A DNA stretch of 58,234 nucleotides from Calditrichia bacterium (GTDB lineage: Bacteria > Calditrichota > Calditrichia > JAJRVZ01), in assembly GCA_023132435.1 (NCBI GenBank), contig JAGLYF010000190.1:1-58234 (forward strand). The letters are read 5' to 3'. The translations under genes and the position numbers were made by a program. Shown here piece by piece: positions 1 through 58,234 of this stretch. How positions within the stretch are numbered: the stretch's first letter is position 1; every line of letters starts with the position of its first letter. The notes beneath the pieces are model-generated. The model was not told the DNA's origin. It did no database searches and saw only the letters and a program-made list of their open reading frames with translations.

Positions 1-69
1 CTCTGCGTTTAAAACAAAACTATTGTACCTTTTTTGAATACTTTGTAGTTAGAATCGATTAATCGTTTC

Positions 70-98
70 TTGCATAATTTCACCTGATTATGTATATT
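70..98 (+). promoter_or_regulatory. putative sigma-70-type promoter (TTGCAT-17 nt-TATATT) upstream of gltX
   Basis: TTGCAT at 70-75, a 17-nt spacer, TATATT at 93-98, about 60 nt upstream of the ATG at 160. The same TTGnnn-17-TATATT pattern recurs upstream of two other operons in the window. Confidence 0.4.
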
Positions 99-159
99 CT
101 GTCGAAAAATGCTACATATCTCACCCTCTACGGCGAAAAATTATACAACAAATTAAGAA

Positions 160-1596
160 ATGGATAAAAAAGTAAACAGTGTCTATCGATTTGCACCCAG
201 TCCTACCGGCTTGCTTCATGTAGGTGGAGCAAGAACCGCAATATTTAATTGGCTTCTGGCTAAAAAAGAAGGTGCCAGATTTTTGCTCCGGATTGAAGAC
301 ACTGATGAAAAACGTTCAAGCAAGGAATCACTTGATCAGATTATAAACAGCCTGGACTGGTTAGATATTAAATGGGATGGATCACCTTTATTTCAGAGTA
401 AGCAAAAAGAGAGACATAAGCAGATTGCTAATGAATTACTGGAAAAAGGAAAAGCCTATCGGTGTTTTTGTACACCGGATATGTTGCGGGAGGAGAGAAA
501 AAGAGCAGAGGCAAACAAAAAGGCTTTCCTGTATAACGGTCGATGTCGACAACTTATTGCATCTGAAATTGAGTCCAATCTTAAAAACAACAAACCGTTT
601 ACTCTGCGGTTGAGGATTGATGATGGTGAGACGACTTTTAATGATCTTATCCGGGGAGGCGTAACTGTCAAACATGCTGAATTGGATGATTTTGTTATAT
701 TACGTTCTGATCGATCTCCCGTTTATCATCTTGCGGTTGTTGTTGATGACCACGACATGGGAATTACACACGTGGTTAGAGGTGATGATCATCTGTCCAA
801 TACTCCAAAACAAATTCTTATCTACGAAGCATTGGGATGGCAAATTCCAATATATGCACATGTTCCTCTGATTTGTGGATTTGATGGAGCGCGGTTATCA
901 AAGCGCCATGGGGCAACAGCGGTGGAAGAATTCAAGGAAAAGGGATTTTTGCCGGATGCTCTGTTTAATTATCTGTGTTTACTGGGCTGGGCACCCGGAG
1001 ATGACCGGGAACTCATGTCCCGTGATGAAATCGTTTCTAGTTTTTCACTGGATCGGATAAGTAAAAAGGATGCAATATTTGATGAAAAAAAACTAAAGTG
1101 GATGAATGGAAAATATCTGTCTCAACAAAGTAATAATCACCTAACAAATTTACTTGGTCCCATATTAGCAAATAAGGAACAGGTTAAAATTGAAAAAGAT
1201 AGACAGAATTTTCTATTCCTTATAGATTTAGTGAAAACCCGGGCCCAAACCGTGAATGAGATCTATGAAAACATTGAATTCTATTTTAGTGATCCCGGGT
1301 CTTATGAAGAAAAAGGCGTTGATAAATATTTCAGAAATGATGACGCGATTGATTTACTTGACCGTCTAATGTCTCAATTAATAAAAGAAGAAAACTTTGA
1401 TGCTGAGAATATGGAGAAGATTGTCCGGGGACTGGCTGATACCCTGGGAATAAAAGCAGGAACACTGATTCATCCATTACGGCTAGCTCTTACCGGTCGG
1501 ACGACAAGTCCCGGGATTTTCGATGTAATGCAGATTCTTGGCAGGGAAACAGTGATCAGGCGAATTGAAAAAGCCCTGACAAGGAGTTATATGTGA
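160..1596 (+). CDS. gltX: glutamyl-tRNA synthetase
   Basis: 478-aa ORF with a class I aaRS HIGH-type motif (HVGGARTAIFNW) and a KMSKS-type motif (RLSKRHG). Length and layout are GluRS-like. Confidence 0.95.
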   Translation: MDKKVNSVYRFAPSPTGLLHVGGARTAIFNWLLAKKEGARFLLRIEDTDEKRSSKESLDQIINSLDWLDIKWDGSPLFQSKQKERHKQIANELLEKGKAYRCFCTPDMLREERKRAEANKKAFLYNGRCRQLIASEIESNLKNNKPFTLRLRIDDGETTFNDLIRGGVTVKHAELDDFVILRSDRSPVYHLAVVVDDHDMGITHVVRGDDHLSNTPKQILIYEALGWQIPIYAHVPLICGFDGARLSKRHGATAVEEFKEKGFLPDALFNYLCLLGWAPGDDRELMSRDEIVSSFSLDRISKKDAIFDEKKLKWMNGKYLSQQSNNHLTNLLGPILANKEQVKIEKDRQNFLFLIDLVKTRAQTVNEIYENIEFYFSDPGSYEEKGVDKYFRNDDAIDLLDRLMSQLIKEENFDAENMEKIVRGLADTLGIKAGTLIHPLRLALTGRTTSPGIFDVMQILGRETVIRRIEKALTRSYM

Positions 1597-2954
1597 AAAC
1601 AAAAATATTAATCGTTGATGATGAAGTTGATGTTCTGGATTTGATGCGGGAGCTATTTGAAAGTCGTGGTTATCTTCCCCTGACAGCTACGAATGGTGTT
1701 GAGGCTTTAAAAGTGGTTCGGGAAGAAGAACCAGATATGGTTATCACTGACATTCGTATGCCCGATATGGATGGAATGCAGTTGCTGGAAATTCTAAGTA
1801 ATAGTTATTCTAATATTCCGGTAATCATGGTTACTGCTCATGGAACAATCGAAACTGCTGTAGAAGCTATAAAAATGGGTGCAAAAGATTATATCCTAAA
1901 ACCACTTAGATTGGATGAAATTCTGGCAAAAGTGGAAACAATTGCCCAATTAAAAAATCTGGAAAGAGAAAATGAGTATTTGAAAAGCCGACTTGCCTAC
2001 CGGTTTAATTTTAAAAATATTATAGGTAAAAGCGAGAGTATGAATGAATTATTTAAACTGATTCATGATGTTGCACCGACGGCCATAACCGTATTAATTC
2101 AGGGTGAAAACGGAACTGGTAAGGAACTGATTGCAAATGCGATACATTTTAATAGTCCGAATGTGAATAAACCATTTATAAAACTAAATTGTGCAGTCCT
2201 GGCGGAAACACTGCTTGAGTCAGAACTTTTTGGACATGTAAAGGGTGCCTTTACCGGAGCAATAAAAGATAAAGTCGGACGATTTGAATTAGCCGACAGG
2301 GGAACCTTATTTCTTGACGAGATTGGGGAAATTTCACCCAATATGCAGGTAAAATTATTACGCGTATTGCAGGAAGGGGAATTTGAGAGAGTAGGAGAAG
2401 CAGAGACGATTAAAGTTGATGTGAGAATTATCGCAGCAAGCAACCAGGATTTAGAAGAGAAAATCAGGGAGGGAACTTTTCGCCAGGATCTGTATTACCG
2501 ACTCAATGTTATACCGATTCATGTTCCTCCATTGAGAGAGCGTAAGGATGACATAGAATTATTAGTCTATCACTTTTTTGAAAAATTTGATGAAGTTTAT
2601 AAAAAAAATATAAAGAAAATTGATCCGGAAGTGCTCAGGGCACTTGAAGAATATGATTGGCCGGGAAATATCAGGGAATTGGAAAATTATATGGAAAGGG
2701 CAATCGTTCTTAATAAAACAGATAAATTATCTCTGAGTGATTTTCCTGAAACGATAGGCCATAAACAGAAGACAGTTGTTGAGTTTAATGAGAATGATGG
2801 TCTTGTCGGTGCCATTGAGGCATATGAAAGGCAGTTAATATTAGCTGAATTAAAAAGTAACAAGGGAAATAAAGCAAAAACAGCCCAGAAATTTAAAATA
2901 AACCGTAGCACTTTTATGTCAAGACTAAAGAAATATGATATCAGTTCTTCGTAA
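1593..2954 (+). CDS. sigma-54-dependent response regulator (NtrC-family enhancer-binding protein)
   Basis: N-terminal receiver domain (ILIVDDE...DIRMPDMDG). AAA+ domain with Walker A GENGTGKE, ESELFGH and the GAFTGA sigma-54 contact loop. C-terminal Fis-type HTH. The GTG start overlaps the gltX stop (GTGA). Confidence 0.9.
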   Translation: MKTKILIVDDEVDVLDLMRELFESRGYLPLTATNGVEALKVVREEEPDMVITDIRMPDMDGMQLLEILSNSYSNIPVIMVTAHGTIETAVEAIKMGAKDYILKPLRLDEILAKVETIAQLKNLERENEYLKSRLAYRFNFKNIIGKSESMNELFKLIHDVAPTAITVLIQGENGTGKELIANAIHFNSPNVNKPFIKLNCAVLAETLLESELFGHVKGAFTGAIKDKVGRFELADRGTLFLDEIGEISPNMQVKLLRVLQEGEFERVGEAETIKVDVRIIAASNQDLEEKIREGTFRQDLYYRLNVIPIHVPPLRERKDDIELLVYHFFEKFDEVYKKNIKKIDPEVLRALEEYDWPGNIRELENYMERAIVLNKTDKLSLSDFPETIGHKQKTVVEFNENDGLVGAIEAYERQLILAELKSNKGNKAKTAQKFKINRSTFMSRLKKYDISSS

Positions 2955-2995
2955 GTATATTTCTGAAAAAAAATAAGAACCTGATCTTCCATAAA

Positions 2996-3140
2996 CCACG
3001 GATTAACACGGAAAATTACACGGATTTAATTTATTTAAGGATGATTTGGCTTTAATAATTTTATACTTTTCATAAAGTCATATTATTTTTTCTAAATGCT
3101 TTATTTTCAATACTCTGTGTACATCCGTGCCCTTCCGTGG
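2996..3140. repeat. CCAC-word fold-back element, CACGGA variant
   Basis: Left arm is ccacggattaacacggaaaattacacgg (2996-3027). Right arm is ctctgtgtacatccgtgcccttccgtgg (3113-3140). The arm words are complementary. Confidence 0.8.
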
Positions 3141-3293
3141 TGAATAATTTCATCTAAAATAATTATTAAAAATATCAATTTTATCTTCAAGATATGAAAT
3201 TAAGTGGACGATAATACTTAACAAAGTGGAAACATTACCCAAAAAAGATTATATGCTTTCGGGACAGATTTAAAAGAAGGAAGGAAGGCGTAG

Positions 3294-3542
3294 TTGGCTG
3301 TACAAGTAGATAAGATTGATGGCGAGTATCCGGGAAGAAAGGGCGAGGAGATTATTCGTGAATATGATCGAATGATTGAGGAGTTGAGAACACGTCTGAA
3401 CGTCTTAAGCACATCACTGTTTTTACTGCACGAGTCTTCCAATACGGACGATCCAAAAGCAAAACGCTATCTGAATAGTGTAAATCAGGAAATGGAAAGA
3501 ATTCGCAATATCATTTCCCAATATCCAAAGAATTCCAAATAA
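3294..3542 (+). CDS. hypothetical small protein (82 aa), helical, between the bEBP and the histidine kinase
   Basis: TTG start preceded by an AGGAAGGAAGG SD-like tract. No recognisable family. Coding status is uncertain. Confidence 0.3.
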   Translation: MAVQVDKIDGEYPGRKGEEIIREYDRMIEELRTRLNVLSTSLFLLHESSNTDDPKAKRYLNSVNQEMERIRNIISQYPKNSK

Positions 3543-3567
3543 TTAAATTTTAGAAAGCTGGTTTTAT

Positions 3568-4749
3568 ATGTCTTCTGAAGTTCCAAAAATATTAGTTATT
3601 GAAGATGAAGATCAGGTCAGACAATCGTATGACGATATGTTTTCTTTTTTTGGATATGAAGTTGAGTCCGTCCCTAATGGCCGTGAAGGTATGTCACGGA
3701 TTACTAAGAAGGATTATGATATTGTCGTAACTGACCTCAATATGCCGGAAATGAATGGCATCGAGGTTTTAAAATATATAAAGAAGAAAAAACCCTATAT
3801 TGAAGTTATCGTTATTACCGGTTATGCCACTCTTGAAAATGCAATTGAGGCGATGAAGGTCGGCGCCTATGATTATTTTGCAAAACCGATAGATATCGAA
3901 CATGTCCGTATCGTCCTCACAAAATGTGTGCAAAAAATACAATCCCGAAAAGAAAATGAAGAACTCCGTTCATTAACTCAAAGATTAAAAGAACTCAATG
4001 AACTGAAAGATAAATTTATTACGATAACTAATCACGAATTACGCACACCTGTGACAGTCTTAAAAGGATATATTGAACTAATTGATTATTTTCTCGAAGA
4101 CAACCGGAATGAAAATATTAATGAAGCGATCGAAATTGTTACTGAAACCATGCGTGAATTGGTGGGAATCGTTGAGCAGATGCATGATATCTCTTCATTT
4201 GATTATGGTAAAAAACGTCTGGTAACGGTTGATGTGGAGATTGAGAAGATACTCGAATTGATATATAAAGAAATGAAAGTATTATTCGAAAAACGTAAGA
4301 TTAAGTTTGATCTTAACCTCGATAGCTCTGGTATGATTGTATCTGGTGATGATAAACAGCTAAAAAGAAGCTTGCGTGAACTCCTGCAAAATGCTCTCAA
4401 ATTTACTCCGGAAGGTGGCCATGTTGAGTTAGAGTATTCTATAAACAAAAAAAATAAAAAATTATACATTAAGGTAAAGGATGATGGAATAGGTATTCCA
4501 GGTGATAAATTAGATCTTGTATTCGAGCCTTTTTATGAGGTCCAAAATGTGATAAATCATATGACATCGAAAACTGAGTTTATGGGAGGGGGTATTGGTT
4601 TAGGTTTGACTCTTGCCAAAGAGGTTTTTGAATCTCATGAAGGGGAATTATTGTTGGAAAGTGAGGAGAACCGTGGTAGCACCTTTACAGTTGTTTTACC
4701 CTATAAAGATCCTCAAAATCAGGATAATGAACCATCCGCTACTGCCTAA
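3568..4749 (+). CDS. REC-first hybrid histidine kinase (receiver + HisKA + HATPase_c, no TM or sensor domain)
   Basis: Receiver domain (ILVIEDE...TDLNMPEMNG). H-box ITNHELRTPVT, N-box LLQNALKFTPEGG, G1 VKDDGIGIP, G2 GGGIGLGL. Confidence 0.9.
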   Translation: MSSEVPKILVIEDEDQVRQSYDDMFSFFGYEVESVPNGREGMSRITKKDYDIVVTDLNMPEMNGIEVLKYIKKKKPYIEVIVITGYATLENAIEAMKVGAYDYFAKPIDIEHVRIVLTKCVQKIQSRKENEELRSLTQRLKELNELKDKFITITNHELRTPVTVLKGYIELIDYFLEDNRNENINEAIEIVTETMRELVGIVEQMHDISSFDYGKKRLVTVDVEIEKILELIYKEMKVLFEKRKIKFDLNLDSSGMIVSGDDKQLKRSLRELLQNALKFTPEGGHVELEYSINKKNKKLYIKVKDDGIGIPGDKLDLVFEPFYEVQNVINHMTSKTEFMGGGIGLGLTLAKEVFESHEGELLLESEENRGSTFTVVLPYKDPQNQDNEPSATA

Positions 4750-5645
4750 TAGGTAGTGATTTTTTTTATTGAACTATATCGCTTGTTTAATTCTTCTTTT
4801 TTTAACCCGGCCAGTCGTCTGAAAGAAAAATCTTCCACACAAAATGATGCAACAACAGTTCCATATATGATTGCTTTCCTGAGTTCTGAATCTTCAAACC
4901 CCTCATTTTCAGCTAAATATCCTACAAATCCTCCGGCAAAGGAGTCACCTGCTCCGGTTGGATCAACCACTTTTTGAACCGGAAAAGCGGGAGCGACGAA
5001 ATAAGAATCCTTACTCATCAGAATGGCTCCATGTTCCCCCTTTTTTACCACGACAACGTCAGGTCCCATTTCCAAAATTTTTTGACCACCACGGGTCAGG
5101 TTTGTCTCTCCCGTTAATTGTTGGGTTTCTTCATCATTTAATATAATAATATTTGATTGTTTAATTACCTCATCCAGGGCAGATCTTTTTCCGGATATCC
5201 AAAAATTCATTGTGTCTGTAACAACTAATTTTGGATCCGTGATTTGATTTAAAACCTGCAACTGCAGATCCGGATCAATATTTGCCAGAAAGACGATATC
5301 GCTGTTCCTGAAATGTTTAGGAATCTCGGGCTTAAAGTTTTCAAATACATTCAGATGGGTAAACAATGTATCTCGTTTATTTGGATCATCGTAATAGCGT
5401 CCCCCCCAGCGGAATGTTTTACCTTTTTCTGTATATAAACCATCAAAATTTATCGGCCGGTTTTTACCAAAATCGATCACCTTCAAATCAAAATCCTCCC
5501 CGACAACACCTACCACATTAACCGGGGCGAAAAAACTTGCAGCATTACTAAAATAAAGAGCAGAACCACCTGGTGAGTCAAGAAAAGACTGATGTGGGGT
5601 CTCTACTGTGTCAAAGGCGATGGAACCAACAACTAATATATTCAT
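4746..5645 (-). CDS. PfkB-family carbohydrate/nucleoside kinase
   Basis: C-terminal PfkB signature DPTGAGDSFAGGF. I prefer the ATG at 5645 (MNILVVGSIAFD, preceded by AAAGGA) to the ORF-track start at 5696, which overlaps argS. Confidence 0.8.
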   Translation of the reverse strand: MNILVVGSIAFDTVETPHQSFLDSPGGSALYFSNAASFFAPVNVVGVVGEDFDLKVIDFGKNRPINFDGLYTEKGKTFRWGGRYYDDPNKRDTLFTHLNVFENFKPEIPKHFRNSDIVFLANIDPDLQLQVLNQITDPKLVVTDTMNFWISGKRSALDEVIKQSNIIILNDEETQQLTGETNLTRGGQKILEMGPDVVVVKKGEHGAILMSKDSYFVAPAFPVQKVVDPTGAGDSFAGGFVGYLAENEGFEDSELRKAIIYGTVVASFCVEDFSFRRLAGLKKEELNKRYSSIKKITTY

Positions 5646-5656
5646 AAATGTTCCTT

Positions 5657-7291
5657 TTACATTTTTTCCGGCGCTGTGATACCCAGAATCTGACAACCAT
5701 TATAGATTACAACTCTTGTTGCCTCGCATAATGCCAAACGTGCTTGAGTTAATTGTGTATCATCACTAATCACCCGGCAGATAGTATAAAATTTATGGAA
5801 TAGTGTAGCTGTATCTATCAGGTAATGTACAAGCCGGTGGGGTTCAAAACTATGGGCACTGTATTCAACGGTAGCAGGGAAATCTATTAAATGTTTAATG
5901 AGATCGAGTTCCTCTTCGGAATCCAATAAGGTAAGCTCGGGATTCTTCTCAAAGGTAATGTTTTTTTCCTGACCAAATCTGACGATACTGCATATTCGGG
6001 CATGGGCATACTGTACATAAAAAACCGGATTTTCATCTGACTGAGTTTTTGCCAGAGTGAGGTCAAAATTAAGATGAGAGTTCATATGACGCATAAGAAA
6101 AAAGAATCTGGTTACATCCTCTCCAACTTCATCGATCAGCTCATCAAGAGTAACAAAATTTGCTTTGCGTGTGGACATCTTAACCTTTTCAGTTCCTTCC
6201 ATCAGAGTTACAAATTGGTGAATCAGTACTTTGATTTTAGATTCATCATATCCCAGGGCTTTAACTGCCAACAGAACATCAGGGTAAGTATCGATATGAT
6301 CGGCGCCAAAAATATCTATTATCAATTCAAAACCGCGTTTTATTTTTTCGACATGGTAAGCAATATCGGGGAGGCGATATGTTGGTTCACCGCTACTCTT
6401 TATTATAACCCGATCCTGTTCTTTACCCAGCTTACTGGTCAGAAACCAAACTGCTCCATCCCGTTCATCAACCAACCCTTTTTCTCCGAGTGCCGAGACT
6501 ACTTCATCTATCTTTCCCTCGTCATAAAGAGACTTTTCATTATAAAATACGTCCATCCGGAAATTCAGCCGGGCAATTGTATTTTTAATATCTTTAAAGA
6601 CTTCCTCTTCTGCTTTTGTTGTAAATATTTCCGGATTTGTTTCTTTTTTTAATTTTTCACCATTCTCATCCCGGATCTGCCGGGCTATATCGATGATATA
6701 ATCCCCCTGATAATAGTCATCAGGAAATTCAATTTTTTCCCCCAACTGCTGCAAATAGCGCAGTCTGACTGAATCACCCAGAATTCGCATTTGCCTTCCA
6801 GCATCATTAAAGTAATATTCACGGGTTACATTATAACCGATAGTTTCAAAAAGGCGGGCAATTGAATCACCTAAAACAGCCTGACGGCCATGGCCTATGG
6901 TCAGAGGTCCGGTTGGATTCGCACTTATAAATTCTACCTGGGTCTTTATACCTTTACCCTGATCAGACTGACCATATTTTTCTTTCTTCTTGATGATATC
7001 ATAAAGTTGGATATAAAAAGAATTCGGGGAAATAAAGAAATTTAAAAAACCCGGTCCGGCAATATCGATTTTTTCAATATATTGAGGATCTATTGGTATG
7101 AAGGACTGAATTTCGGTTGCTATTTGTCGGGGATTGGCTTTTAGAATTGTTGCCATTTGCATGGCGATATTGGTTGATAGATCGCCAAACTGTTTCTGTT
7201 TTGGTTTTTCAAAGTTTAAGGAGAGGTCTTTAACACCCTTGGATTTCAAAAATCGTTCAATTTCATTACGAATATATTGCTCAGCCTGCAT
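5657..7291 (-). CDS. argS: arginyl-tRNA synthetase
   Basis: 544 aa with the class I motif SANPTGPLTIGHGR, an ArgRS-like anticodon-binding C-terminal domain and a terminal Met typical of ArgRS. Confidence 0.95.
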   Translation of the reverse strand: MQAEQYIRNEIERFLKSKGVKDLSLNFEKPKQKQFGDLSTNIAMQMATILKANPRQIATEIQSFIPIDPQYIEKIDIAGPGFLNFFISPNSFYIQLYDIIKKKEKYGQSDQGKGIKTQVEFISANPTGPLTIGHGRQAVLGDSIARLFETIGYNVTREYYFNDAGRQMRILGDSVRLRYLQQLGEKIEFPDDYYQGDYIIDIARQIRDENGEKLKKETNPEIFTTKAEEEVFKDIKNTIARLNFRMDVFYNEKSLYDEGKIDEVVSALGEKGLVDERDGAVWFLTSKLGKEQDRVIIKSSGEPTYRLPDIAYHVEKIKRGFELIIDIFGADHIDTYPDVLLAVKALGYDESKIKVLIHQFVTLMEGTEKVKMSTRKANFVTLDELIDEVGEDVTRFFFLMRHMNSHLNFDLTLAKTQSDENPVFYVQYAHARICSIVRFGQEKNITFEKNPELTLLDSEEELDLIKHLIDFPATVEYSAHSFEPHRLVHYLIDTATLFHKFYTICRVISDDTQLTQARLALCEATRVVIYNGCQILGITAPEKM

Positions 7292-7649
7292 TTTCTATGT
7301 CCATCACAAAATCAATCTTCGCATCACCCCAGAGTCGTTCCAGCCCATAGAATTCTCTTGTTTCCGGTTTGAAAACATGTACGACAACATCGACATAGTC
7401 CAATAATACCCACCGTAAAGAGTTATACCCCTCTTTGTGATAAACTCTTATTTTTTGTCCTTTTAGTTCTCTGACAATATGATCTGCTATCGCTTTTATT
7501 TGTGTGTCAGAATCTCCACTCATCAGGACGAAAAAATCTGCAATACCGGTCATACCATTGAGATCCATGACAATAATTTGTTTTGCTTTTTTGTCCAGCG
7601 CCAGATCGGCTATTTTATATGCTAAAGTTTTTGATTCAAGAGATGTCAA
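7281..7649 (-). CDS. rsfS: ribosome silencing factor RsfS
   Basis: 122 aa with the characteristic WVLLDYVDVVVHVF...RE(F)Y.LE.LWGDA block. Confidence 0.85.
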   Translation of the reverse strand: MTSLESKTLAYKIADLALDKKAKQIIVMDLNGMTGIADFFVLMSGDSDTQIKAIADHIVRELKGQKIRVYHKEGYNSLRWVLLDYVDVVVHVFKPETREFYGLERLWGDAKIDFVMDIENAG

Positions 7650-7669
7650 AAGTCGATCTACCCAGGTGT

Positions 7670-8257
7670 TTATTGTTTAATGTATTTTTTATAGTCTTTA
7701 CCTACCACCAGGCTAATATCATAAATTGCGGCAGGATTTTCCCGGCTCTCAATATTTGTCAAAGGAATTCCCAATGTCTTCGCTATGGATTTTGCCTGTT
7801 CAGCCACACCAATCTGGTCAATAATAAATGTCTGGTCAACTCTCCAGAATACTTTCCCATTCACTACATAATTTTCTGTATTAACAACATCAAATCCATT
7901 TTCGCGTAAAAGAGACTGGAATATCCTTGCCACACCATTGACACCACAGCCATTCAATATCTCAACCTGTATTGTATGTACCATTGGAGGTGGTTGTCGT
8001 TCTTCTTCCTCAGGTTCAGCGGGTGATGTTGTGATTTCTTCTGTGCCCGATTCGGGAGGTTGAGTATCATCTTTTTGCAATTTTAAGTTATAAAAATAGT
8101 AGCTCAAAGATCCTAGAACAACCACAAGGGTAAAGAAAAATAATATCTTTCTACCACTTCGCTTTGGTTTGGGCGGAGAATAATAGGAACTTACTGGTGG
8201 ACTTGAAGTAGTTTTTTTATGAATAATCTGTGTAGATTGTCTTCTTTTTCTACGCAA
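7670..8257 (-). CDS. LytR_C-domain membrane protein
   Basis: Basic N-terminal tail, one TM segment, a Pro/Glu-rich linker and a C-terminal LytR_C-like domain (IQVEILNGCGVNGVARIF...). Confidence 0.6.
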   Translation of the reverse strand: MRRKRRQSTQIIHKKTTSSPPVSSYYSPPKPKRSGRKILFFFTLVVVLGSLSYYFYNLKLQKDDTQPPESGTEEITTSPAEPEEEERQPPPMVHTIQVEILNGCGVNGVARIFQSLLRENGFDVVNTENYVVNGKVFWRVDQTFIIDQIGVAEQAKSIAKTLGIPLTNIESRENPAAIYDISLVVGKDYKKYIKQ

Positions 8258-8300
8258 TCGTGCTCGATCTTATTGAATTTATATATCTGATTTTTTATAT

Positions 8301-8330
8301 AAAAAAATAACCGGATCAGGTAATCCGGTT
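8301..8330 (-). terminator. intrinsic terminator for the 8361-8849 gene
   Basis: On the minus strand, the stem aaccggat/atccggtt (8309-8316 / 8323-8330) is followed by a U-tract (the A-run at 8301-8307 on the plus strand). Confidence 0.6.
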
Positions 8331-8360
8331 AATTATAGAAATAAGTTTTTATTAACCCGA

Positions 8361-8849
8361 TTACCAATCCCTTTGAGTAATTCCAAACGGGCTTCGGTAA
8401 TTACCATAATATCCCTGGGAATAAAAAGCAGGTGCTCTTTCAAATCTGATGAATATTGCTGAATTTTCAGATGGCAACCACTTTAATTCTGCGCCCCCAA
8501 AAATTTGTACATCATTGAGATAACTATTTCCTGGCATAGAATTATAGGGTGAATTCATGATCCCCAGTTTGGTCGTTAGAAACAGATCATCACTAAAACG
8601 ATAATTAAGGGTATTGACATATGTGTTGATCATTGCCCCTCCGCCGCCAAATGCTGTATACGACATAGAAATATTATGACTCATATTGAAGCGGGAGGGA
8701 TCGAGAAATCCAAGCATAACATCTTTTGCCTGAGAAAATTCTAATGATTCCGAAATGTTTGTTTTATTAACATCCTTTTTCAACTGACCAAAACCTAAGG
8801 TAGGAATGATGATCAGTATTAGTATCAAATACCCAAATTGTTTCATCAT
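8361..8849 (-). CDS. hypothetical secreted / outer-membrane protein
   Basis: Signal peptide, Gly/aromatic-rich sequence and a C-terminal aromatic residue (W). No family recognised. Confidence 0.4.
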   Translation of the reverse strand: MMKQFGYLILILIIIPTLGFGQLKKDVNKTNISESLEFSQAKDVMLGFLDPSRFNMSHNISMSYTAFGGGGAMINTYVNTLNYRFSDDLFLTTKLGIMNSPYNSMPGNSYLNDVQIFGGAELKWLPSENSAIFIRFERAPAFYSQGYYGNYRSPFGITQRDW

Positions 8850-8902
8850 ATATCCTTTTTTTCAGAAATACTATGAAAAAATATTAAGTCAATCCCTCAA
8901 TG

Positions 8903-9664
8903 TCAACTTTTTTTTATTAAACGACGTGTATTTAGAATAGTTTCAGCCTTCCGTAATTGTTCAACAGTATTTATACCCCGGGTTTCATCAAAATTTTCAG
9001 CCAGTTGGGCGACAACTTTTTCACCACGATCCACATAAATCTTCACCACATCCGGTAAATAATATTCCCCCTGAACATTGTCGTTTCGAACCTGATTTAG
9101 ATTTTCAAATAAAGGTTTTGTCTTAAAAAGATATATTCCAACATTGATTTCCTTAATCTCCAGTTCAGGAGATGTGGCATCTTTGTGTTCCACTATTTTT
9201 TGAACATTCCCCTCGTTATCGCGAATAATCCGTCCATAACCAGCCGGATTCTCCAGGTTTGCCGTAAGGAGTGTGGCAATCGCTCCTGATTTTTGATGAG
9301 TGGTAATCAGTCTTTTTAAAGTGGATTTGGTCAACAAGGGTACATCTCCGGATAAGACAAGCAGGTCATGTTCGTAAGAACCAAGTAAACTTTTGGTCTG
9401 CAAAACGGCATGAGCTGTGCCCAGTTGTTCGGCCTGAATTGCATATTGAACCGGATACTGATTACAGAGTTCTTTTACTTTCTCTCTCTGATAACCAATG
9501 ATCAGGACGGTTTTTTCTGAGCCGAGAGATAAAGCAACATCAATAACATAATGAACCATTGGCCGGCCGTTGATTGGGTGTAAAACTTTTGCCAGATCTG
9601 ATTTCATTCTGGTACCCTGACCAGCTGCCAAAATTACCGTGGAAAAATTCTGCAATGAAAACAC
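8903..9664 (-). CDS. GlmU-N-like sugar-1-phosphate nucleotidyltransferase (uridyltransferase half only)
   Basis: LAAGQGTRMKS motif and GlmU-like N-terminal domain. The ORF ends at 253 aa with no hexapeptide-repeat acetyltransferase domain. Confidence 0.75.
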   Translation of the reverse strand: MFSLQNFSTVILAAGQGTRMKSDLAKVLHPINGRPMVHYVIDVALSLGSEKTVLIIGYQREKVKELCNQYPVQYAIQAEQLGTAHAVLQTKSLLGSYEHDLLVLSGDVPLLTKSTLKRLITTHQKSGAIATLLTANLENPAGYGRIIRDNEGNVQKIVEHKDATSPELEIKEINVGIYLFKTKPLFENLNQVRNDNVQGEYYLPDVVKIYVDRGEKVVAQLAENFDETRGINTVEQLRKAETILNTRRLIKKS

Positions 9665-9694
9665 TCCTCACAATTATTAGCCACAAAGAAATAT

Positions 9695-10807
9695 CTATAT
9701 TTTATGATCGATGATTCCGCCGCCGATAACCAGATCGTCAGAGAAAAAAACAGCCGATTGTCCCGGAGTGACGGATTTTTGCGGATTATCGAAAACAACA
9801 CGCAGTTTTCCATCTTCATCAGGAAAGACCGTTCCTGAATGACCCTCATCATTATAGCGAATTTTGATTTGTGCTTTTATCGGATTAGTTATCTCTGCCA
9901 GACTTATCAAATTTATCTGATCCACGATGAATTCGGTGCAAAATAAAGATTCCTGATTGCCCACGGTGATTGTATTGTTTTCGGAATTAACATCGATAAC
10001 ATACAAAGGCTCAGAAAATCCACCACCAAGCCCTTTCCTCTGTCCAATGGTATAAAATGGATAGCCATTATGTTGACCAACGGTCTTACCGTTTGTATCG
10101 ATCGTATCACCATTGGCTACTTTTTCTTCCAGATCGGGACGTAGATTTTTTAACAGCCTGTGATAATTATTGTCCGGAATAAAACAGATCTCCTGACTTT
10201 CCTTCTTTTCTGCTGTGGTCAGCTGAAACTGACGGGCTAAATCACGAACCTCTGGTTTGGTCAAATCTCCCAGCGGGAAAATTGTTTTGGCCATACTCTG
10301 CTGTCGGATCCCCCAGAGCGCGTATGACTGGTCTTTATTTTTGTCGATAGCACGGTGAAGTTCATAGCGATTACTCCGTGGATTAAAATGTGTCCGGGCG
10401 TAATGTCCGGTGGCAATGTAATCCGCCCCCAACTCATCCGCTTTATCAACCAGGGTGCCCCACTTTATTTTTGTATTGCACTGGACGCAGGGATTCGGTG
10501 TACGGCCAGCGAGATATTCATCAATAAAATTTTCCACAACACCTGTGTGAAACTGTTGACTAAAATTCAATATATAGTGAGGAATATTATGGGATACACA
10601 GATCTCACGGGCGTCGTTAAATGATTCAAGAGAGCAACACCTGCTTTCATGATTAATATTTCCACCAACCTGTTCAAAATCCCAGAGTTTCATTGTGGCG
10701 CCAATAACGTTATAACCCTGGTTTTTTAACAAAATAGCAGCTACTGAACTGTCCACACCACCACTCATGGCTATAACAACAGTCTTATTTTTTTTATTCT
10801 GGGACAT
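9695..10807 (-). CDS. mnmA: tRNA-specific 2-thiouridylase
   Basis: PP-loop motif AMSGGVDSSVAA, conserved Cys residues and the expected 370-aa length. Confidence 0.93.
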   Translation of the reverse strand: MSQNKKNKTVVIAMSGGVDSSVAAILLKNQGYNVIGATMKLWDFEQVGGNINHESRCCSLESFNDAREICVSHNIPHYILNFSQQFHTGVVENFIDEYLAGRTPNPCVQCNTKIKWGTLVDKADELGADYIATGHYARTHFNPRSNRYELHRAIDKNKDQSYALWGIRQQSMAKTIFPLGDLTKPEVRDLARQFQLTTAEKKESQEICFIPDNNYHRLLKNLRPDLEEKVANGDTIDTNGKTVGQHNGYPFYTIGQRKGLGGGFSEPLYVIDVNSENNTITVGNQESLFCTEFIVDQINLISLAEITNPIKAQIKIRYNDEGHSGTVFPDEDGKLRVVFDNPQKSVTPGQSAVFFSDDLVIGGGIIDHKI

Positions 10808-10888
10808 TTGTATTTAATATGGTTATCAATAAAATATCCGGATGATAAGCCCCCCTGGAAATCGTTGGTTAAGATACACAGGTAGGTA

Positions 10889-11311
10889 CTACTGAAGATT
10901 TTTTGTAACGATAGTTTCTGTGCCTGTATCTGAAAATTTAAATTCAAGTCCATCCATCAAATTTCGGATTAAAAAAATACCCCGACCACTTTCATTAAGC
11001 AGATTCTCAGGTGCCAGGGGATCTTTTAATTTATCAGGATTAAATCCACTTCCCTGGTCGATTATTCTAAGTTCGATTTTTTCCTGATCAACAGTAAATA
11101 CGATGTGAACAAGTTTATCCGGATCATTGTTGTTTCCGTGATGAATCGCATTATTTACGAGTTCGGTTGTAACAATTCCCAAATCATCACTATCGCTTTC
11201 AGTGAGTTTCGCATACCGGGCAACTTTACTACTCAATTTTTCCACATTCTCCAGATATTTTATATCACTGGAAAATTTCAGTTCAAATTTTCGCGGTTTT
11301 AAAGAGACCAT
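10889..11311 (-). CDS. RsbW/SpoIIAB-like anti-sigma factor serine kinase (GHKL ATPase)
   Basis: 140 aa with N-box ELVNNAIHHG, G1 DQGSGF and G2 ESGRGIFLIRNLMD. Confidence 0.75.
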   Translation of the reverse strand: MVSLKPRKFELKFSSDIKYLENVEKLSSKVARYAKLTESDSDDLGIVTTELVNNAIHHGNNNDPDKLVHIVFTVDQEKIELRIIDQGSGFNPDKLKDPLAPENLLNESGRGIFLIRNLMDGLEFKFSDTGTETIVTKNLQ

Positions 11312-11486
11312 TACTCTATTTTCCGATATCAGTTGTATTTTTTAAAATATAGATAAATGGTTATATTATTTCAAAATATTTCTGATTTTTTGTATGAATT
11401 CAAATATTTACTATGACTGTTAATTAGCCTGAATTATTCAAATTAAAATGTGATGAAGATTATAAGTAACATATAATCAAAGATTT

Positions 11487-11726
11487 AATTCCCCCTTTGC
11501 TGGGGCTGTTGCAGAATCGATAAAATTAGCCGTAAATGTCATACCTGCGAAAGCAGGTATCCATGGATCCCCGCTTGCGCGGGGATGACAACTTGGGTTG
11601 GGGTATAAATTCCCGCTGGAGTTTACCCCGTACTTGATGCGGGGCGGGAATGACAATTTAAGACTTTTTCAGCACTAAAATTGTTAAATATTGATAATCT
11701 GCAACAGCCCCTGCTAAGGGGAAATT
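11487..11726. mobile_element. MITE-like element with 29-bp terminal inverted repeats and internal tetraloop hairpins
   Basis: The TIRs aattccccctttgctggggctgttgcaga (11487-11515) and tctgcaacagcccctgctaaggggaaatt (11698-11726) match 26/29. Internal hairpins are atacctgc-GAAA-gcaggtat and atccccgc-TTGC-gcggggat. No ORF is present. Confidence 0.7.
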
Positions 11727-11809
11727 AAACTTTTGAATCATCTTTCCGATGTTTCTAATAATAAATTATCGGAAGTCAGAAGAGAAACAAGAGTAAATAT
11801 GGAGAAGTA

Positions 11810-12235
11810 TTGAAAGGATTTAATTTAAAAAAGTTCTTTATTTTTCAATTTCCCTGGCAGCTCTTAATGCTGGCAATCTTTATCCAATCTTCAATTGGCT
11901 CACTCAAATTGCCTGGTATTGAATTTGATCTTGCAGATAAAATTTTACATTTCTTAGTTTTTGGGATTTTAGGAATTCTGACTGCAAAAGGATTGAGAAA
12001 TGCAAAGAACAGGATTTTGAAAGAGAATTATACTTCATTAACTTTTCTGATTTGTATAATATATGGGGCATCGGATGAAATCCATCAGTATTTTGTACCT
12101 GGTCGACATGCCTCATGGGGGGATTGGATCGCTGATACCCTGGGTATTGTAATGATGGTATGGATTTATAAACGTGTTATAGATTCAAAAGAATTAAAAA
12201 ATAAAAAACCGGGCGAGGACGGGGCGGTGATCTGA
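11810..12235 (+). CDS. VanZ-like family membrane protein
   Basis: Four TM segments and the VanZ-type block GASDEIHQYFVPGRHASWGDWIADTLG. Confidence 0.7.
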   Translation: MKGFNLKKFFIFQFPWQLLMLAIFIQSSIGSLKLPGIEFDLADKILHFLVFGILGILTAKGLRNAKNRILKENYTSLTFLICIIYGASDEIHQYFVPGRHASWGDWIADTLGIVMMVWIYKRVIDSKELKNKKPGEDGAVI

Positions 12236-13099
12236 AATATAATCGACATAGTGTGAAAACTCCTCGTCAATTTTTAATACGCGCGTTAAACCTCCATCGT
12301 ATTCATTTCTGGCATCATTGGTTATAAGCAAATGATCAATGGAACTTCCAAAATTGCTTATATATGTTGGCTCGTCTGCAATTGGTAATGTTAAAAATTC
12401 ATAATTTAAACTGTCATCAAGAAAAACCTGAAATACATTATCATGTGGTGGATCATCTAATTCGTCATTAAAATCGCCCAGAATGAGGATATCTTTTTCA
12501 GCGCCGGTCAAGAGATAGGTGTCAATATAATTTTTCAATTTCTCACAGGCTTCTCGTCTTCTCTCTTCACATTCCGGATCAGCAAACGCTTTTAAATGCA
12601 GAATAATTAATATAAAGTCAAAAACCGTATTGTTTTCTTTCTTTACCGTCACAAAAGTGACAAGCGGCGGTCTGGGAAAAGCCCAATCATCATCGGTAAA
12701 GATTTGTTCAGGATCTGAAATTGCTATGATGTCTGATTTATAGATTATCCCCAACCGCAGGCCATAATCGGGTAATAAAGAAACATATCCCTGGTAACCA
12801 TCCAGAGAGTCGATCAAACTCAGAAAAGATGTTCTCTCGTCGATTTCCTGTATGGCAATCAAATCGATATCAATGTCACGAATTATCTGGGTGAGATATG
12901 GAATGGTGTAATTCCGACTTTTGGGAAAATGTTCGATATTCCAGGTGGCGATATCAAAACTCTCCTCGGACCCGTATTGGGATACCTGGATATTATCTAT
13001 AATTACTTCATGTTTTTCATCGAGGACAGTTTCGCCATCGCATCCGGCTGAAATAAACAGGCTAATGATTAGGAATACTGTTAAATAGATTTTCTGCAT
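12194..13099 (-). CDS. endonuclease/exonuclease/phosphatase (EEP) family lipoprotein
   Basis: Lipobox LFISAGC after the ATG at 13099. EEP blocks IAIQE, GDFN and a C-terminal SDHRPV. Confidence 0.75.
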   Translation of the reverse strand: MQKIYLTVFLIISLFISAGCDGETVLDEKHEVIIDNIQVSQYGSEESFDIATWNIEHFPKSRNYTIPYLTQIIRDIDIDLIAIQEIDERTSFLSLIDSLDGYQGYVSLLPDYGLRLGIIYKSDIIAISDPEQIFTDDDWAFPRPPLVTFVTVKKENNTVFDFILIILHLKAFADPECEERRREACEKLKNYIDTYLLTGAEKDILILGDFNDELDDPPHDNVFQVFLDDSLNYEFLTLPIADEPTYISNFGSSIDHLLITNDARNEYDGGLTRVLKIDEEFSHYVDYISDHRPVLARFFIF

Positions 13100-13332
13100 A
13101 GTATGATAATTTAAGACCAATATTCATTTATCTCCAGTTTAGAATACTAAATAGTTTAAAAATTGTTCCTGCGTTGTGTCCATTACCTGCCCGTTTACCC
13201 GCTGACCGGGATGGGCTTGGGCCTGTTGGTTTAAAAAATCAGATGGGTTTAAATGTAAAAATTTTGAAATAAAATCTGCAACTCGTATATTTTAATGTTG
13301 AGCTACTAAGCATCAAGGAAGTGAGGAAAACT

Positions 13333-14328
13333 ATGTATAAAGCAATGATTGCTGGTGTTGGGCATTATGTTCCTGATCAGGTTATAAATAATTTTGATTT
13401 TGAAAAATTGATGGATACCTCCGATGAATGGATACGCGAGAGGTCCGGAATTGTGGAAAGACGTTGGGTGAAAGATGGAGAAAATAATCTGGACCTGGCA
13501 GAGAAGGCATCTTTACAGGCCTTAGAACAGGCCAGTATGAAACCGGAAGATATTGATTTTATTATATTTGCAACACTTAGTCCTGACTACTTTTTCCCAG
13601 GTACCGGATGTTTGCTACAAGAAAGAATGGGATCTTCAACTATTGGTGCACTAGACGTCCGTAATCAATGTAGCGGATTTATTTACGGACTTTCCATTGC
13701 TGATCAATTCATAAAAACAGGGATGTACAAAAACATTTTACTTGTTGGATCAGAAATACAGTCAAGGGGCCTCAACATGAGCACCGAAGGAAGGGATGTA
13801 ACGGTTCTTTTTGGTGACGGTGCAGGGGCAGTTGTCATTACCCGCTCAGATGATCCACAAAAAGCAATCCTTACGACGCATTTGCATGCAGAGGGCAGGC
13901 ATGCGAAAGAACTTTGGTGCGAAGATCCAGGAAGTGTGCGAAATCCCCGTCTTACGCACGAATTAATAGATACGCCGAACGTTTTTCCTTCCATGAACGG
14001 AAGGTATGTATTCAAACATGCTGTGACAAGATTCCCTGAAGTTATAATTGAAGCATTACAGGCTGCGGGGGTCGATAGAAGTGATGTGGATCTGGTTATA
14101 CCCCATCAGGCCAATCAAAGAATTACAGATGCAGTTCGAATGAGATTGGAATTAAAAGAAGAACAGGTTTACAGTAATATCGCAAAATATGGCAATACAA
14201 CGGCTGCTTCGATTCCGATCGCTATGAGTGAAGCAATTGCTGAAGGAAGAATAAAAGACGGCTCACTGGTATGCCTGGCCGCCTTTGGCAGTGGCTTCAC
14301 ATGGTCTTCCGCCTTGATCAGGTTTTAG
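13333..14328 (+). CDS. fabH: 3-oxoacyl-ACP synthase III
   Basis: Active-site region NQCSGFIYGL, plus HQANQRI and GNTTAASIP. The ATG at 13333 has better GAGG spacing than the GTG at 13321. Confidence 0.9.
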   Translation: MYKAMIAGVGHYVPDQVINNFDFEKLMDTSDEWIRERSGIVERRWVKDGENNLDLAEKASLQALEQASMKPEDIDFIIFATLSPDYFFPGTGCLLQERMGSSTIGALDVRNQCSGFIYGLSIADQFIKTGMYKNILLVGSEIQSRGLNMSTEGRDVTVLFGDGAGAVVITRSDDPQKAILTTHLHAEGRHAKELWCEDPGSVRNPRLTHELIDTPNVFPSMNGRYVFKHAVTRFPEVIIEALQAAGVDRSDVDLVIPHQANQRITDAVRMRLELKEEQVYSNIAKYGNTTAASIPIAMSEAIAEGRIKDGSLVCLAAFGSGFTWSSALIRF

Positions 14329-14333
14329 TGAAT

Positions 14334-14392
14334 GAGGTATAGAGGTATAGGGGAATAAGGGAATAAGGTATAGGGGTATAAGGTTATAGGTT
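14334..14392 (+). repeat. 8-nt-periodic purine/T stutter tract (GAGGTATA-like, 7 units), C-free
   Basis: The units are gaggtata gaggtata ggggaata agggaata aggtatag gggtataa ggttatag. There is no C on the plus strand from 14320 to 14398. The tract fills the fabH-lipA spacer. Confidence 0.85.
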
Positions 14393-14395
14393 AAA

Positions 14396-15283
14396 ATGCC
14401 AGGAAAAACAAATCCACTAAATATTGTTCAAAATGAATCTTTACGCCGGCCGGAATGGTTGCGGGTAAAATTTGGCTCAGGTCGTACATTTACCAATGTA
14501 CGTCATCTGATGAACACTAAAAATCTGCATACAGTGTGCGAAAGTGCCCGTTGTCCTAATCTGGGAGAATGTTGGTCCAGAGGTACGGCAACTTTTATGG
14601 TTCTGGGTGATGTGTGTACGCGCAGTTGTACTTTTTGTAATATTAAAGTCGGAAAACCTGATCATTATGATTTAGATGAGCCCAAACGCATCGCAGATGC
14701 GGTGAAAAAGATGAATATCAGACATGCGGTTTTAACAATGGTTGCTCGTGATGATCTTAAGGATGGTGGCGCCCATATCGTTGCTGAAACAATAAAGGAA
14801 ATAAAAAAGATCCAACCCGGTTGTTCCGTGGAAGCTTTAATCTCTGATTTGAAAGGTAGCAAAGAAAGTCTGGAAATAGTATTGGCATCACAACCCGATA
14901 TATTAAACCACAATCTTGAAACGGTGAAACGATTACAGAAAGCTTTACGTGTACAGGCGAGATATGAAAGATCACTGCAGGTATTAAAATGGGCAAAGGA
15001 AGCAGGAGCGGTTATTAAATCAGGAATAATGGTTGGTGTGGGTGAAACCTTTGAGGAAATTGTGGAAGTCATGACTGATCTGCGTGAAATCAGATGCGAG
15101 ATATTGACGATTGGCCAATATTTACCACCTACAAAAGCTCATTATCCTCTCCAACGTTATTATCATCCCAATGAATTTGATGATCTCCGGGAATTGGGAT
15201 TCGAGATGGGATTTACGCATGTTGAGTCAGGTCCACTTGTGCGCAGTTCCTATCATGCAGAGGAAGCTCTTCCCCAAAGATAA
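14396..15283 (+). CDS. lipA: lipoyl synthase
   Basis: Radical-SAM motif CTRSCTFC plus the N-terminal auxiliary cluster motif CESARCPNLGEC. Confidence 0.95.
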   Translation: MPGKTNPLNIVQNESLRRPEWLRVKFGSGRTFTNVRHLMNTKNLHTVCESARCPNLGECWSRGTATFMVLGDVCTRSCTFCNIKVGKPDHYDLDEPKRIADAVKKMNIRHAVLTMVARDDLKDGGAHIVAETIKEIKKIQPGCSVEALISDLKGSKESLEIVLASQPDILNHNLETVKRLQKALRVQARYERSLQVLKWAKEAGAVIKSGIMVGVGETFEEIVEVMTDLREIRCEILTIGQYLPPTKAHYPLQRYYHPNEFDDLRELGFEMGFTHVESGPLVRSSYHAEEALPQR

Positions 15284-15323
15284 CAGATTATAATCGCCGC
15301 AGGCGATTATAATCTGTTATTTT
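15282..15323 (+). terminator. intrinsic terminator after lipA
   Basis: A 17-bp perfect stem aacagattataatcgcc / ggcgattataatctgtt with a 3-nt loop, followed by ATTTTAAAA. Confidence 0.65.
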
Positions 15324-15348
15324 AAAAGTTAAACTATGAGGTATAAAA

Positions 15349-15837
15349 ATGTCACTTCATAAAAGTATAATCTTAATATTACTCGCAATTGTTATTTGGG
15401 ACAATGGTTGTGCAAAAAAAGATGGAATGGCAGTTCCGGAAAAGATTAGTGAAAAGAAAATCACCAAATTGCTTGCTGGTGACGAGGCAGTAATGGTAAT
15501 AGATAAATTGCACGGGCTGGAGGTTGCACCGGAAGAAAATATTATTGCCGAATATGGAGAGGACCCAAAAGACCTGCTCTATATCTCTTATTATAAGGAT
15601 GAAGATCAGGCCAGGGATGCATTTAAATTAATGATCAGTAAAATGATGAAAACAGACCAGGGGCCGTTTACTCATATTCGCGCTTTGCCGGACTATGGGG
15701 ATAAGGTATATATGAGTATTGGGATGGGAGCAATTCATTACATTTATTATTCTTCTTATTATATTTTATGGTTGCAAACCTATCAGGATATTGGCCGTGA
15801 ATTACCAGAGGATTTACTTGCGCTCTATCCGATATAA
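15349..15837 (+). CDS. hypothetical lipoprotein
   Basis: Signal peptide with lipobox-like WDNGC. No recognisable family. Confidence 0.45.
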   Translation: MSLHKSIILILLAIVIWDNGCAKKDGMAVPEKISEKKITKLLAGDEAVMVIDKLHGLEVAPEENIIAEYGEDPKDLLYISYYKDEDQARDAFKLMISKMMKTDQGPFTHIRALPDYGDKVYMSIGMGAIHYIYYSSYYILWLQTYQDIGRELPEDLLALYPI

Positions 15838-15842
15838 AAAGT

Positions 15843-16010
15843 AACCGCAAAAACACAAAGGAATAAATCACAAATAACAAATTTCAAATGACAAATAAAT
15901 TCCAATTTCAAATTATCAAAATGATTACTATAAGTGATTTTATATTTTGGTCATTGAGTTTTGATGTTTATTTGAGATTTGTTATTTGAAACCTTGGCAT
16001 CTTCGCGGTT
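15843..16010. repeat. 168-bp AT-rich fold-back with CAAAT/ACAAA word arms
   Basis: The outer ends aaccgcaaaaacacaaagg and ccttggcatcttcgcggtt pair. The inner words caaataacaaatttcaaat and atttgagatttgttatttg are also complementary. Confidence 0.75.
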
Positions 16011-16178
16011 AAGTCGTAAAAGCACAAAGTAGAATATTATTTCTTGCACCTGGATAAGGTTTTGGTTACTTTTATCAATCTACATCTTAAAATTTTGTCA
16101 AATATTTTAGATAAAAGAATTTAATAATAATCATACCGTCCGTCTATATATACTAAAGTGATTTGAAAGCATATTAAT

Positions 16179-17480
16179 ATGGGACAATCCAATTCAATAC
16201 CAGAACTGGAACAATTAAAAACTGAAAACCACCGACTGAGAATTGCCGTTGAGGAATTATCGGTATTAAATGATATTGCCACTGCTATCAGTTCTACACT
16301 TGAACTCGATCGTGTGGTCGCGATGATCGTTCAAAAATGTGTAAAACATCTGAAAGGGGAACAGGGAGCAATATGGTTACTGGAGGAGCAGGATCAGGAG
16401 AAACCGTGGGTTACTGTCGTACGCACACAAGATTCAGAGGTTACTGGTTTACCCTATCGTCTGGATACCCAGCTAACCGGCTGGATGATTAAAAATCAGA
16501 AACCACTGATCGTTCAGGATCTTGAGACCGATGAACGTTTTCAGATTACAAAAAATGAAGGAAGCTATCTTCGTTCCTTACTCGCTGTACCGCTGCAACA
16601 AAAAGGAAAAATGATTGGTGTATTGTCGGTGTTTAATAAGCGCGGGGAGGAAGGTTTTTTAGATGAAGACAGTCGATTGCTGACCATCATCGGAGCGCAG
16701 TCTGCCCAGGTAATTGAAAGTGCCCGGCTCTATCTGGAAGAGCAGGAACTGTTAAAGATGATGCAGGAAATGAATCTTGCCCGTAAAATCCAGACCAATT
16801 TATTGCCGGCAGAACCACCAAAGTTGGAAGGTTATGAAGCATTTGGTATCAGCATTCCGGCCAAAGATGTTGGGGGCGACTATTATGATTTTATAACCAA
16901 AGATAATGATAAAATGGTTTTTTGTCTTGGAGATGTTTCGGGAAAAGGGATGCCGGCCGCCCTATTGATGGCAAATTTACAGGCGACCCTGCGCGGTCAG
17001 TCGATGGGTTGTAAAAGTGCCCTGGATTGTTTAAAAACGTCAAACCAACTTCTTTATCACAGTACGGATATGGAAAAATACGCCACCATGTTTTATGGCA
17101 TAATATGTTTTAAGGACCATCAACTTATATTCGCCAATGCCGGACACAACAACCCCTTCCTCGTATCTCAGGATGGATCAGTGCGGAGATTGAAAACTGT
17201 CGGCATTCCTCTCGGTTGGTTAGAAGATTTTGACTATACCGAGGAGAAGATACCTTTTAACACTGGTGATATACTGGTAACATTTTCTGATGGGATAAGT
17301 GAGGCAATGAATGAGCAGGAGGAGGAATTTGAGGAGGAACCAATCCTTGATATCATAAAGCAGAACTTATCTGCATCTCCCAAGGAAATTACAGACAACA
17401 TTATTGAAGCGGTGCACAATCATGCCGGCAATGCTCCCCAGGCTGATGATATGACTCTGGTTGTAATTAAAAGAACATGA
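16179..17480 (+). CDS. GAF-domain PP2C (SpoIIE/RsbU-type) serine phosphatase
   Basis: N-terminal coiled coil plus a GAF domain. PP2C block GGDYYDF...GDVSGKGMPAALLMA...DGISEA...DDMTLVV. Confidence 0.85.
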   Translation: MGQSNSIPELEQLKTENHRLRIAVEELSVLNDIATAISSTLELDRVVAMIVQKCVKHLKGEQGAIWLLEEQDQEKPWVTVVRTQDSEVTGLPYRLDTQLTGWMIKNQKPLIVQDLETDERFQITKNEGSYLRSLLAVPLQQKGKMIGVLSVFNKRGEEGFLDEDSRLLTIIGAQSAQVIESARLYLEEQELLKMMQEMNLARKIQTNLLPAEPPKLEGYEAFGISIPAKDVGGDYYDFITKDNDKMVFCLGDVSGKGMPAALLMANLQATLRGQSMGCKSALDCLKTSNQLLYHSTDMEKYATMFYGIICFKDHQLIFANAGHNNPFLVSQDGSVRRLKTVGIPLGWLEDFDYTEEKIPFNTGDILVTFSDGISEAMNEQEEEFEEEPILDIIKQNLSASPKEITDNIIEAVHNHAGNAPQADDMTLVVIKRT

Positions 17481-17619
17481 TGTTAGCACCATATGTACTA
17501 TTTAATTTGTGGAGTAAATTCTTCATTATGGTTATATCGTTGTACAGTGCTTTGCACTAGACATACTATAATAGTAAATCGATTCAGAGCAGGGAAAACA
17601 GAAGCAGAGGAGAATATCA

Positions 17620-17958
17620 GTGGTTTGTATTGAAAAGGAAGTCGATGATTTAATGGTATTAACACTGAAAGGAAAATTGATAGTCCAGGAAGAGACCGAT
17701 AAACTTCACACCTGCATTAAATCAGTACTGGACCGGGATATTAACAAAATAATCCTCAATTTAAAAAACCTGTCACGTATTTCGAGTATCGGGATTGGTG
17801 CAATTATGAGAGCTTTAACGATAGTGCGTGATGCGGGTGGGGATTTGCGTCTGGCCGGACTGGATCCTAATGTTAAAAATATTTTAGAGATAACAAAGAT
17901 TATTGGGGTAATCCGGATTTTTGATCAAAGCGATCAGGCGATTGCCAGTTTTACATAA
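17620..17958 (+). CDS. STAS-domain anti-sigma-factor antagonist (RsbV/SpoIIAA-like), copy 1
   Basis: 112 aa. The conserved phospho-acceptor region is NLSRISSIGIGAIM. GTG start. Confidence 0.8.
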   Translation: MVCIEKEVDDLMVLTLKGKLIVQEETDKLHTCIKSVLDRDINKIILNLKNLSRISSIGIGAIMRALTIVRDAGGDLRLAGLDPNVKNILEITKIIGVIRIFDQSDQAIASFT

Positions 17959-17995
17959 AATAATTAATGGTTAAACTTACGTAAAGGTGAATATT

Positions 17996-18775
17996 ATGTT
18001 CATGCGACTTTTTCACCTGAAGGCAAAATCTGATAAGGTTGGTGTATTAATTTCATTCTATGACGCGATTGTAATTCCCGAGTTACAAAAAATTGATGGC
18101 TGCCTGTTTGCCGGTCTTCTCCAAAGTAATACGGATATAACCGAAGGAATATCTCTTACACTCTGGGATACAAAACAACATGCTGAAAATTATGAAGGAA
18201 GCGGATTATTCGAAAAATTGCTGGACCAGGCCAAATCATCCCTGGCAGAATCAACCGAATGGAAAATCCAGTTATCAGAAGATCTTGAGTTAGAATATAA
18301 ACCTGAAGATGAAGGACCGGAACTGGAACATTATATTGTTACGGTACATGAACGTGTCAAAGAAGACTTGTTCAGACAGCATTCTAAAATGTATGTACGG
18401 ATAGTATCCCATATCTTGCAAAAGGATAAAATTGAAGAGTTTCGTGATATCTTTACAGATGAGATATTACCAGTACTACGAGAGACAAAAGGCTGCCGAT
18501 ATGCATATCTCATTGAAAGTATGCATCAGGAAAATGAAGTGATTTCCTTATCAATCTGGGATAGTCAGGAAGATGCAGTAACTTATGAGAAAAGTGGCGA
18601 GTTTGATAAACTGATAAACAAATTAAGACCGACATTTTCTCAATTCTATCAATGGAAAATGGCATTGGATAAAGATACGGTAAAAAAAGTAAGTACAACC
18701 GATGATTTAAAAGTTACTCATTACAGTGTGGTGACTGGAAAAAATTTACGAAGTTCCTTTCCTGAAAACAGATAA
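17996..18775 (+). CDS. tandem ABM/Dabb-like (ferredoxin-fold) two-domain protein
   Basis: Clear internal duplication, shown by ISLTLWDTKQHAENYEGSGLFEKL versus ISLSIWDSQEDAVTYEKSGEFDKL. The start is ambiguous (17987 GTG, 17996 ATG or 18002 ATG). Confidence 0.5.
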   Translation: MFMRLFHLKAKSDKVGVLISFYDAIVIPELQKIDGCLFAGLLQSNTDITEGISLTLWDTKQHAENYEGSGLFEKLLDQAKSSLAESTEWKIQLSEDLELEYKPEDEGPELEHYIVTVHERVKEDLFRQHSKMYVRIVSHILQKDKIEEFRDIFTDEILPVLRETKGCRYAYLIESMHQENEVISLSIWDSQEDAVTYEKSGEFDKLINKLRPTFSQFYQWKMALDKDTVKKVSTTDDLKVTHYSVVTGKNLRSSFPENR

Positions 18776-18946
18776 TTGGTGTGGTTCAACTAAAAATCTT
18801 ATCATTTTTTACTTGGATTTACTGACATTCGTCCATATACTCCTATAGTATTTTGAAGTAGATTACTGTCGTTCTATTTATTACATATTTACTTTTATTA
18901 TTTTATCAATCTCTAACTCAATCTGACCTCAAGAACATGATAATTC

Positions 18947-18974
18947 GTAGAGAGGTAACATGTTACGTCTCCAC
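18947..18974. repeat. degenerate third copy of the TGTAGAGACG palindrome
   Basis: The sequence gtagagaggtaacatgttacgtctccac aligns to the copies at 28724 and 40432. It carries one compensatory pair change and three disruptive changes. Confidence 0.6.
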
Positions 18975-19054
18975 AGCCTAATCTGAATTGGCAAAGTGAA
19001 TCATATTTTAATATTAAGTCAGGTGGTAGATTTGCAATTTAATGGATTTTAATC

Positions 19055-21610
19055 ATGATCGGTGAGTCTGTTTCGCATTATCAAATTTTGGAGAAATTAG
19101 GTGGCGGGGGTATGGGCGTGGTGTATAAAGCCTACGATACACGCTTAAAAAGACAGGTCGCTCTCAAGTTCTTATCATCTGAATTGTGTCACAATGAGGA
19201 TGCGAAAATCCGTTTTATGAGAGAAGCACAGGCTGCTTCTGCACTGGATCATCCCAATATTTGCAATGTCCACGAAATTGACCAAACAGAAGATGGACAG
19301 CTTTTTATTTGCATGACCCTTTGTGAAGGCGACACCTTAAAGAAGAAAATTCAGGACGGACCTCTACCTCTGGATGAAGTAATTACCATTGCTCTCCAGA
19401 TTGCCCGCGGTCTGGCCAGAGCGCATGAAGTAGGTATATTTCACAGAGATCTCAAACCAGCCAATATCATGCTTACTGAGCAGGGGGAAGTGAAAATTGT
19501 TGATTTTGGTCTTGCCAAGTTGTCCGGTCAACAGGATTTAACAAAAGAAGGCTCTACCATAGGAACGGTGGCCTATATGTCCCCGGAACAAGCGAAGGGT
19601 CAAACATCCGATCACCGAACGGATCTATGGTCTTTTGGGGTTATTCTTTATGAACTCCTCACCGGAGACTGGCCTTTTAGAGGAGATTATGACCAGGCGG
19701 TTATCTATTCCGTTTTGAATGAGGAACCGGAAGCGATTCAAAATTTACGAAAAGATGTGCCAGTTGAACTGATCAATATTATTACGCGGTGTCTGATGAA
19801 AGATCCGAAAGACAGATACTCATCAATGGATGATATTGTCCTGATATTGCAACAACACCAGCAAGGCATCACACCTGCCAGCCGTTTATATCTCCTCGAA
19901 ACAATGGAAGGGGTAATTCAGAAATTAACAAGGTACAGACTCCCGATAATCATCGTTGTTACCCTATTTGTTATATTTGGCATATGGGAGATTTTTTTCT
20001 CTTTCAGTTCACCCAGGTATCTTGTCGTTTTACCATTCAGAGTTATTGGAAAGGAAGCCATTGATGATTTCTACCGTGATGGAATGCTCGAGATAATAAA
20101 CAGTAAACTTACCCAATTAGAGCAGTTTCAGGAAAAACTTTGGGTAATTTCAGGCAGTGAGGTTAGAAATCACAAACTTACCAGTGTTGCAGAAGCACGT
20201 GATATTGTCGGTGCAGATCTGGCAATTACTGGTAGTATAGGACAAACAGATGGTTCTTTTAGATATACGTTAAATCTTGTAGAAACAGAATCATTTATCC
20301 AACTCAAGTCAAAGGACCTGACTGTAGAAAGAAATGCAGCATCTATTGCGGAAGCGAAAATTATAGACAGTATCGTTGAGATGCTCAATCTGGAACTGGG
20401 GCAGGAATCAAGAAGTGTTCTCTATGCAGGGGGAACAAGTCTGCCAGATGCCTATGACTACTATGTTCGGGGCCGAGGCTTTCTGACACACTCCGAAGAA
20501 ATTAATAATATTGAGACAGCAATTTCCTTGTTTGAGTTGGCTCTAGCCGCTGATAGCACCTTTCTTCTTGCCTATACCGGTTTGGGTGAAGCTTATTGGA
20601 GAAAATATGACGCCACAAGAGATCCTCAATATGTAGAATTATCTAAAACATCCTGCCAGAAAGCGATGAGCCTGGAAGATCAACATGCTGAGGTAAATGT
20701 CACTTGTGGCATGATATTCAGTGGAATCGGCGAATATGAGAAAGCAGTTGACATACTTCAAAAAGCGTTATTAATAGATCCGAATAATGCAACAGCCTCC
20801 CTGGAATTAGGCCTGGCTTATTTATTACTGGGAAATCTTGAGCTATCCCGAAAAACATTTGAGACAACTGTTAAAAACCGGCCCGGATACTGGCAGGGGC
20901 ATAGCTACCTGGGTTATTTCTACTATGTAACAGGTGAATACAAAAGGGCAGTGGATCAATATCAAAAAGTAGTCGAGCTGATACCCCATAGTGATGTAGG
21001 ATACAGAAAACTGGCAGCGGTCTATTTTCAGATAGATAAACCAGAAGAGTTTATTGTAGCTTCTGAGAAGGCGATGAAGATAAAACCTTCATATAGTGTA
21101 GTTAATAATCTTGCTGTTTTTTATTACTACTCCGGCGAATACGAGAAGGCAGCAAAAATGTTCAAAGAAGTACTTGCTTATAATATTCATGATTATCTGA
21201 TTTATGGAAATATAGCAACAGCCAGTTATTTTACCGGTCAAAAGGACAGTGCAGAAGTGTATTATAAAAAAGCGGCTGAATTAGCAGAGGATGAGAGACA
21301 GATTAATCCACGGGATGACTTTATTTTGTCTAATTTAGCCGGTTATTATGCCAGACTAGATAGCACTGATAAAGCGTATCGACTGTTAGATGAAGTAAAA
21401 AACCTGGATCCGAAAAACCTTACAGTCATCTTTAATATGGGTGATGTCTATGAGCAACTTGGTGACCGGGAAACCGCACTTTTCTGGATGAAAAAAGCAA
21501 TCGAGAATGGTGCCACATTGGCTAAATTTAAATTAAATCCGGGATTAAAAGAATTGATCGCCGATCAGAGATTTAAGGAAATTCTCAGTCAGGTAGAATC
21601 TTTAGATTAA
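19055..21610 (+). CDS. Hanks-type Ser/Thr protein kinase with TM segment and C-terminal TPR repeats, copy 1
   Basis: GGGGMGVVYKA...HRDLKPANIM...DFGLAK...YMSPEQ, then one TM segment, a VVLPF-type module and multiple TPR repeats. Confidence 0.9.
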   Translation: MIGESVSHYQILEKLGGGGMGVVYKAYDTRLKRQVALKFLSSELCHNEDAKIRFMREAQAASALDHPNICNVHEIDQTEDGQLFICMTLCEGDTLKKKIQDGPLPLDEVITIALQIARGLARAHEVGIFHRDLKPANIMLTEQGEVKIVDFGLAKLSGQQDLTKEGSTIGTVAYMSPEQAKGQTSDHRTDLWSFGVILYELLTGDWPFRGDYDQAVIYSVLNEEPEAIQNLRKDVPVELINIITRCLMKDPKDRYSSMDDIVLILQQHQQGITPASRLYLLETMEGVIQKLTRYRLPIIIVVTLFVIFGIWEIFFSFSSPRYLVVLPFRVIGKEAIDDFYRDGMLEIINSKLTQLEQFQEKLWVISGSEVRNHKLTSVAEARDIVGADLAITGSIGQTDGSFRYTLNLVETESFIQLKSKDLTVERNAASIAEAKIIDSIVEMLNLELGQESRSVLYAGGTSLPDAYDYYVRGRGFLTHSEEINNIETAISLFELALAADSTFLLAYTGLGEAYWRKYDATRDPQYVELSKTSCQKAMSLEDQHAEVNVTCGMIFSGIGEYEKAVDILQKALLIDPNNATASLELGLAYLLLGNLELSRKTFETTVKNRPGYWQGHSYLGYFYYVTGEYKRAVDQYQKVVELIPHSDVGYRKLAAVYFQIDKPEEFIVASEKAMKIKPSYSVVNNLAVFYYYSGEYEKAAKMFKEVLAYNIHDYLIYGNIATASYFTGQKDSAEVYYKKAAELAEDERQINPRDDFILSNLAGYYARLDSTDKAYRLLDEVKNLDPKNLTVIFNMGDVYEQLGDRETALFWMKKAIENGATLAKFKLNPGLKELIADQRFKEILSQVESLD

Positions 21611-21665
21611 AAAATACAAACAAGGATTTGTTTATTTAGATAATATATATATGGAGGTGATCGTT

Positions 21666-22163
21666 ATGAAATTTAGATATGTCGTTTTACTTGTTTTATT
21701 TCTCAATACCACTTTTTGTACCAGGGACAAAAATTCAGACAATGGAGTACCTGACGCTCCACCCGTTGAAGATACCGTCAGTGTCATATTAAAGTATGAC
21801 AAAGAACAACCATTGGAATCCCAATATCGCATTCGTAAAGTTAGCGTAAAACAAAAAGGCAAATTGAGATTTACCAATGATACAAAAGAAAAAGAAACCA
21901 GTGTAACATTTATCATTCCCAATGCAGATCTATTATTCGAGGATTTTAGAGGTTACTACGCTTTCTCAATCAATAATATCACCTATTTGGTGATTACTGT
22001 TGGTAAAAATGGAAAATCAAAAGTATTGAAAATTCATGATGATGCTAATCAGGGAGCGGGCGAGGTCGGCAAAATATATCCTTATTCAGCCTATTGCCAG
22101 GATGCGGGGGTTATGGCAGAGGGGGACTCTTCTCCCGTTATTATTATTAAACCCGGGAGCTGA
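21666..22163 (+). CDS. hypothetical lipoprotein
   Basis: The ATG at 21666 lies 7 nt after GGAGG. Signal peptide with a Cys (LNTTFC). No family recognised. Confidence 0.4.
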   Translation: MKFRYVVLLVLFLNTTFCTRDKNSDNGVPDAPPVEDTVSVILKYDKEQPLESQYRIRKVSVKQKGKLRFTNDTKEKETSVTFIIPNADLLFEDFRGYYAFSINNITYLVITVGKNGKSKVLKIHDDANQGAGEVGKIYPYSAYCQDAGVMAEGDSSPVIIIKPGS

Positions 22164-22241
22164 AAGTGAATAAGAATTAGACCACGGATAAGACACCTGC
22201 CTCGCAACTGGCGGGGATATAACACTCAGTACCGAAAATAA

Positions 22242-22270
22242 TTGACGCTTTTATTAAAAAAAGGTATATT
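22242..22270 (+). promoter_or_regulatory. putative sigma-70-type promoter (TTGACG-17 nt-TATATT) for STAS copy 2
   Basis: TTGACG at 22242-22247, a 17-nt spacer and TATATT at 22265-22270, about 50 nt upstream of the ATG at 22321. Confidence 0.45.
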
Positions 22271-22320
22271 TTGGCAATTAATATTTCTCAACCACTTCGA
22301 AGAAGAGGAGGATCAGCTCA

Positions 22321-22665
22321 ATGAAATTTAAAGATAAAATCGAGGATGGTATCGGCATTCTGACCCTAAAAGGTAAGTTAATGGGATATCCGGAGACTGA
22401 TGAATTACATGATGAGATGAAAAGTTTTATGGGGCAGAAAGTCAATAAAATCATTATCGATCTCAATGGTGTTAGCTGGATGAATAGTATGGGCATTGGT
22501 GCATTGATGCGTTGTCTTACAACCATACGCAATGCCGAGGGTGATCTACGCCTGGCACGGATGAGCGAAAAAGCGCGAAGTGTTTTTGTGATATCGCAGC
22601 TGATCAGTATATACAAGATTTATGAGACTGTTGAAGAAGCAATTGAGAGCTTCAAAAACGAATAG
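22321..22665 (+). CDS. STAS-domain anti-sigma-factor antagonist, copy 2
   Basis: 114 aa and a paralog of 17620-17958 (LTLKGKL...TD.LH...NKII..L...S...S.GIGA.MR.LT..R.A.GDLRLA). The acceptor region is GVSWMNSMGIGALM. Confidence 0.8.
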   Translation: MKFKDKIEDGIGILTLKGKLMGYPETDELHDEMKSFMGQKVNKIIIDLNGVSWMNSMGIGALMRCLTTIRNAEGDLRLARMSEKARSVFVISQLISIYKIYETVEEAIESFKNE

Positions 22666-22691
22666 TCTTCGATCTTATTTCGATATTTTTT

Positions 22692-22725
22692 AATCCCCAG
22701 CTATTGATAACCTGGGGATTTTTTA
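22692..22725 (+). terminator. intrinsic terminator after STAS copy 2
   Basis: Stem aatccccag / ctggggatt (22692-22700 / 22712-22720) running into TTTTTTATTT. Confidence 0.65.
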
Positions 22726-22823
22726 TTTGTGTGAATTAGAAAATTTGTTTGCCATTACAATCTGAGATAAGTAGCTTCAGATTAAAGTATCTAATATCCT
22801 TCACTTAATATTAAACCAATTTC

Positions 22824-25343
22824 ATGTCAGTAACCGGTTCAACTATTTCTCATTACAGAATCCTCGACAAACTTGGCGAGGGTGGAATGGGAATGGTCTA
22901 CAAGGCGGAAGATCTTAAATTAAAAAGAATAGTGGCCATTAAAATTCTGCCCCCATCTCTCACCAGGGATCATGAAACGCGGATGCGGTTCAGTCAGGAA
23001 GCACAGTCTGCTTCGGCGCTGGATCATCCCAATATTTGTACCATCTATGAAATTGATCAGACCGAAGATGCTCAGATCTTCATGGTCATGGCTTACTACG
23101 ATGGTCAAACGCTTGACAAGAAAATAAAAAGCGACCAGATCCCTTTTAAAGAATCTCTCGATATTTCGATTAAAATTGCCGAAGGCCTGGCAAAGGCACA
23201 TAAGCATGGTATTGTTCACCGGGATATTAAACCGGCCAATATCATGGTAACTGAGGATGGCGAGGTAAAAATTCTCGATTTTGGTCTGGCAAAATTAGCT
23301 GGTCAGGCCAACCTGACAAAAGAACATACGTCGCTGGGTACTGTTAATTACATGTCACCTGAACAGGCCCAGGGTGATTTGGCGGATGATCGAACGGATA
23401 TCTGGTCCCTGGGGGTTTTACTGTATGAGTCGATTACCGGTCAGTTTCCTTTTAGGGGTGAATATGAACAAGCTGTTATCTATAGTATCATCAATCAGGA
23501 ACCTGAACCATTAAACAAATTCAGAAAAGGTGTGTCTGCCGGCATCGAACAAATCATCCGGAAAGCATTGGCAAAAAATCCTGCCGATCGCTATCAAACT
23601 GTTCTGGATATGCTTGAAGATCTGCAAAAGGTGCGGAAAAGTGTGGAAGAGGGTACGGAAATAAAAATTCCGGGCATGAAAAGGAGTATATCTGCAAGCA
23701 GTAAGAAAATATTCGCTGGTATCGTTGGAATGGTTGTTTTGATATTCCTCCTGTATAAATTTTGGTTTGGTATAACAGACTCTGTTGAGCAGAAGTCGAT
23801 CACGGTCCTTCCTTTTGAGAATTTAAATCAGGACAATCAGAATGCCTATATTAGTGACGGGATTACAGAAGATATTACAGTTCAGCTATCAAAAATATCC
23901 GGTCTTCGGGTTATTGCCTATCGGTCAAGCAAATCATATCGCAATTCTGATAAAGATCTGTCACAGATTGGTGAGGAGTTGCAGGTGGATAATATCCTGA
24001 TTGGAAAAATTCGACAGGAAGATGATCTGATCCGAATAACTGCTCAGTTGATAGATGCCGATGTCGGTGAACAGTTGTGGGCGGAAACCTATGATCGAAA
24101 TTTGGATGCAATATTTAGTATTCAGAGTGAAGTTGCTAAGAAAATCGCTTCCGCCTTACAGGTTGTCCTCTCCAGAGCGGAAACAGAACAAATTGATAAA
24201 AAATATACTGAAAATCTTTCAGCTTATGATTATTACCTGAGGGGAAGAGATTATTATAATCGCTTGCGTTCGGAGGATAATCAAGAAGCGATCAGATTAT
24301 TTAAAAAAGCATATGAAGAGGATTCGGATTTTGCTCTCGCCTATGCCGGACTTGCAGATGCTTATGTCCAAAAAACATTACGGTTTGGCGCTGACTCCCA
24401 CTGGTTAGACTCAGCGATTGTACATTGTGATCGGGCATTAATTATCGATCCATATTTAGCCGAGGCCCATAAGGCATTGGGATTGATTTATTATGCACGC
24501 AGCTGGTTTGACAAATCCTTAAAAGCAAACCTCACAGCGATCGAACTTAATCCCAATTTTTTTATGGCCTTGCATAATCTGGGCTGGATTTATCTGAATC
24601 AGGGTGATTTAGAAAAGTCCGACAAATGGATGAATAGGGCCCGTCGTGTAGATCCAACATTTGCAACCAGTTATATCGGATCCGGGTTGATAAATTTGAT
24701 AGTCGGAGACTATCAGAGAGCAGGGCATCTTTTTCGATTTGCTTGTGAAATACAACCGGATCATAGACTTAACCCGATGATCCCCATATTCTTAATTAAA
24801 TTGTTGATGGGTGATCCTGAGGAAGCAAAAAGTGAAGCAGATAAAATTATCGGTAAAATCTCAGATGATGATGGATTGTATATCGCTGCTGGTGATGTTG
24901 CCCTGTTCTCAGGAGATCCTGCCGCTGCCGGCGAATATTATCAAAAAGCAGTTACAATTAATCCCAAAGCATGGCATCCAATTACGGGAGTGAATGCGAC
25001 TACCAGTCTGGGTTTTATTTTGTGGAAAACCAATCACCGGGTAGAAGCAGATGAGATGCTTCAATACAGTAAGAAGTTAGATGAAGAGACTCTGGAACAG
25101 GGCAGTCAATGGTGGGGTGTATCATACGATATGGCGGCTATCCAGGCGATTCGTAATAATAAGACCGAATGCTATCATTGGCTGGAAAAGGCGATAAATG
25201 ACGGATTCAGGTTTCATACATGGCTTTCCATCGATCCTCTTTTCGAAAATATGCGTGATGATCAACGGTTTAACGAGATCATTGATCAATTAGAAAAATC
25301 GGTCACGGAAATGCGATATAAAATTGAAAAAAAATCCGACTAG
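22824..25343 (+). CDS. Hanks-type Ser/Thr protein kinase with TM segment, VLPF module and TPR repeats, copy 2
   Basis: GEGGMGMVYKA...HRDIKPANIM...DFGLAK...YMSPEQ, then a TM segment, ITVLPFENLNQD...DGITEDI and TPR repeats. Confidence 0.9.
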   Translation: MSVTGSTISHYRILDKLGEGGMGMVYKAEDLKLKRIVAIKILPPSLTRDHETRMRFSQEAQSASALDHPNICTIYEIDQTEDAQIFMVMAYYDGQTLDKKIKSDQIPFKESLDISIKIAEGLAKAHKHGIVHRDIKPANIMVTEDGEVKILDFGLAKLAGQANLTKEHTSLGTVNYMSPEQAQGDLADDRTDIWSLGVLLYESITGQFPFRGEYEQAVIYSIINQEPEPLNKFRKGVSAGIEQIIRKALAKNPADRYQTVLDMLEDLQKVRKSVEEGTEIKIPGMKRSISASSKKIFAGIVGMVVLIFLLYKFWFGITDSVEQKSITVLPFENLNQDNQNAYISDGITEDITVQLSKISGLRVIAYRSSKSYRNSDKDLSQIGEELQVDNILIGKIRQEDDLIRITAQLIDADVGEQLWAETYDRNLDAIFSIQSEVAKKIASALQVVLSRAETEQIDKKYTENLSAYDYYLRGRDYYNRLRSEDNQEAIRLFKKAYEEDSDFALAYAGLADAYVQKTLRFGADSHWLDSAIVHCDRALIIDPYLAEAHKALGLIYYARSWFDKSLKANLTAIELNPNFFMALHNLGWIYLNQGDLEKSDKWMNRARRVDPTFATSYIGSGLINLIVGDYQRAGHLFRFACEIQPDHRLNPMIPIFLIKLLMGDPEEAKSEADKIIGKISDDDGLYIAAGDVALFSGDPAAAGEYYQKAVTINPKAWHPITGVNATTSLGFILWKTNHRVEADEMLQYSKKLDEETLEQGSQWWGVSYDMAAIQAIRNNKTECYHWLEKAINDGFRFHTWLSIDPLFENMRDDQRFNEIIDQLEKSVTEMRYKIEKKSD

Positions 25344-25364
25344 TTTTCCCATGTTATAAGGAAA

Positions 25365-25399
25365 AACAACCCCCTAACCCCCTTTTCTAAGGGGGAATT
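25365..25399 (+). repeat. C5/G5 hairpin core module (copy 1 of 5)
   Basis: The sequence aacaaccccctaacccccttttctaagggggaatt is the same module found at 41526 (reverse), 51701 (reverse), 51829 and 55307. Confidence 0.85.
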
Positions 25400-25487
25400 A
25401 ACTTATTGGTAATACAAGGCTTATGCACTTATTTTTTAAAAATTGTGAATTAACTAGGGTAATAAATTCAAAATTTAAAAAAGCTTT

Positions 25488-27698
25488 ATGAAAATTAGAA
25501 GTAAAAAAGCGATAGTTATTTCACTGATAGGTTTTATTCTTCTTAATTGGGTTCATGTCAGCCATGCGCAGAAAAAAAGTTTTACTTACGAACAGGTTTA
25601 TGGGAGAGCAAAATCGGCATTAATGGAAAAGGTCCCGGATTTAGTGGGTTGGCTTAATGAAGAGTACTATTTGGCCTGGATGCCCCATGAGAAAAACAAA
25701 AAAACTCATTTGATGAAAATCCACGCGGAAACCGGGGAAGCCCAGTCACTGGTTGACTTTACGCCAGTTAATGATAGATTTGTTAAGGGAAGATTTTTTG
25801 TACCCTGGGAGGCACGCACTACAGACTATAGAGGTTTTATTATCAGGTTTATAGACAATCTCTACTATTTTTCCGGAGTTGATGGATCAATTCGTCAATT
25901 GACAGATACAGAAGCAAAAGAAAAAAATCCGACTTTTTCACCCGATGGGCGTCAAATTACCTTTACCCGTGACCATGATCTTTATACAATCAGCATTGAA
26001 ACGGGCGAGGAAAGGCGTCTTACAAATGATGGAGCAGATTTGATATATAACGGATATGCGTCCTGGATATATTACGAAGAAATACTTCACCGTAGATCCA
26101 ATTATAAGGCTTTCTGGTGGGCACCCAATAGTAAGATGATTGCATTTTTGAGGTTTGATGACAGCGATGTCCCTGAATTCCCGATTTTTCACTGTGAAGG
26201 AATACGTGGATATCTTGAAGTTCAAAGATATCCTAAACCAGGCGATACCAATCCATCCGTAAAACCAGGTATTGTTCATATCGATGAGGGAAAAATAGTT
26301 TGGATTGATACAGATGAAAAGGCTGATAATTACATCGCCTGGCCTTTCTGGACACCGGATAGTAAAAAACTTTTTTTCCAATTGGTTAACAGGGGACAGG
26401 ACAAAATACAAATTTATAAGTCAGATCCATTTTCTGGCCGGAAAAAAATGATTTATGAAGAAACACAACCTTCCTGGGTAGAATTTTTTGAAGATATGTA
26501 TCTCTTTAAGGATGGACGGGGATATCTGCTTCGCAGCGATCATAGTGGGTGGCACCATCTGTATTTTTATGATATGGATGGAAACTTGATTCATCGCCTT
26601 ACAGAAGGAGAGTGGAATGTCAGTAAAATTGTCCGGGTTGATGAAAAAAATGGACATGTCTATTTTCAGGGTTTTCGGGATAATTCAACAGAAACCCATC
26701 TATTTAGGGTTGGACTAAATGGTTCCGATCTTAAAAAACTAACCCGGATCGAGGGAACTCACTCGACTAAAGTTTCTCCTGGCGGAAATTATTTTATTGA
26801 TACTTATAGTAATATTTCTCACCCTGAGAAAATCGATTTGTATGATAATAAGGGTGCCTTAATACGGACGATCGGAGATAAAAATTCAACTAAATTGGAA
26901 AGCTATGATTCAGGTAAAGTAGAATTATTCAAAATTCCCACGGTAGACGGTGTTGAGTTGCCTGCTTTATGGGTGTTACCCCCGGATTTTGATAAATCAA
27001 AGAAATATCCGGTAATTTTCCAGGTTTACGGGGGACCTGGCGGGGCTGATGTGAAAAACGAATATCGTTCCCTCTCAAATCATTATCTGGCGCAGCATGA
27101 TATCATCATCATCTCTGTTGATCATCGTGGATCTTTTCATTTTGGTAAAGTGGGTCAATCACTTATGCATAGAAATCTGGGAAAGTGGGAAATGAACGAT
27201 TTTATAGAGGCGGTAAAATGGTTAAGGGAGTTACCATTTATTGATCCGGATCGAATCGGTATTATGGGTGGCAGTTATGGTGGCTATGTGACAGCAATGG
27301 CTCTGACCTATGGAGCGGAATATTTCACCCATGGGGTAGCGCTCTATTCTGTTACTGACTGGCATTTGTATGATAATGTTTACACAGAACGGTATATGGA
27401 TATGCCTGCTGAAAATCCCGATGGGTATACATTTGGATCTGCTTTGACCCATGCGGAAAAATATCAGGGTCGTATGCTAATCCTGCATGGGGCACTTGAT
27501 GATAATGTCCATATGCAAAATACGACACAGTTAATTCAGCTCTTACAAAAATTTGATAAAAGTTTTGAATTAATGATTTATCCCAATCAAAAACATGGAA
27601 CAAGTGGTGCCTGGCGGAAACATGCAAGACGAGAAACGGTAAATTTCTGGTTCAGGCATTTTCTTGGACGGGAATTAGTGGTCGATGGAACTGAGTAA
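25488..27698 (+). CDS. dipeptidyl-peptidase IV family (S9B) serine peptidase
   Basis: Signal peptide, an N-terminal beta-propeller-like region and a C-terminal hydrolase domain with nucleophile motif GGSYGGY and the later DDNVH. Confidence 0.88.
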   Translation: MKIRSKKAIVISLIGFILLNWVHVSHAQKKSFTYEQVYGRAKSALMEKVPDLVGWLNEEYYLAWMPHEKNKKTHLMKIHAETGEAQSLVDFTPVNDRFVKGRFFVPWEARTTDYRGFIIRFIDNLYYFSGVDGSIRQLTDTEAKEKNPTFSPDGRQITFTRDHDLYTISIETGEERRLTNDGADLIYNGYASWIYYEEILHRRSNYKAFWWAPNSKMIAFLRFDDSDVPEFPIFHCEGIRGYLEVQRYPKPGDTNPSVKPGIVHIDEGKIVWIDTDEKADNYIAWPFWTPDSKKLFFQLVNRGQDKIQIYKSDPFSGRKKMIYEETQPSWVEFFEDMYLFKDGRGYLLRSDHSGWHHLYFYDMDGNLIHRLTEGEWNVSKIVRVDEKNGHVYFQGFRDNSTETHLFRVGLNGSDLKKLTRIEGTHSTKVSPGGNYFIDTYSNISHPEKIDLYDNKGALIRTIGDKNSTKLESYDSGKVELFKIPTVDGVELPALWVLPPDFDKSKKYPVIFQVYGGPGGADVKNEYRSLSNHYLAQHDIIIISVDHRGSFHFGKVGQSLMHRNLGKWEMNDFIEAVKWLRELPFIDPDRIGIMGGSYGGYVTAMALTYGAEYFTHGVALYSVTDWHLYDNVYTERYMDMPAENPDGYTFGSALTHAEKYQGRMLILHGALDDNVHMQNTTQLIQLLQKFDKSFELMIYPNQKHGTSGAWRKHARRETVNFWFRHFLGRELVVDGTE

Positions 27699-27757
27699 TT
27701 TATTTTTCTTCGTGGTTAAATAAGATTAAAAAAGCATCTAAAAGACAGGGGAGAGAA

Positions 27758-28720
27758 ATGGAAGGATTAAGAGAATCGGCAGAGATAGCCCTGCGCGACT
27801 GTATGGCATTAAAAGAAAATGAAACTCTACTGGTTTTAACCGATGATAAAACGACAGAAATAGGTACGACTCTTTTTGAAGTTGGCAAAAAGCTGGCTGG
27901 CGACTCTGTACTTCTTGTCATGCCGGAACGGGAGGTTAATGGTCAGGAGCCTCCAGACGCAATTGCGGAATTGATGACAAAATATGATGTGGTGATATGT
28001 CCAACCGCTAAATCTTTAACCCATACAGAAGCAAGACGTAATGCCTGCAAAGCAGGCGCCCGGGTAGGTACGATGCCGGGGATTACGAATGAAGTGATGA
28101 TCCGTACGCTCAAAGCTGATTATCATGGGATTGCAGAGCGCACCTATCAATTAAGCAAAATCCTTGATGAAGCTAATGGGGTACATATTACAACAGCAAA
28201 GGGAACAGATATTGTCATCCCAATTAAGGGTATAAAAGCTATTTCGTCAACCGGGCTTGTTACGGAAAAAGGATCATTTGGAAATTTGCCGAGCGGTGAG
28301 TCTTATCTGATGCCTGCTGAAGGTCAAACCAATGGTGTTTTTGTCGTTGATGGTTCATTTGCAGGTGTTGGAAAAATTAAAGATATGCCAATCACACTTA
28401 CCGCCGAAAATGGTTTTGCCACGAAAATCGAAGGTGGTAAAGAAGCGGTAAAATTAATTGAATTGCTTGAACCCATGGGCAAAAAAGCTTATAACATTGC
28501 AGAGTTAGGAATAGGCACCAATGATCAGGCAATTGTGACCGGCAAGATTCTCGAAGATGAAAAAGTGATGGGAACCATACATATCGCTCTTGGAAATAAT
28601 CTTAGCATGGGTGGAACTTGTAATGTCGGTATTCATCTGGATGGTGTTATTCTTGAACCTACGGTTAGGGTGGATGGTAACCTGATCATGGAAAATGGAA
28701 AATTGAAGATTGATGATTAA
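27758..28720 (+). CDS. aminopeptidase (M29/AmpS-like family)
   Basis: 320 aa whose blocks resemble the thermophilic aminopeptidase family (N-terminal LVLTDD..., C-terminal GTIHIALGNN...GIHLDGVI). The assignment is from memory of the family. Confidence 0.6.
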   Translation: MEGLRESAEIALRDCMALKENETLLVLTDDKTTEIGTTLFEVGKKLAGDSVLLVMPEREVNGQEPPDAIAELMTKYDVVICPTAKSLTHTEARRNACKAGARVGTMPGITNEVMIRTLKADYHGIAERTYQLSKILDEANGVHITTAKGTDIVIPIKGIKAISSTGLVTEKGSFGNLPSGESYLMPAEGQTNGVFVVDGSFAGVGKIKDMPITLTAENGFATKIEGGKEAVKLIELLEPMGKKAYNIAELGIGTNDQAIVTGKILEDEKVMGTIHIALGNNLSMGGTCNVGIHLDGVILEPTVRVDGNLIMENGKLKIDD

Positions 28721-28721
28721 A

Positions 28722-28759
28722 TTTGTAGAGACGTTGCATGCAACGTCTCTACAAATTTT
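28722..28759 (+). terminator. perfect 34-bp palindrome (TGTAGAGACG family) + T4; terminator-like, possibly also a regulator site
   Basis: The palindrome tttgtagagacgttgcatgcaacgtctctacaaa is followed by tttt and starts 2 nt after the aminopeptidase stop. It lies ~130-160 bp upstream of the sigma-54 promoter. Confidence 0.5.
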
Positions 28760-28883
28760 CCTACCTTACTTTCTCCAGTGTATAAACATTGCATAGATTA
28801 CCCGGTTCTGTTTTTGAAGAACTTCCACAAACCACACTCTATAAACCTTTGTAAATAAAATAGTTATATCTATTGAACTTGGA

Positions 28884-28900
28884 TTGGCACGTATCTTGCA
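28884..28900 (+). promoter_or_regulatory. sigma-54 (-24/-12) promoter
   Basis: TTGGCAC-gtatc-TTGCA exactly matches TGGCAC-N5-TTGCA, with GG at 28886-28887 and GC at 28898-28899. It lies 134 nt upstream of the ATG at 29034. Confidence 0.65.
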
Positions 28901-29033
28901 AGTAACAGTGCGAAACCAATTGGTATGACAATTGCATGACTTCGGATCTGTTTAAAATGAAATCAATCCGATCAGGAAATGTAATTGTTTTAAAAAAATG
29001 AATGATTAACTGAATATTATTGAGGAGAAAAAA

Positions 29034-30266
29034 ATGTTTGAGGGTACAAGTGGTTTAGTAAATATGATTTTATCCATCGTATTATTTCCCATGCATTTTC
29101 AGGGAGCTTTTATTGAGTTCGCCTGGGGCATGAATGATCCTTTCTGGATAATGATCGGAAAAAGAATATTAATCTTGTTGCCGGTCCTTGCTGTTATTAC
29201 AGGATGTTGGCTCAGTATCGCATCTTCATTGACCGTGTTATTCAGACAAAACCGCCGTCAGTTTATCACCACATTGATCATTACCTGGTGGGATCTTGGA
29301 AAATCTATTGTCTCCTTCTGGGGAGGGATCATCAACTTTCTTTTTCGCTTTCTTGTTTCTATGACCGGAATGCTCAGGATATTAATACTTGGCTTGTGGT
29401 CATTGGTTCAGGAAATATTGTTTCTGCCCTTCAGATTGATCAGACAGATCTCACAGTCAATCGGTCGCTCATCCATTCCATGGATTGCCGTCATCATGAC
29501 AATATTCTGGTGTCTGATTGAAGCGGCAATATTTACATTTGTTACGACACCTCTGGTTATCGATACTTTTTCAAATATCACCGGGGAACAATTCTCAGAA
29601 AATTTTATACGAATACCATTGTTCATCTTCCTGTTTTTTATCGTGCTTGGAAGCTATGCTGTCCTTTCTACATTTGTTGATGCAACTAAAAAGAAAGAAT
29701 TCTCAGCAATCCTCGGAATTGGGGTTATTGAAGTAATTGTACTATTAGTTGAAGTTGTCTTTTTATACCGCGAATTCGTCGATGCTTTAGTACCATGGTT
29801 TGCACAGTACTCTGAGAATTTTGAACTGGGAATGTTCTGGACACTGGCCATTTCATGTTTTGCCTGGTTTGGAATCCGTAGTCTTTCCTGGTTCCTGTTT
29901 GCTGCCCATGGAACACCAACATTAATGAAAATTATTCAGGGCGCAGATTTAAGATCTGCGCAGATGGAACAAAGACCAGTAAAAGAACAGGTTTCTTTTT
30001 CAAATGGCTATCTGGATTCTTTGAAGGAGAACGCCGAGTGGATACAGGCCAAGGGAGAAGATCTTCTACAATCATTTATGTTGCCACCACTACAAGTTGT
30101 TGCGGCTACTGTAAACTTTTGTATACTTCTGATCAGTGGACATCATCTATTTGAATTACCTTTGAAAAACTTTAGCGACGTTGCCGATTCAAAGCAGCTT
30201 TTTGAACAAATGATTCGTGGCAATAAATCTATTAATAAAATGTATGGTGTAAAGGAGAATGTTTAA
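29034..30266 (+). CDS. hypothetical polytopic membrane protein (410 aa)
   Basis: At least 7 hydrophobic segments and a soluble C-terminal ~110 aa. No family recognised. Confidence 0.55.
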   Translation: MFEGTSGLVNMILSIVLFPMHFQGAFIEFAWGMNDPFWIMIGKRILILLPVLAVITGCWLSIASSLTVLFRQNRRQFITTLIITWWDLGKSIVSFWGGIINFLFRFLVSMTGMLRILILGLWSLVQEILFLPFRLIRQISQSIGRSSIPWIAVIMTIFWCLIEAAIFTFVTTPLVIDTFSNITGEQFSENFIRIPLFIFLFFIVLGSYAVLSTFVDATKKKEFSAILGIGVIEVIVLLVEVVFLYREFVDALVPWFAQYSENFELGMFWTLAISCFAWFGIRSLSWFLFAAHGTPTLMKIIQGADLRSAQMEQRPVKEQVSFSNGYLDSLKENAEWIQAKGEDLLQSFMLPPLQVVAATVNFCILLISGHHLFELPLKNFSDVADSKQLFEQMIRGNKSINKMYGVKENV

Positions 30267-31034
30267 ATGAAAAATTTTCTGAAATATACAACGTATTTGA
30301 TTGTTGTCCTGATTCTTTTTTCAGGATGCAATTTGAGCTCAGAAAACTCCAAACCGCGACTTTCTCTTTTTATTGGGGTTGATATCAGCGGGTCCTATAA
30401 AAGTACTAAATATTTTGACGATTCGCTAGATTTCCTCGCTTATTATATTTACTGCCATCTGAACGGGCTGGGCGGGCTTGAAGTTCCTAATGTTCTATAT
30501 GTCAGTTCGATCGGTGGAGCGAGAGCAAATGAACCGAAAACATTTTACCCGATACAAAGTTTTGCAAACAAAACAATTCCTGAGATTCGGGCGCAGTTAA
30601 AAGAGATTTTCCCTTCCAGGGTTTCAAATCCCTTTACGGATTATAATGCTTTTTTTAAACAGGTTGCGCAGACGGTTAAAAACAAAAATCTGGTATTAAG
30701 GCCCATCTCCGTTGTTATGCTAAGCGATGGCATCCCGGATGTTAAAGTAGAAGGTGGTACTGATTATCGTAGTATACGTGTTGAACCGTTAGAGAGACTG
30801 GCCAGGAATGTGACAATTCGTTTGTTATATACGACTGCTGATGTTGGGATGAAATGGCAAACAAAAGTAAAAAGACGCCGTGTAAAGATCTGGACCCAGG
30901 ATGCAGAAGTATTGCGATCATGGAAGGATCCGAAAATTCTACTCGCTGAGAAACAAATCGGAGAGCAAGATTATTTTTTCAGTTGGGTAAAAGATAATGT
31001 AGATTTTGGTGTCCGCTCCAGACGTGTTGACTAG
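30267..31034 (+). CDS. vWA-like lipoprotein
   Basis: Lipobox LFSGC. MIDAS-like motif GVDISGS and the later VVMLSDGIPD. The ATG directly abuts the stop of the upstream gene (TAAATG). Confidence 0.5.
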   Translation: MKNFLKYTTYLIVVLILFSGCNLSSENSKPRLSLFIGVDISGSYKSTKYFDDSLDFLAYYIYCHLNGLGGLEVPNVLYVSSIGGARANEPKTFYPIQSFANKTIPEIRAQLKEIFPSRVSNPFTDYNAFFKQVAQTVKNKNLVLRPISVVMLSDGIPDVKVEGGTDYRSIRVEPLERLARNVTIRLLYTTADVGMKWQTKVKRRRVKIWTQDAEVLRSWKDPKILLAEKQIGEQDYFFSWVKDNVDFGVRSRRVD

Positions 31035-31070
31035 CCTGGATAATTCATTTCTCAACGACGTAGCGACTAT

Positions 31071-31143
31071 CCACGAATTACACGAATTAATGCGAATTAC
31101 ACGAATTGATCTAAGAATTTTTAAAAGAAATTCCTGGACCCAT
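31071..31143. repeat. CACGAATT-word element with a degenerate right arm
   Basis: The left arm ccacgaattacacgaattaatgcgaattacacgaattg is followed at the far end by aaattcctggaccca. It ends at the stop codon of the gene at 31144-31605. Confidence 0.75.
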
Positions 31144-31605
31144 TTACTTTTGAAATTTCTTTCTGAAATGTAGCAGGCAATAAACTGAAAATGAAATGAA
31201 CGAGATGATAAACAGATATATCCAGTAGGTATCAGAGTATATTCCTATTTGATAAGTTTCCCAGTAAGGAAATAGTAAATAAAGTTGTCCTCCATTCAGA
31301 TAAAATTGAAAAAGATCAAAAATAAGGTGGAGGGATTGGCCTGTTAACAGACTAATAAAAACACGACCTCTTAATGATACTGTAAAAAATGAGGTAATAA
31401 ATAAACTGACACATATAATCCCCAGAATCGAATGAAATGGATAAACTGCTGATTTAAAAACTGCCGGTAAAAGGAATTTAAAAATTTCACGCAGATAATC
31501 CGGTAATACGGTTCCGATTAGTACCAATGGAGCCAGAATCGGATATCTGTATAATCGGCTAAACAGGGCCGGTAGGGCAATATGTGTAAAAGTATCAGGC
31601 ATCAA
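31144..31605 (-). CDS. membrane protein, possibly YdjM/DUF457-like membrane-bound hydrolase
   Basis: 153 aa with 4 TM segments and an N-terminal MPDTFTH. The family assignment is weak. Confidence 0.35.
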   Translation of the reverse strand: MMPDTFTHIALPALFSRLYRYPILAPLVLIGTVLPDYLREIFKFLLPAVFKSAVYPFHSILGIICVSLFITSFFTVSLRGRVFISLLTGQSLHLIFDLFQFYLNGGQLYLLFPYWETYQIGIYSDTYWIYLFIISFISFSVYCLLHFRKKFQK

Positions 31606-32071
31606 ATTTGTCCTCGTTAATTACAGTCAGATATCGTCCTTTTTCCTGGATCCGGATATTTTTTATAATCAAATACAGCACAATTAAGATTGCAGAACTT
31701 GAGAGGAGATATTTATACAGGCGATAGGGATGATGCTGTATCTCTTTAATCCTGATTTTCCCTGAGGCGGTGATCATTCCGATAAATGAATATGTTTCTC
31801 CCTTCCGGATATTCATAGAAGGGTCGCTGGTTAGTTGGTATTTACGCTGAGAATCATGACCCATTATCTCATAACCATTGACTTCACCGATCTTTAGAAA
31901 TCCTAACCTGATTTCCTCCTGCAGATGTTCCAGGGGATTACTTAAAATTTTGGTTCTCTCATGATTTAATTTCGATCCCTCAAGTGCACAATATACCATT
32001 AATAAAATAAGAGTAAGGGATGAAAATCCGGCCAAAAGCCATCTTGGTAAACAGAATACGCGTTTAATCAT
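31595..32071 (-). CDS. hypothetical membrane-anchored protein
   Basis: 158 aa with N- and C-terminal hydrophobic segments. It overlaps the downstream gene by 11 nt. Confidence 0.4.
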   Translation of the reverse strand: MIKRVFCLPRWLLAGFSSLTLILLMVYCALEGSKLNHERTKILSNPLEHLQEEIRLGFLKIGEVNGYEIMGHDSQRKYQLTSDPSMNIRKGETYSFIGMITASGKIRIKEIQHHPYRLYKYLLSSSAILIVLYLIIKNIRIQEKGRYLTVINEDKFDA

Positions 32072-32079
32072 TTTTCTCG

Positions 32080-33576
32080 TTAATCCTGTTCGATAATAAT
32101 GCGGTTTTGCAGCTTTGTGTTTATAGTTTTCAATTCACGGCAATACTGGATAAGTATTTCCACATCCTCTGCCCCTTCCTGCGGGGGAACAAGAATTTCT
32201 GCTTCTGAGAGCATTGTAAAATCATTTCCACCTCTGAGAATGTAGTCCGGGAGAGCTATCGTGTATTTTTTATCATCTTCCAGGTTGTCATCTCCCACTT
32301 TTACGGAGATAATTCTTTCACCGGGTGGTTTTTTCGGATTGTACCGATAGGCGCCACCAGAAATCTGGAGAAAAGCGCCATCTCGTGATTCTACATCCGC
32401 CACACCATGCTCAAGCATTTGTCTTAGTAATTGCCCTGATATACGTATCAGACATACTCTGTTGTGAAACGGAAGAACAGATAATGTATTTTTGAGCGTT
32501 AATTTTCCTGCAGGTATATTGGCCCGGATTCCTCCCCCGTTTATAATCCCGAATCCTGCTTTATAATATAATCGATAAGCATCAGTTATCAGATTACCTA
32601 AATTCGTCTCTCCCCACCGACATTTAAAATCGGTATTGATACCGCCATCGAGGAGTGTTTTAACATGGGCAATAGGCCTGGCAAGTTTTGCTTCGAGAGA
32701 ATCCTGATATTTTTTCTGTAACCGGAGCATTTCAGATTCTTCCGCTACTGAATTATCTACCGGATGGACGGTAGAAAAAATCGATAGTTCAGATCCTTTT
32801 TTGGTAATATCAATTTGAATTACTGAACCCATATTTCCACAGGGCGAAATAATCGGCCGTCCGGCGACATAACATATATTACTTCGTTCCTCAAACTGTT
32901 CCTCAGATAAGATAATATCTATTCTCTCTTCGTTTATAAGCAGCTGTTCATTATTTTCCTGAGTTGTTTGGGTGACAGCCACGACCACATCCACATCCGT
33001 AATTTCATTCTTCATAAGGTCTATTGCTTTTTTCACTGATGGGATAAGAGGAAGTTGTACAATTTCTCCGGTAGGTTTGGTCGTATTCATCGCATCAGTC
33101 AGGCCAATAAAACCGATCTTAATTCTATTGGATTCCCGAACAGTATAGGTTGGCACATTTGCAAATGGATTGGAATCCTTATCAATAATATTGGATGAAA
33201 TCCAGGTAAATCTGGATGCACTAATCAACTTTTTTGTCTCGGCAGGTCCAAAATCAAAATCATGCTGACCAAAATTTGCGATATCGACGGGCAAGAGGTT
33301 AAAGGCTTCAACCATCGGAAATCCCTTATAAACAGCCCCAAATAGCGTCCCGCCTGCCAAATCTCCCCCAAAGACAACGATAGTTTGGGCATTTTGCATG
33401 CGGACTTTATCTACGATTGTCTTTATTCGGGCTACGCCACCCCTGCTGCCCAGGTGATCCTGAACCGGTGAGATCTCATGGGCATCATTAAAGTACAAAA
33501 TTGTGGCTCTATCCAAATTCGAGATGTTTTGCCCCTGAGAATTGAATAGCCAGAATATCAGTATCCAGTGAATCAT
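32080..33576 (-). CDS. 5'-nucleotidase / UDP-sugar hydrolase family metallophosphoesterase
   Basis: Signal peptide. Calcineurin-like motifs ILYFNDAHE, GGDLAGG and NFGQHDFDFG, plus a 5'-nucleotidase C-terminal domain. Confidence 0.8.
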   Translation of the reverse strand: MIHWILIFWLFNSQGQNISNLDRATILYFNDAHEISPVQDHLGSRGGVARIKTIVDKVRMQNAQTIVVFGGDLAGGTLFGAVYKGFPMVEAFNLLPVDIANFGQHDFDFGPAETKKLISASRFTWISSNIIDKDSNPFANVPTYTVRESNRIKIGFIGLTDAMNTTKPTGEIVQLPLIPSVKKAIDLMKNEITDVDVVVAVTQTTQENNEQLLINEERIDIILSEEQFEERSNICYVAGRPIISPCGNMGSVIQIDITKKGSELSIFSTVHPVDNSVAEESEMLRLQKKYQDSLEAKLARPIAHVKTLLDGGINTDFKCRWGETNLGNLITDAYRLYYKAGFGIINGGGIRANIPAGKLTLKNTLSVLPFHNRVCLIRISGQLLRQMLEHGVADVESRDGAFLQISGGAYRYNPKKPPGERIISVKVGDDNLEDDKKYTIALPDYILRGGNDFTMLSEAEILVPPQEGAEDVEILIQYCRELKTINTKLQNRIIIEQD

Positions 33577-33604
33577 TTCTTACCTTCTTATAATAAATTT
33601 TATA

Positions 33605-33743
33605 CCACGAAGGACACGAAGGTCACGAAGATAATTTATAATTTAGAGTAATATTATGATCGGTGATTTTGTAGTCGCGTCGCTACTTCTCTACATTGCC
33701 TAATATTGTTAAATTCTATAAAAAGATCTTCGTGCTCTTCGTG
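33605..33743. repeat. CCAC-word fold-back element, CACGAAGG variant
   Basis: Left arm is ccacgaaggacacgaaggtcacgaagat. Right arm is atcttcgtgctcttcgtg. The word variant is complementary between arms. Confidence 0.85.
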
Positions 33744-33856
33744 TTTAAATTAGATTCTTCCTGAATCACCGGTGTTGTGAATTTAATTAAAAATAATGAC
33801 CGGGATGTTTGTATACAATAAAATAAGTAAAAAGTGGAGTAAATTCTAGCTTTTGT

Positions 33857-33885
33857 TTGCGCTAATCAATAGAGAAACATATATT
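33857..33885 (+). promoter_or_regulatory. putative sigma-70-type promoter (TTGCGC-17 nt-TATATT) for the ABC ATPase gene
   Basis: TTGCGC at 33857-33862, a 17-nt spacer and TATATT at 33880-33885, 62 nt upstream of the ATG at 33947. Confidence 0.4.
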
Positions 33886-33946
33886 TATTAATATTGCATC
33901 ATTTCAAGATGGTCTTATTTACGATATCAATCCAGGAGGTTAATAA

Positions 33947-35050
33947 ATGGCAGAAGTCCGGTTAGAAAATGTCTCAAAAATTTTTAATGAGAGGATCAAA
34001 GCGGTAGATGAGGTCAGTCTTACAATTCATGATAAAGAATTTATGGTTTTAGTTGGGCCTTCCGGATGTGGAAAATCTACAACCCTCAGAATGGTTGCTG
34101 GATTAGAGGAAATATCTGCTGGAAAAATTTTTATTGATGATGATCTGGTGAACGACATACCACCTAAAGACCGGGACATCGCCATGGTATTTCAAAACTA
34201 TGCCCTTTATCCCCATATGACGGTCTTCGAGAATATGGCTTTTGGATTGAAACTGAGGAAATTTCGTAAAGAAGAAATTAAAAGCCGGGTGGAAGAAACC
34301 GGTGATATTCTTGGTCTTCAGGATCTATTAGATCGTCGGCCAAAAGAACTTTCCGGCGGTCAGAGACAAAGAGTTGCGGTGGGTCGAGCTATTGTGAGAA
34401 AACCAAAAGTGTTTTTGTTTGATGAACCTCTTTCAAATCTCGATGCAAAATTACGGGTACAGATGCGCGTTGAGATTAGCAAACTCCATCAAAAACTTGA
34501 AGCAACAATGATCTATGTTACCCATGACCAGGTTGAAGCGATGACCATGGGTGACCGTATCACGGTTATGAAAGACGGTATCATACACCAGGTTGAATCG
34601 CCGGCAAATTTATACGCAAAGCCGGTTAATAAATTTGTTGCAGGATTTATCGGAAGCCCGGCGATGAATTTTTTTAGCGGAGAATTGGTTGAGAATGGAA
34701 CGATATTGTTTAAGAATAAATCTTTCGAAATTCAAATTCCCGGACACTTATCAAAAAACCTGATTAAGGAAAAAGGTAAAAAAATTGTACTGGGCGTGAG
34801 ACCGGAAGATTTTTCGATGCAGTCATCTGAGAAAGAAGAATACAATTCAATTGAAGCGCTGGTTGAAGTAATCGAGCCGATGGGTAGCGAGAATTATTTA
34901 TATTTACGGACAGATGATCAAAATTTTATTATCAGAACCGTTCCATCCATCAATGTAAAAATCAACGATCAAATAAAATTATATATTAATCTTGAAAACA
35001 TTCATCTGTTTGATGAAAAATCATCGGCATCATTAATTTCTCTTCTGTGA
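33947..35050 (+). CDS. MalK/UgpC-type sugar ABC transporter ATP-binding protein
   Basis: Walker A GPSGCGKST, signature LSGGQRQR, Walker B FLFDEPLSNLDA and a C-terminal TOBE-like regulatory domain. Strong SD (AGGAGG). Confidence 0.9.
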   Translation: MAEVRLENVSKIFNERIKAVDEVSLTIHDKEFMVLVGPSGCGKSTTLRMVAGLEEISAGKIFIDDDLVNDIPPKDRDIAMVFQNYALYPHMTVFENMAFGLKLRKFRKEEIKSRVEETGDILGLQDLLDRRPKELSGGQRQRVAVGRAIVRKPKVFLFDEPLSNLDAKLRVQMRVEISKLHQKLEATMIYVTHDQVEAMTMGDRITVMKDGIIHQVESPANLYAKPVNKFVAGFIGSPAMNFFSGELVENGTILFKNKSFEIQIPGHLSKNLIKEKGKKIVLGVRPEDFSMQSSEKEEYNSIEALVEVIEPMGSENYLYLRTDDQNFIIRTVPSINVKINDQIKLYINLENIHLFDEKSSASLISLL

Positions 35051-35067
35051 ATCATTAATCGCTTTTC

Positions 35068-37509
35068 TTATGGTTTGGTTACTTCACCTATAATATTTTT
35101 ATCCACTGAACGGAGATGAAGATCCTGTTGTGGAAAGGGGATTTCAATACCTGCTTTTTTAAATGCATTATTAATTGCCACATTTATATCGCTCTTTAAT
35201 TCCAGCCAGGTTGTCGAATCAGACGTCCAGAAACGTATATCAAAATTAAGCGAACTATCACCAAATTCCCTAAATAGAATCATCGGTTCAGGCGTATCCA
35301 AAATATCCGGGTTGCTTTTTATTGTATCCCTTAAAACTTTTAAAACTTTTTCGGGATCTGTTCCATAAGCAACCCCTACCAGAATTTGAATTCGTCGCCG
35401 ACGATCCGAGAGTGTCCAGTTGGTTACTTCATTTGAAATAAGATTTGCATTGGGGACAATGACTTCCGCGCCGTCAAATGTCCGAATCGTGCTGGAGCGT
35501 ATGCCAATCCGTGTAACGGTTCCAAAAAGTTCACCCTGAGCAACCGTATCACGCAACTGAATTGGCCGTTCGAATATCAGTATCAATCCCGAGATAAAAT
35601 TATTGACAACATTTTGTAAACCAAATCCGATACCAATCCCCAGGGCACCAAGCACAATCGCAAATTTACTGAGATCAAATCCGGCGACAGATAGAGCAAT
35701 CATAAATCCAAGACCGATGATCACATAATTGGTCAACATAGATACGGCGGCAGGAACACCTCTTGGTAATTTCATATGAACCAATACATCCTCTTCCAGA
35801 ATAAATCTGATAAAGCGAGAGATCAGTATGGAAGCATAGATGGCAAGAAAAAAGACCAAAATATCACCGATGGAAATATCGACACTTCCAATTTGTAGAC
35901 GTTCGGAAATAATTGTATCGAGCCAATCATAGATGAAGTCAAAGATTGTGAATAATTTCATCGTACTAATTATCCACAAGAGTGAGGCTACAAAATAGAT
36001 AAATTTTGTGATCTTTTCCCTTGTTTTTTTTGAGTGAACGCGAACAATACGGGAAACAAAAGCCAATTTTGTGCTGAGGATAAGATTGAGTAAACCAATC
36101 AGAACAAGACTTCCGGTCAGAAGAATAAATGACAGATAGATGCTTGCCAACGAAGCAGTGGTCAGTAAACTTGCTAAACTTACATTGCCGATCACATTGG
36201 CAATGATAGAAATCATCAAAAATATGGCAAATAGAGTGATTAGAAATGAGCCAAATTTTGCCAGGCGACTATTTGATTCGATAGAATGAAGCAATTTTTG
36301 TCTGATAATCCAAATAAGAAAAACGAGGGATAGTATTGTAATAAAAAGTAAAAAAATACGATTTATAAGGGCTTGTTCGGAAGATAAAACATAGATTAAA
36401 TTCAAAAAGTATATACCGGTAAACAGGGGAAGCATTTTATGGATTTTTACAACATACAGAACCGGTAATAAACGTAATACAGGTATCAGACTCATAATTT
36501 GGGCCAGCTTGGAGATAAGATTTGGTGCCCGCGGATACAATTCCGGTGTTAATAGAAGGGTTACCAGCAAAGCAACTGAATAGGGATGGTTTAATATTTC
36601 CCGTGATATTTCTGCTGCTTCTTTATCCATGATTAGTTTATTTCCAAATCGTCGAAGGGTTAAAAGAAAGGCTAAAATTATGATCAGGAGTGTAAAATGA
36701 ACTAAAATATTACTTTTAAAGTTATTATAAAAATCAGAAAGTGTTTCAGCATGTCTCTCAAAATTCCCGGAAAGATATTCTGAAAAATTCGGTTCTTCCT
36801 CTTCTGCCTCAAAAGCCTCCCAGAGTGATTTTGAATCGATGCTGAAGATTTGCATTTTCTTTTGAAGTAATAATTCATCGATTTGGGCAATAGTCACATT
36901 TATTACGTTTACGTCATCAGAAACAATGTTTTGTAAGGCTATAATTCCATCCAGCCGTTTTCGATACTTGGCCTGAACATCATTGATCGCCGTAAGCAGC
37001 TCTTTAATATGGACAAGCATTTGATTAGGTACTTTTTCTCCTTTAGCCGCAGTATAAGTGGCCTCCCAGATCCTTTTGGTTTCCAATAGACTGATCCGGT
37101 CTTTCTCAAGATTTTCTGAGCGCGTGACAAGATTATATTTCCATTCGTTTAATTTAGTGAGATGTGACATCCATTTTTTCTGTAAATCACCAAGTTTGCT
37201 CGCCGGGAGTTTGTCGAGTTTCTGCATATCCGGGTCTTTTTTAAAATCATTAATAGTTTTAATATACTCAGGGTATTTCTCCTCGATGTTAACAATTTTA
37301 TCTTCAGGGCTTAGTGAAGCACTCATTTTTTGCAAGGTGGCAGTAGTGGTTTCAGATTTTTTAATAATATCAGCAGTCGGAATGGGCTCAGGCTCTTTTT
37401 TTACTTCCTCTTCTTCCTGGGCATAGATCGCTGGTGTTAGAATCAATAAACAAAACATCAAAATAAACTGGAAATTAATTATATTTTTACGAATCAAATG
37501 GTTTTTCAT
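35068..37509 (-). CDS. MscK/KefA-like mechanosensitive channel (MscS family)
   Basis: 813 aa with a signal peptide, a long coiled periplasmic domain, ~10 TM segments and the MscS core (FERPIQLRDTV...GTVTRIGIRSSTIRTFDGAEVIVPNANL). Confidence 0.85.
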   Translation of the reverse strand: MKNHLIRKNIINFQFILMFCLLILTPAIYAQEEEEVKKEPEPIPTADIIKKSETTTATLQKMSASLSPEDKIVNIEEKYPEYIKTINDFKKDPDMQKLDKLPASKLGDLQKKWMSHLTKLNEWKYNLVTRSENLEKDRISLLETKRIWEATYTAAKGEKVPNQMLVHIKELLTAINDVQAKYRKRLDGIIALQNIVSDDVNVINVTIAQIDELLLQKKMQIFSIDSKSLWEAFEAEEEEPNFSEYLSGNFERHAETLSDFYNNFKSNILVHFTLLIIILAFLLTLRRFGNKLIMDKEAAEISREILNHPYSVALLVTLLLTPELYPRAPNLISKLAQIMSLIPVLRLLPVLYVVKIHKMLPLFTGIYFLNLIYVLSSEQALINRIFLLFITILSLVFLIWIIRQKLLHSIESNSRLAKFGSFLITLFAIFLMISIIANVIGNVSLASLLTTASLASIYLSFILLTGSLVLIGLLNLILSTKLAFVSRIVRVHSKKTREKITKFIYFVASLLWIISTMKLFTIFDFIYDWLDTIISERLQIGSVDISIGDILVFFLAIYASILISRFIRFILEEDVLVHMKLPRGVPAAVSMLTNYVIIGLGFMIALSVAGFDLSKFAIVLGALGIGIGFGLQNVVNNFISGLILIFERPIQLRDTVAQGELFGTVTRIGIRSSTIRTFDGAEVIVPNANLISNEVTNWTLSDRRRRIQILVGVAYGTDPEKVLKVLRDTIKSNPDILDTPEPMILFREFGDSSLNFDIRFWTSDSTTWLELKSDINVAINNAFKKAGIEIPFPQQDLHLRSVDKNIIGEVTKP

Positions 37510-37548
37510 TTTGGATTCCTTTTGATAAAAATGGTAATGTAAAAAAAA

Positions 37549-37727
37549 CCACAGATTACACAGATTGCACAGAAATATTGAAAAAACAATGGATTAGATA
37601 AAAAATCATGAAAATTTTTTTAATTTTAAATAGAATCTCAATTACTTCCACGTTTTTATTATAATTAATTATCTTCGGTGTTCTCGGTGGTTAATTTATA
37701 TTCTGTGAAAATCGGTGTAATCAGTGG
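37549..37727. repeat. CCAC-word fold-back element, CACAGATT variant
   Basis: Left arm is ccacagattacacagattgcacagaa. Right arm is ttctgtgaaaatcggtgtaatcagtgg. The arms are complementary except for single mismatches. Confidence 0.85.
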
Positions 37728-37858
37728 TTAAATAATTCTTTTGTTTGCCCCGAGCCCTCGGGGCGCTATGAATAGATCAAACTAATATATTATTTTTTTT
37801 ATTTAATCGCTAATAATATTATATTTGCCGGATAATAAAAGTATTTATCAGCCTTGAT

Positions 37859-37963
37859 AATTCGTGAACCAATTCGTGTTCATCCCGTGAGATATTATTG
37901 AGCATTGTCCAGATTAATTCAAATAACCTTGTTTATCTCACGGGATAAATTCGTGGACTAATT
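37859..37963. repeat. right-arm-type AATTCGTG words plus a cccgtgagat/atctcacggg hairpin, abutting the truncated gene
   Basis: aattcgtgaaccaattcgtgtt (37859-37880), the inverted repeat 37884-37893 / 37935-37944, then aaattcgtggactaatt (37947-37963). Confidence 0.8.
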
Positions 37964-37971
37964 ATTAAATT

Positions 37972-38157
37972 CTAAAAAAAGATCGCAGGAGAGGGTTTTA
38001 TGATACGTGTTTTTTCTATCGTATTGACTTCTGTATGTTCAATAATCAGTTTTGTATTGCCAGCCATCAAATAATCCATGGTTGCAAGTTTTTCATTATT
38101 TATTTCAATGTAGAATGAACCCTTTTTGCCATCAAAAAAGTGTTGTATTTCTTGCAT
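37972..38157 (-). pseudogene. 3'-truncated remnant of a small GNAT-like (YjdJ-type) acetyltransferase gene
   Basis: The N-terminal ~45 aa (FYIE...MDY...LIIEHTEV) fit the ~90-aa family as I remember it. Similarity stops right after HTEV and none continues in the other frames. Repeat-element ends flank the remnant. Confidence 0.4.
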
Positions 38158-38220
38158 TGTATTGTCTCTCCAGTTTAATCAATTTGATCTATTCATATCC
38201 CGCCCAGGCGTAAATTTAAT

Positions 38221-38335
38221 GGGTCCACGAATTACACGAATTTTATAACCCTCCCCATCCCCGAAGGCTCGGGGACTTCCCCTCCCTTACGTATAAGGGA
38301 GGGGAATATGGGGTGGATTAATTCGGGATGACAAA
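38221..38335. repeat. CACGAATT left end fused to C-rich multi-hairpin module
   Basis: gggtccacgaattacacgaatttt is followed by the hairpins ccccga-aggc-tcgggg (38259-38274) and cccctccctta-cgta-taagggagggg (38279-38304), then gggatgacaaa. Confidence 0.8.
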
Positions 38336-38453
38336 ATACAAAATCATGGTTTTCAATAGTAGATTTCACTAATTTTGCAAACTTAAATGGAACACTGTCA
38401 ATAATAAGCTGTTAGAATATATTTTATATTTCAAATAGACAGAGAATTGATTT

Positions 38454-40370
38454 TTGATAACGCTACTAACTAAATATATATTTCTGAGTTTTATTCTTTG
38501 CATATCTTCCTTGCATGCTCAAAGGACTCTCACTACGGAAATGAACGGGGACGAGAGAAATCCGGGAATAGAAAACAAGGCTACCGTACCTATCGATCCG
38601 AAATCAACAGATATCAACAATGAAGCAGATACACTAACTGTACGTATTAGTGAAAAGGATTCACTCAAATTACCTCTTGAAGAAACGTCGTTGAAAAATG
38701 ATATCCTCGATATGCTACATGGCGTCATATTCAGGGATACAACAAGGAAGAATGATAAATATGATTCAGATCTGATTGAAAGCGAGGAAAAATATCGCCC
38801 ACATGAAGGTCAAATCATTGCTAATATTTATATCAAAAAAGTTCCCATCTTTGGTGGTTCTGTGGATGATAGCCTGCAATTTACCGTCTCCGATATAGAA
38901 AAATTCGGTAATTCTCTTCATGTTGATACAAAAGATTGGGTGATCTATAATAATCTCTTATTTAAAGAAGGAGATAAAATACAGCCTTTTGAACTTGCTG
39001 ATAATGAGAGAATATTACGACAGTTGTCCTTTATTCGTGATGCCCGAATTTTAGTTGTTCCCAGAACGGAAGACGATAAGGTGGATATTCTTGTTATAAC
39101 CCGGGATGTTTTTTCATTAGGTGTGAGTATAAAACCCCGGGATATAGATGACATCGCAGTCAGTGTTTATGAGAGAAATCTGTTTGGCAACGGGTGGGAA
39201 TTCCGTAATACATTTAGATTTCGTTCAGAATTCGTTCAGAAAATGGATTATGAGGGCAAATTTGATGTAAACAATATAAAAGGAAGTTTTATAGGCACGA
39301 CGCTTCAGTATATATATGCTCATGATAAGCAACAAGGTTGGTTGAGATTTTACAAGGAATATCTGACACAGGAGATTAAATACGCAGGAGGGATAGATTT
39401 AATAAGAACTTCCCTCAGGGACGAGCTCCATAACTATCAGACGGTGACTCATGTTTCAAATACCTATGATTTCTGGCTGGGACGCTCCTTTACAATGGGA
39501 GAATTGGAGAGTCGAAGAAGTTTGAAAATTGGAGCCAGATATATCAGGAAGACATTTGATAAGAGACCGGAGGTTCTGGCCGATAGCAATTTCTCCTATC
39601 ATACACAGAAATTGTATCTTGCTAACTTAATGCTTGATAAAAGGGAATATTTTACCAGTAACATGATCCTTGGGTTTGGTACCACTGAAGATGTGCCAAC
39701 AGGGTATGCCTTTGAACTGACCGGTGGATTTTCTGATGAGGAGTTTAAAAATCGTACTTATGTTGGGATCGACGTGAGGGTTGCTTCCTGGTTTGATGAT
39801 ATCGGATATATGGCTTTTGTAACCCAGGCTGCGACTTATATAAACCGTGATGGATCAGAGGATGGATTGGTCGGTTTTTATTATCAGTATTTCAGCCCAC
39901 TGATGGATGCTGGTAAGTATAGATTCAGACATTTTTTGTTCGCGAATTATTTTACTGGTATAAACCGTTTTGATGATAGGATGATTGATATCCGGGAAGA
40001 AGATGGTATCAGGGGTTTGTCCCATGATGCTCTTGATGGAATTGAGCGTCTGGTATTAAATTTAGAAAGTGTGGCCTTTACTCCATGGAATTTAATAGGT
40101 TTTCAATTCTCGTTGTTAGCCTTTACCGATCTGGGTTGGATCAGCACTCGAAAAGGACTTTGGAAGGAAAATCATTTTTCTTCAGCATTAGGATTTGGCT
40201 GCCGGATCAGAAATGAAGGTCTGGTACTTCAGACTATCAATTTGAGGTTTGCCTATTATCCAAGTGTACCTGGTGGGGACAGCCATTTTGGTTTTGAAAT
40301 ATCGACAACCGACCTAACTCTATTTTCCCAGTTCACCCGCGGCAAGCCAAGAGTCATTCCTTTTAATTAA
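38454..40370 (+). CDS. Omp85/BamA-family-like outer membrane protein (POTRA-like + beta-barrel)
   Basis: TTG start and signal peptide. POTRA-like segment (IANIYIKKVPIFG...GDKIQPFELADNERILRQLSFIRDARILV). The C-terminal half is large and rich in Gly and aromatic residues. Confidence 0.5.
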   Translation: MITLLTKYIFLSFILCISSLHAQRTLTTEMNGDERNPGIENKATVPIDPKSTDINNEADTLTVRISEKDSLKLPLEETSLKNDILDMLHGVIFRDTTRKNDKYDSDLIESEEKYRPHEGQIIANIYIKKVPIFGGSVDDSLQFTVSDIEKFGNSLHVDTKDWVIYNNLLFKEGDKIQPFELADNERILRQLSFIRDARILVVPRTEDDKVDILVITRDVFSLGVSIKPRDIDDIAVSVYERNLFGNGWEFRNTFRFRSEFVQKMDYEGKFDVNNIKGSFIGTTLQYIYAHDKQQGWLRFYKEYLTQEIKYAGGIDLIRTSLRDELHNYQTVTHVSNTYDFWLGRSFTMGELESRRSLKIGARYIRKTFDKRPEVLADSNFSYHTQKLYLANLMLDKREYFTSNMILGFGTTEDVPTGYAFELTGGFSDEEFKNRTYVGIDVRVASWFDDIGYMAFVTQAATYINRDGSEDGLVGFYYQYFSPLMDAGKYRFRHFLFANYFTGINRFDDRMIDIREEDGIRGLSHDALDGIERLVLNLESVAFTPWNLIGFQFSLLAFTDLGWISTRKGLWKENHFSSALGFGCRIRNEGLVLQTINLRFAYYPSVPGGDSHFGFEISTTDLTLFSQFTRGKPRVIPFN

Positions 40371-40431
40371 CTAATAATTCTGGGAACATTTTCCCCTTCG
40401 AAATCGTTTAGGCTAAAAGTATCTATGATTC

Positions 40432-40503
40432 TGTAGAGACGTAGCATGCTACGTCTCTACAATAAATCTACTCTACAATAAATCTACGTCTCTACAATAA
40501 ACC
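40432..40503. repeat. 30-bp perfect palindrome (TGTAGAGACG family) followed by tandem triplication of its right half
   Basis: The palindrome tgtagagacgtagcatgctacgtctctaca spans 40432-40461. The unit (acgt)ctctacaataaatct then occurs three times through 40503. Confidence 0.85.
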
Positions 40504-40556
40504 ATTTCATATTGGTTAGAAAATTTAGATTTGTGATTAAAAAGGAGAAATGAAAA

Positions 40557-41351
40557 ATGAAAGCGGCTATGGTATTTGCAGTCTTGATATTGTTATCTGT
40601 GTCGGTTGTGTATTCCCAGAATTCATTTGCACACCTTTCAAGTGGAATTTCTGAGACGCCGGTAGAAGCAGATGAAACTTCGAGTAAAGTATCTGTGTTG
40701 ACTGAATCTGATGAATTGACTGAATTGTATGAAGGATCAGAGATCACTATTAACATTGAAACCGAAAAACAATTTGGATTTGAATATTTTCCTTTAAAAA
40801 CGGATGTTTTATATTTGTATGATTCGAACGCGGGGGAAACTGAAGCAGGTGTTACTCCCGATGGTGAAGAACTTGTACTCACCTATGATGCCGGTAAAAT
40901 ATCTTATGAACAGCAGTTTTTCAAAGGTGAAGATGGCATTTATTTAACCAGAACCGAAAGCAGTGCGTTGTTGTTTTTTGGAACTACGGTTACCTATCCG
41001 GAACCTGTACTGAGACTGCCACTTCCCCTGGAAATTGGAAAGAATTGGAAATGGGAAGGATTTGAAATTGCAGATGGTGATACCGGCAGGTTGACGATTA
41101 CAGGCGAAGCGTTGGGTGAAGAAGTTGTCTCAACTCCAGTTGGTGAGTTTAACTGTTTAAAGATACGATTAAAAATTGAATCGGATCATGGTTCTAAAAA
41201 TACCGTAACAGAGTGGCTGGCGCCGGGGATCGGCGTGGTTAAATTTCATGCCGTACTTGAGGGTACCGGATTAACCGCGTTTCTACAGAGTATTTTTGGC
41301 CTTGATGAACTTACGTTTGATCTTACCGGTATGGAAGAAGATAAAATCTGA
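40557..41351 (+). CDS. hypothetical secreted protein
   Basis: SD (AAGGAG) and a signal peptide. No family recognised. Confidence 0.45.
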   Translation: MKAAMVFAVLILLSVSVVYSQNSFAHLSSGISETPVEADETSSKVSVLTESDELTELYEGSEITINIETEKQFGFEYFPLKTDVLYLYDSNAGETEAGVTPDGEELVLTYDAGKISYEQQFFKGEDGIYLTRTESSALLFFGTTVTYPEPVLRLPLPLEIGKNWKWEGFEIADGDTGRLTITGEALGEEVVSTPVGEFNCLKIRLKIESDHGSKNTVTEWLAPGIGVVKFHAVLEGTGLTAFLQSIFGLDELTFDLTGMEEDKI

Positions 41352-41352
41352 T

Positions 41353-41558
41353 CTGGATGCTGGATGCTAGATACTGGATGTTAGACGTAAGACGCTAGAA
41401 GCAAGACGCCCCTACATTTCACGTTTGAAGTTTCACGTCTTAAATCTTGTTCCGATGCTCTGCGTCGGAACATACTGATGTAATTTAGGGCTACGACGCG
41501 GAGCATCGTAGCCAGTAACAATTTGTTCCCCCTTAGTAAAGGGGGGTAGGGGGTTGTT
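41353..41558. repeat. composite: 7-nt stutter arm (CTGGATG/TTAGACG words), two interlocking hairpins, C5/G5 core
   Basis: ctggatgctggatgctagatactggatgttagacgtaagacgctagaagcaagacg, hairpins at 41449-41471 and 41489-41513, and the core ttcccccttagtaaaggggggtagggggttgtt at 41526-41558. Confidence 0.8.
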
Positions 41559-42291
41559 TATCTATATACTTAGCAATCATTTTTTCTGCTTTTTCAATAT
41601 CTTCCGCCGTATCAATTTCGATGCACCGATAATCCCCGACATCCATCGCATAGAGTTTTTGACCATCATCAATCGCATCCTGAAAAGCGGCCTCATAGAA
41701 ATCGTTAACCCGACCCTCAGTTACAACGCGATGATATAATTTTTCAAACAACACTTCAAGAAATCCGGCTTCAAATTTTTCTATACCTATCGATTCGCCT
41801 GCTGCTAATTGAGGATCTATTCCCTTACCAATTTTAGTAACTTGATTATCTTCTTTAGCGATTACTTTCATCTCCTCTTCACCGAGTACATGATCAGATC
41901 GCACAGCGAGATAATTTCCGGGTCCGGAAATAAGAAGCAATTCCACAATACGCCGATCAAATATAATATCACTGTCCATTAGCAGAATATCAGTGTCCTG
42001 AGTATAGTCTTTTATCAGCCAGAGTGAATAGATATTATTTGTGGCGTCATAAATCTCGTTATAGATAAACGTAACTTTCAGAGAGGGATAAGTAATATCT
42101 ATAAATGATCTGATTTTTTCTTCCAAATAACCGGTTACTATTATCAACTCTTCAATTGCATGATCGATAAGATTATCAATCGTTCTTTCAAGAATAGATT
42201 TCTGGCCCAATTTAAGTAGGCATTTTGGTGTGATATCAGTAAGAGGTCTTAGTCGGGAGGAGATCCCTGCGGCCAGAATAACAGCTTTCAT
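41533..42291 (-). CDS. sugar/alcohol-phosphate nucleotidyl(cytidylyl)transferase (LicC/NTP_transf-like)
   Basis: N-terminal MKAVILAAGISSRLRPLT..PKCLL motif. The start overlaps the upstream stop by 1 nt (TAATG). The last 8 codons lie inside the C5/G5 repeat core. Confidence 0.8.
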   Translation of the reverse strand: MKAVILAAGISSRLRPLTDITPKCLLKLGQKSILERTIDNLIDHAIEELIIVTGYLEEKIRSFIDITYPSLKVTFIYNEIYDATNNIYSLWLIKDYTQDTDILLMDSDIIFDRRIVELLLISGPGNYLAVRSDHVLGEEEMKVIAKEDNQVTKIGKGIDPQLAAGESIGIEKFEAGFLEVLFEKLYHRVVTEGRVNDFYEAAFQDAIDDGQKLYAMDVGDYRCIEIDTAEDIEKAEKMIAKYIDKQPPTPLY

Positions 42292-43169
42292 TAAGGTTCA
42301 ACTTTTTTCAGTGAGGCAATGACTGATTTTTGTATGATATAAAGAATCAGAGTATAGATATTTCCTATAGTCACCATTCCCCATAAGAAAATATCCCAAC
42401 GGTTTATAAAAGCACACACAATCATAAAGGTCAACTCTGTTGTAGGTCCGATATAGGTCCAAAGATGGATCATACGCTTGTTTTTATTATAATAATCTTT
42501 GGGATTGTATATTCTGGTTTGACTCTGATCTTGTTTTGAAGAAAGGCTGATCTGGATGCGGGAATATTTCAGATAAATCCAAATCAGGAGTCGATCGAGC
42601 GACCACTTTTTTGCGGTGATCAACCTATTATATTCTGTTTCGAACTGCTCCAGATCTTCTCCCAAAATACTTTTTCGATCGAGGGCATAATCCAGAAATT
42701 GATTACGGTAATAATCCAGCGCAAAGGAGTGTAGAGCATTACTGAAGCCGGCAAGAGCGGTAAGGGTCCAGTAAAAAAAAGGATCATTTGTATTGCTTGC
42801 ATATCCAACACCAATAGCCAGATAAGAAGTGACAGCCACAATATAATCAGCAAAACCATCGACAATACGTCCGGTTAAGGTCCCACTGTTTTGAAGACGC
42901 GCTAATTGTCCATCACTGCAATCCAAAATATTATAAATAATAAAACATATTGCCGCTAAAGTAAAAGCAGTTGCTGTTCCAAAGGTTATTAAGAAAGCGC
43001 CAAAAACGCCAAAAAACAGAGATACCCAGGTGATTTGATTTGGCGTGATCGAGGTCTGGTAGATTAACTTTACCAAGAGGAAAGCAGGGGGACGAAAAAT
43101 AATAAGGTCAAGGACCTCCTCAACCTCAAGCATTTTCAGTGATTTTTTGTATTCGGTATATAGACTCAT
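42291..43169 (-). CDS. CDP-alcohol phosphatidyltransferase family membrane protein
   Basis: Exact family signature D-x2-DG-x2-AR-x8-G-x3-D-x3-D (DCSDGQLARLQNSGTLTGRIVDGFAD). Multiple TM segments. Confidence 0.85.
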   Translation of the reverse strand: MSLYTEYKKSLKMLEVEEVLDLIIFRPPAFLLVKLIYQTSITPNQITWVSLFFGVFGAFLITFGTATAFTLAAICFIIYNILDCSDGQLARLQNSGTLTGRIVDGFADYIVAVTSYLAIGVGYASNTNDPFFYWTLTALAGFSNALHSFALDYYRNQFLDYALDRKSILGEDLEQFETEYNRLITAKKWSLDRLLIWIYLKYSRIQISLSSKQDQSQTRIYNPKDYYNKNKRMIHLWTYIGPTTELTFMIVCAFINRWDIFLWGMVTIGNIYTLILYIIQKSVIASLKKVEP

Positions 43170-43174
43170 TGGTG

Positions 43175-44203
43175 TTATTTCGACATGGAGTATTCTTTAA
43201 TTGCGTCAATAACCATCCGATTTTCTTCTTGTGTACCAAGGGTAATGCGCAGATGGGAATTTAAGACTTCCTCATTCATAAATTTGATGATCAGGCCCTT
43301 GTCTGTTAGAAATTTTTTTAAAGAATCTTTTATTTCTGCCGGAATTTCCACCAGAACGAAGTTAGCATCTGATTTATAGACGGTAAATCCAGGAATTTTT
43401 CCAAGCTCCTGATAATAGAGCTCCTTATCAGAATTCATCTTATCCGCGATCTCTTCATAATATTCAGGTGAATCGAGCGCTGCAAGAGCTATTTTCTCTG
43501 AGATAAGATTAAACCCTAAATATCGATTGGCAATTTTTGCCAATTTTGTAAAATTCTCTCCAATCAGAGCATACCCAATTCTTATTCCGGCAAGAGCATA
43601 GTATTTGGAAAATGTTCTGATTAGTACCAGGTTAGAATAAGTATTAACCAGATGTTTTGCATGTTCATGTTTGGTATCATACCAATAAGCTTCATCCAGA
43701 GCAACAATCGTTTCTCTCATATGCGAAAGAACAGTATCAAGATCCTTTGCAGAAATTGAATTTCCTGTAGGATTATTTGGTGAACTAAGAAATACCAGTT
43801 TTGGTTTTTCGGTATCAACCAGAGATATCATACTATCTATGTCATAGTAAAAACTATCATCACCCTTTATCAATGGATATTCAACATTTGTACCACCAAC
43901 TTCATCAGCTATTTTCTTATAATACCACCATGAATAGGCAGGGATCATTAATTTCCGGCCAGGTCCTAAATAACACTGAACTAATTGTTTTAAAATGTCT
44001 TCAGCACCATATCCGAGGATGATTCTATCTTCAGCAATATCAAAATCAGTAGCAAAGCGCTCTGAAAGAGCACTTTTTACACCTCTTTTATAAGCGTCGG
44101 TATAATTTGAGAACAGATTTTTGTCTGTTTTTTCCAAAACCTCAAAACAGGCAGGCGCCGGACCATAATTATTTTCGTTGCGATCTAATAGTATCTTATT
44201 CAT
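43175..44203 (-). CDS. class I/II PLP-dependent aminotransferase (HisC/CobD-like)
   Basis: PLP-lysine block RTFSKYYALAGIRIGYA, an NPTGN block and a length of 342 aa. Confidence 0.8.
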   Translation of the reverse strand: MNKILLDRNENNYGPAPACFEVLEKTDKNLFSNYTDAYKRGVKSALSERFATDFDIAEDRIILGYGAEDILKQLVQCYLGPGRKLMIPAYSWWYYKKIADEVGGTNVEYPLIKGDDSFYYDIDSMISLVDTEKPKLVFLSSPNNPTGNSISAKDLDTVLSHMRETIVALDEAYWYDTKHEHAKHLVNTYSNLVLIRTFSKYYALAGIRIGYALIGENFTKLAKIANRYLGFNLISEKIALAALDSPEYYEEIADKMNSDKELYYQELGKIPGFTVYKSDANFVLVEIPAEIKDSLKKFLTDKGLIIKFMNEEVLNSHLRITLGTQEENRMVIDAIKEYSMSK

Positions 44204-44293
44204 ATGAATGTCCTTCTTTTCCTGACTTTTTCGTGAAGCATCATAATCTACAAACCGGATCCTATAAACTTCAACTAATCGGATGCTTTTTTT

Positions 44294-44514
44294 CGGTTCT
44301 CGTTACTCGTTTCTCGTCTCTCGTTACTCGTTTCTCGCCGCTCGATATCGGTTGGCAAACTCAGTTCCCCCTTAATCCTCCTTTCCCGCACTCGCGGGAC
44401 TCAGGACAGGCTCTTTCCTAAGAGGGAGCAGATTTTTATCAACCATCATACTGCAGTAAGTATCGAGAAACGAGCATCGAGTATCGAATTCCAAGTTCCG
44501 AATTCCGAATTTCC
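44294..44514. repeat. 7-nt stutter-arm element (TCTCGTT/ACTCGTT words) around an expanded C-rich core
   Basis: The left arm has 7 units of nCTCGnn (44294-44351). The core is ttcccccttaatcctcctttcccgcactcgcgggac...taagagggag. The right arm is tatcgagaaacgagcatcgagtatcgaa followed by ttccgaa words. Confidence 0.85.
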
Positions 44515-44539
44515 TGTAACAATTAAACCAAGGTCTTCA

Positions 44540-45343
44540 TTAGCCAATGAATATCACAATCGCTTGATAAGCAAGATACCCCCCAAGGAAAAACAATACA
44601 ACCCCCAGTAACTGGATAAATTTGTTTAGAATGTGAACTTTAATTTTGTCTCTGTGTCTGATTGTAAATCGTGCTAACTGATCAAGCCAAAATAGAGCAC
44701 CAAGGCCAACTGAAAAGGCAAAAACCAAACTTAAAATGATGACCGGGGGTGAATTGGAGATCGTCTCTGAATTAATGTTTTCCTGGTCATCGGTAAGTGT
44801 CTCTAACTTTTCAAATTCTGTTCCGGCAATATCGGAAACCGAACTAACGTTTTCATTTAGAATAATATCCAGACCACCGGTATTAAATCCTATCGATGAG
44901 ACAAAAGAAAGAGTTATAAAGGAAGCGACCAACCAGCCGATAAAAAGAGAGGGATTGGTGAGATTGATTACAATACCTGTGCGCATTCCCCCTCTATTTT
45001 CTATTTTATCAGTTATAATTTTAGTGGCATCAAATGATTCTAAATCAATCTGCCGGCAAACAATCCTGAGACTAACCAGCACAACAAATATTGCACCAAT
45101 CATCAACAGATAAGGAATAAATGGTCGATAATATGAATAGAGCGCTGCTATTCCATAAACAACGATAAACACATAGAAGAATTCAACGATCGCAGCGCCG
45201 ATAGCTGTCCGCTGACAATAGCGTAATTTTCCTTCCAGTGCTTTGGATATAATAATAATACTGATTGGACCGGCTACCGGTACTGAAAAGATAATTCCTG
45301 CAATCAGTCCTACTATAAATATTGTGATAATACTTTCGAGCAT
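44540..45343 (-). CDS. polytopic membrane protein, possibly LysE/RhtB-type translocator with central insertion
   Basis: About 6 TM segments and an N-terminal VPVAGPISI motif reminiscent of LysE-family proteins. The assignment is weak. Confidence 0.35.
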   Translation of the reverse strand: MLESIITIFIVGLIAGIIFSVPVAGPISIIIISKALEGKLRYCQRTAIGAAIVEFFYVFIVVYGIAALYSYYRPFIPYLLMIGAIFVVLVSLRIVCRQIDLESFDATKIITDKIENRGGMRTGIVINLTNPSLFIGWLVASFITLSFVSSIGFNTGGLDIILNENVSSVSDIAGTEFEKLETLTDDQENINSETISNSPPVIILSLVFAFSVGLGALFWLDQLARFTIRHRDKIKVHILNKFIQLLGVVLFFLGGYLAYQAIVIFIG

Positions 45344-45379
45344 TTTGAAAAATGATTCCTATTCCTCTCGTCTCAGAAG

Positions 45380-46402
45380 TTACAGCCTGTTGTTTGTAGA
45401 TGCAAGAGACCTTTCCGGGATGATTCGATTATTAATTCGCAGGGATGTTTTTTCTTCCTTACGATAGATAAAAACTTTTTGTTCACCTATATCCAATATA
45501 ACTACCTGATCAGATGTGAGATTTTGTTTCTCCATTTCTGCCCTGAGTGTAGCCGTCGCTTCTCCCAATGTATCCAGAGATTCGGGAAAAGTGTCATAGT
45601 GTATCGGCATAAGGCGCTCTGCTCCCAGTTCTTGACTGATCTGTATGGCTGCTTTTGGATCTGTATGTCTTTTCCAACTATATTCCCGGGGGTGAATGGG
45701 GGCGATCGGTAATAATGCCAGATCAATTCCGGGAAATCTACGTCCGGTTTCATGAAAATAGGTTGAATCATAACCGGTGTCACCCCCAAAATATACTTTT
45801 ATTTGGTTATACTCAATTATGTATCCGGTATAGCTGGTTTCCATCCAGGCTTCATCCAATCCGTATCGCCAGCCGTTATGGGAAACCGGAACAGCGGTGA
45901 TTTTTAATCCGTCTTTTTCCCATGACTGCCAGGTTTGTAATTCATTTATATCAAAATCATAATTTGGAATATATACGAGCCCACCCTGCGGGAGCAGAAG
46001 GGTTTTTATTTTTTTTTCAAACATATCCAATGAGGCTGGTGACAGATGATCGATATGCATATGGGATACAAGGACAACATCGAGGTCAGGGAGGTTCTTC
46101 GGATCGATCCCCGGCTCAACCAGACGTTTGGAAAATTGTCCCACAGTTGTCGTAAAAACCGGATCGGTCAATATCATTTTATCATCGATTTGAATAAGTG
46201 TCGTGGCATGTCCAACCCACAAAACGGATAACCGGGCATCTGAACGATAGGGATCCGTAATCCTTTCAGGAAGTTTTCGGGGAGATTTAAATAGTGAAGA
46301 AATACTCCCACCAACCGCATTTGCAGTTGATTTTATCGCCGTACAGGAGTGGATGAAAAATGAAAAATGAAAAATGAAAATAACTGTAATTATTGATTTC
46401 AT
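45380..46402 (-). CDS. MBL-fold metallo-hydrolase lipoprotein
   Basis: Lipobox FIHSC and the metallo-beta-lactamase motif VLVSHMHIDHL. Confidence 0.75.
   Translation of the reverse strand: MKSIITVIFIFHFSFFIHSCTAIKSTANAVGGSISSLFKSPRKLPERITDPYRSDARLSVLWVGHATTLIQIDDKMILTDPVFTTTVGQFSKRLVEPGIDPKNLPDLDVVLVSHMHIDHLSPASLDMFEKKIKTLLLPQGGLVYIPNYDFDINELQTWQSWEKDGLKITAVPVSHNGWRYGLDEAWMETSYTGYIIEYNQIKVYFGGDTGYDSTYFHETGRRFPGIDLALLPIAPIHPREYSWKRHTDPKAAIQISQELGAERLMPIHYDTFPESLDTLGEATATLRAEMEKQNLTSDQVVILDIGEQKVFIYRKEEKTSLRINNRIIPERSLASTNNRL
46354..46381 (-). repeat. 7-nt tandem repeat (TGAAAAA x3 + TGAAAAT) inside the signal-peptide coding region
   Basis: It is read directly in the sequence and encodes residues ~8-16 (IFIFHFSFF) of the MBL lipoprotein. 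Confidence 0.85.
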
Positions 46403-46436
46403 AGTCTAAATTTTACTTATCCGCAATAATTCTTTT

Positions 46437-46529
46437 CCACGAATTACACGAATTTGGCACGAATTAACACGAATTTTATTAATCTAATAATTAATTCGTG
46501 AAATTCGTTTTCATTCGTGAAATTCGTGG
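46437..46529. repeat. CACGAATT-word fold-back element, archetype copy
   Basis: Left arm is ccacgaattacacgaatttggcacgaattaacacgaatttt, followed by a 15-nt AT loop. Right arm is aattcgtgaaattcgttttcattcgtgaaattcgtgg. Confidence 0.9.
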
Positions 46530-46571
46530 ATCAAATAACTTGATATCTTTGCGATAATGTAAACTCCCTTT

Positions 46572-47186
46572 TTAAAAATACCTCAATCTCAAAGTGAAAA
46601 TCCAGGGAGATGTATTCATCTCAGGGGAATAGGTTACCTGAAAACCCAGGATACCAAAAAACAGATAGATACCCGCCTCATAACTTACACCCTGATCCCC
46701 ATTAAAATTGTAATACGAAGCTGCCAGCGAACCGGAGAGATACTCACCTCGCCGGTAGAGGGGAAAATAAGCACGTATTCCCCCGCGAAACAGCCAATTG
46801 GTCTTAAATTTATTTGTTACATTTAACCATTCCGGTGTAAAAAACAGTTCAATTGAACCGTTTTGTCTTACCAGCGGTTCCACGACAAAATAACGCCAGG
46901 GATTCAGTTTACGGTTTATCCCAAATGAATAGAGTAGGGGTGTAACCTGCCAGCGGAGCCCCAATCGCAGACGGTCATCTTTTACTGATATTAATTCAGG
47001 ACTTGGTATTAATTGGGAAGATATCCATAATGATGACGGATAGACTTTTGGTTCGGTAACATCAAACTGAACACTGGTTGAATCATTTATCTTCCATTGC
47101 TCGGCGTTTGAAATTCTAACATCAAGCGTGGAGATGATTATTAGAATTAATAAAATAACAGGCATCTTTTTAAAATTTTCTGACAT
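46572..47186 (-). CDS. hypothetical outer-membrane beta-barrel-like protein
   Basis: Signal peptide, alternating hydrophobic pattern and a C-terminal ...LRLRYF (aromatic terminus). Confidence 0.4.
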   Translation of the reverse strand: MSENFKKMPVILLILIIISTLDVRISNAEQWKINDSTSVQFDVTEPKVYPSSLWISSQLIPSPELISVKDDRLRLGLRWQVTPLLYSFGINRKLNPWRYFVVEPLVRQNGSIELFFTPEWLNVTNKFKTNWLFRGGIRAYFPLYRRGEYLSGSLAASYYNFNGDQGVSYEAGIYLFFGILGFQVTYSPEMNTSPWIFTLRLRYF

Positions 47187-47480
47187 ATTAAAATTATTTT
47201 GATTCTGGTTTTATTTTATGAGGTAGCCCATCAGCCCGCCCCAACATTGGTCATTGAATCTTCCTTGTTGAATATTGGGCCTTCTATCCTTGGGAAACTA
47301 AATCTATCTCATTGTTATTCTGTTATAGGTCATCCCTATGGGACTTCATGTTTTGGGGATGTCTGAATTACCCCGGACTTCCGTCCGGGGCTAGTCTTGG
47401 GCCATCCCTTCGGGATTCTTATTTTGTAACTAATCTAGTTTACGGATTAAATAAATACATAAATCCGTGGTCTATTACAA

Positions 47481-47589
47481 CCCCCTTAGTCCCTCCTTCG
47501 GCTTCGCTCAGGATAGGCTCTTTTTTAAGGGGGAGATGAATTTTTATCATCCGGTATCTCGTATCGAGAAACGAGTACCGAGTACCGAT
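47481..47589. repeat. half-copy (core + right arm) of the 44294-type element
   Basis: cccccttagtccctccttcggcttcgctcaggataggctcttttttaagggggag...tatcgagaaacgagtaccgagtaccgat aligns with 44367-44488. Confidence 0.8.
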
Positions 47590-47793
47590 CAAAATACGGG
47601 AACCTTTATCCGGATCACTCGTTATCAACCTTTAAAATGTAAGATATTTCATACTCGAATGAAACAAAGATGTTCCCTGAATTGAATATATTTGATATAT
47701 TCAACTTCTTGGGATAAATTTATTGTTTATTTCTTTTTTATAAGTAAAAAGAAATTTTACGAATTGATTGGAACAAATTATCAGACTTATCAG

Positions 47794-47821
47794 TTGAAAG
47801 TTATTATTAAAATCGTATAAA
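47794..47821 (+). promoter_or_regulatory. putative sigma-70-type promoter (TTGAAA-16 nt-TATAAA)
   Basis: TTGAAA at 47794-47799 and TATAAA at 47816-47821, 32 nt upstream of the ATG at 47853, with SD GGAAGGAG between. Confidence 0.35.
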
Positions 47822-47852
47822 ACTTTAATTAATCTGGAAGGAGAGTTGTATT

Positions 47853-48497
47853 ATGCTTCAATTTAAGAAGAATTTACATTTGTGGGTAAGAGTGAGCTTG
47901 TTGTCAATTCTCATACTCGGCAGCATGGTTCTCTTGCAGGCGTGTTTTCCATTTGGTCCTGAAGATATCGAAGATTTTGATATTGTGGGAACATTTTATG
48001 ATGAAAACGTAAATTTTGGCGCCTTTAAAAGTTACGCGATGCCGGATACAATTGTACATGTTGACAATTCCGGCGTAACAACCAGAACAGGGGATTTTGA
48101 TGCTTTGATCCTCGATCAGGTTGCCGCCAATATGAGTGCCGTTGGTTATACCCGTGTTAGTAATCCTGACAATGCGGATATGTTATTAACTCTGGCTATT
48201 TCGAAAGAAGGATATAGTCTTGGAACTTCCTATAATTACGGCGATTATTATGGTGACCGCTATGATTATGGCTCTGGTGGATATTATTATACAGGTTCTG
48301 AATATCAGATGGAGACAGGTACGCTCCTCATGAACCTGGCAGATCATAAAGTAGAAGGTGGTTCAGCAAAATCCATGTGGCTTGGCCTGATAAATGGAGT
48401 TACTGAACAGTCCTTTACAAACACCAGCAGGCGGTTGATTGAATTGATCAATCAGGCATATGTTCAGTCACCTTATTTAGGAACATCGACAGATTAA
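47853..48497 (+). CDS. hypothetical lipoprotein (Tyr/Gly-rich segment)
   Basis: Signal peptide with LLQAC and a YNYGDYYGDRYDYGSGGYYY low-complexity stretch. No confident family. Confidence 0.45.
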   Translation: MLQFKKNLHLWVRVSLLSILILGSMVLLQACFPFGPEDIEDFDIVGTFYDENVNFGAFKSYAMPDTIVHVDNSGVTTRTGDFDALILDQVAANMSAVGYTRVSNPDNADMLLTLAISKEGYSLGTSYNYGDYYGDRYDYGSGGYYYTGSEYQMETGTLLMNLADHKVEGGSAKSMWLGLINGVTEQSFTNTSRRLIELINQAYVQSPYLGTSTD

Positions 48498-48536
48498 AAA
48501 TCGAAATCATTTAAATAAAATCAGAGGTATATAAAG

Positions 48537-49136
48537 ATGAAATTAATAAGCACATTAATTCTTGTTGTTGTTCTCAGTTTTGCCGCCTTTGGTCAGGAAT
48601 ATATGACAACTTTAACCTATAACATATCGGCACCGGCTGGAGAAACAACACAATTTATCGAATCTCCCAGTTATCTGGGTCTTAGTTTTGATGGAAGAAA
48701 GTTTATTCTTCCTTTCATTTCCGTAGGTTTTTATACCGGTTGGCAGGTTTTTTACGAGCAAAGTAATATGCCCTTAAATGTCGACAAGGGTACCATCTCA
48801 GGAAACCAATATCGCTATATCAATTCTTTTCCAATTATGCTCAATGCCCATCTCTATATTGGTCCTGACCAATGTATGAGACCGTATGTCGGTATTAATG
48901 CCGGCGCCTATTTTACCTGGAAGAGATTAAACATAGGTGTTATTACAGCAGAAGAGAAAAAATGGGTTCTGGGTTTTGCACCTGAAGTTGGTATGACAGT
49001 CCCGATTGGAGATGTGCATCTCAACCTCGGTGCGAAATATAATTATGCACTGCCTCCGGGTGATTCGGAATATTATGAAGAAGCTGACCCACTTCAGTAT
49101 GTCAGTTTCCATATTGGTTTTGCCTATTATCGTTAG
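48537..49136 (+). CDS. small outer-membrane beta-barrel protein
   Basis: Signal peptide and an alternating beta-strand pattern. It is a paralog of 51052-51645 (compare LTYNISAPAGETTQFIESPSYLGLSFDGR with ISYDISIPTLDTKEFVNNISLVGFGLDAR). Confidence 0.5.
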   Translation: MKLISTLILVVVLSFAAFGQEYMTTLTYNISAPAGETTQFIESPSYLGLSFDGRKFILPFISVGFYTGWQVFYEQSNMPLNVDKGTISGNQYRYINSFPIMLNAHLYIGPDQCMRPYVGINAGAYFTWKRLNIGVITAEEKKWVLGFAPEVGMTVPIGDVHLNLGAKYNYALPPGDSEYYEEADPLQYVSFHIGFAYYR

Positions 49137-49162
49137 TCGGGTATTCCGCTAAAGTTTTTTTA

Positions 49163-49373
49163 CCACGGAATGCCACGGAAAAGAAACACTGATTGGTTCA
49201 CGAATTTGTCCACGAATTACACGAATTGGACACGAATTATCACGAATATTTCTTAATAATTCCTTGATAGTTTGTGTGATTCGTGGATAGAAATGAATTA
49301 TCCAGGATAAATAAGACATTTTATAAATTCACTCAAAATATAATTTTCCGTGTTTCTCCGTGTGATTCCGTGG
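49163..49373. repeat. nested fold-back elements: CACGAATT-type copy inside a CACGGAA-type copy
   Basis: The outer arms are ccacggaatgccacggaaaag (49163-49183) and ttttccgtgtttctccgtgtgattccgtgg (49344-49373). The inner element (49198-49306) runs from ttcacgaatttgtccacgaattacacgaattggacacgaattatcacgaat to gtgtgattcgtggatagaaatgaattatccagg. Confidence 0.85.
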
Positions 49374-49408
49374 TAAAATGTTTTTCTTCAAAATCTATTA
49401 TTTATAGC

Positions 49409-49435
49409 GCCCGGAAATATTTCCGGGCTTTTTTT
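49409..49435 (+). terminator. intrinsic terminator
   Basis: gcccggaaa-ta-tttccgggc (9-bp stem) followed by T7. It lies ~270 nt downstream of the stop at 49136, with the nested repeats in between. Confidence 0.7.
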
Positions 49436-49534
49436 ATGCCTCAGCCTTCTCCGTTTGTATTTTATCCTAATTTTAGTTTAATTATATTGTAAACCATAGA
49501 ATAATTATGCTGCGTCGAGATGCCGTTATTTAAT

Positions 49535-49630
49535 GGATTCCCGCTTCCGCGGGAATGACAATTTGTGAGAAAGTCACAGTAATATTGTGAAATACTGTGT
49601 ATTCTGCAACAGCCTGCTCTGGCGGAAATG
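49535..49630. repeat. right-half copy of the 11487-type MITE
   Basis: ggattcccgcttccgcgggaatgacaattt, ~39 nt of spacer, then tctgcaacagcctgctctggcggaaatg parallels 11641-11726. It ends 35 nt before the next ATG. Confidence 0.7.
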
Positions 49631-49663
49631 GAATAAAGACACCTAAAATACTTGGAGTTAATT

Positions 49664-51013
49664 ATGTATTTTAAACATAAAAATACAGTATTGAATGACT
49701 GGATAAATACTTTTACTCCTGAGATCATGTATCAAACGAAAGTATTTAAGTTGATCCCTTATACATTTTTTCTTTTTATTATGATCATTATTATCAGTGG
49801 ATGTGCAGGGACGGGAGGATATCGGGAAGCAAAATTTAAGGATGAAAAATACTCAGATGTTAAAATCTACGGAATGTTCGATAAAGAATACGCCAGTAAA
49901 TATTTTGGTAGTTTCAGATTTGTGTTTGAAAATCAGGGTGATCAATGGTTGACGATGGAAAATATCAGATTATCATTTGCTCAGGATAGTGCGCAAAAAT
50001 ATATTAAAGTCCTTGATCAACCGGAATTAGAACAGTGGAGCAGGGCAGTACGTTTGCAAAAGAACCTTCACGAATCAACTGTCAAGGAGCTCCAAACTGC
50101 TTTAATTAGTGCCGGCTCGAGTATATCCGGTATGGTCGGTGATATTAGTGAATCTGTCGGTCTTGATGCCAGTGGTAAAAAAAGGACCTATCCGGAAAAT
50201 CATTTATATGCAGAAGAATTTATTCTCCCGCCGGGTTTTGCTGTTGAAAAATGGGTTCTTCTTGAATCTTCACATCATGAGAAAATTCCCTATGTCACAA
50301 ATCTTGATCTGGATTTTGAGATCAACAAAAAACATCAACGTGCGGATTTACAGTTTCGTGAAAAATCATCAAAGTACAACAATTTTATCTGGTTCGACGC
50401 AACCCGCGATGTAGATCTGAACTTTTATCTGGGTGTAAGTATCGGCTCAGCTTTTCCCATAGGTGAGTTTAAAGAAATGGCAAACAGGAAAGAAAATATA
50501 ATAAACATCTTCGGAGCAAACGCTTATCTGGCGATTCTGAAAAATTTTGGGATTAATTTTGCCCTGGACTATCAATCATTTCTGTCCCGGGCAAAACTAC
50601 CGTTTAGAGCTGATTCACTTGTCTTGCCAGGCATTGAATTTGAATTTAGTAATTGGGAGAATATTTCATTTTTAATCAGCCCCAGATTTGTTTATCCTGT
50701 AACTGTGGATGTTGATCTGTTTGCAGAGCTTACCACTGGTCTGGTGATGAGCATATCTCCAACAATAATGGCAATACGGGCAGGGTTGGAGATTGAAGAA
50801 CTTGAAAGTAACAGTACTATATCATTGGCAGGAGGGTTTGCTTTTGGTTCGAGATTTTATTTATCAGATAAATTAAATCTTGATATAAAAATGGAATTTA
50901 TCCCATTTCTCGAGCCCACTTTCACTTATGAAACTGCTGATAATGAGGAAATAGAGGTTACCCAAAATATGAGTAAATATAAACTTAAGGCCAGTGTCAA
51001 TTGGGATTTATGA
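49664..51013 (+). CDS. hypothetical lipoprotein with C-terminal beta-barrel-like region
   Basis: The ATG at 49664 lies 6 nt after GGAG. An alternative start at 49727 sits directly before the lipoprotein signal (FIMIIIISGC). No family recognised. Confidence 0.45.
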   Translation: MYFKHKNTVLNDWINTFTPEIMYQTKVFKLIPYTFFLFIMIIIISGCAGTGGYREAKFKDEKYSDVKIYGMFDKEYASKYFGSFRFVFENQGDQWLTMENIRLSFAQDSAQKYIKVLDQPELEQWSRAVRLQKNLHESTVKELQTALISAGSSISGMVGDISESVGLDASGKKRTYPENHLYAEEFILPPGFAVEKWVLLESSHHEKIPYVTNLDLDFEINKKHQRADLQFREKSSKYNNFIWFDATRDVDLNFYLGVSIGSAFPIGEFKEMANRKENIINIFGANAYLAILKNFGINFALDYQSFLSRAKLPFRADSLVLPGIEFEFSNWENISFLISPRFVYPVTVDVDLFAELTTGLVMSISPTIMAIRAGLEIEELESNSTISLAGGFAFGSRFYLSDKLNLDIKMEFIPFLEPTFTYETADNEEIEVTQNMSKYKLKASVNWDL

Positions 51014-51051
51014 TCACCCATGAACCACATATGATCCAGGGATACAACTGA

Positions 51052-51645
51052 TTGAAAAAAGCCCTCACTCTTTTATTGATTTCTTTATCTATGAATATAC
51101 CAATACAGGCGCAACAGATATTTGGCATATCCTATGATATATCTATTCCCACTCTGGATACAAAAGAGTTTGTAAACAATATTAGTTTGGTTGGGTTTGG
51201 ATTGGATGCCAGGGAAATGAGGCACGGTAAAGTCTCTTTTGGTGTAACATTTCATTGGAATTCATTTAAAGATGATCGCCTTGAAAGAGTCAATACGGGA
51301 GATGGAGATTTTATTTCAATCGATGACCGCTCACTGGAATCATTTCCTCTCCTTGTTAACAGTCATTTTTATTTCTTCTCAGAAATTGAGTCCTTTCGTC
51401 CATTTTTCGGCGCAAATATTGGAACCTATTTTATTATCACGCGCCGGAGTGTGGATGGTGTCAGAAGATCGGATAAAAACTGGCACTTTGGATTAGCACC
51501 CGATATAGGTTTTATGTTACACTTTATGCAGGATGTTCATATTATGCTCACTCTGCGTTATAATTATGCGGTAAAGACTGGTGGCTCTCCGGCTCAAACC
51601 TATTGGAATGTTATTTTTGGTTTTGTTTCTATCAGTTTATTTTGA
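51052..51645 (+). CDS. small outer-membrane beta-barrel protein (paralog of 48537-49136)
   Basis: The TTG start is supported by the signal peptide KKALTLLLISLSMNIPIQAQ. The protein ends in ...SISLF (aromatic terminus). Confidence 0.5.
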   Translation: MKKALTLLLISLSMNIPIQAQQIFGISYDISIPTLDTKEFVNNISLVGFGLDAREMRHGKVSFGVTFHWNSFKDDRLERVNTGDGDFISIDDRSLESFPLLVNSHFYFFSEIESFRPFFGANIGTYFIITRRSVDGVRRSDKNWHFGLAPDIGFMLHFMQDVHIMLTLRYNYAVKTGGSPAQTYWNVIFGFVSISLF

Positions 51646-51647
51646 TA

Positions 51648-51931
51648 CCGGATGCTGGATACTTGATAGATGATACAGTCTGATGGTTGATAAAAATCTG
51701 TTCCCCCTTATCAAAGGGGGACTAAGGGGGTTGTTGGAATTTGGTAGCAAGAAACAGAATACGAGATACGTTATGTAAAGGCGGGTTCAGAAACCGGGCC
51801 CTACATCCAATATCCAACATTCATATCAAAACACCCCCCTTAATCCCCCCTTGATAGGGGGGAAATAGATCTCTGCCATCCGATATCCTTTATCACGAAT
51901 CTTGTATCCAAAATCCAACATCTAATATCGA
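51648..51931. repeat. composite element: GGATG/ATCC word arms enclosing two inverted C5/G5 cores
   Basis: The arms are ccggatgctggatacttgatagatgataca and tgtatccaaaatccaacatctaatatcgag. The cores are at 51701-51735 (reverse) and 51829-51865 (forward). Confidence 0.8.
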
Positions 51932-52035
51932 GTCCCATTGATTAAATGCAAAAATTGTCTTAAAATCTAAATATTGTTAAAGAATATCCGATAAATGTTC
52001 ATATAACAAGTCAATTGAATTAAGGAGGCGTTCTA

Positions 52036-52560
52036 ATGAAGAAGTTTTTAATTGTATTGGTTATTTTATCCTTTGCCGGTATTTCATCAGCTCAGGGCTT
52101 TAAACTGGGTGTTGCCGGAACTGCTGCCTTTCCAACTGGTGATTGGTCAGAGTTCACTTCAACCGGATATGGTGTAGATGCATTTGGAGTGTTTGATATT
52201 ATGTTGCTTACCCTTACTGTCAGGGCAGGGTATCTGAGTTTTGGTGAAAATGAAGAAGAAATTTTTGGTGAAACATATAAAACCAGCATCACGGCTATTC
52301 CGGTCATGGCAGGATTACGCTGGGATTTTGGCCTGCCTGTAGGACCTTCTTTTTATGCCGGTGTCGAAGCGGGTCTTCATGCCTTCACGACGACTGTGGA
52401 AGTAGGAGGGGTCACTGCACCGAGTGAATCGAATACAGAATTTGCTCTTGCTCCAAATGTTGGACTGGAATTTGCCGGTTTTGATCTTTCTGCATTCTAT
52501 ATGATTATAAAAGATGCGAACTATTGGGGTTTGCGACTCGGGTGGGGGATTGGTATATAA
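52036..52560 (+). CDS. small outer-membrane beta-barrel protein (OmpA-beta-barrel/porin-like)
   Basis: Strong SD (AAGGAGG), a signal peptide ending SSAQG, and Gly/aromatic beta-strand periodicity. Confidence 0.55.
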   Translation: MKKFLIVLVILSFAGISSAQGFKLGVAGTAAFPTGDWSEFTSTGYGVDAFGVFDIMLLTLTVRAGYLSFGENEEEIFGETYKTSITAIPVMAGLRWDFGLPVGPSFYAGVEAGLHAFTTTVEVGGVTAPSESNTEFALAPNVGLEFAGFDLSAFYMIIKDANYWGLRLGWGIGI

Positions 52561-52581
52561 CCTAACCTGAATTATTTTTAT

Positions 52582-52617
52582 AGCCACCTCAAGATCGATT
52601 GGGGTGGCTTTTTTTTT
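52582..52617 (+). terminator. intrinsic terminator
   Basis: Stem agccacctc / ggggtggct with a 10-nt loop, followed by T8. It is immediately followed by a CACGAATT element. Confidence 0.65.
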
Positions 52618-52619
52618 AT

Positions 52620-52727
52620 CCACGAATTACACGAATTTCCCACGAATTAACACGAATTTTTTTAAAATTCTTTGACCAGTTCGTGTAATTCGTACTAATT
52701 CGTGAAATTCGTGGACCAATTTGTGGA
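52620..52727. repeat. CACGAATT-word fold-back element
   Basis: Left arm is ccacgaattacacgaatttcccacgaattaacacgaattttt. Right arm is cagttcgtgtaattcgtactaattcgtgaaattcgtggacc followed by aatttgtggat. Confidence 0.9.
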
Positions 52728-52816
52728 TAAAAAACTTGAAAATTGGTGAATGGTTTATATTCTCTATTTTAGTATATTAAGGGTGTTTGTCGTTATCCTT
52801 TTATCATATAATTTTT

Positions 52817-54022
52817 ATGAAATCTCTGTTTGTTTTTCTATTTATAGTATCAATTAGTATCATTGGTGTAAATGGCTCCGATTCAGATTGGATCTATGAA
52901 TTTGGCTATCAGGATCGGTTGCTCTACATCCACCCTTTTGTTAATTATGATTATAACGCCTATTGGTATAATAACTGGGAAAGAAATTTTTTTAAGGGGA
53001 ACGGATTTTTGTTTAGCGTGGGAAGTGTCACAACCAGTGAGCTGTTGGTTGACGGCGCCCTGGTAATAAACGAATCTCTTGGTAAAGGCTGGCGTTTTCG
53101 CGGTGAGGGGCGCTGGTTTGAAACATTGCACCTTAAAAATGTTGAGAAATCTACATTTATGGGTTTAGAGAAAGAAGTGTTGAATAATTCCTCGATATAT
53201 TTGATTGTTAATCCGGCCTACGATAAGGAATACACGGATTTGAATATGGGGATTTTATATGCGGACAGTACTTATGAAAATTACATTCGTCTTGGACTAT
53301 TGTGGGAGGATTTTGTCTATGCTGATAAGAACAACATGGATGGGGTGACCGACAGAGTTCCCCTGAATCTTGAATGGTATGCACGCTATCAGAGTGGCCG
53401 GTTTGTATTCTACAGCCAGGGACGTCTCAGCCAGGGTTTCGAGCGTCGTTTTCCCAATCTGGAATTATCCCCGGATTTAACGTCTCATGACTTACAACAT
53501 AGTAACTTTACAGTTAAACTATATTATTTCCCTTCGGATGTATCCATACTGAATCTATCCTTTTATAATTACCAGTTTAACGAAACCAAAACTTTCTATG
53601 CCGACAGTTTTAACTATAATTACAATACACGAATCAGTGATATCGGGCTTGATTATCTGCTGACATTTAAGGAGGTAAATCGTCTGCGGTTCCAGTTACA
53701 TTATGTAACAAACAGGGCAAAATCGATCGGTTATCGGGAGCATTTTTTTAAGCGGGAAGATTTTTTAACAGCCCTATCCTATGAAAGATTTTTTTCCAGA
53801 CATATTATTGAACTGCAATATATGTTTGCCCTGCCCAGTTGGGATTACATCAGTCATCATGAGGAGGAAGTATCATACGATTATCAGGGCATTATGGATA
53901 AAGTTAAGATTGGCTGGACCTATAATTTCCCTCAGGGATCAAAAATACATATTTCTGTCAGTCATGAAGTACAGGTTGGTAATTTTGGAGGGGCAAATTT
54001 GCAATATATTCTAATTTTCTAG
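52817..54022 (+). CDS. hypothetical outer-membrane protein
   Basis: The ATG at 52817 gives the signal peptide MKSLFVFLFIVSISIIGVNG. The protein is rich in Tyr, Asn and Phe and ends ...LQYILIF (aromatic terminus). Confidence 0.4.
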   Translation: MKSLFVFLFIVSISIIGVNGSDSDWIYEFGYQDRLLYIHPFVNYDYNAYWYNNWERNFFKGNGFLFSVGSVTTSELLVDGALVINESLGKGWRFRGEGRWFETLHLKNVEKSTFMGLEKEVLNNSSIYLIVNPAYDKEYTDLNMGILYADSTYENYIRLGLLWEDFVYADKNNMDGVTDRVPLNLEWYARYQSGRFVFYSQGRLSQGFERRFPNLELSPDLTSHDLQHSNFTVKLYYFPSDVSILNLSFYNYQFNETKTFYADSFNYNYNTRISDIGLDYLLTFKEVNRLRFQLHYVTNRAKSIGYREHFFKREDFLTALSYERFFSRHIIELQYMFALPSWDYISHHEEEVSYDYQGIMDKVKIGWTYNFPQGSKIHISVSHEVQVGNFGGANLQYILIF

Positions 54023-54070
54023 TGTTCCCTTAACCCTTCACCATGATGTGCTATTTTCAAGTTTTTTTAT

Positions 54071-54313
54071 CCACGAATTACACGAACTATTCCATAAATA
54101 TTTAACCTGATCTATAGCATAAATTTCTTGCGCAAAGGCGCTAAGACGTAAAGAAATAATTATTTATAAGGAATAGATTTAATTTAAAATTCAATTTCAC
54201 AATCTTGACATAAATTATTCAAAAATAAATCGTTGCGTCGCTGCGTCGTCGCGAGAAATGAATTATCCCGGTTAGTAGATATTCTTAAAATTCGTGGACT
54301 AATTCGTGGACCC
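54071..54313. repeat. long CACGAATT-type element (243 bp)
   Basis: The left end is ccacgaattacacgaac. An internal gagaaatgaattatcccgg motif is shared with 31036 (reverse) and 49287. The right end is aaaattcgtggactaattcgtggaccc, 3 nt from the stop codon of the next gene. Confidence 0.8.
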
Positions 54314-54315
54314 AT

Positions 54316-55224
54316 TTACTTTGCGTCGCTGTGAGAAAAAAACTCCGTTAATCTATTATAGGTCTCCGGTCGCCGGTCGCGGTAAAATTGCCAGTAGTTG
54401 CGGACCTCCAAATTGAGATTCAAGTCTAAATCGGCTATAACTATCTGGTCTTTTTCCTGACTTGCCTCGGCGATGATTTCGCCTCGTGGATTGCAAAAGT
54501 AACTTTGGCCAAAGAATTTGCCAATTTTCCAGGGTTCCTCGATTCCGGTGCGATTAATCGCCCCTACAAAATAACCATTTGCTACGGCATGAGCGGGTTG
54601 TTCCAGTTTCCATAAATGGTCGGCATGGCCGGCAGTGGTTGCGGAAGGGTTAAACACAATTTCAGCGCCGTTCAATCCCAGCGCCCGGGCGCCTTCGGGA
54701 AAATGACGATCATAGCAAATATAAACGCCAATTTTCGCATAACTCGTTTCAAAAACGGGATATCCTAAATTTCCCGGTTTAAAGTAAAATTTTTCCCAGA
54801 ATCCCGGATGGCAGTGAGGAATATGATTTTTCCGGTACTTACCAAGGTAGGTCCCATCAGCGTCGATGACCGCGGCAGTATTATAATAAACGCCGGGCAT
54901 TTCCTCCTCGTAAATGGGGATGACTAAAACCATCCGGTGTTTGCGCGCTATTTCCTGCATCAGAATGGTCGTTGGTCCGTCCGGAATTTTTTCGGTCAGT
55001 CCGTACCAGCGCGTGTTTTGTTCTGCGGGAAAATAAGGCCCGTAGAACAATTCCTGCAGGCAAACAATTTGCACTCCCCGGTTTGCGCATTTATCTATTA
55101 AGGCAAGATGTTTATCAATCATTGCCTTCTTAATTACTTCGAGTTTTTCTGAAACCTGCGTTTCGGTGCAGGTTTGAACCAGACCGCACTTTACTATTCT
55201 GCTCATTATTTTCTCCACAAACAA
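54316..55224 (-). CDS. carbon-nitrogen hydrolase (nitrilase superfamily; beta-ureidopropionase/N-carbamoyl amidase-like)
   Basis: Catalytic Cys context VYICYDRHFPE, an RKNHIP block and an E-K-C triad layout. 302 aa. Confidence 0.78.
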   Translation of the reverse strand: MFVEKIMSRIVKCGLVQTCTETQVSEKLEVIKKAMIDKHLALIDKCANRGVQIVCLQELFYGPYFPAEQNTRWYGLTEKIPDGPTTILMQEIARKHRMVLVIPIYEEEMPGVYYNTAAVIDADGTYLGKYRKNHIPHCHPGFWEKFYFKPGNLGYPVFETSYAKIGVYICYDRHFPEGARALGLNGAEIVFNPSATTAGHADHLWKLEQPAHAVANGYFVGAINRTGIEEPWKIGKFFGQSYFCNPRGEIIAEASQEKDQIVIADLDLNLNLEVRNYWQFYRDRRPETYNRLTEFFSHSDAK

Positions 55225-55233
55225 ATTTTATAA

Positions 55234-55375
55234 GTGTTCAAAGGTTCTGGGTTCTGGGTTAACCTCTGAACCTTGAACAGTGAACCCAAAACCTGTGAAC
55301 ATGGCAAACACCCCCCTTTGTCCCCCCTCAAGGGGGGAATTCCCGGGGTAAACCCAGAACGGTGAACTCTGAACC
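55234..55375. repeat. 7-nt stutter-arm element (GGTTCTG / CAGAACC words) around a C5/G5 core
   Basis: gtgttcaaaggttctgggttctgggtt, then the core aaacacccccctttgtcccccctcaaggggggaatt (55307-55341), then aacccagaacggtgaactctgaacc. It fills the whole spacer between two co-directional genes. Confidence 0.85.
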
Positions 55376-55379
55376 TCCT

Positions 55380-56528
55380 CTATAAAACTTGTCCGACCAA
55401 TTCTGTGATATCCATTATTTTTAGTTTGCTGCCGCTGTGCCGGGCTGCTTCCAACAGGTTTGTTTGACAGGCCGGGCAGGCGCTGATGACCGCCTCCGCG
55501 CCGGTCTCTTCCGCTTCACACAGACGTTCCGTACCGATCTTTAACGCTAAATCATTATTATACATCTTGATTAAACAGCCGGCTCCGCAGCAGTAACCGT
55601 CATTACGGTTTCGCGGCATCTCTATCAGATCGATACCGGGAATATTGTTGATGATCTCGCGCGGTTCTTCGTATACGCCTAAATGGCGGCCAAGTGTGCA
55701 GGGATCGTGATATGTTACTTTGTGGGGATAGGATTTGAATGAAACCGGTTTATTTGAAAGTTGTTCGTTTATAACCTGGGCATAATGCACCGTTTCGAAA
55801 GGCAGCGGTTTTCCGAGCAGTTCGGGATAATCTTTTTGAAACATTTTCTGGCAGCCGGAGCAATCGAACACGATGCGTTGAATTCCCATTTCCTGAAACT
55901 CATCTACTGTTTTTTGAGCAATGTTTTTAGCTTTGTCGATTTCGCCGGCCGCCATGTAGGGATGGCCGCAGCAGATTTCTTTACTACTAATAGCAAAATC
56001 AACACCGGTTTTTTCTAACGAATTAACGGCGCTGCGGGCAATTTGCCGTCTGAGGTAGGCCGGGGTGCATCCGATGAAAAGAAGAGTATCTGATTCGGCG
56101 TCCAGATGTTTTTTGTTTTGCAGCCAGTTAAAACGTTCCGAGCGGGGTTTCTGGTAAATATTGCCTTCTTGCGAAATTGATTCATTGGATTGTAGTAATC
56201 CGGCCGGGCTTAATCCCAATTGGGCAAGTTCTTCTTTCATTTTAGTAAATACAGTCAACAGGTCAAGATATTTCAGGCAGTTTGCTTCACAGGCGCCGCA
56301 TTCCGTACAGGCATATACCCGCTTGGCAATATCGGCGTCGTAATCAATTACGCCATCGACAAGGGCGCGTCCTAAATTCATTTTCCCGCGCGCGGTATAA
56401 GATTCATAGCCCGTTCCTGCAAAAGCAGGGCACATGAAGTATTGACCGATCTTACTAAAATCATAACAAAAAGCACAACGCAGACAAGCGTATATATCAA
56501 CCTTTTTCGATGTGAGATTATTTTCCAT
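55380..56528 (-). CDS. (Fe-S)-binding oxidoreductase subunit, GlcF/LutA/HdrD-like
   Basis: Two 4Fe-4S-type Cys clusters (CLRCAFC...C and CTECGACEANC) and two CCG-type Cys-rich domains (CCGHPYM, CCGAGC). Confidence 0.8.
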   Translation of the reverse strand: MENNLTSKKVDIYACLRCAFCYDFSKIGQYFMCPAFAGTGYESYTARGKMNLGRALVDGVIDYDADIAKRVYACTECGACEANCLKYLDLLTVFTKMKEELAQLGLSPAGLLQSNESISQEGNIYQKPRSERFNWLQNKKHLDAESDTLLFIGCTPAYLRRQIARSAVNSLEKTGVDFAISSKEICCGHPYMAAGEIDKAKNIAQKTVDEFQEMGIQRIVFDCSGCQKMFQKDYPELLGKPLPFETVHYAQVINEQLSNKPVSFKSYPHKVTYHDPCTLGRHLGVYEEPREIINNIPGIDLIEMPRNRNDGYCCGAGCLIKMYNNDLALKIGTERLCEAEETGAEAVISACPACQTNLLEAARHSGSKLKIMDITELVGQVL

Positions 56529-56553
56529 GTATAATATTCCTTCCTTAACAGCG

Positions 56554-57960
56554 TTATTTTCCGTCCAGAAACAGCACTCCGGGATTTAATATATTATTGA
56601 CGTCCATCATTTTCTTTAATTGTTTCAGGAACGCGAAGTAAGTCCCTAATTTGGGCATGGCATGGGGCGCGACCCCGGCTCCCAAACCACCGGGAGACAT
56701 TTTCCCTTTAATATACATTAAATCACAAAGCTTTCCGCGAAGCTCTAAACCGTACTTCCAGGAATCTTCTTTCATTTCATTATACAGGGTATCGATCCAG
56801 AGATAAGCTCCGTTACGGGTAAAATAGACGTCAAAACCTTTGATCAGAATGTCAAATTTTTCAAATTCATCTTTATGATTTTTCACATATTCATATAAAA
56901 GAGCCAGAGATTCTTTTAACTGCAGCGTAGGCATAAAGCCAGCCACTTCGGGACACATGTAAGGAGCGCCCTGGTAATAAGGACCCGGCGCGACATTGCG
57001 AAGCCAGGAATACATATGGTCCCGCCAATATTTTTTAGTGCCGAAAGCATCATGTTCCACGCCATCCTTACTTTCGCACAGGCTTCTGGTCAATTGCAGC
57101 CGTTTGGCAGCTTCCTGTTTGCTGTCCCGGATAATAATATGGATAAAGGCTTCGCCCTCAACGTCTTTCGGTTTAGGGCCGGCAAACAGCCCCACCACAA
57201 ATGTTGCCGCGCCTTCTTTCTGAATTTCATTCACAGCTTCAAGAGCTTTGCCGTAATCAGCGAAAGCATAAAAAGCAAACTGCTCTGCTTCCGGGATTTT
57301 TCGGATACGATAGGTTATCTCCGTAATAATTCCAAGTGTGCCGTAAGCCCCGATGAATAAACCAGACAGGTCAGGTCCGTTCGTGTAGCGCTCTACGGGA
57401 AAACAATGGGGATTGGCCGAAGCGCCGGTACGCATAATAGTGCCGTCGGGCAGCACCACTTCAAATCCCAATATGTGGTCGCCGGTCATGCCGTATTCCG
57501 TGATAGCATGGGGAATTACATTTACCGCCACTGAGCCGCCGACCGTTCCGGAAAACAATCCACCCCCGCCGGGAACGAACAGTTCCCAGTTATCTTTCTT
57601 CAAAACCGCATCGATGGAATGCCAAATAACCCCGGCCTGTACGGTTGCCGTCAGGGTTTCAGGATCTATTTTAAGGATTTTATCCAGCCGGGCGGTTGAT
57701 AATAATATGCAGCCCTGCAGCACGCCGCTTCCTAAGAAAGTGGTAGCGCGTCCCCAGGTGAAAATCGGTTTTTTTAGATTATTGGCCAATTTCACTACCC
57801 CCGCAATCTCTTCCGTATTTCCCGGCTTGACGATAATGTCCGGGATACCGGCTTTGTCTGGTCCACAGTCGCGCGAATAGCAGATACGTTCCACCATTTC
57901 ATCGCATACATTTTCCGGACCGACTATCTTTTCCAATTCCTTTTTTAGATTGTTGCTCAT
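56554..57960 (-). CDS. FAD-binding oxidase, GlcD/D-lactate dehydrogenase-like
   Basis: 468 aa with an FAD_binding_4-type N-terminal domain (GRATTFLGS...GGGG) and an FAD-linked oxidase C-terminal domain ending ILNPG. Confidence 0.85.
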   Translation of the reverse strand: MSNNLKKELEKIVGPENVCDEMVERICYSRDCGPDKAGIPDIIVKPGNTEEIAGVVKLANNLKKPIFTWGRATTFLGSGVLQGCILLSTARLDKILKIDPETLTATVQAGVIWHSIDAVLKKDNWELFVPGGGGLFSGTVGGSVAVNVIPHAITEYGMTGDHILGFEVVLPDGTIMRTGASANPHCFPVERYTNGPDLSGLFIGAYGTLGIITEITYRIRKIPEAEQFAFYAFADYGKALEAVNEIQKEGAATFVVGLFAGPKPKDVEGEAFIHIIIRDSKQEAAKRLQLTRSLCESKDGVEHDAFGTKKYWRDHMYSWLRNVAPGPYYQGAPYMCPEVAGFMPTLQLKESLALLYEYVKNHKDEFEKFDILIKGFDVYFTRNGAYLWIDTLYNEMKEDSWKYGLELRGKLCDLMYIKGKMSPGGLGAGVAPHAMPKLGTYFAFLKQLKKMMDVNNILNPGVLFLDGK

Positions 57961-58031
57961 AAAATCTCTTGCTCCTTATATAATTTGTAAACGTTTACAG
58001 GTTCTGGGCTTCTTTTTATTCCCATTCTTCG

Positions 58032-58234
58032 CTATGCCGGTTCATAACATTTTCGCATGGCATTCACTTCGCGCAGCACCTCGTTTTCGTTGATAGTATT
58101 AATAATCCTTTCCTTCATAACTATTTTGCCATTAATTATTACCGTTTCCACATCATTGGCCCGGGCGCAATAAACCAGCGTATTTATAATATCGTGATGT
58201 GGCGTTAAGTGGGCCTGGTTTGGATTGATTAACT
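58032..58234 (-). CDS. amidohydrolase-superfamily protein, C-terminal fragment (5' end outside window)
   Basis: This ORF is not in the track. Manual translation of the minus strand gives ...LINPNQAHLTPHHDIINTLVYCARANDVETVIINGKIVMKERIINTINENEVLREVNAMRKCYEPA*, which resembles the C-terminus of deaminase or chlorohydrolase-type amidohydrolases. Confidence 0.5.
   Translation of the reverse strand, partial: LINPNQAHLTPHHDIINTLVYCARANDVETVIINGKIVMKERIINTINENEVLREVNAMRKCYEPA

Follow-up and report, generated by a model that had tools for sequence, protein, structure and literature searches.

The window analyzed here, a 58,234-nt stretch of DNA, comes from the chromosome of an uncultured member of the Calditrichia in cold-seep sediment; the sequencing runs that hold its sequence are cold-seep or sediment metagenomes, and identical contigs are found in the ENA and Logan assemblies. 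The region carries housekeeping genes, as well as a cluster of genes for small OmpW-like beta-barrel proteins and DUF4136 lipoproteins. One of these, an ORF of 199 aa (48537–49136, + strand), encodes an OmpW-like small outer-membrane beta-barrel protein (OMP), the homologues of which are named "outer membrane protein W" or fall under Pfam OMP_b-brl, and it sits among paralogous OMP genes and one DUF4136 lipoprotein gene. Downstream of its stop codon, a spacer extends to the intrinsic terminator GCCCGGAAATATTTCCGGGC with its T7 run (49409–49435, + strand), which was identified by a terminator scan and by an alignment of eight loci. The terminator hairpin itself (49409–49428) comprises 8 pairs, 6 of them G-C, and a loop of 4 nt, followed by the T7, and is the sole terminator-like site from the OMP stop codon to the next gene.

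An earlier note on this DNA had described two fold-back elements, one nested inside the other, between the OMP stop codon (49136) and the terminator (49409–49435), and the sequence matches this description. The arms of such elements, which we term CAC-unit fold-backs, are tandem arrays of two to five units of 9–11 nt, and the two arms of one element are inverted copies of each other; the outermost unit begins with CCACG, and every unit consists of CAC[G/A] followed by 3–4 subfamily-specific bases. In the OMP spacer, a CACGGAA-type inverted repeat (49158–49182 / 49354–49378) encloses a fold-back of the CACGAATT type (49198–49288). The outer repeat, at its best 25 nt long and 88% complementary with 171 nt between its arms, reaches into a T-run and an A-run (TTTTACCACGG...CCGTGGTAAAA). 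Its left arm (49158–49193, + strand) consists of the T-run, CCACGGAAT, CCACGGAAAA, and a degenerate third unit, AACACTGA; the two CACGGAA units start at 49164 and 49174, and the third unit was recognized by aligning the orthologous locus L017, where the sequence is CACACGGACTGAT. Its right arm (49344–49378, + strand) reads TTTTCCGTG, TTTCTCCGTG, TGATTCCGTGG, and then TAAAA, with three [TC]TCCGTG units at 49346, 49356, and 49366.

A CACGAATT-subfamily copy is normally a compact hairpin of ∼100 nt; here, it lies inside the loop of the CACGGAA-subfamily copy. Its left arm (49198–49247, + strand) contains five CACGAAT units, at 49199, 49211, 49220, 49231, and 49241, two of which (20 nt at 49211) are missing in related strains, and is followed by an AT-rich loop (49248–49256, + strand) and by a degenerate and truncated right arm (49257–49288, + strand; AATTCCTTG, AGTTTGTG, GATTCGTGG), which reads as three degenerate AATTCGTG-like units. 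The arms pair over 38 nt (49209–49246 / 49250–49287) with 74% Watson-Crick complementarity, and the pairing of right arm with left arm includes 6 G-U pairs on the + strand. When aligned with the compact copies of the family (46438–46528 and 52621–52725 in the window and one at the orthologous locus L005), the inner copy is in register through its left arm, its loop, and two right-arm units, and it lacks the final ∼19 nt, that is, the last two right-arm units. Thus, it is not the complete copy that the earlier note had taken it for, and its right boundary lies at ∼49288 rather than at 49306: the segment 49284–49306 (+ strand), TGGATAGAAATGAATTATCCAGG, is a separate small hairpin module that recurs beside other CACGAATT arrays, at ∼31043 (as the reverse complement) and at ∼54258. 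The rest of the outer element's loop (49307–49343, + strand) is AT-rich and is partly alignable with the loop in L017.

The nested structure is real and non-random. The window contains 30 occurrences of the CACGAATT string, with 2.5 expected (12-fold; shuffle maximum, 8), and CACGGAA by itself is unenriched (10 against 5.6 expected). A motif-blind scan for a tandem 6-mer pair plus an inverted tandem pair recovered six elements in the window, all of them of CACG type, and none in 20 shuffles. As RNA, the 304-nt spacer folds into a nested hairpin of −99.8 kcal/mol (z = −6.85); as DNA, its fold has a z of −7.36.

Our scan of the spacer found no promoter-like or terminator-like signal separating the OMP gene from the composite, and seven of the eight aligned orthologous loci have the terminator, the eighth (L004) keeping its right half only. 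As the composite lies upstream of a terminator that is kept in these seven, its co-transcription with the OMP gene would be the natural expectation. In three metatranscriptome runs from related cold-seep samples, contigs covered the upstream DUF4136 gene only, and none covered the OMP gene or the spacer. We also considered the composite itself as an intrinsic terminator and rejected this, because it is followed by TAAAATGTTTTTC and not by a U-run; the scanner called 49409–49428 only.

The two elements belong to a larger set within the window. Nine CACG-unit elements of 17–237 nt were identified, all of them intergenic (intergenic DNA makes up 14.6% of the window; P ∼3e-8), and together they fill ∼13% of the intergenic DNA. 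At least four unit types coexist in these 58 kb. The CACGAATT subfamily is represented by four fold-back copies and several solo arms: besides the inner copy of the composite, there are (i) two compact hairpins with about four units per arm (46438–46528 and 52621–52725), (ii) a long-loop copy (54072–54308), and (iii) solo arms at 31072–31107, 37859–37955, and 38226–38242, the second of which is interrupted by a CACGGGA hairpin. Other unit types are found in a CACGGAT/CACGGAA element with a loop of ∼95 nt (2997–3143) and in a CACGAAG element (33606–33745). In the compact copies, the units follow a common order and spacing (9/11/10 nt), the first right-arm unit has an AGTT variant, and the flanks are unrelated; a defined sequence has therefore been dispersed, and the copies are not independent products of slippage. 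In the manner of MITEs, the elements are small, non-coding, dispersed among unrelated flanks, and present or absent at orthologous sites; terminal inverted repeats are present, yet the arms are arrays of tandem units and not continuous repeats.

A source of mobility was not apparent from the gene content. Neither a transposase nor an integrase is encoded in the window (Pfam searches on 30 proteins and precomputed Pfam assignments for the rest), a RAYT gene was not seen in the 58 kb, and the window and the retrieved loci yielded no autonomous partner element with matching ends. No transposase was identified between inverted arrays in the retrieved loci, among which the annotation of a 6-kb segment between inverted arrays in L038 (69% GC) is unreliable, spurious ORFs being common at that GC content. 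Target-site duplications, which the earlier note proposed to look for at the inner boundaries, are not visible (CTGATTGG before and TAGAAATG after the inner element), and the flanks of six window copies share no consistent direct repeat, the adjoining T-run and A-run being themselves palindromic. The missing mobility gene and partner, and the lack of a visible duplication, speak against mobility at the DNA level. In integron attC sites, the core consensus comprises R''/R' sites of the form RYYYAAC ... GTTRRRY; the termini here are CCACG and CGTGG, and with no integrase in the window, we discarded an attC identity.

We compared thirteen orthologous OMP loci, the window and 12 others. Among species-representative genomes, only one, the Calditrichia MAG L003, has an orthologue (69% aa identity). 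Five distant loci (L003, L007, L018, L008, and L012) are without a CACG-unit element, and in the first three of these the distance from stop codon to terminator is ∼48–50 nt. In the OMP gene tree, L007 and L018 are sister to a clade whose every member is occupied; all seven loci of this closer clade carry elements, each in a different state. The window has CACGGAA arms around a CACGAATT copy. L017 (84% aa identity to the window) has the outer arms as in the window, with the same boundaries, together with two units of the inner left arm and a portion of the inner loop, and unrelated sequence stands in place of the inner right arm. L005 (94%) has a compact 4+4 CACGAATT copy alone, located exactly at the boundaries of the outer element (TTTTTTAA directly before CCACG, and TAAAAG directly after CGTGG), and the CACGAATT copy of L254 (84%), which is decayed, shares its left boundary with that of L005. 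In the remaining three, the arms are interrupted by other repeat families: L004 (95%) carries CCACGAATTA, then CACGGAATAA, and then a CCCTCCCC hairpin that replaces the remainder, including half of the terminator, and L006 (84%) and L253 (82%) have CACGAATT right-arm units joined with other repeat modules. In all, CACGAATT-type material is present in each of the seven occupied loci, and CACGGAA units are confined to the window, L017, and L004. Variation extends to near-identical strains, which are separated by an indel of two units: in contigs from two related samples (runs X2 and X4), the composite is complete except for the 20 nt at 49211. At a second site, L006 lacks the compact copy 46438–46528, and a different, G-rich repeat family occupies the site in L017.

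At the level of sequence comparison, the elements are shown to have entered the stop-to-terminator spacer after the split from the L007/L018 lineage, and the later changes to comprise gain and loss of units, deletion of arms between CCACG/CGTGG cores, and invasion by other repeat families. The left boundary of L005, L254, and L004 (TTTTTTAA followed by CCACGA) coincides with the window's outer boundary point, and L005 also keeps the right one (CGTGG followed by TAAAAG); these shared boundaries fit a deletion between the directly repeated CCACG or CGTGG cores of outer and inner units. The composite probably predates the whole occupied clade, since L017, a member of the other sub-clade, already has the outer arms and a truncated inner left arm, and the later states look like decay. 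Both unit types being represented in both sub-clades, the simplest history would be that the composite (or two quick gains) arose on the stem and was followed by lineage-specific decay. Further, L004 has a CACGAATT unit outside a CACGGAAT unit, and units have therefore been shuffled or converted as well.

Insertion and rapid turnover at the OMP spacer are thus supported by the alignments, and with them that part of the earlier note's proposal of sequential insertion which holds that the spacer was invaded by repeats (five empty and seven occupied loci). An order of outer first and inner second would follow from the topology, but no outer-only allele was found. The comparison of orthologous spacers that it had called for returned empty, CACGAATT-only, and composite states and no clean outer-only intermediate among the thirteen loci, the single-element state (L005) being of the inner type. 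Loci that always carry the same composite, which the note would have taken as a refutation, are not what we see, because the occupied states differ (composite, CACGAATT-only, decayed, interrupted). Empty and filled sites, at 69–84% aa identity, are too diverged to fix the exact junctions. We did not use three joints in Logan contigs (49136 to 49342, 49136 to 49409, and 49265 to 49345) as evidence of excision, because these contigs are of low depth or diverged and the short side of each joint measures only 27–33 nt. Logan contigs are short and break at repeats.

Arrays of the same build occur far beyond this phylum's OMP loci. L003 has no CACG arrays, but it has two identically built fold-backs with CACAAAG units (TTTACCACAAAGAACACAAAG...CTTTGTGTACTTTGTG), one of which occupies the spacer orthologous to the window's 52621 site. 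Exact-string scans of IMG/VR with unit strings retrieved 29 stretches for CCACGAATTACACGAATT, 46 for CCACGAAGGACACGAAGG, 33 for CCACAAAGAACACAAAG, and more than 115 for CACGGAANNNCACGGAA, as against 10, mostly coding repeats, and 1 for the permuted-core controls CCAGCAAGGACAGCAAGG and CACCGAATTAACCGAATT, respectively. The contigs with test matches span 35–70% GC; these loci were ascertained via exact unit strings, and some of the "viral" contigs are bacterial GTA clusters. A motif-blind scan of 1.96 Mb of retrieved sequence found 56 fold-backs, nearly all of the tandem-unit inverted-arm architecture, with unit types that include CACGAAGG, CACAAAGG, CACGGAGG, CACAGAGG, CACGGATT, and CACGAACC. 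These fold-backs are flanked in the form (T)TCA directly before CCAC and TGA(A) directly after GTGG, and the flank ahead of CCACG varies widely between lineages.

In one set of contigs (66–68% GC), fold-backs lie between the genes of an RcGTA-like head-tail cluster, the tail protein of which has its nearest named relatives in Stellaceae (Alphaproteobacteria) MAGs, at 74–76% identity. Among these GTA clusters, fold-backs are retained at the three orthologous intergenic sites compared, in contigs whose flanks are 80–91% identical, and some of the unit changes are compensatory, for example CGCAAAGG / CCTTTGCG in L067. This retention looks like conservation and not turnover, and it speaks against mobility at the DNA level.

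Many of the arrays in phage contigs are solo and share the orientation of the genes; they start a few bases at most from the preceding stop codon and end 0–60 nt before the next start codon, and the genes downstream are ordinary phage genes (terminase, protease, adaptor, methyltransferase, transposase). Random transposon remnants would not give solo, gene-oriented arrays that end before starts, which is a further observation against DNA-level mobility. Inverted arrays of the same unit type often bracket one ORF of 63–334 aa. In a typed-bracket analysis of 241 loci and the window, a closing array found its match in the closest open array of identical type in 57 cases, where type-shuffles gave 42 (at most 48), and crossings between array pairs numbered 2, against 6.8 in the shuffles. 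Such type-matched, nested pairing with rare crossings is expected for insertion of element into element. Moreover, two left arms of different type side by side, each with a right arm of its own, recur in L079, L053, L076, and L077, as at 49164/49199.

This family of tandem-unit arms, with a conserved CCAC[G/A] core and type-specific tails, distributed across phyla and phage contigs, in the latter of which its arrays flank accessory genes, appears to be undescribed. Rfam 15 gave no match at the gathering threshold, and at E≤5 only generic long-hairpin matches (plant and animal miRNA precursors), far below the cut-offs. In the open full-text literature, we found no paper containing the unit strings (the bare 8-mer, which matches primers, is uninformative), and in a BLAST search, records of cultured phages and of plasmids gave no match to one CACGAAGG fold-back (L054).

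A small repeat nested in a 3' spacer is, as such, an already known kind of thing. Bacterial MITEs include the Correia/NEMIS elements of Neisseria, ERIC/IRU, RUP, and BOX. As generally characterized, MITEs resemble the CAC-unit fold-backs in being 100–250 bp long, non-coding, dispersed, polymorphic between relatives, bounded by terminal inverted repeats, able to nest or form composites, and, as would be expected for the composite here, transcribed with neighboring genes. However, MITEs have the continuous terminal inverted repeats of a parent insertion sequence and a target-site duplication (TA in Correia), neither of which was found here, and although the boxB modules of BOX are tandem, they are 45 nt long and central, whereas CAC units make up the arms. 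The Foldback (FB) transposons of Drosophila are alike in having long inverted arms of short tandem repeats in variable number and a loop that is short or carries unrelated DNA or genes; being eukaryotic, kilobase-sized, and without sequence relation, they offer an architectural analogy only. The promoter/stem-loop cassettes (PeSLs) of T4-type phages and the start-associated sequences and stoperators of mycobacteriophages are, likewise, short motifs in phage gene gaps, oriented with transcription, and some flank accessory genes, for which cassette shuffling has been proposed; yet each is limited to one phage group, and they are neither arrays of tandem units nor known to be shared with bacterial chromosomes of distant phyla.

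Closer in habit are the REP and BIME sequences of Enterobacteria and Pseudomonas, including the REPINs mobilized by RAYT (TnpA_REP) (PMC2817692, PMC3333891, and PMC8266576; for bacterial MITEs, the review PMC3184786). As generally characterized, these are high-copy, strictly intergenic, hairpin-forming sequences, which are often placed after a stop codon and ahead of the terminator, or in the gap of a convergent gene pair, form mosaics with other modules, are co-transcribed into 3' UTRs, and fall into lineage-specific subfamilies, much as the elements described here do or, for co-transcription, would be expected to do. A REP is a single imperfect palindrome of 20–40 nt with a GTAG-type head, whereas the CAC-unit arms are tandem 9–11-nt arrays of CAC[G/A]NNN without GTAG; recurrence of the strings across phyla and phage contigs, as seen for the CAC units, is not reported for REPs. 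Strictly speaking, the composite does not qualify as a REP: a GTAG head is lacking (its termini are CCACG...CGTGG), and it is not a single palindrome. Within the phylum, the genome paper of Caldithrix abyssi describes as its only repeat a REP-like 18-nt palindrome, aAACCGTTgaAACGGTTt (PMC5317091), which is likewise intergenic and preferentially located downstream of genes or between convergent genes, but which is a lone palindrome outside any larger repeat and unrelated in sequence.

We lean, with a little over even confidence, toward the composite being two members of a family of non-coding, non-autonomous fold-backs that act at the DNA level and are mobilized in trans. This reading is favored because (i) the copies have a defined consensus among unrelated flanks, (ii) they are present or absent at two orthologous sites, (iii) their ends are matched and nested, and (iv) they are strictly intergenic. 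The elements would spread as DNA in the way of MITEs or REP elements, with the repeated units as the obvious candidates for protein-recognition sites and the matched arms as the two ends of one element; nesting would reflect the insertion of one element into another. The composite would be transcribed within a 3' UTR of ∼290 nt, where it could fold into a nested hairpin of about −82 kcal/mol, and any effect on mRNA stability would be a by-product. Against this reading, several unit types coexist in one genome, so that a single recognizing protein would be limited to the CAC[G/A] core and the spacing between units.

A wider proposal, which is possible but which we hold only tentatively, is that the type-coded inverted arrays (CCAC[G/A]NNN with a period of 9–11 nt) constitute a cross-phylum system with a hypothetical dedicated protein. 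The segments of DNA or RNA that the arrays bracket range from 20-nt loops to other elements and to whole accessory genes, and their hosts include Calditrichia, Stellaceae-like Alphaproteobacteria, and many phage contigs. Such a protein could mobilize cassettes as a new kind of recombinase or transposase, or it could process RNA, recognizing the CAC core.

The alternative that survives best, although we regard it as unlikely, places the arrays in the transcript, where the left array would pair with a matching downstream inverted array as a long, periodically mismatched stem. Within this stem there may be a short loop, a further stem, or an entire ORF, and the stem may act as a processing site (RNase III-like) or as a stability element; the variable 3–4 nt of each unit would give partner specificity, and the composite would be a set of nested stems protecting the 3' end of the OMP mRNA. 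Pairing in RNA would fit the type-matched phage arrays that flank single ORFs (63–334 aa) with the sense left array 0–60 nt before the start codon, as well as the type-specific and nested pairing with few crossings, the fold-backs kept at orthologous sites in a long co-directional GTA operon with some compensatory changes, and the very stable folds. Its specific prediction is an excess of G-U over A-C mismatches on the sense strand. Indeed, the sense strand folded better in all four window elements with a clear transcription direction, and in seven of seven elements under a strict strand call, but with a better call and 30 further elements in co-directional flanks, sense and antisense were the better strand 15 times each (mean difference, −0.5 kcal/mol). 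There is, therefore, no G-U signature of selection on the transcript, and we dropped strand asymmetry as a sign of such selection. The high turnover at the OMP site also argues against a transcript-level role, and base pairing alone leaves the conserved CCAC[G/A] core, the unit structure, and the solo arrays unexplained.

We give still less credence to the composite being one two-tier fold-back, or a CACGAATT element in which slippage, or gene conversion between copies, turned the outer units into CACGGAA, with no nested insertion at all. The two unit types are certainly close, CACGAAT and CACGGAAT differing by one inserted G, and L004 carries CCACGAATTA and then CACGGAATAA in a single arm. 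The distribution among orthologues, with CACGAATT-type units in all seven occupied loci and CACGGAA units in the window, L017, and L004 only, would suit conversion, and unit number varies between strains; in L076, there are two cases of a two-tier left arm with only one right arm. In the window, however, each tier has its own right arm, the inner part is in register with free-standing compact copies down to the loop and the AGTT variant, and the outer arms match the independent CACGGA-type element at 2997–3143 and L017, each with three units per arm.

Least probable of all is that these are protein-binding arrays on double-stranded DNA (operator, partition, or nucleoid-protein sites) with cooperative binding of a regulator and an incidental potential for hairpins: the unit period of 9–11 bp is about one helical turn, solo direct arrays precede ORFs in phage contigs, at times in series (L195), and the outermost unit with its flank (TTATCCACG; TGTGGATAA at 52717–52725) has what we take to be a resemblance to a DnaA box, but at least four unit types share one 58-kb window, elements follow stop codons or separate convergent genes as often as they lie near promoters, the flank before CCACG varies widely between lineages, and the arrays end too near start codons to leave room for a promoter. 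Readings of the units as sigma-54, ParB/parS, DnaA-box, or Shine-Dalgarno-like motifs were set aside, as none fits all unit types or the variable flanks.

For the OMP gene, the elements would lengthen the 3' UTR about six-fold, from ∼50 to ∼270 nt before the terminator, and add a very stable nested hairpin, and they make the spacer a hotspot of strain-level variation. The spacer offers a natural experiment in how 3' UTRs evolve within a phylum that is uncultured. Because contigs end at them, the repeats also fragment short-read assemblies, which matters for the binning of Calditrichia genomes. For the family as a whole, a dedicated enzyme, if it exists, would provide a new way to move or process gene cassettes; if there is none, the arrays would be a useful case of hairpin repeats maintained by arm-to-arm homogenization.

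Several repeat families meet in the spacers of the window, among them the CAC-unit fold-backs (hairpin repeats whose arms consist of tandem 9-11-nt CAC[G/A] units). At 37880-37945, consecutive AATTCGTG units are broken up by a hairpin of the CACGGGA type, ATCCCGTGAGAT...ATCTCACGGGAT, so that the window holds a second case of one unit type lodged within another. Two sets of solo CACGAATT arrays, that is, unit runs without an adjoining inverted partner arm, lie in mutually inverted orientation at 31072-31107 (+ array) and 37859-37955 (- arrays), with a spacing of 6.8 kb, six genes, and a CACGAAG fold-back between them. The segment that they enclose could be a putative invertible or composite unit; a comparable inverted array pair, spaced 6 kb apart, is found at 7102 and 13214 of L038, a locus from outside the window. 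In L195 (IMG/VR contig 3300005512_003493), a 4-kb phage-like contig with arrays at 460-560, 2050-2150, and 2915-2990, single intergenic gaps are filled by as many as three CACGGAA arrays in a row, each of three units and all in the same orientation. Many unit types contain Shine-Dalgarno-like cores (CACGGAGG, CACGAAGG, and CACAGAGG), and the partners of such units carry CCTCC-like strings.

Several CACGAATT copies have TTATCCACG at their outer ends, and one copy has TGTGGATAA; these match the DnaA-box consensus at 8/9 and 9/9 positions, respectively. Such termini lie at 52717-52725 and, for example, at 52616-52624 and 54067-54075; TTGTCCACG stands at the corresponding outer end in high-GC contigs. 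Because other copies end in TTTACCACG or TTCACCACG, the resemblance is probably coincidental.

Past the terminator of the OmpW-like OMP gene, a hairpin region with the sequence GGATTCCCGCTTCCGCGGGAATGAC(A) spans 49524-49625 (core hairpin, 49535-49559). In four cold-seep metagenomes, assembler word depth climbs to 5,000-189,000 over this sequence, versus ∼13 in its flanks, and hundreds of contig breaks coincide with it. A second copy of the core hairpin, at 11565-11589, carries compensatory changes (GGATCCCCGC...GCGGGGATGAC), and similar "hairpin + AATGACA" motifs are positioned after arrays in L195 and in another fetched locus, L044. Upstream of the OMP gene, the sole match in the window at the Rfam gathering threshold is to the Acido-Lenti-1 RNA at 47371-47417 (+), with a score of 37.5 bits (cut-off, 37). 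This match sits in a variable spacer between a 204-aa gene and a DUF4136 gene; the left part of the spacer is wholly different in L004, a related locus with the orthologous OMP gene.

A G/C-rich hairpin family, AACCCTCCCC...GGGGAGGGTT, is likewise intergenic, at 38250-38330 in the window, at 2403-2440 in L004, and at 815-885 in L017, another such locus; in L004, this hairpin has replaced half of the OMP terminator as well as the fold-back's right half. The module GAGAAATGAATTATCCNGG adjoins CACGAATT arrays at ∼31043 (-), 49290-49306, and ∼54258; GGACCCATTTACTTT recurs at ∼31140 and ∼54310; and TTGCGCAAAGGCGCTAAGACGTAAAG, at ∼54130, is similar to a motif at ∼10720 in the related locus L003, just past the OMP terminator. 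The intergenic regions are mosaics of several repeat families.
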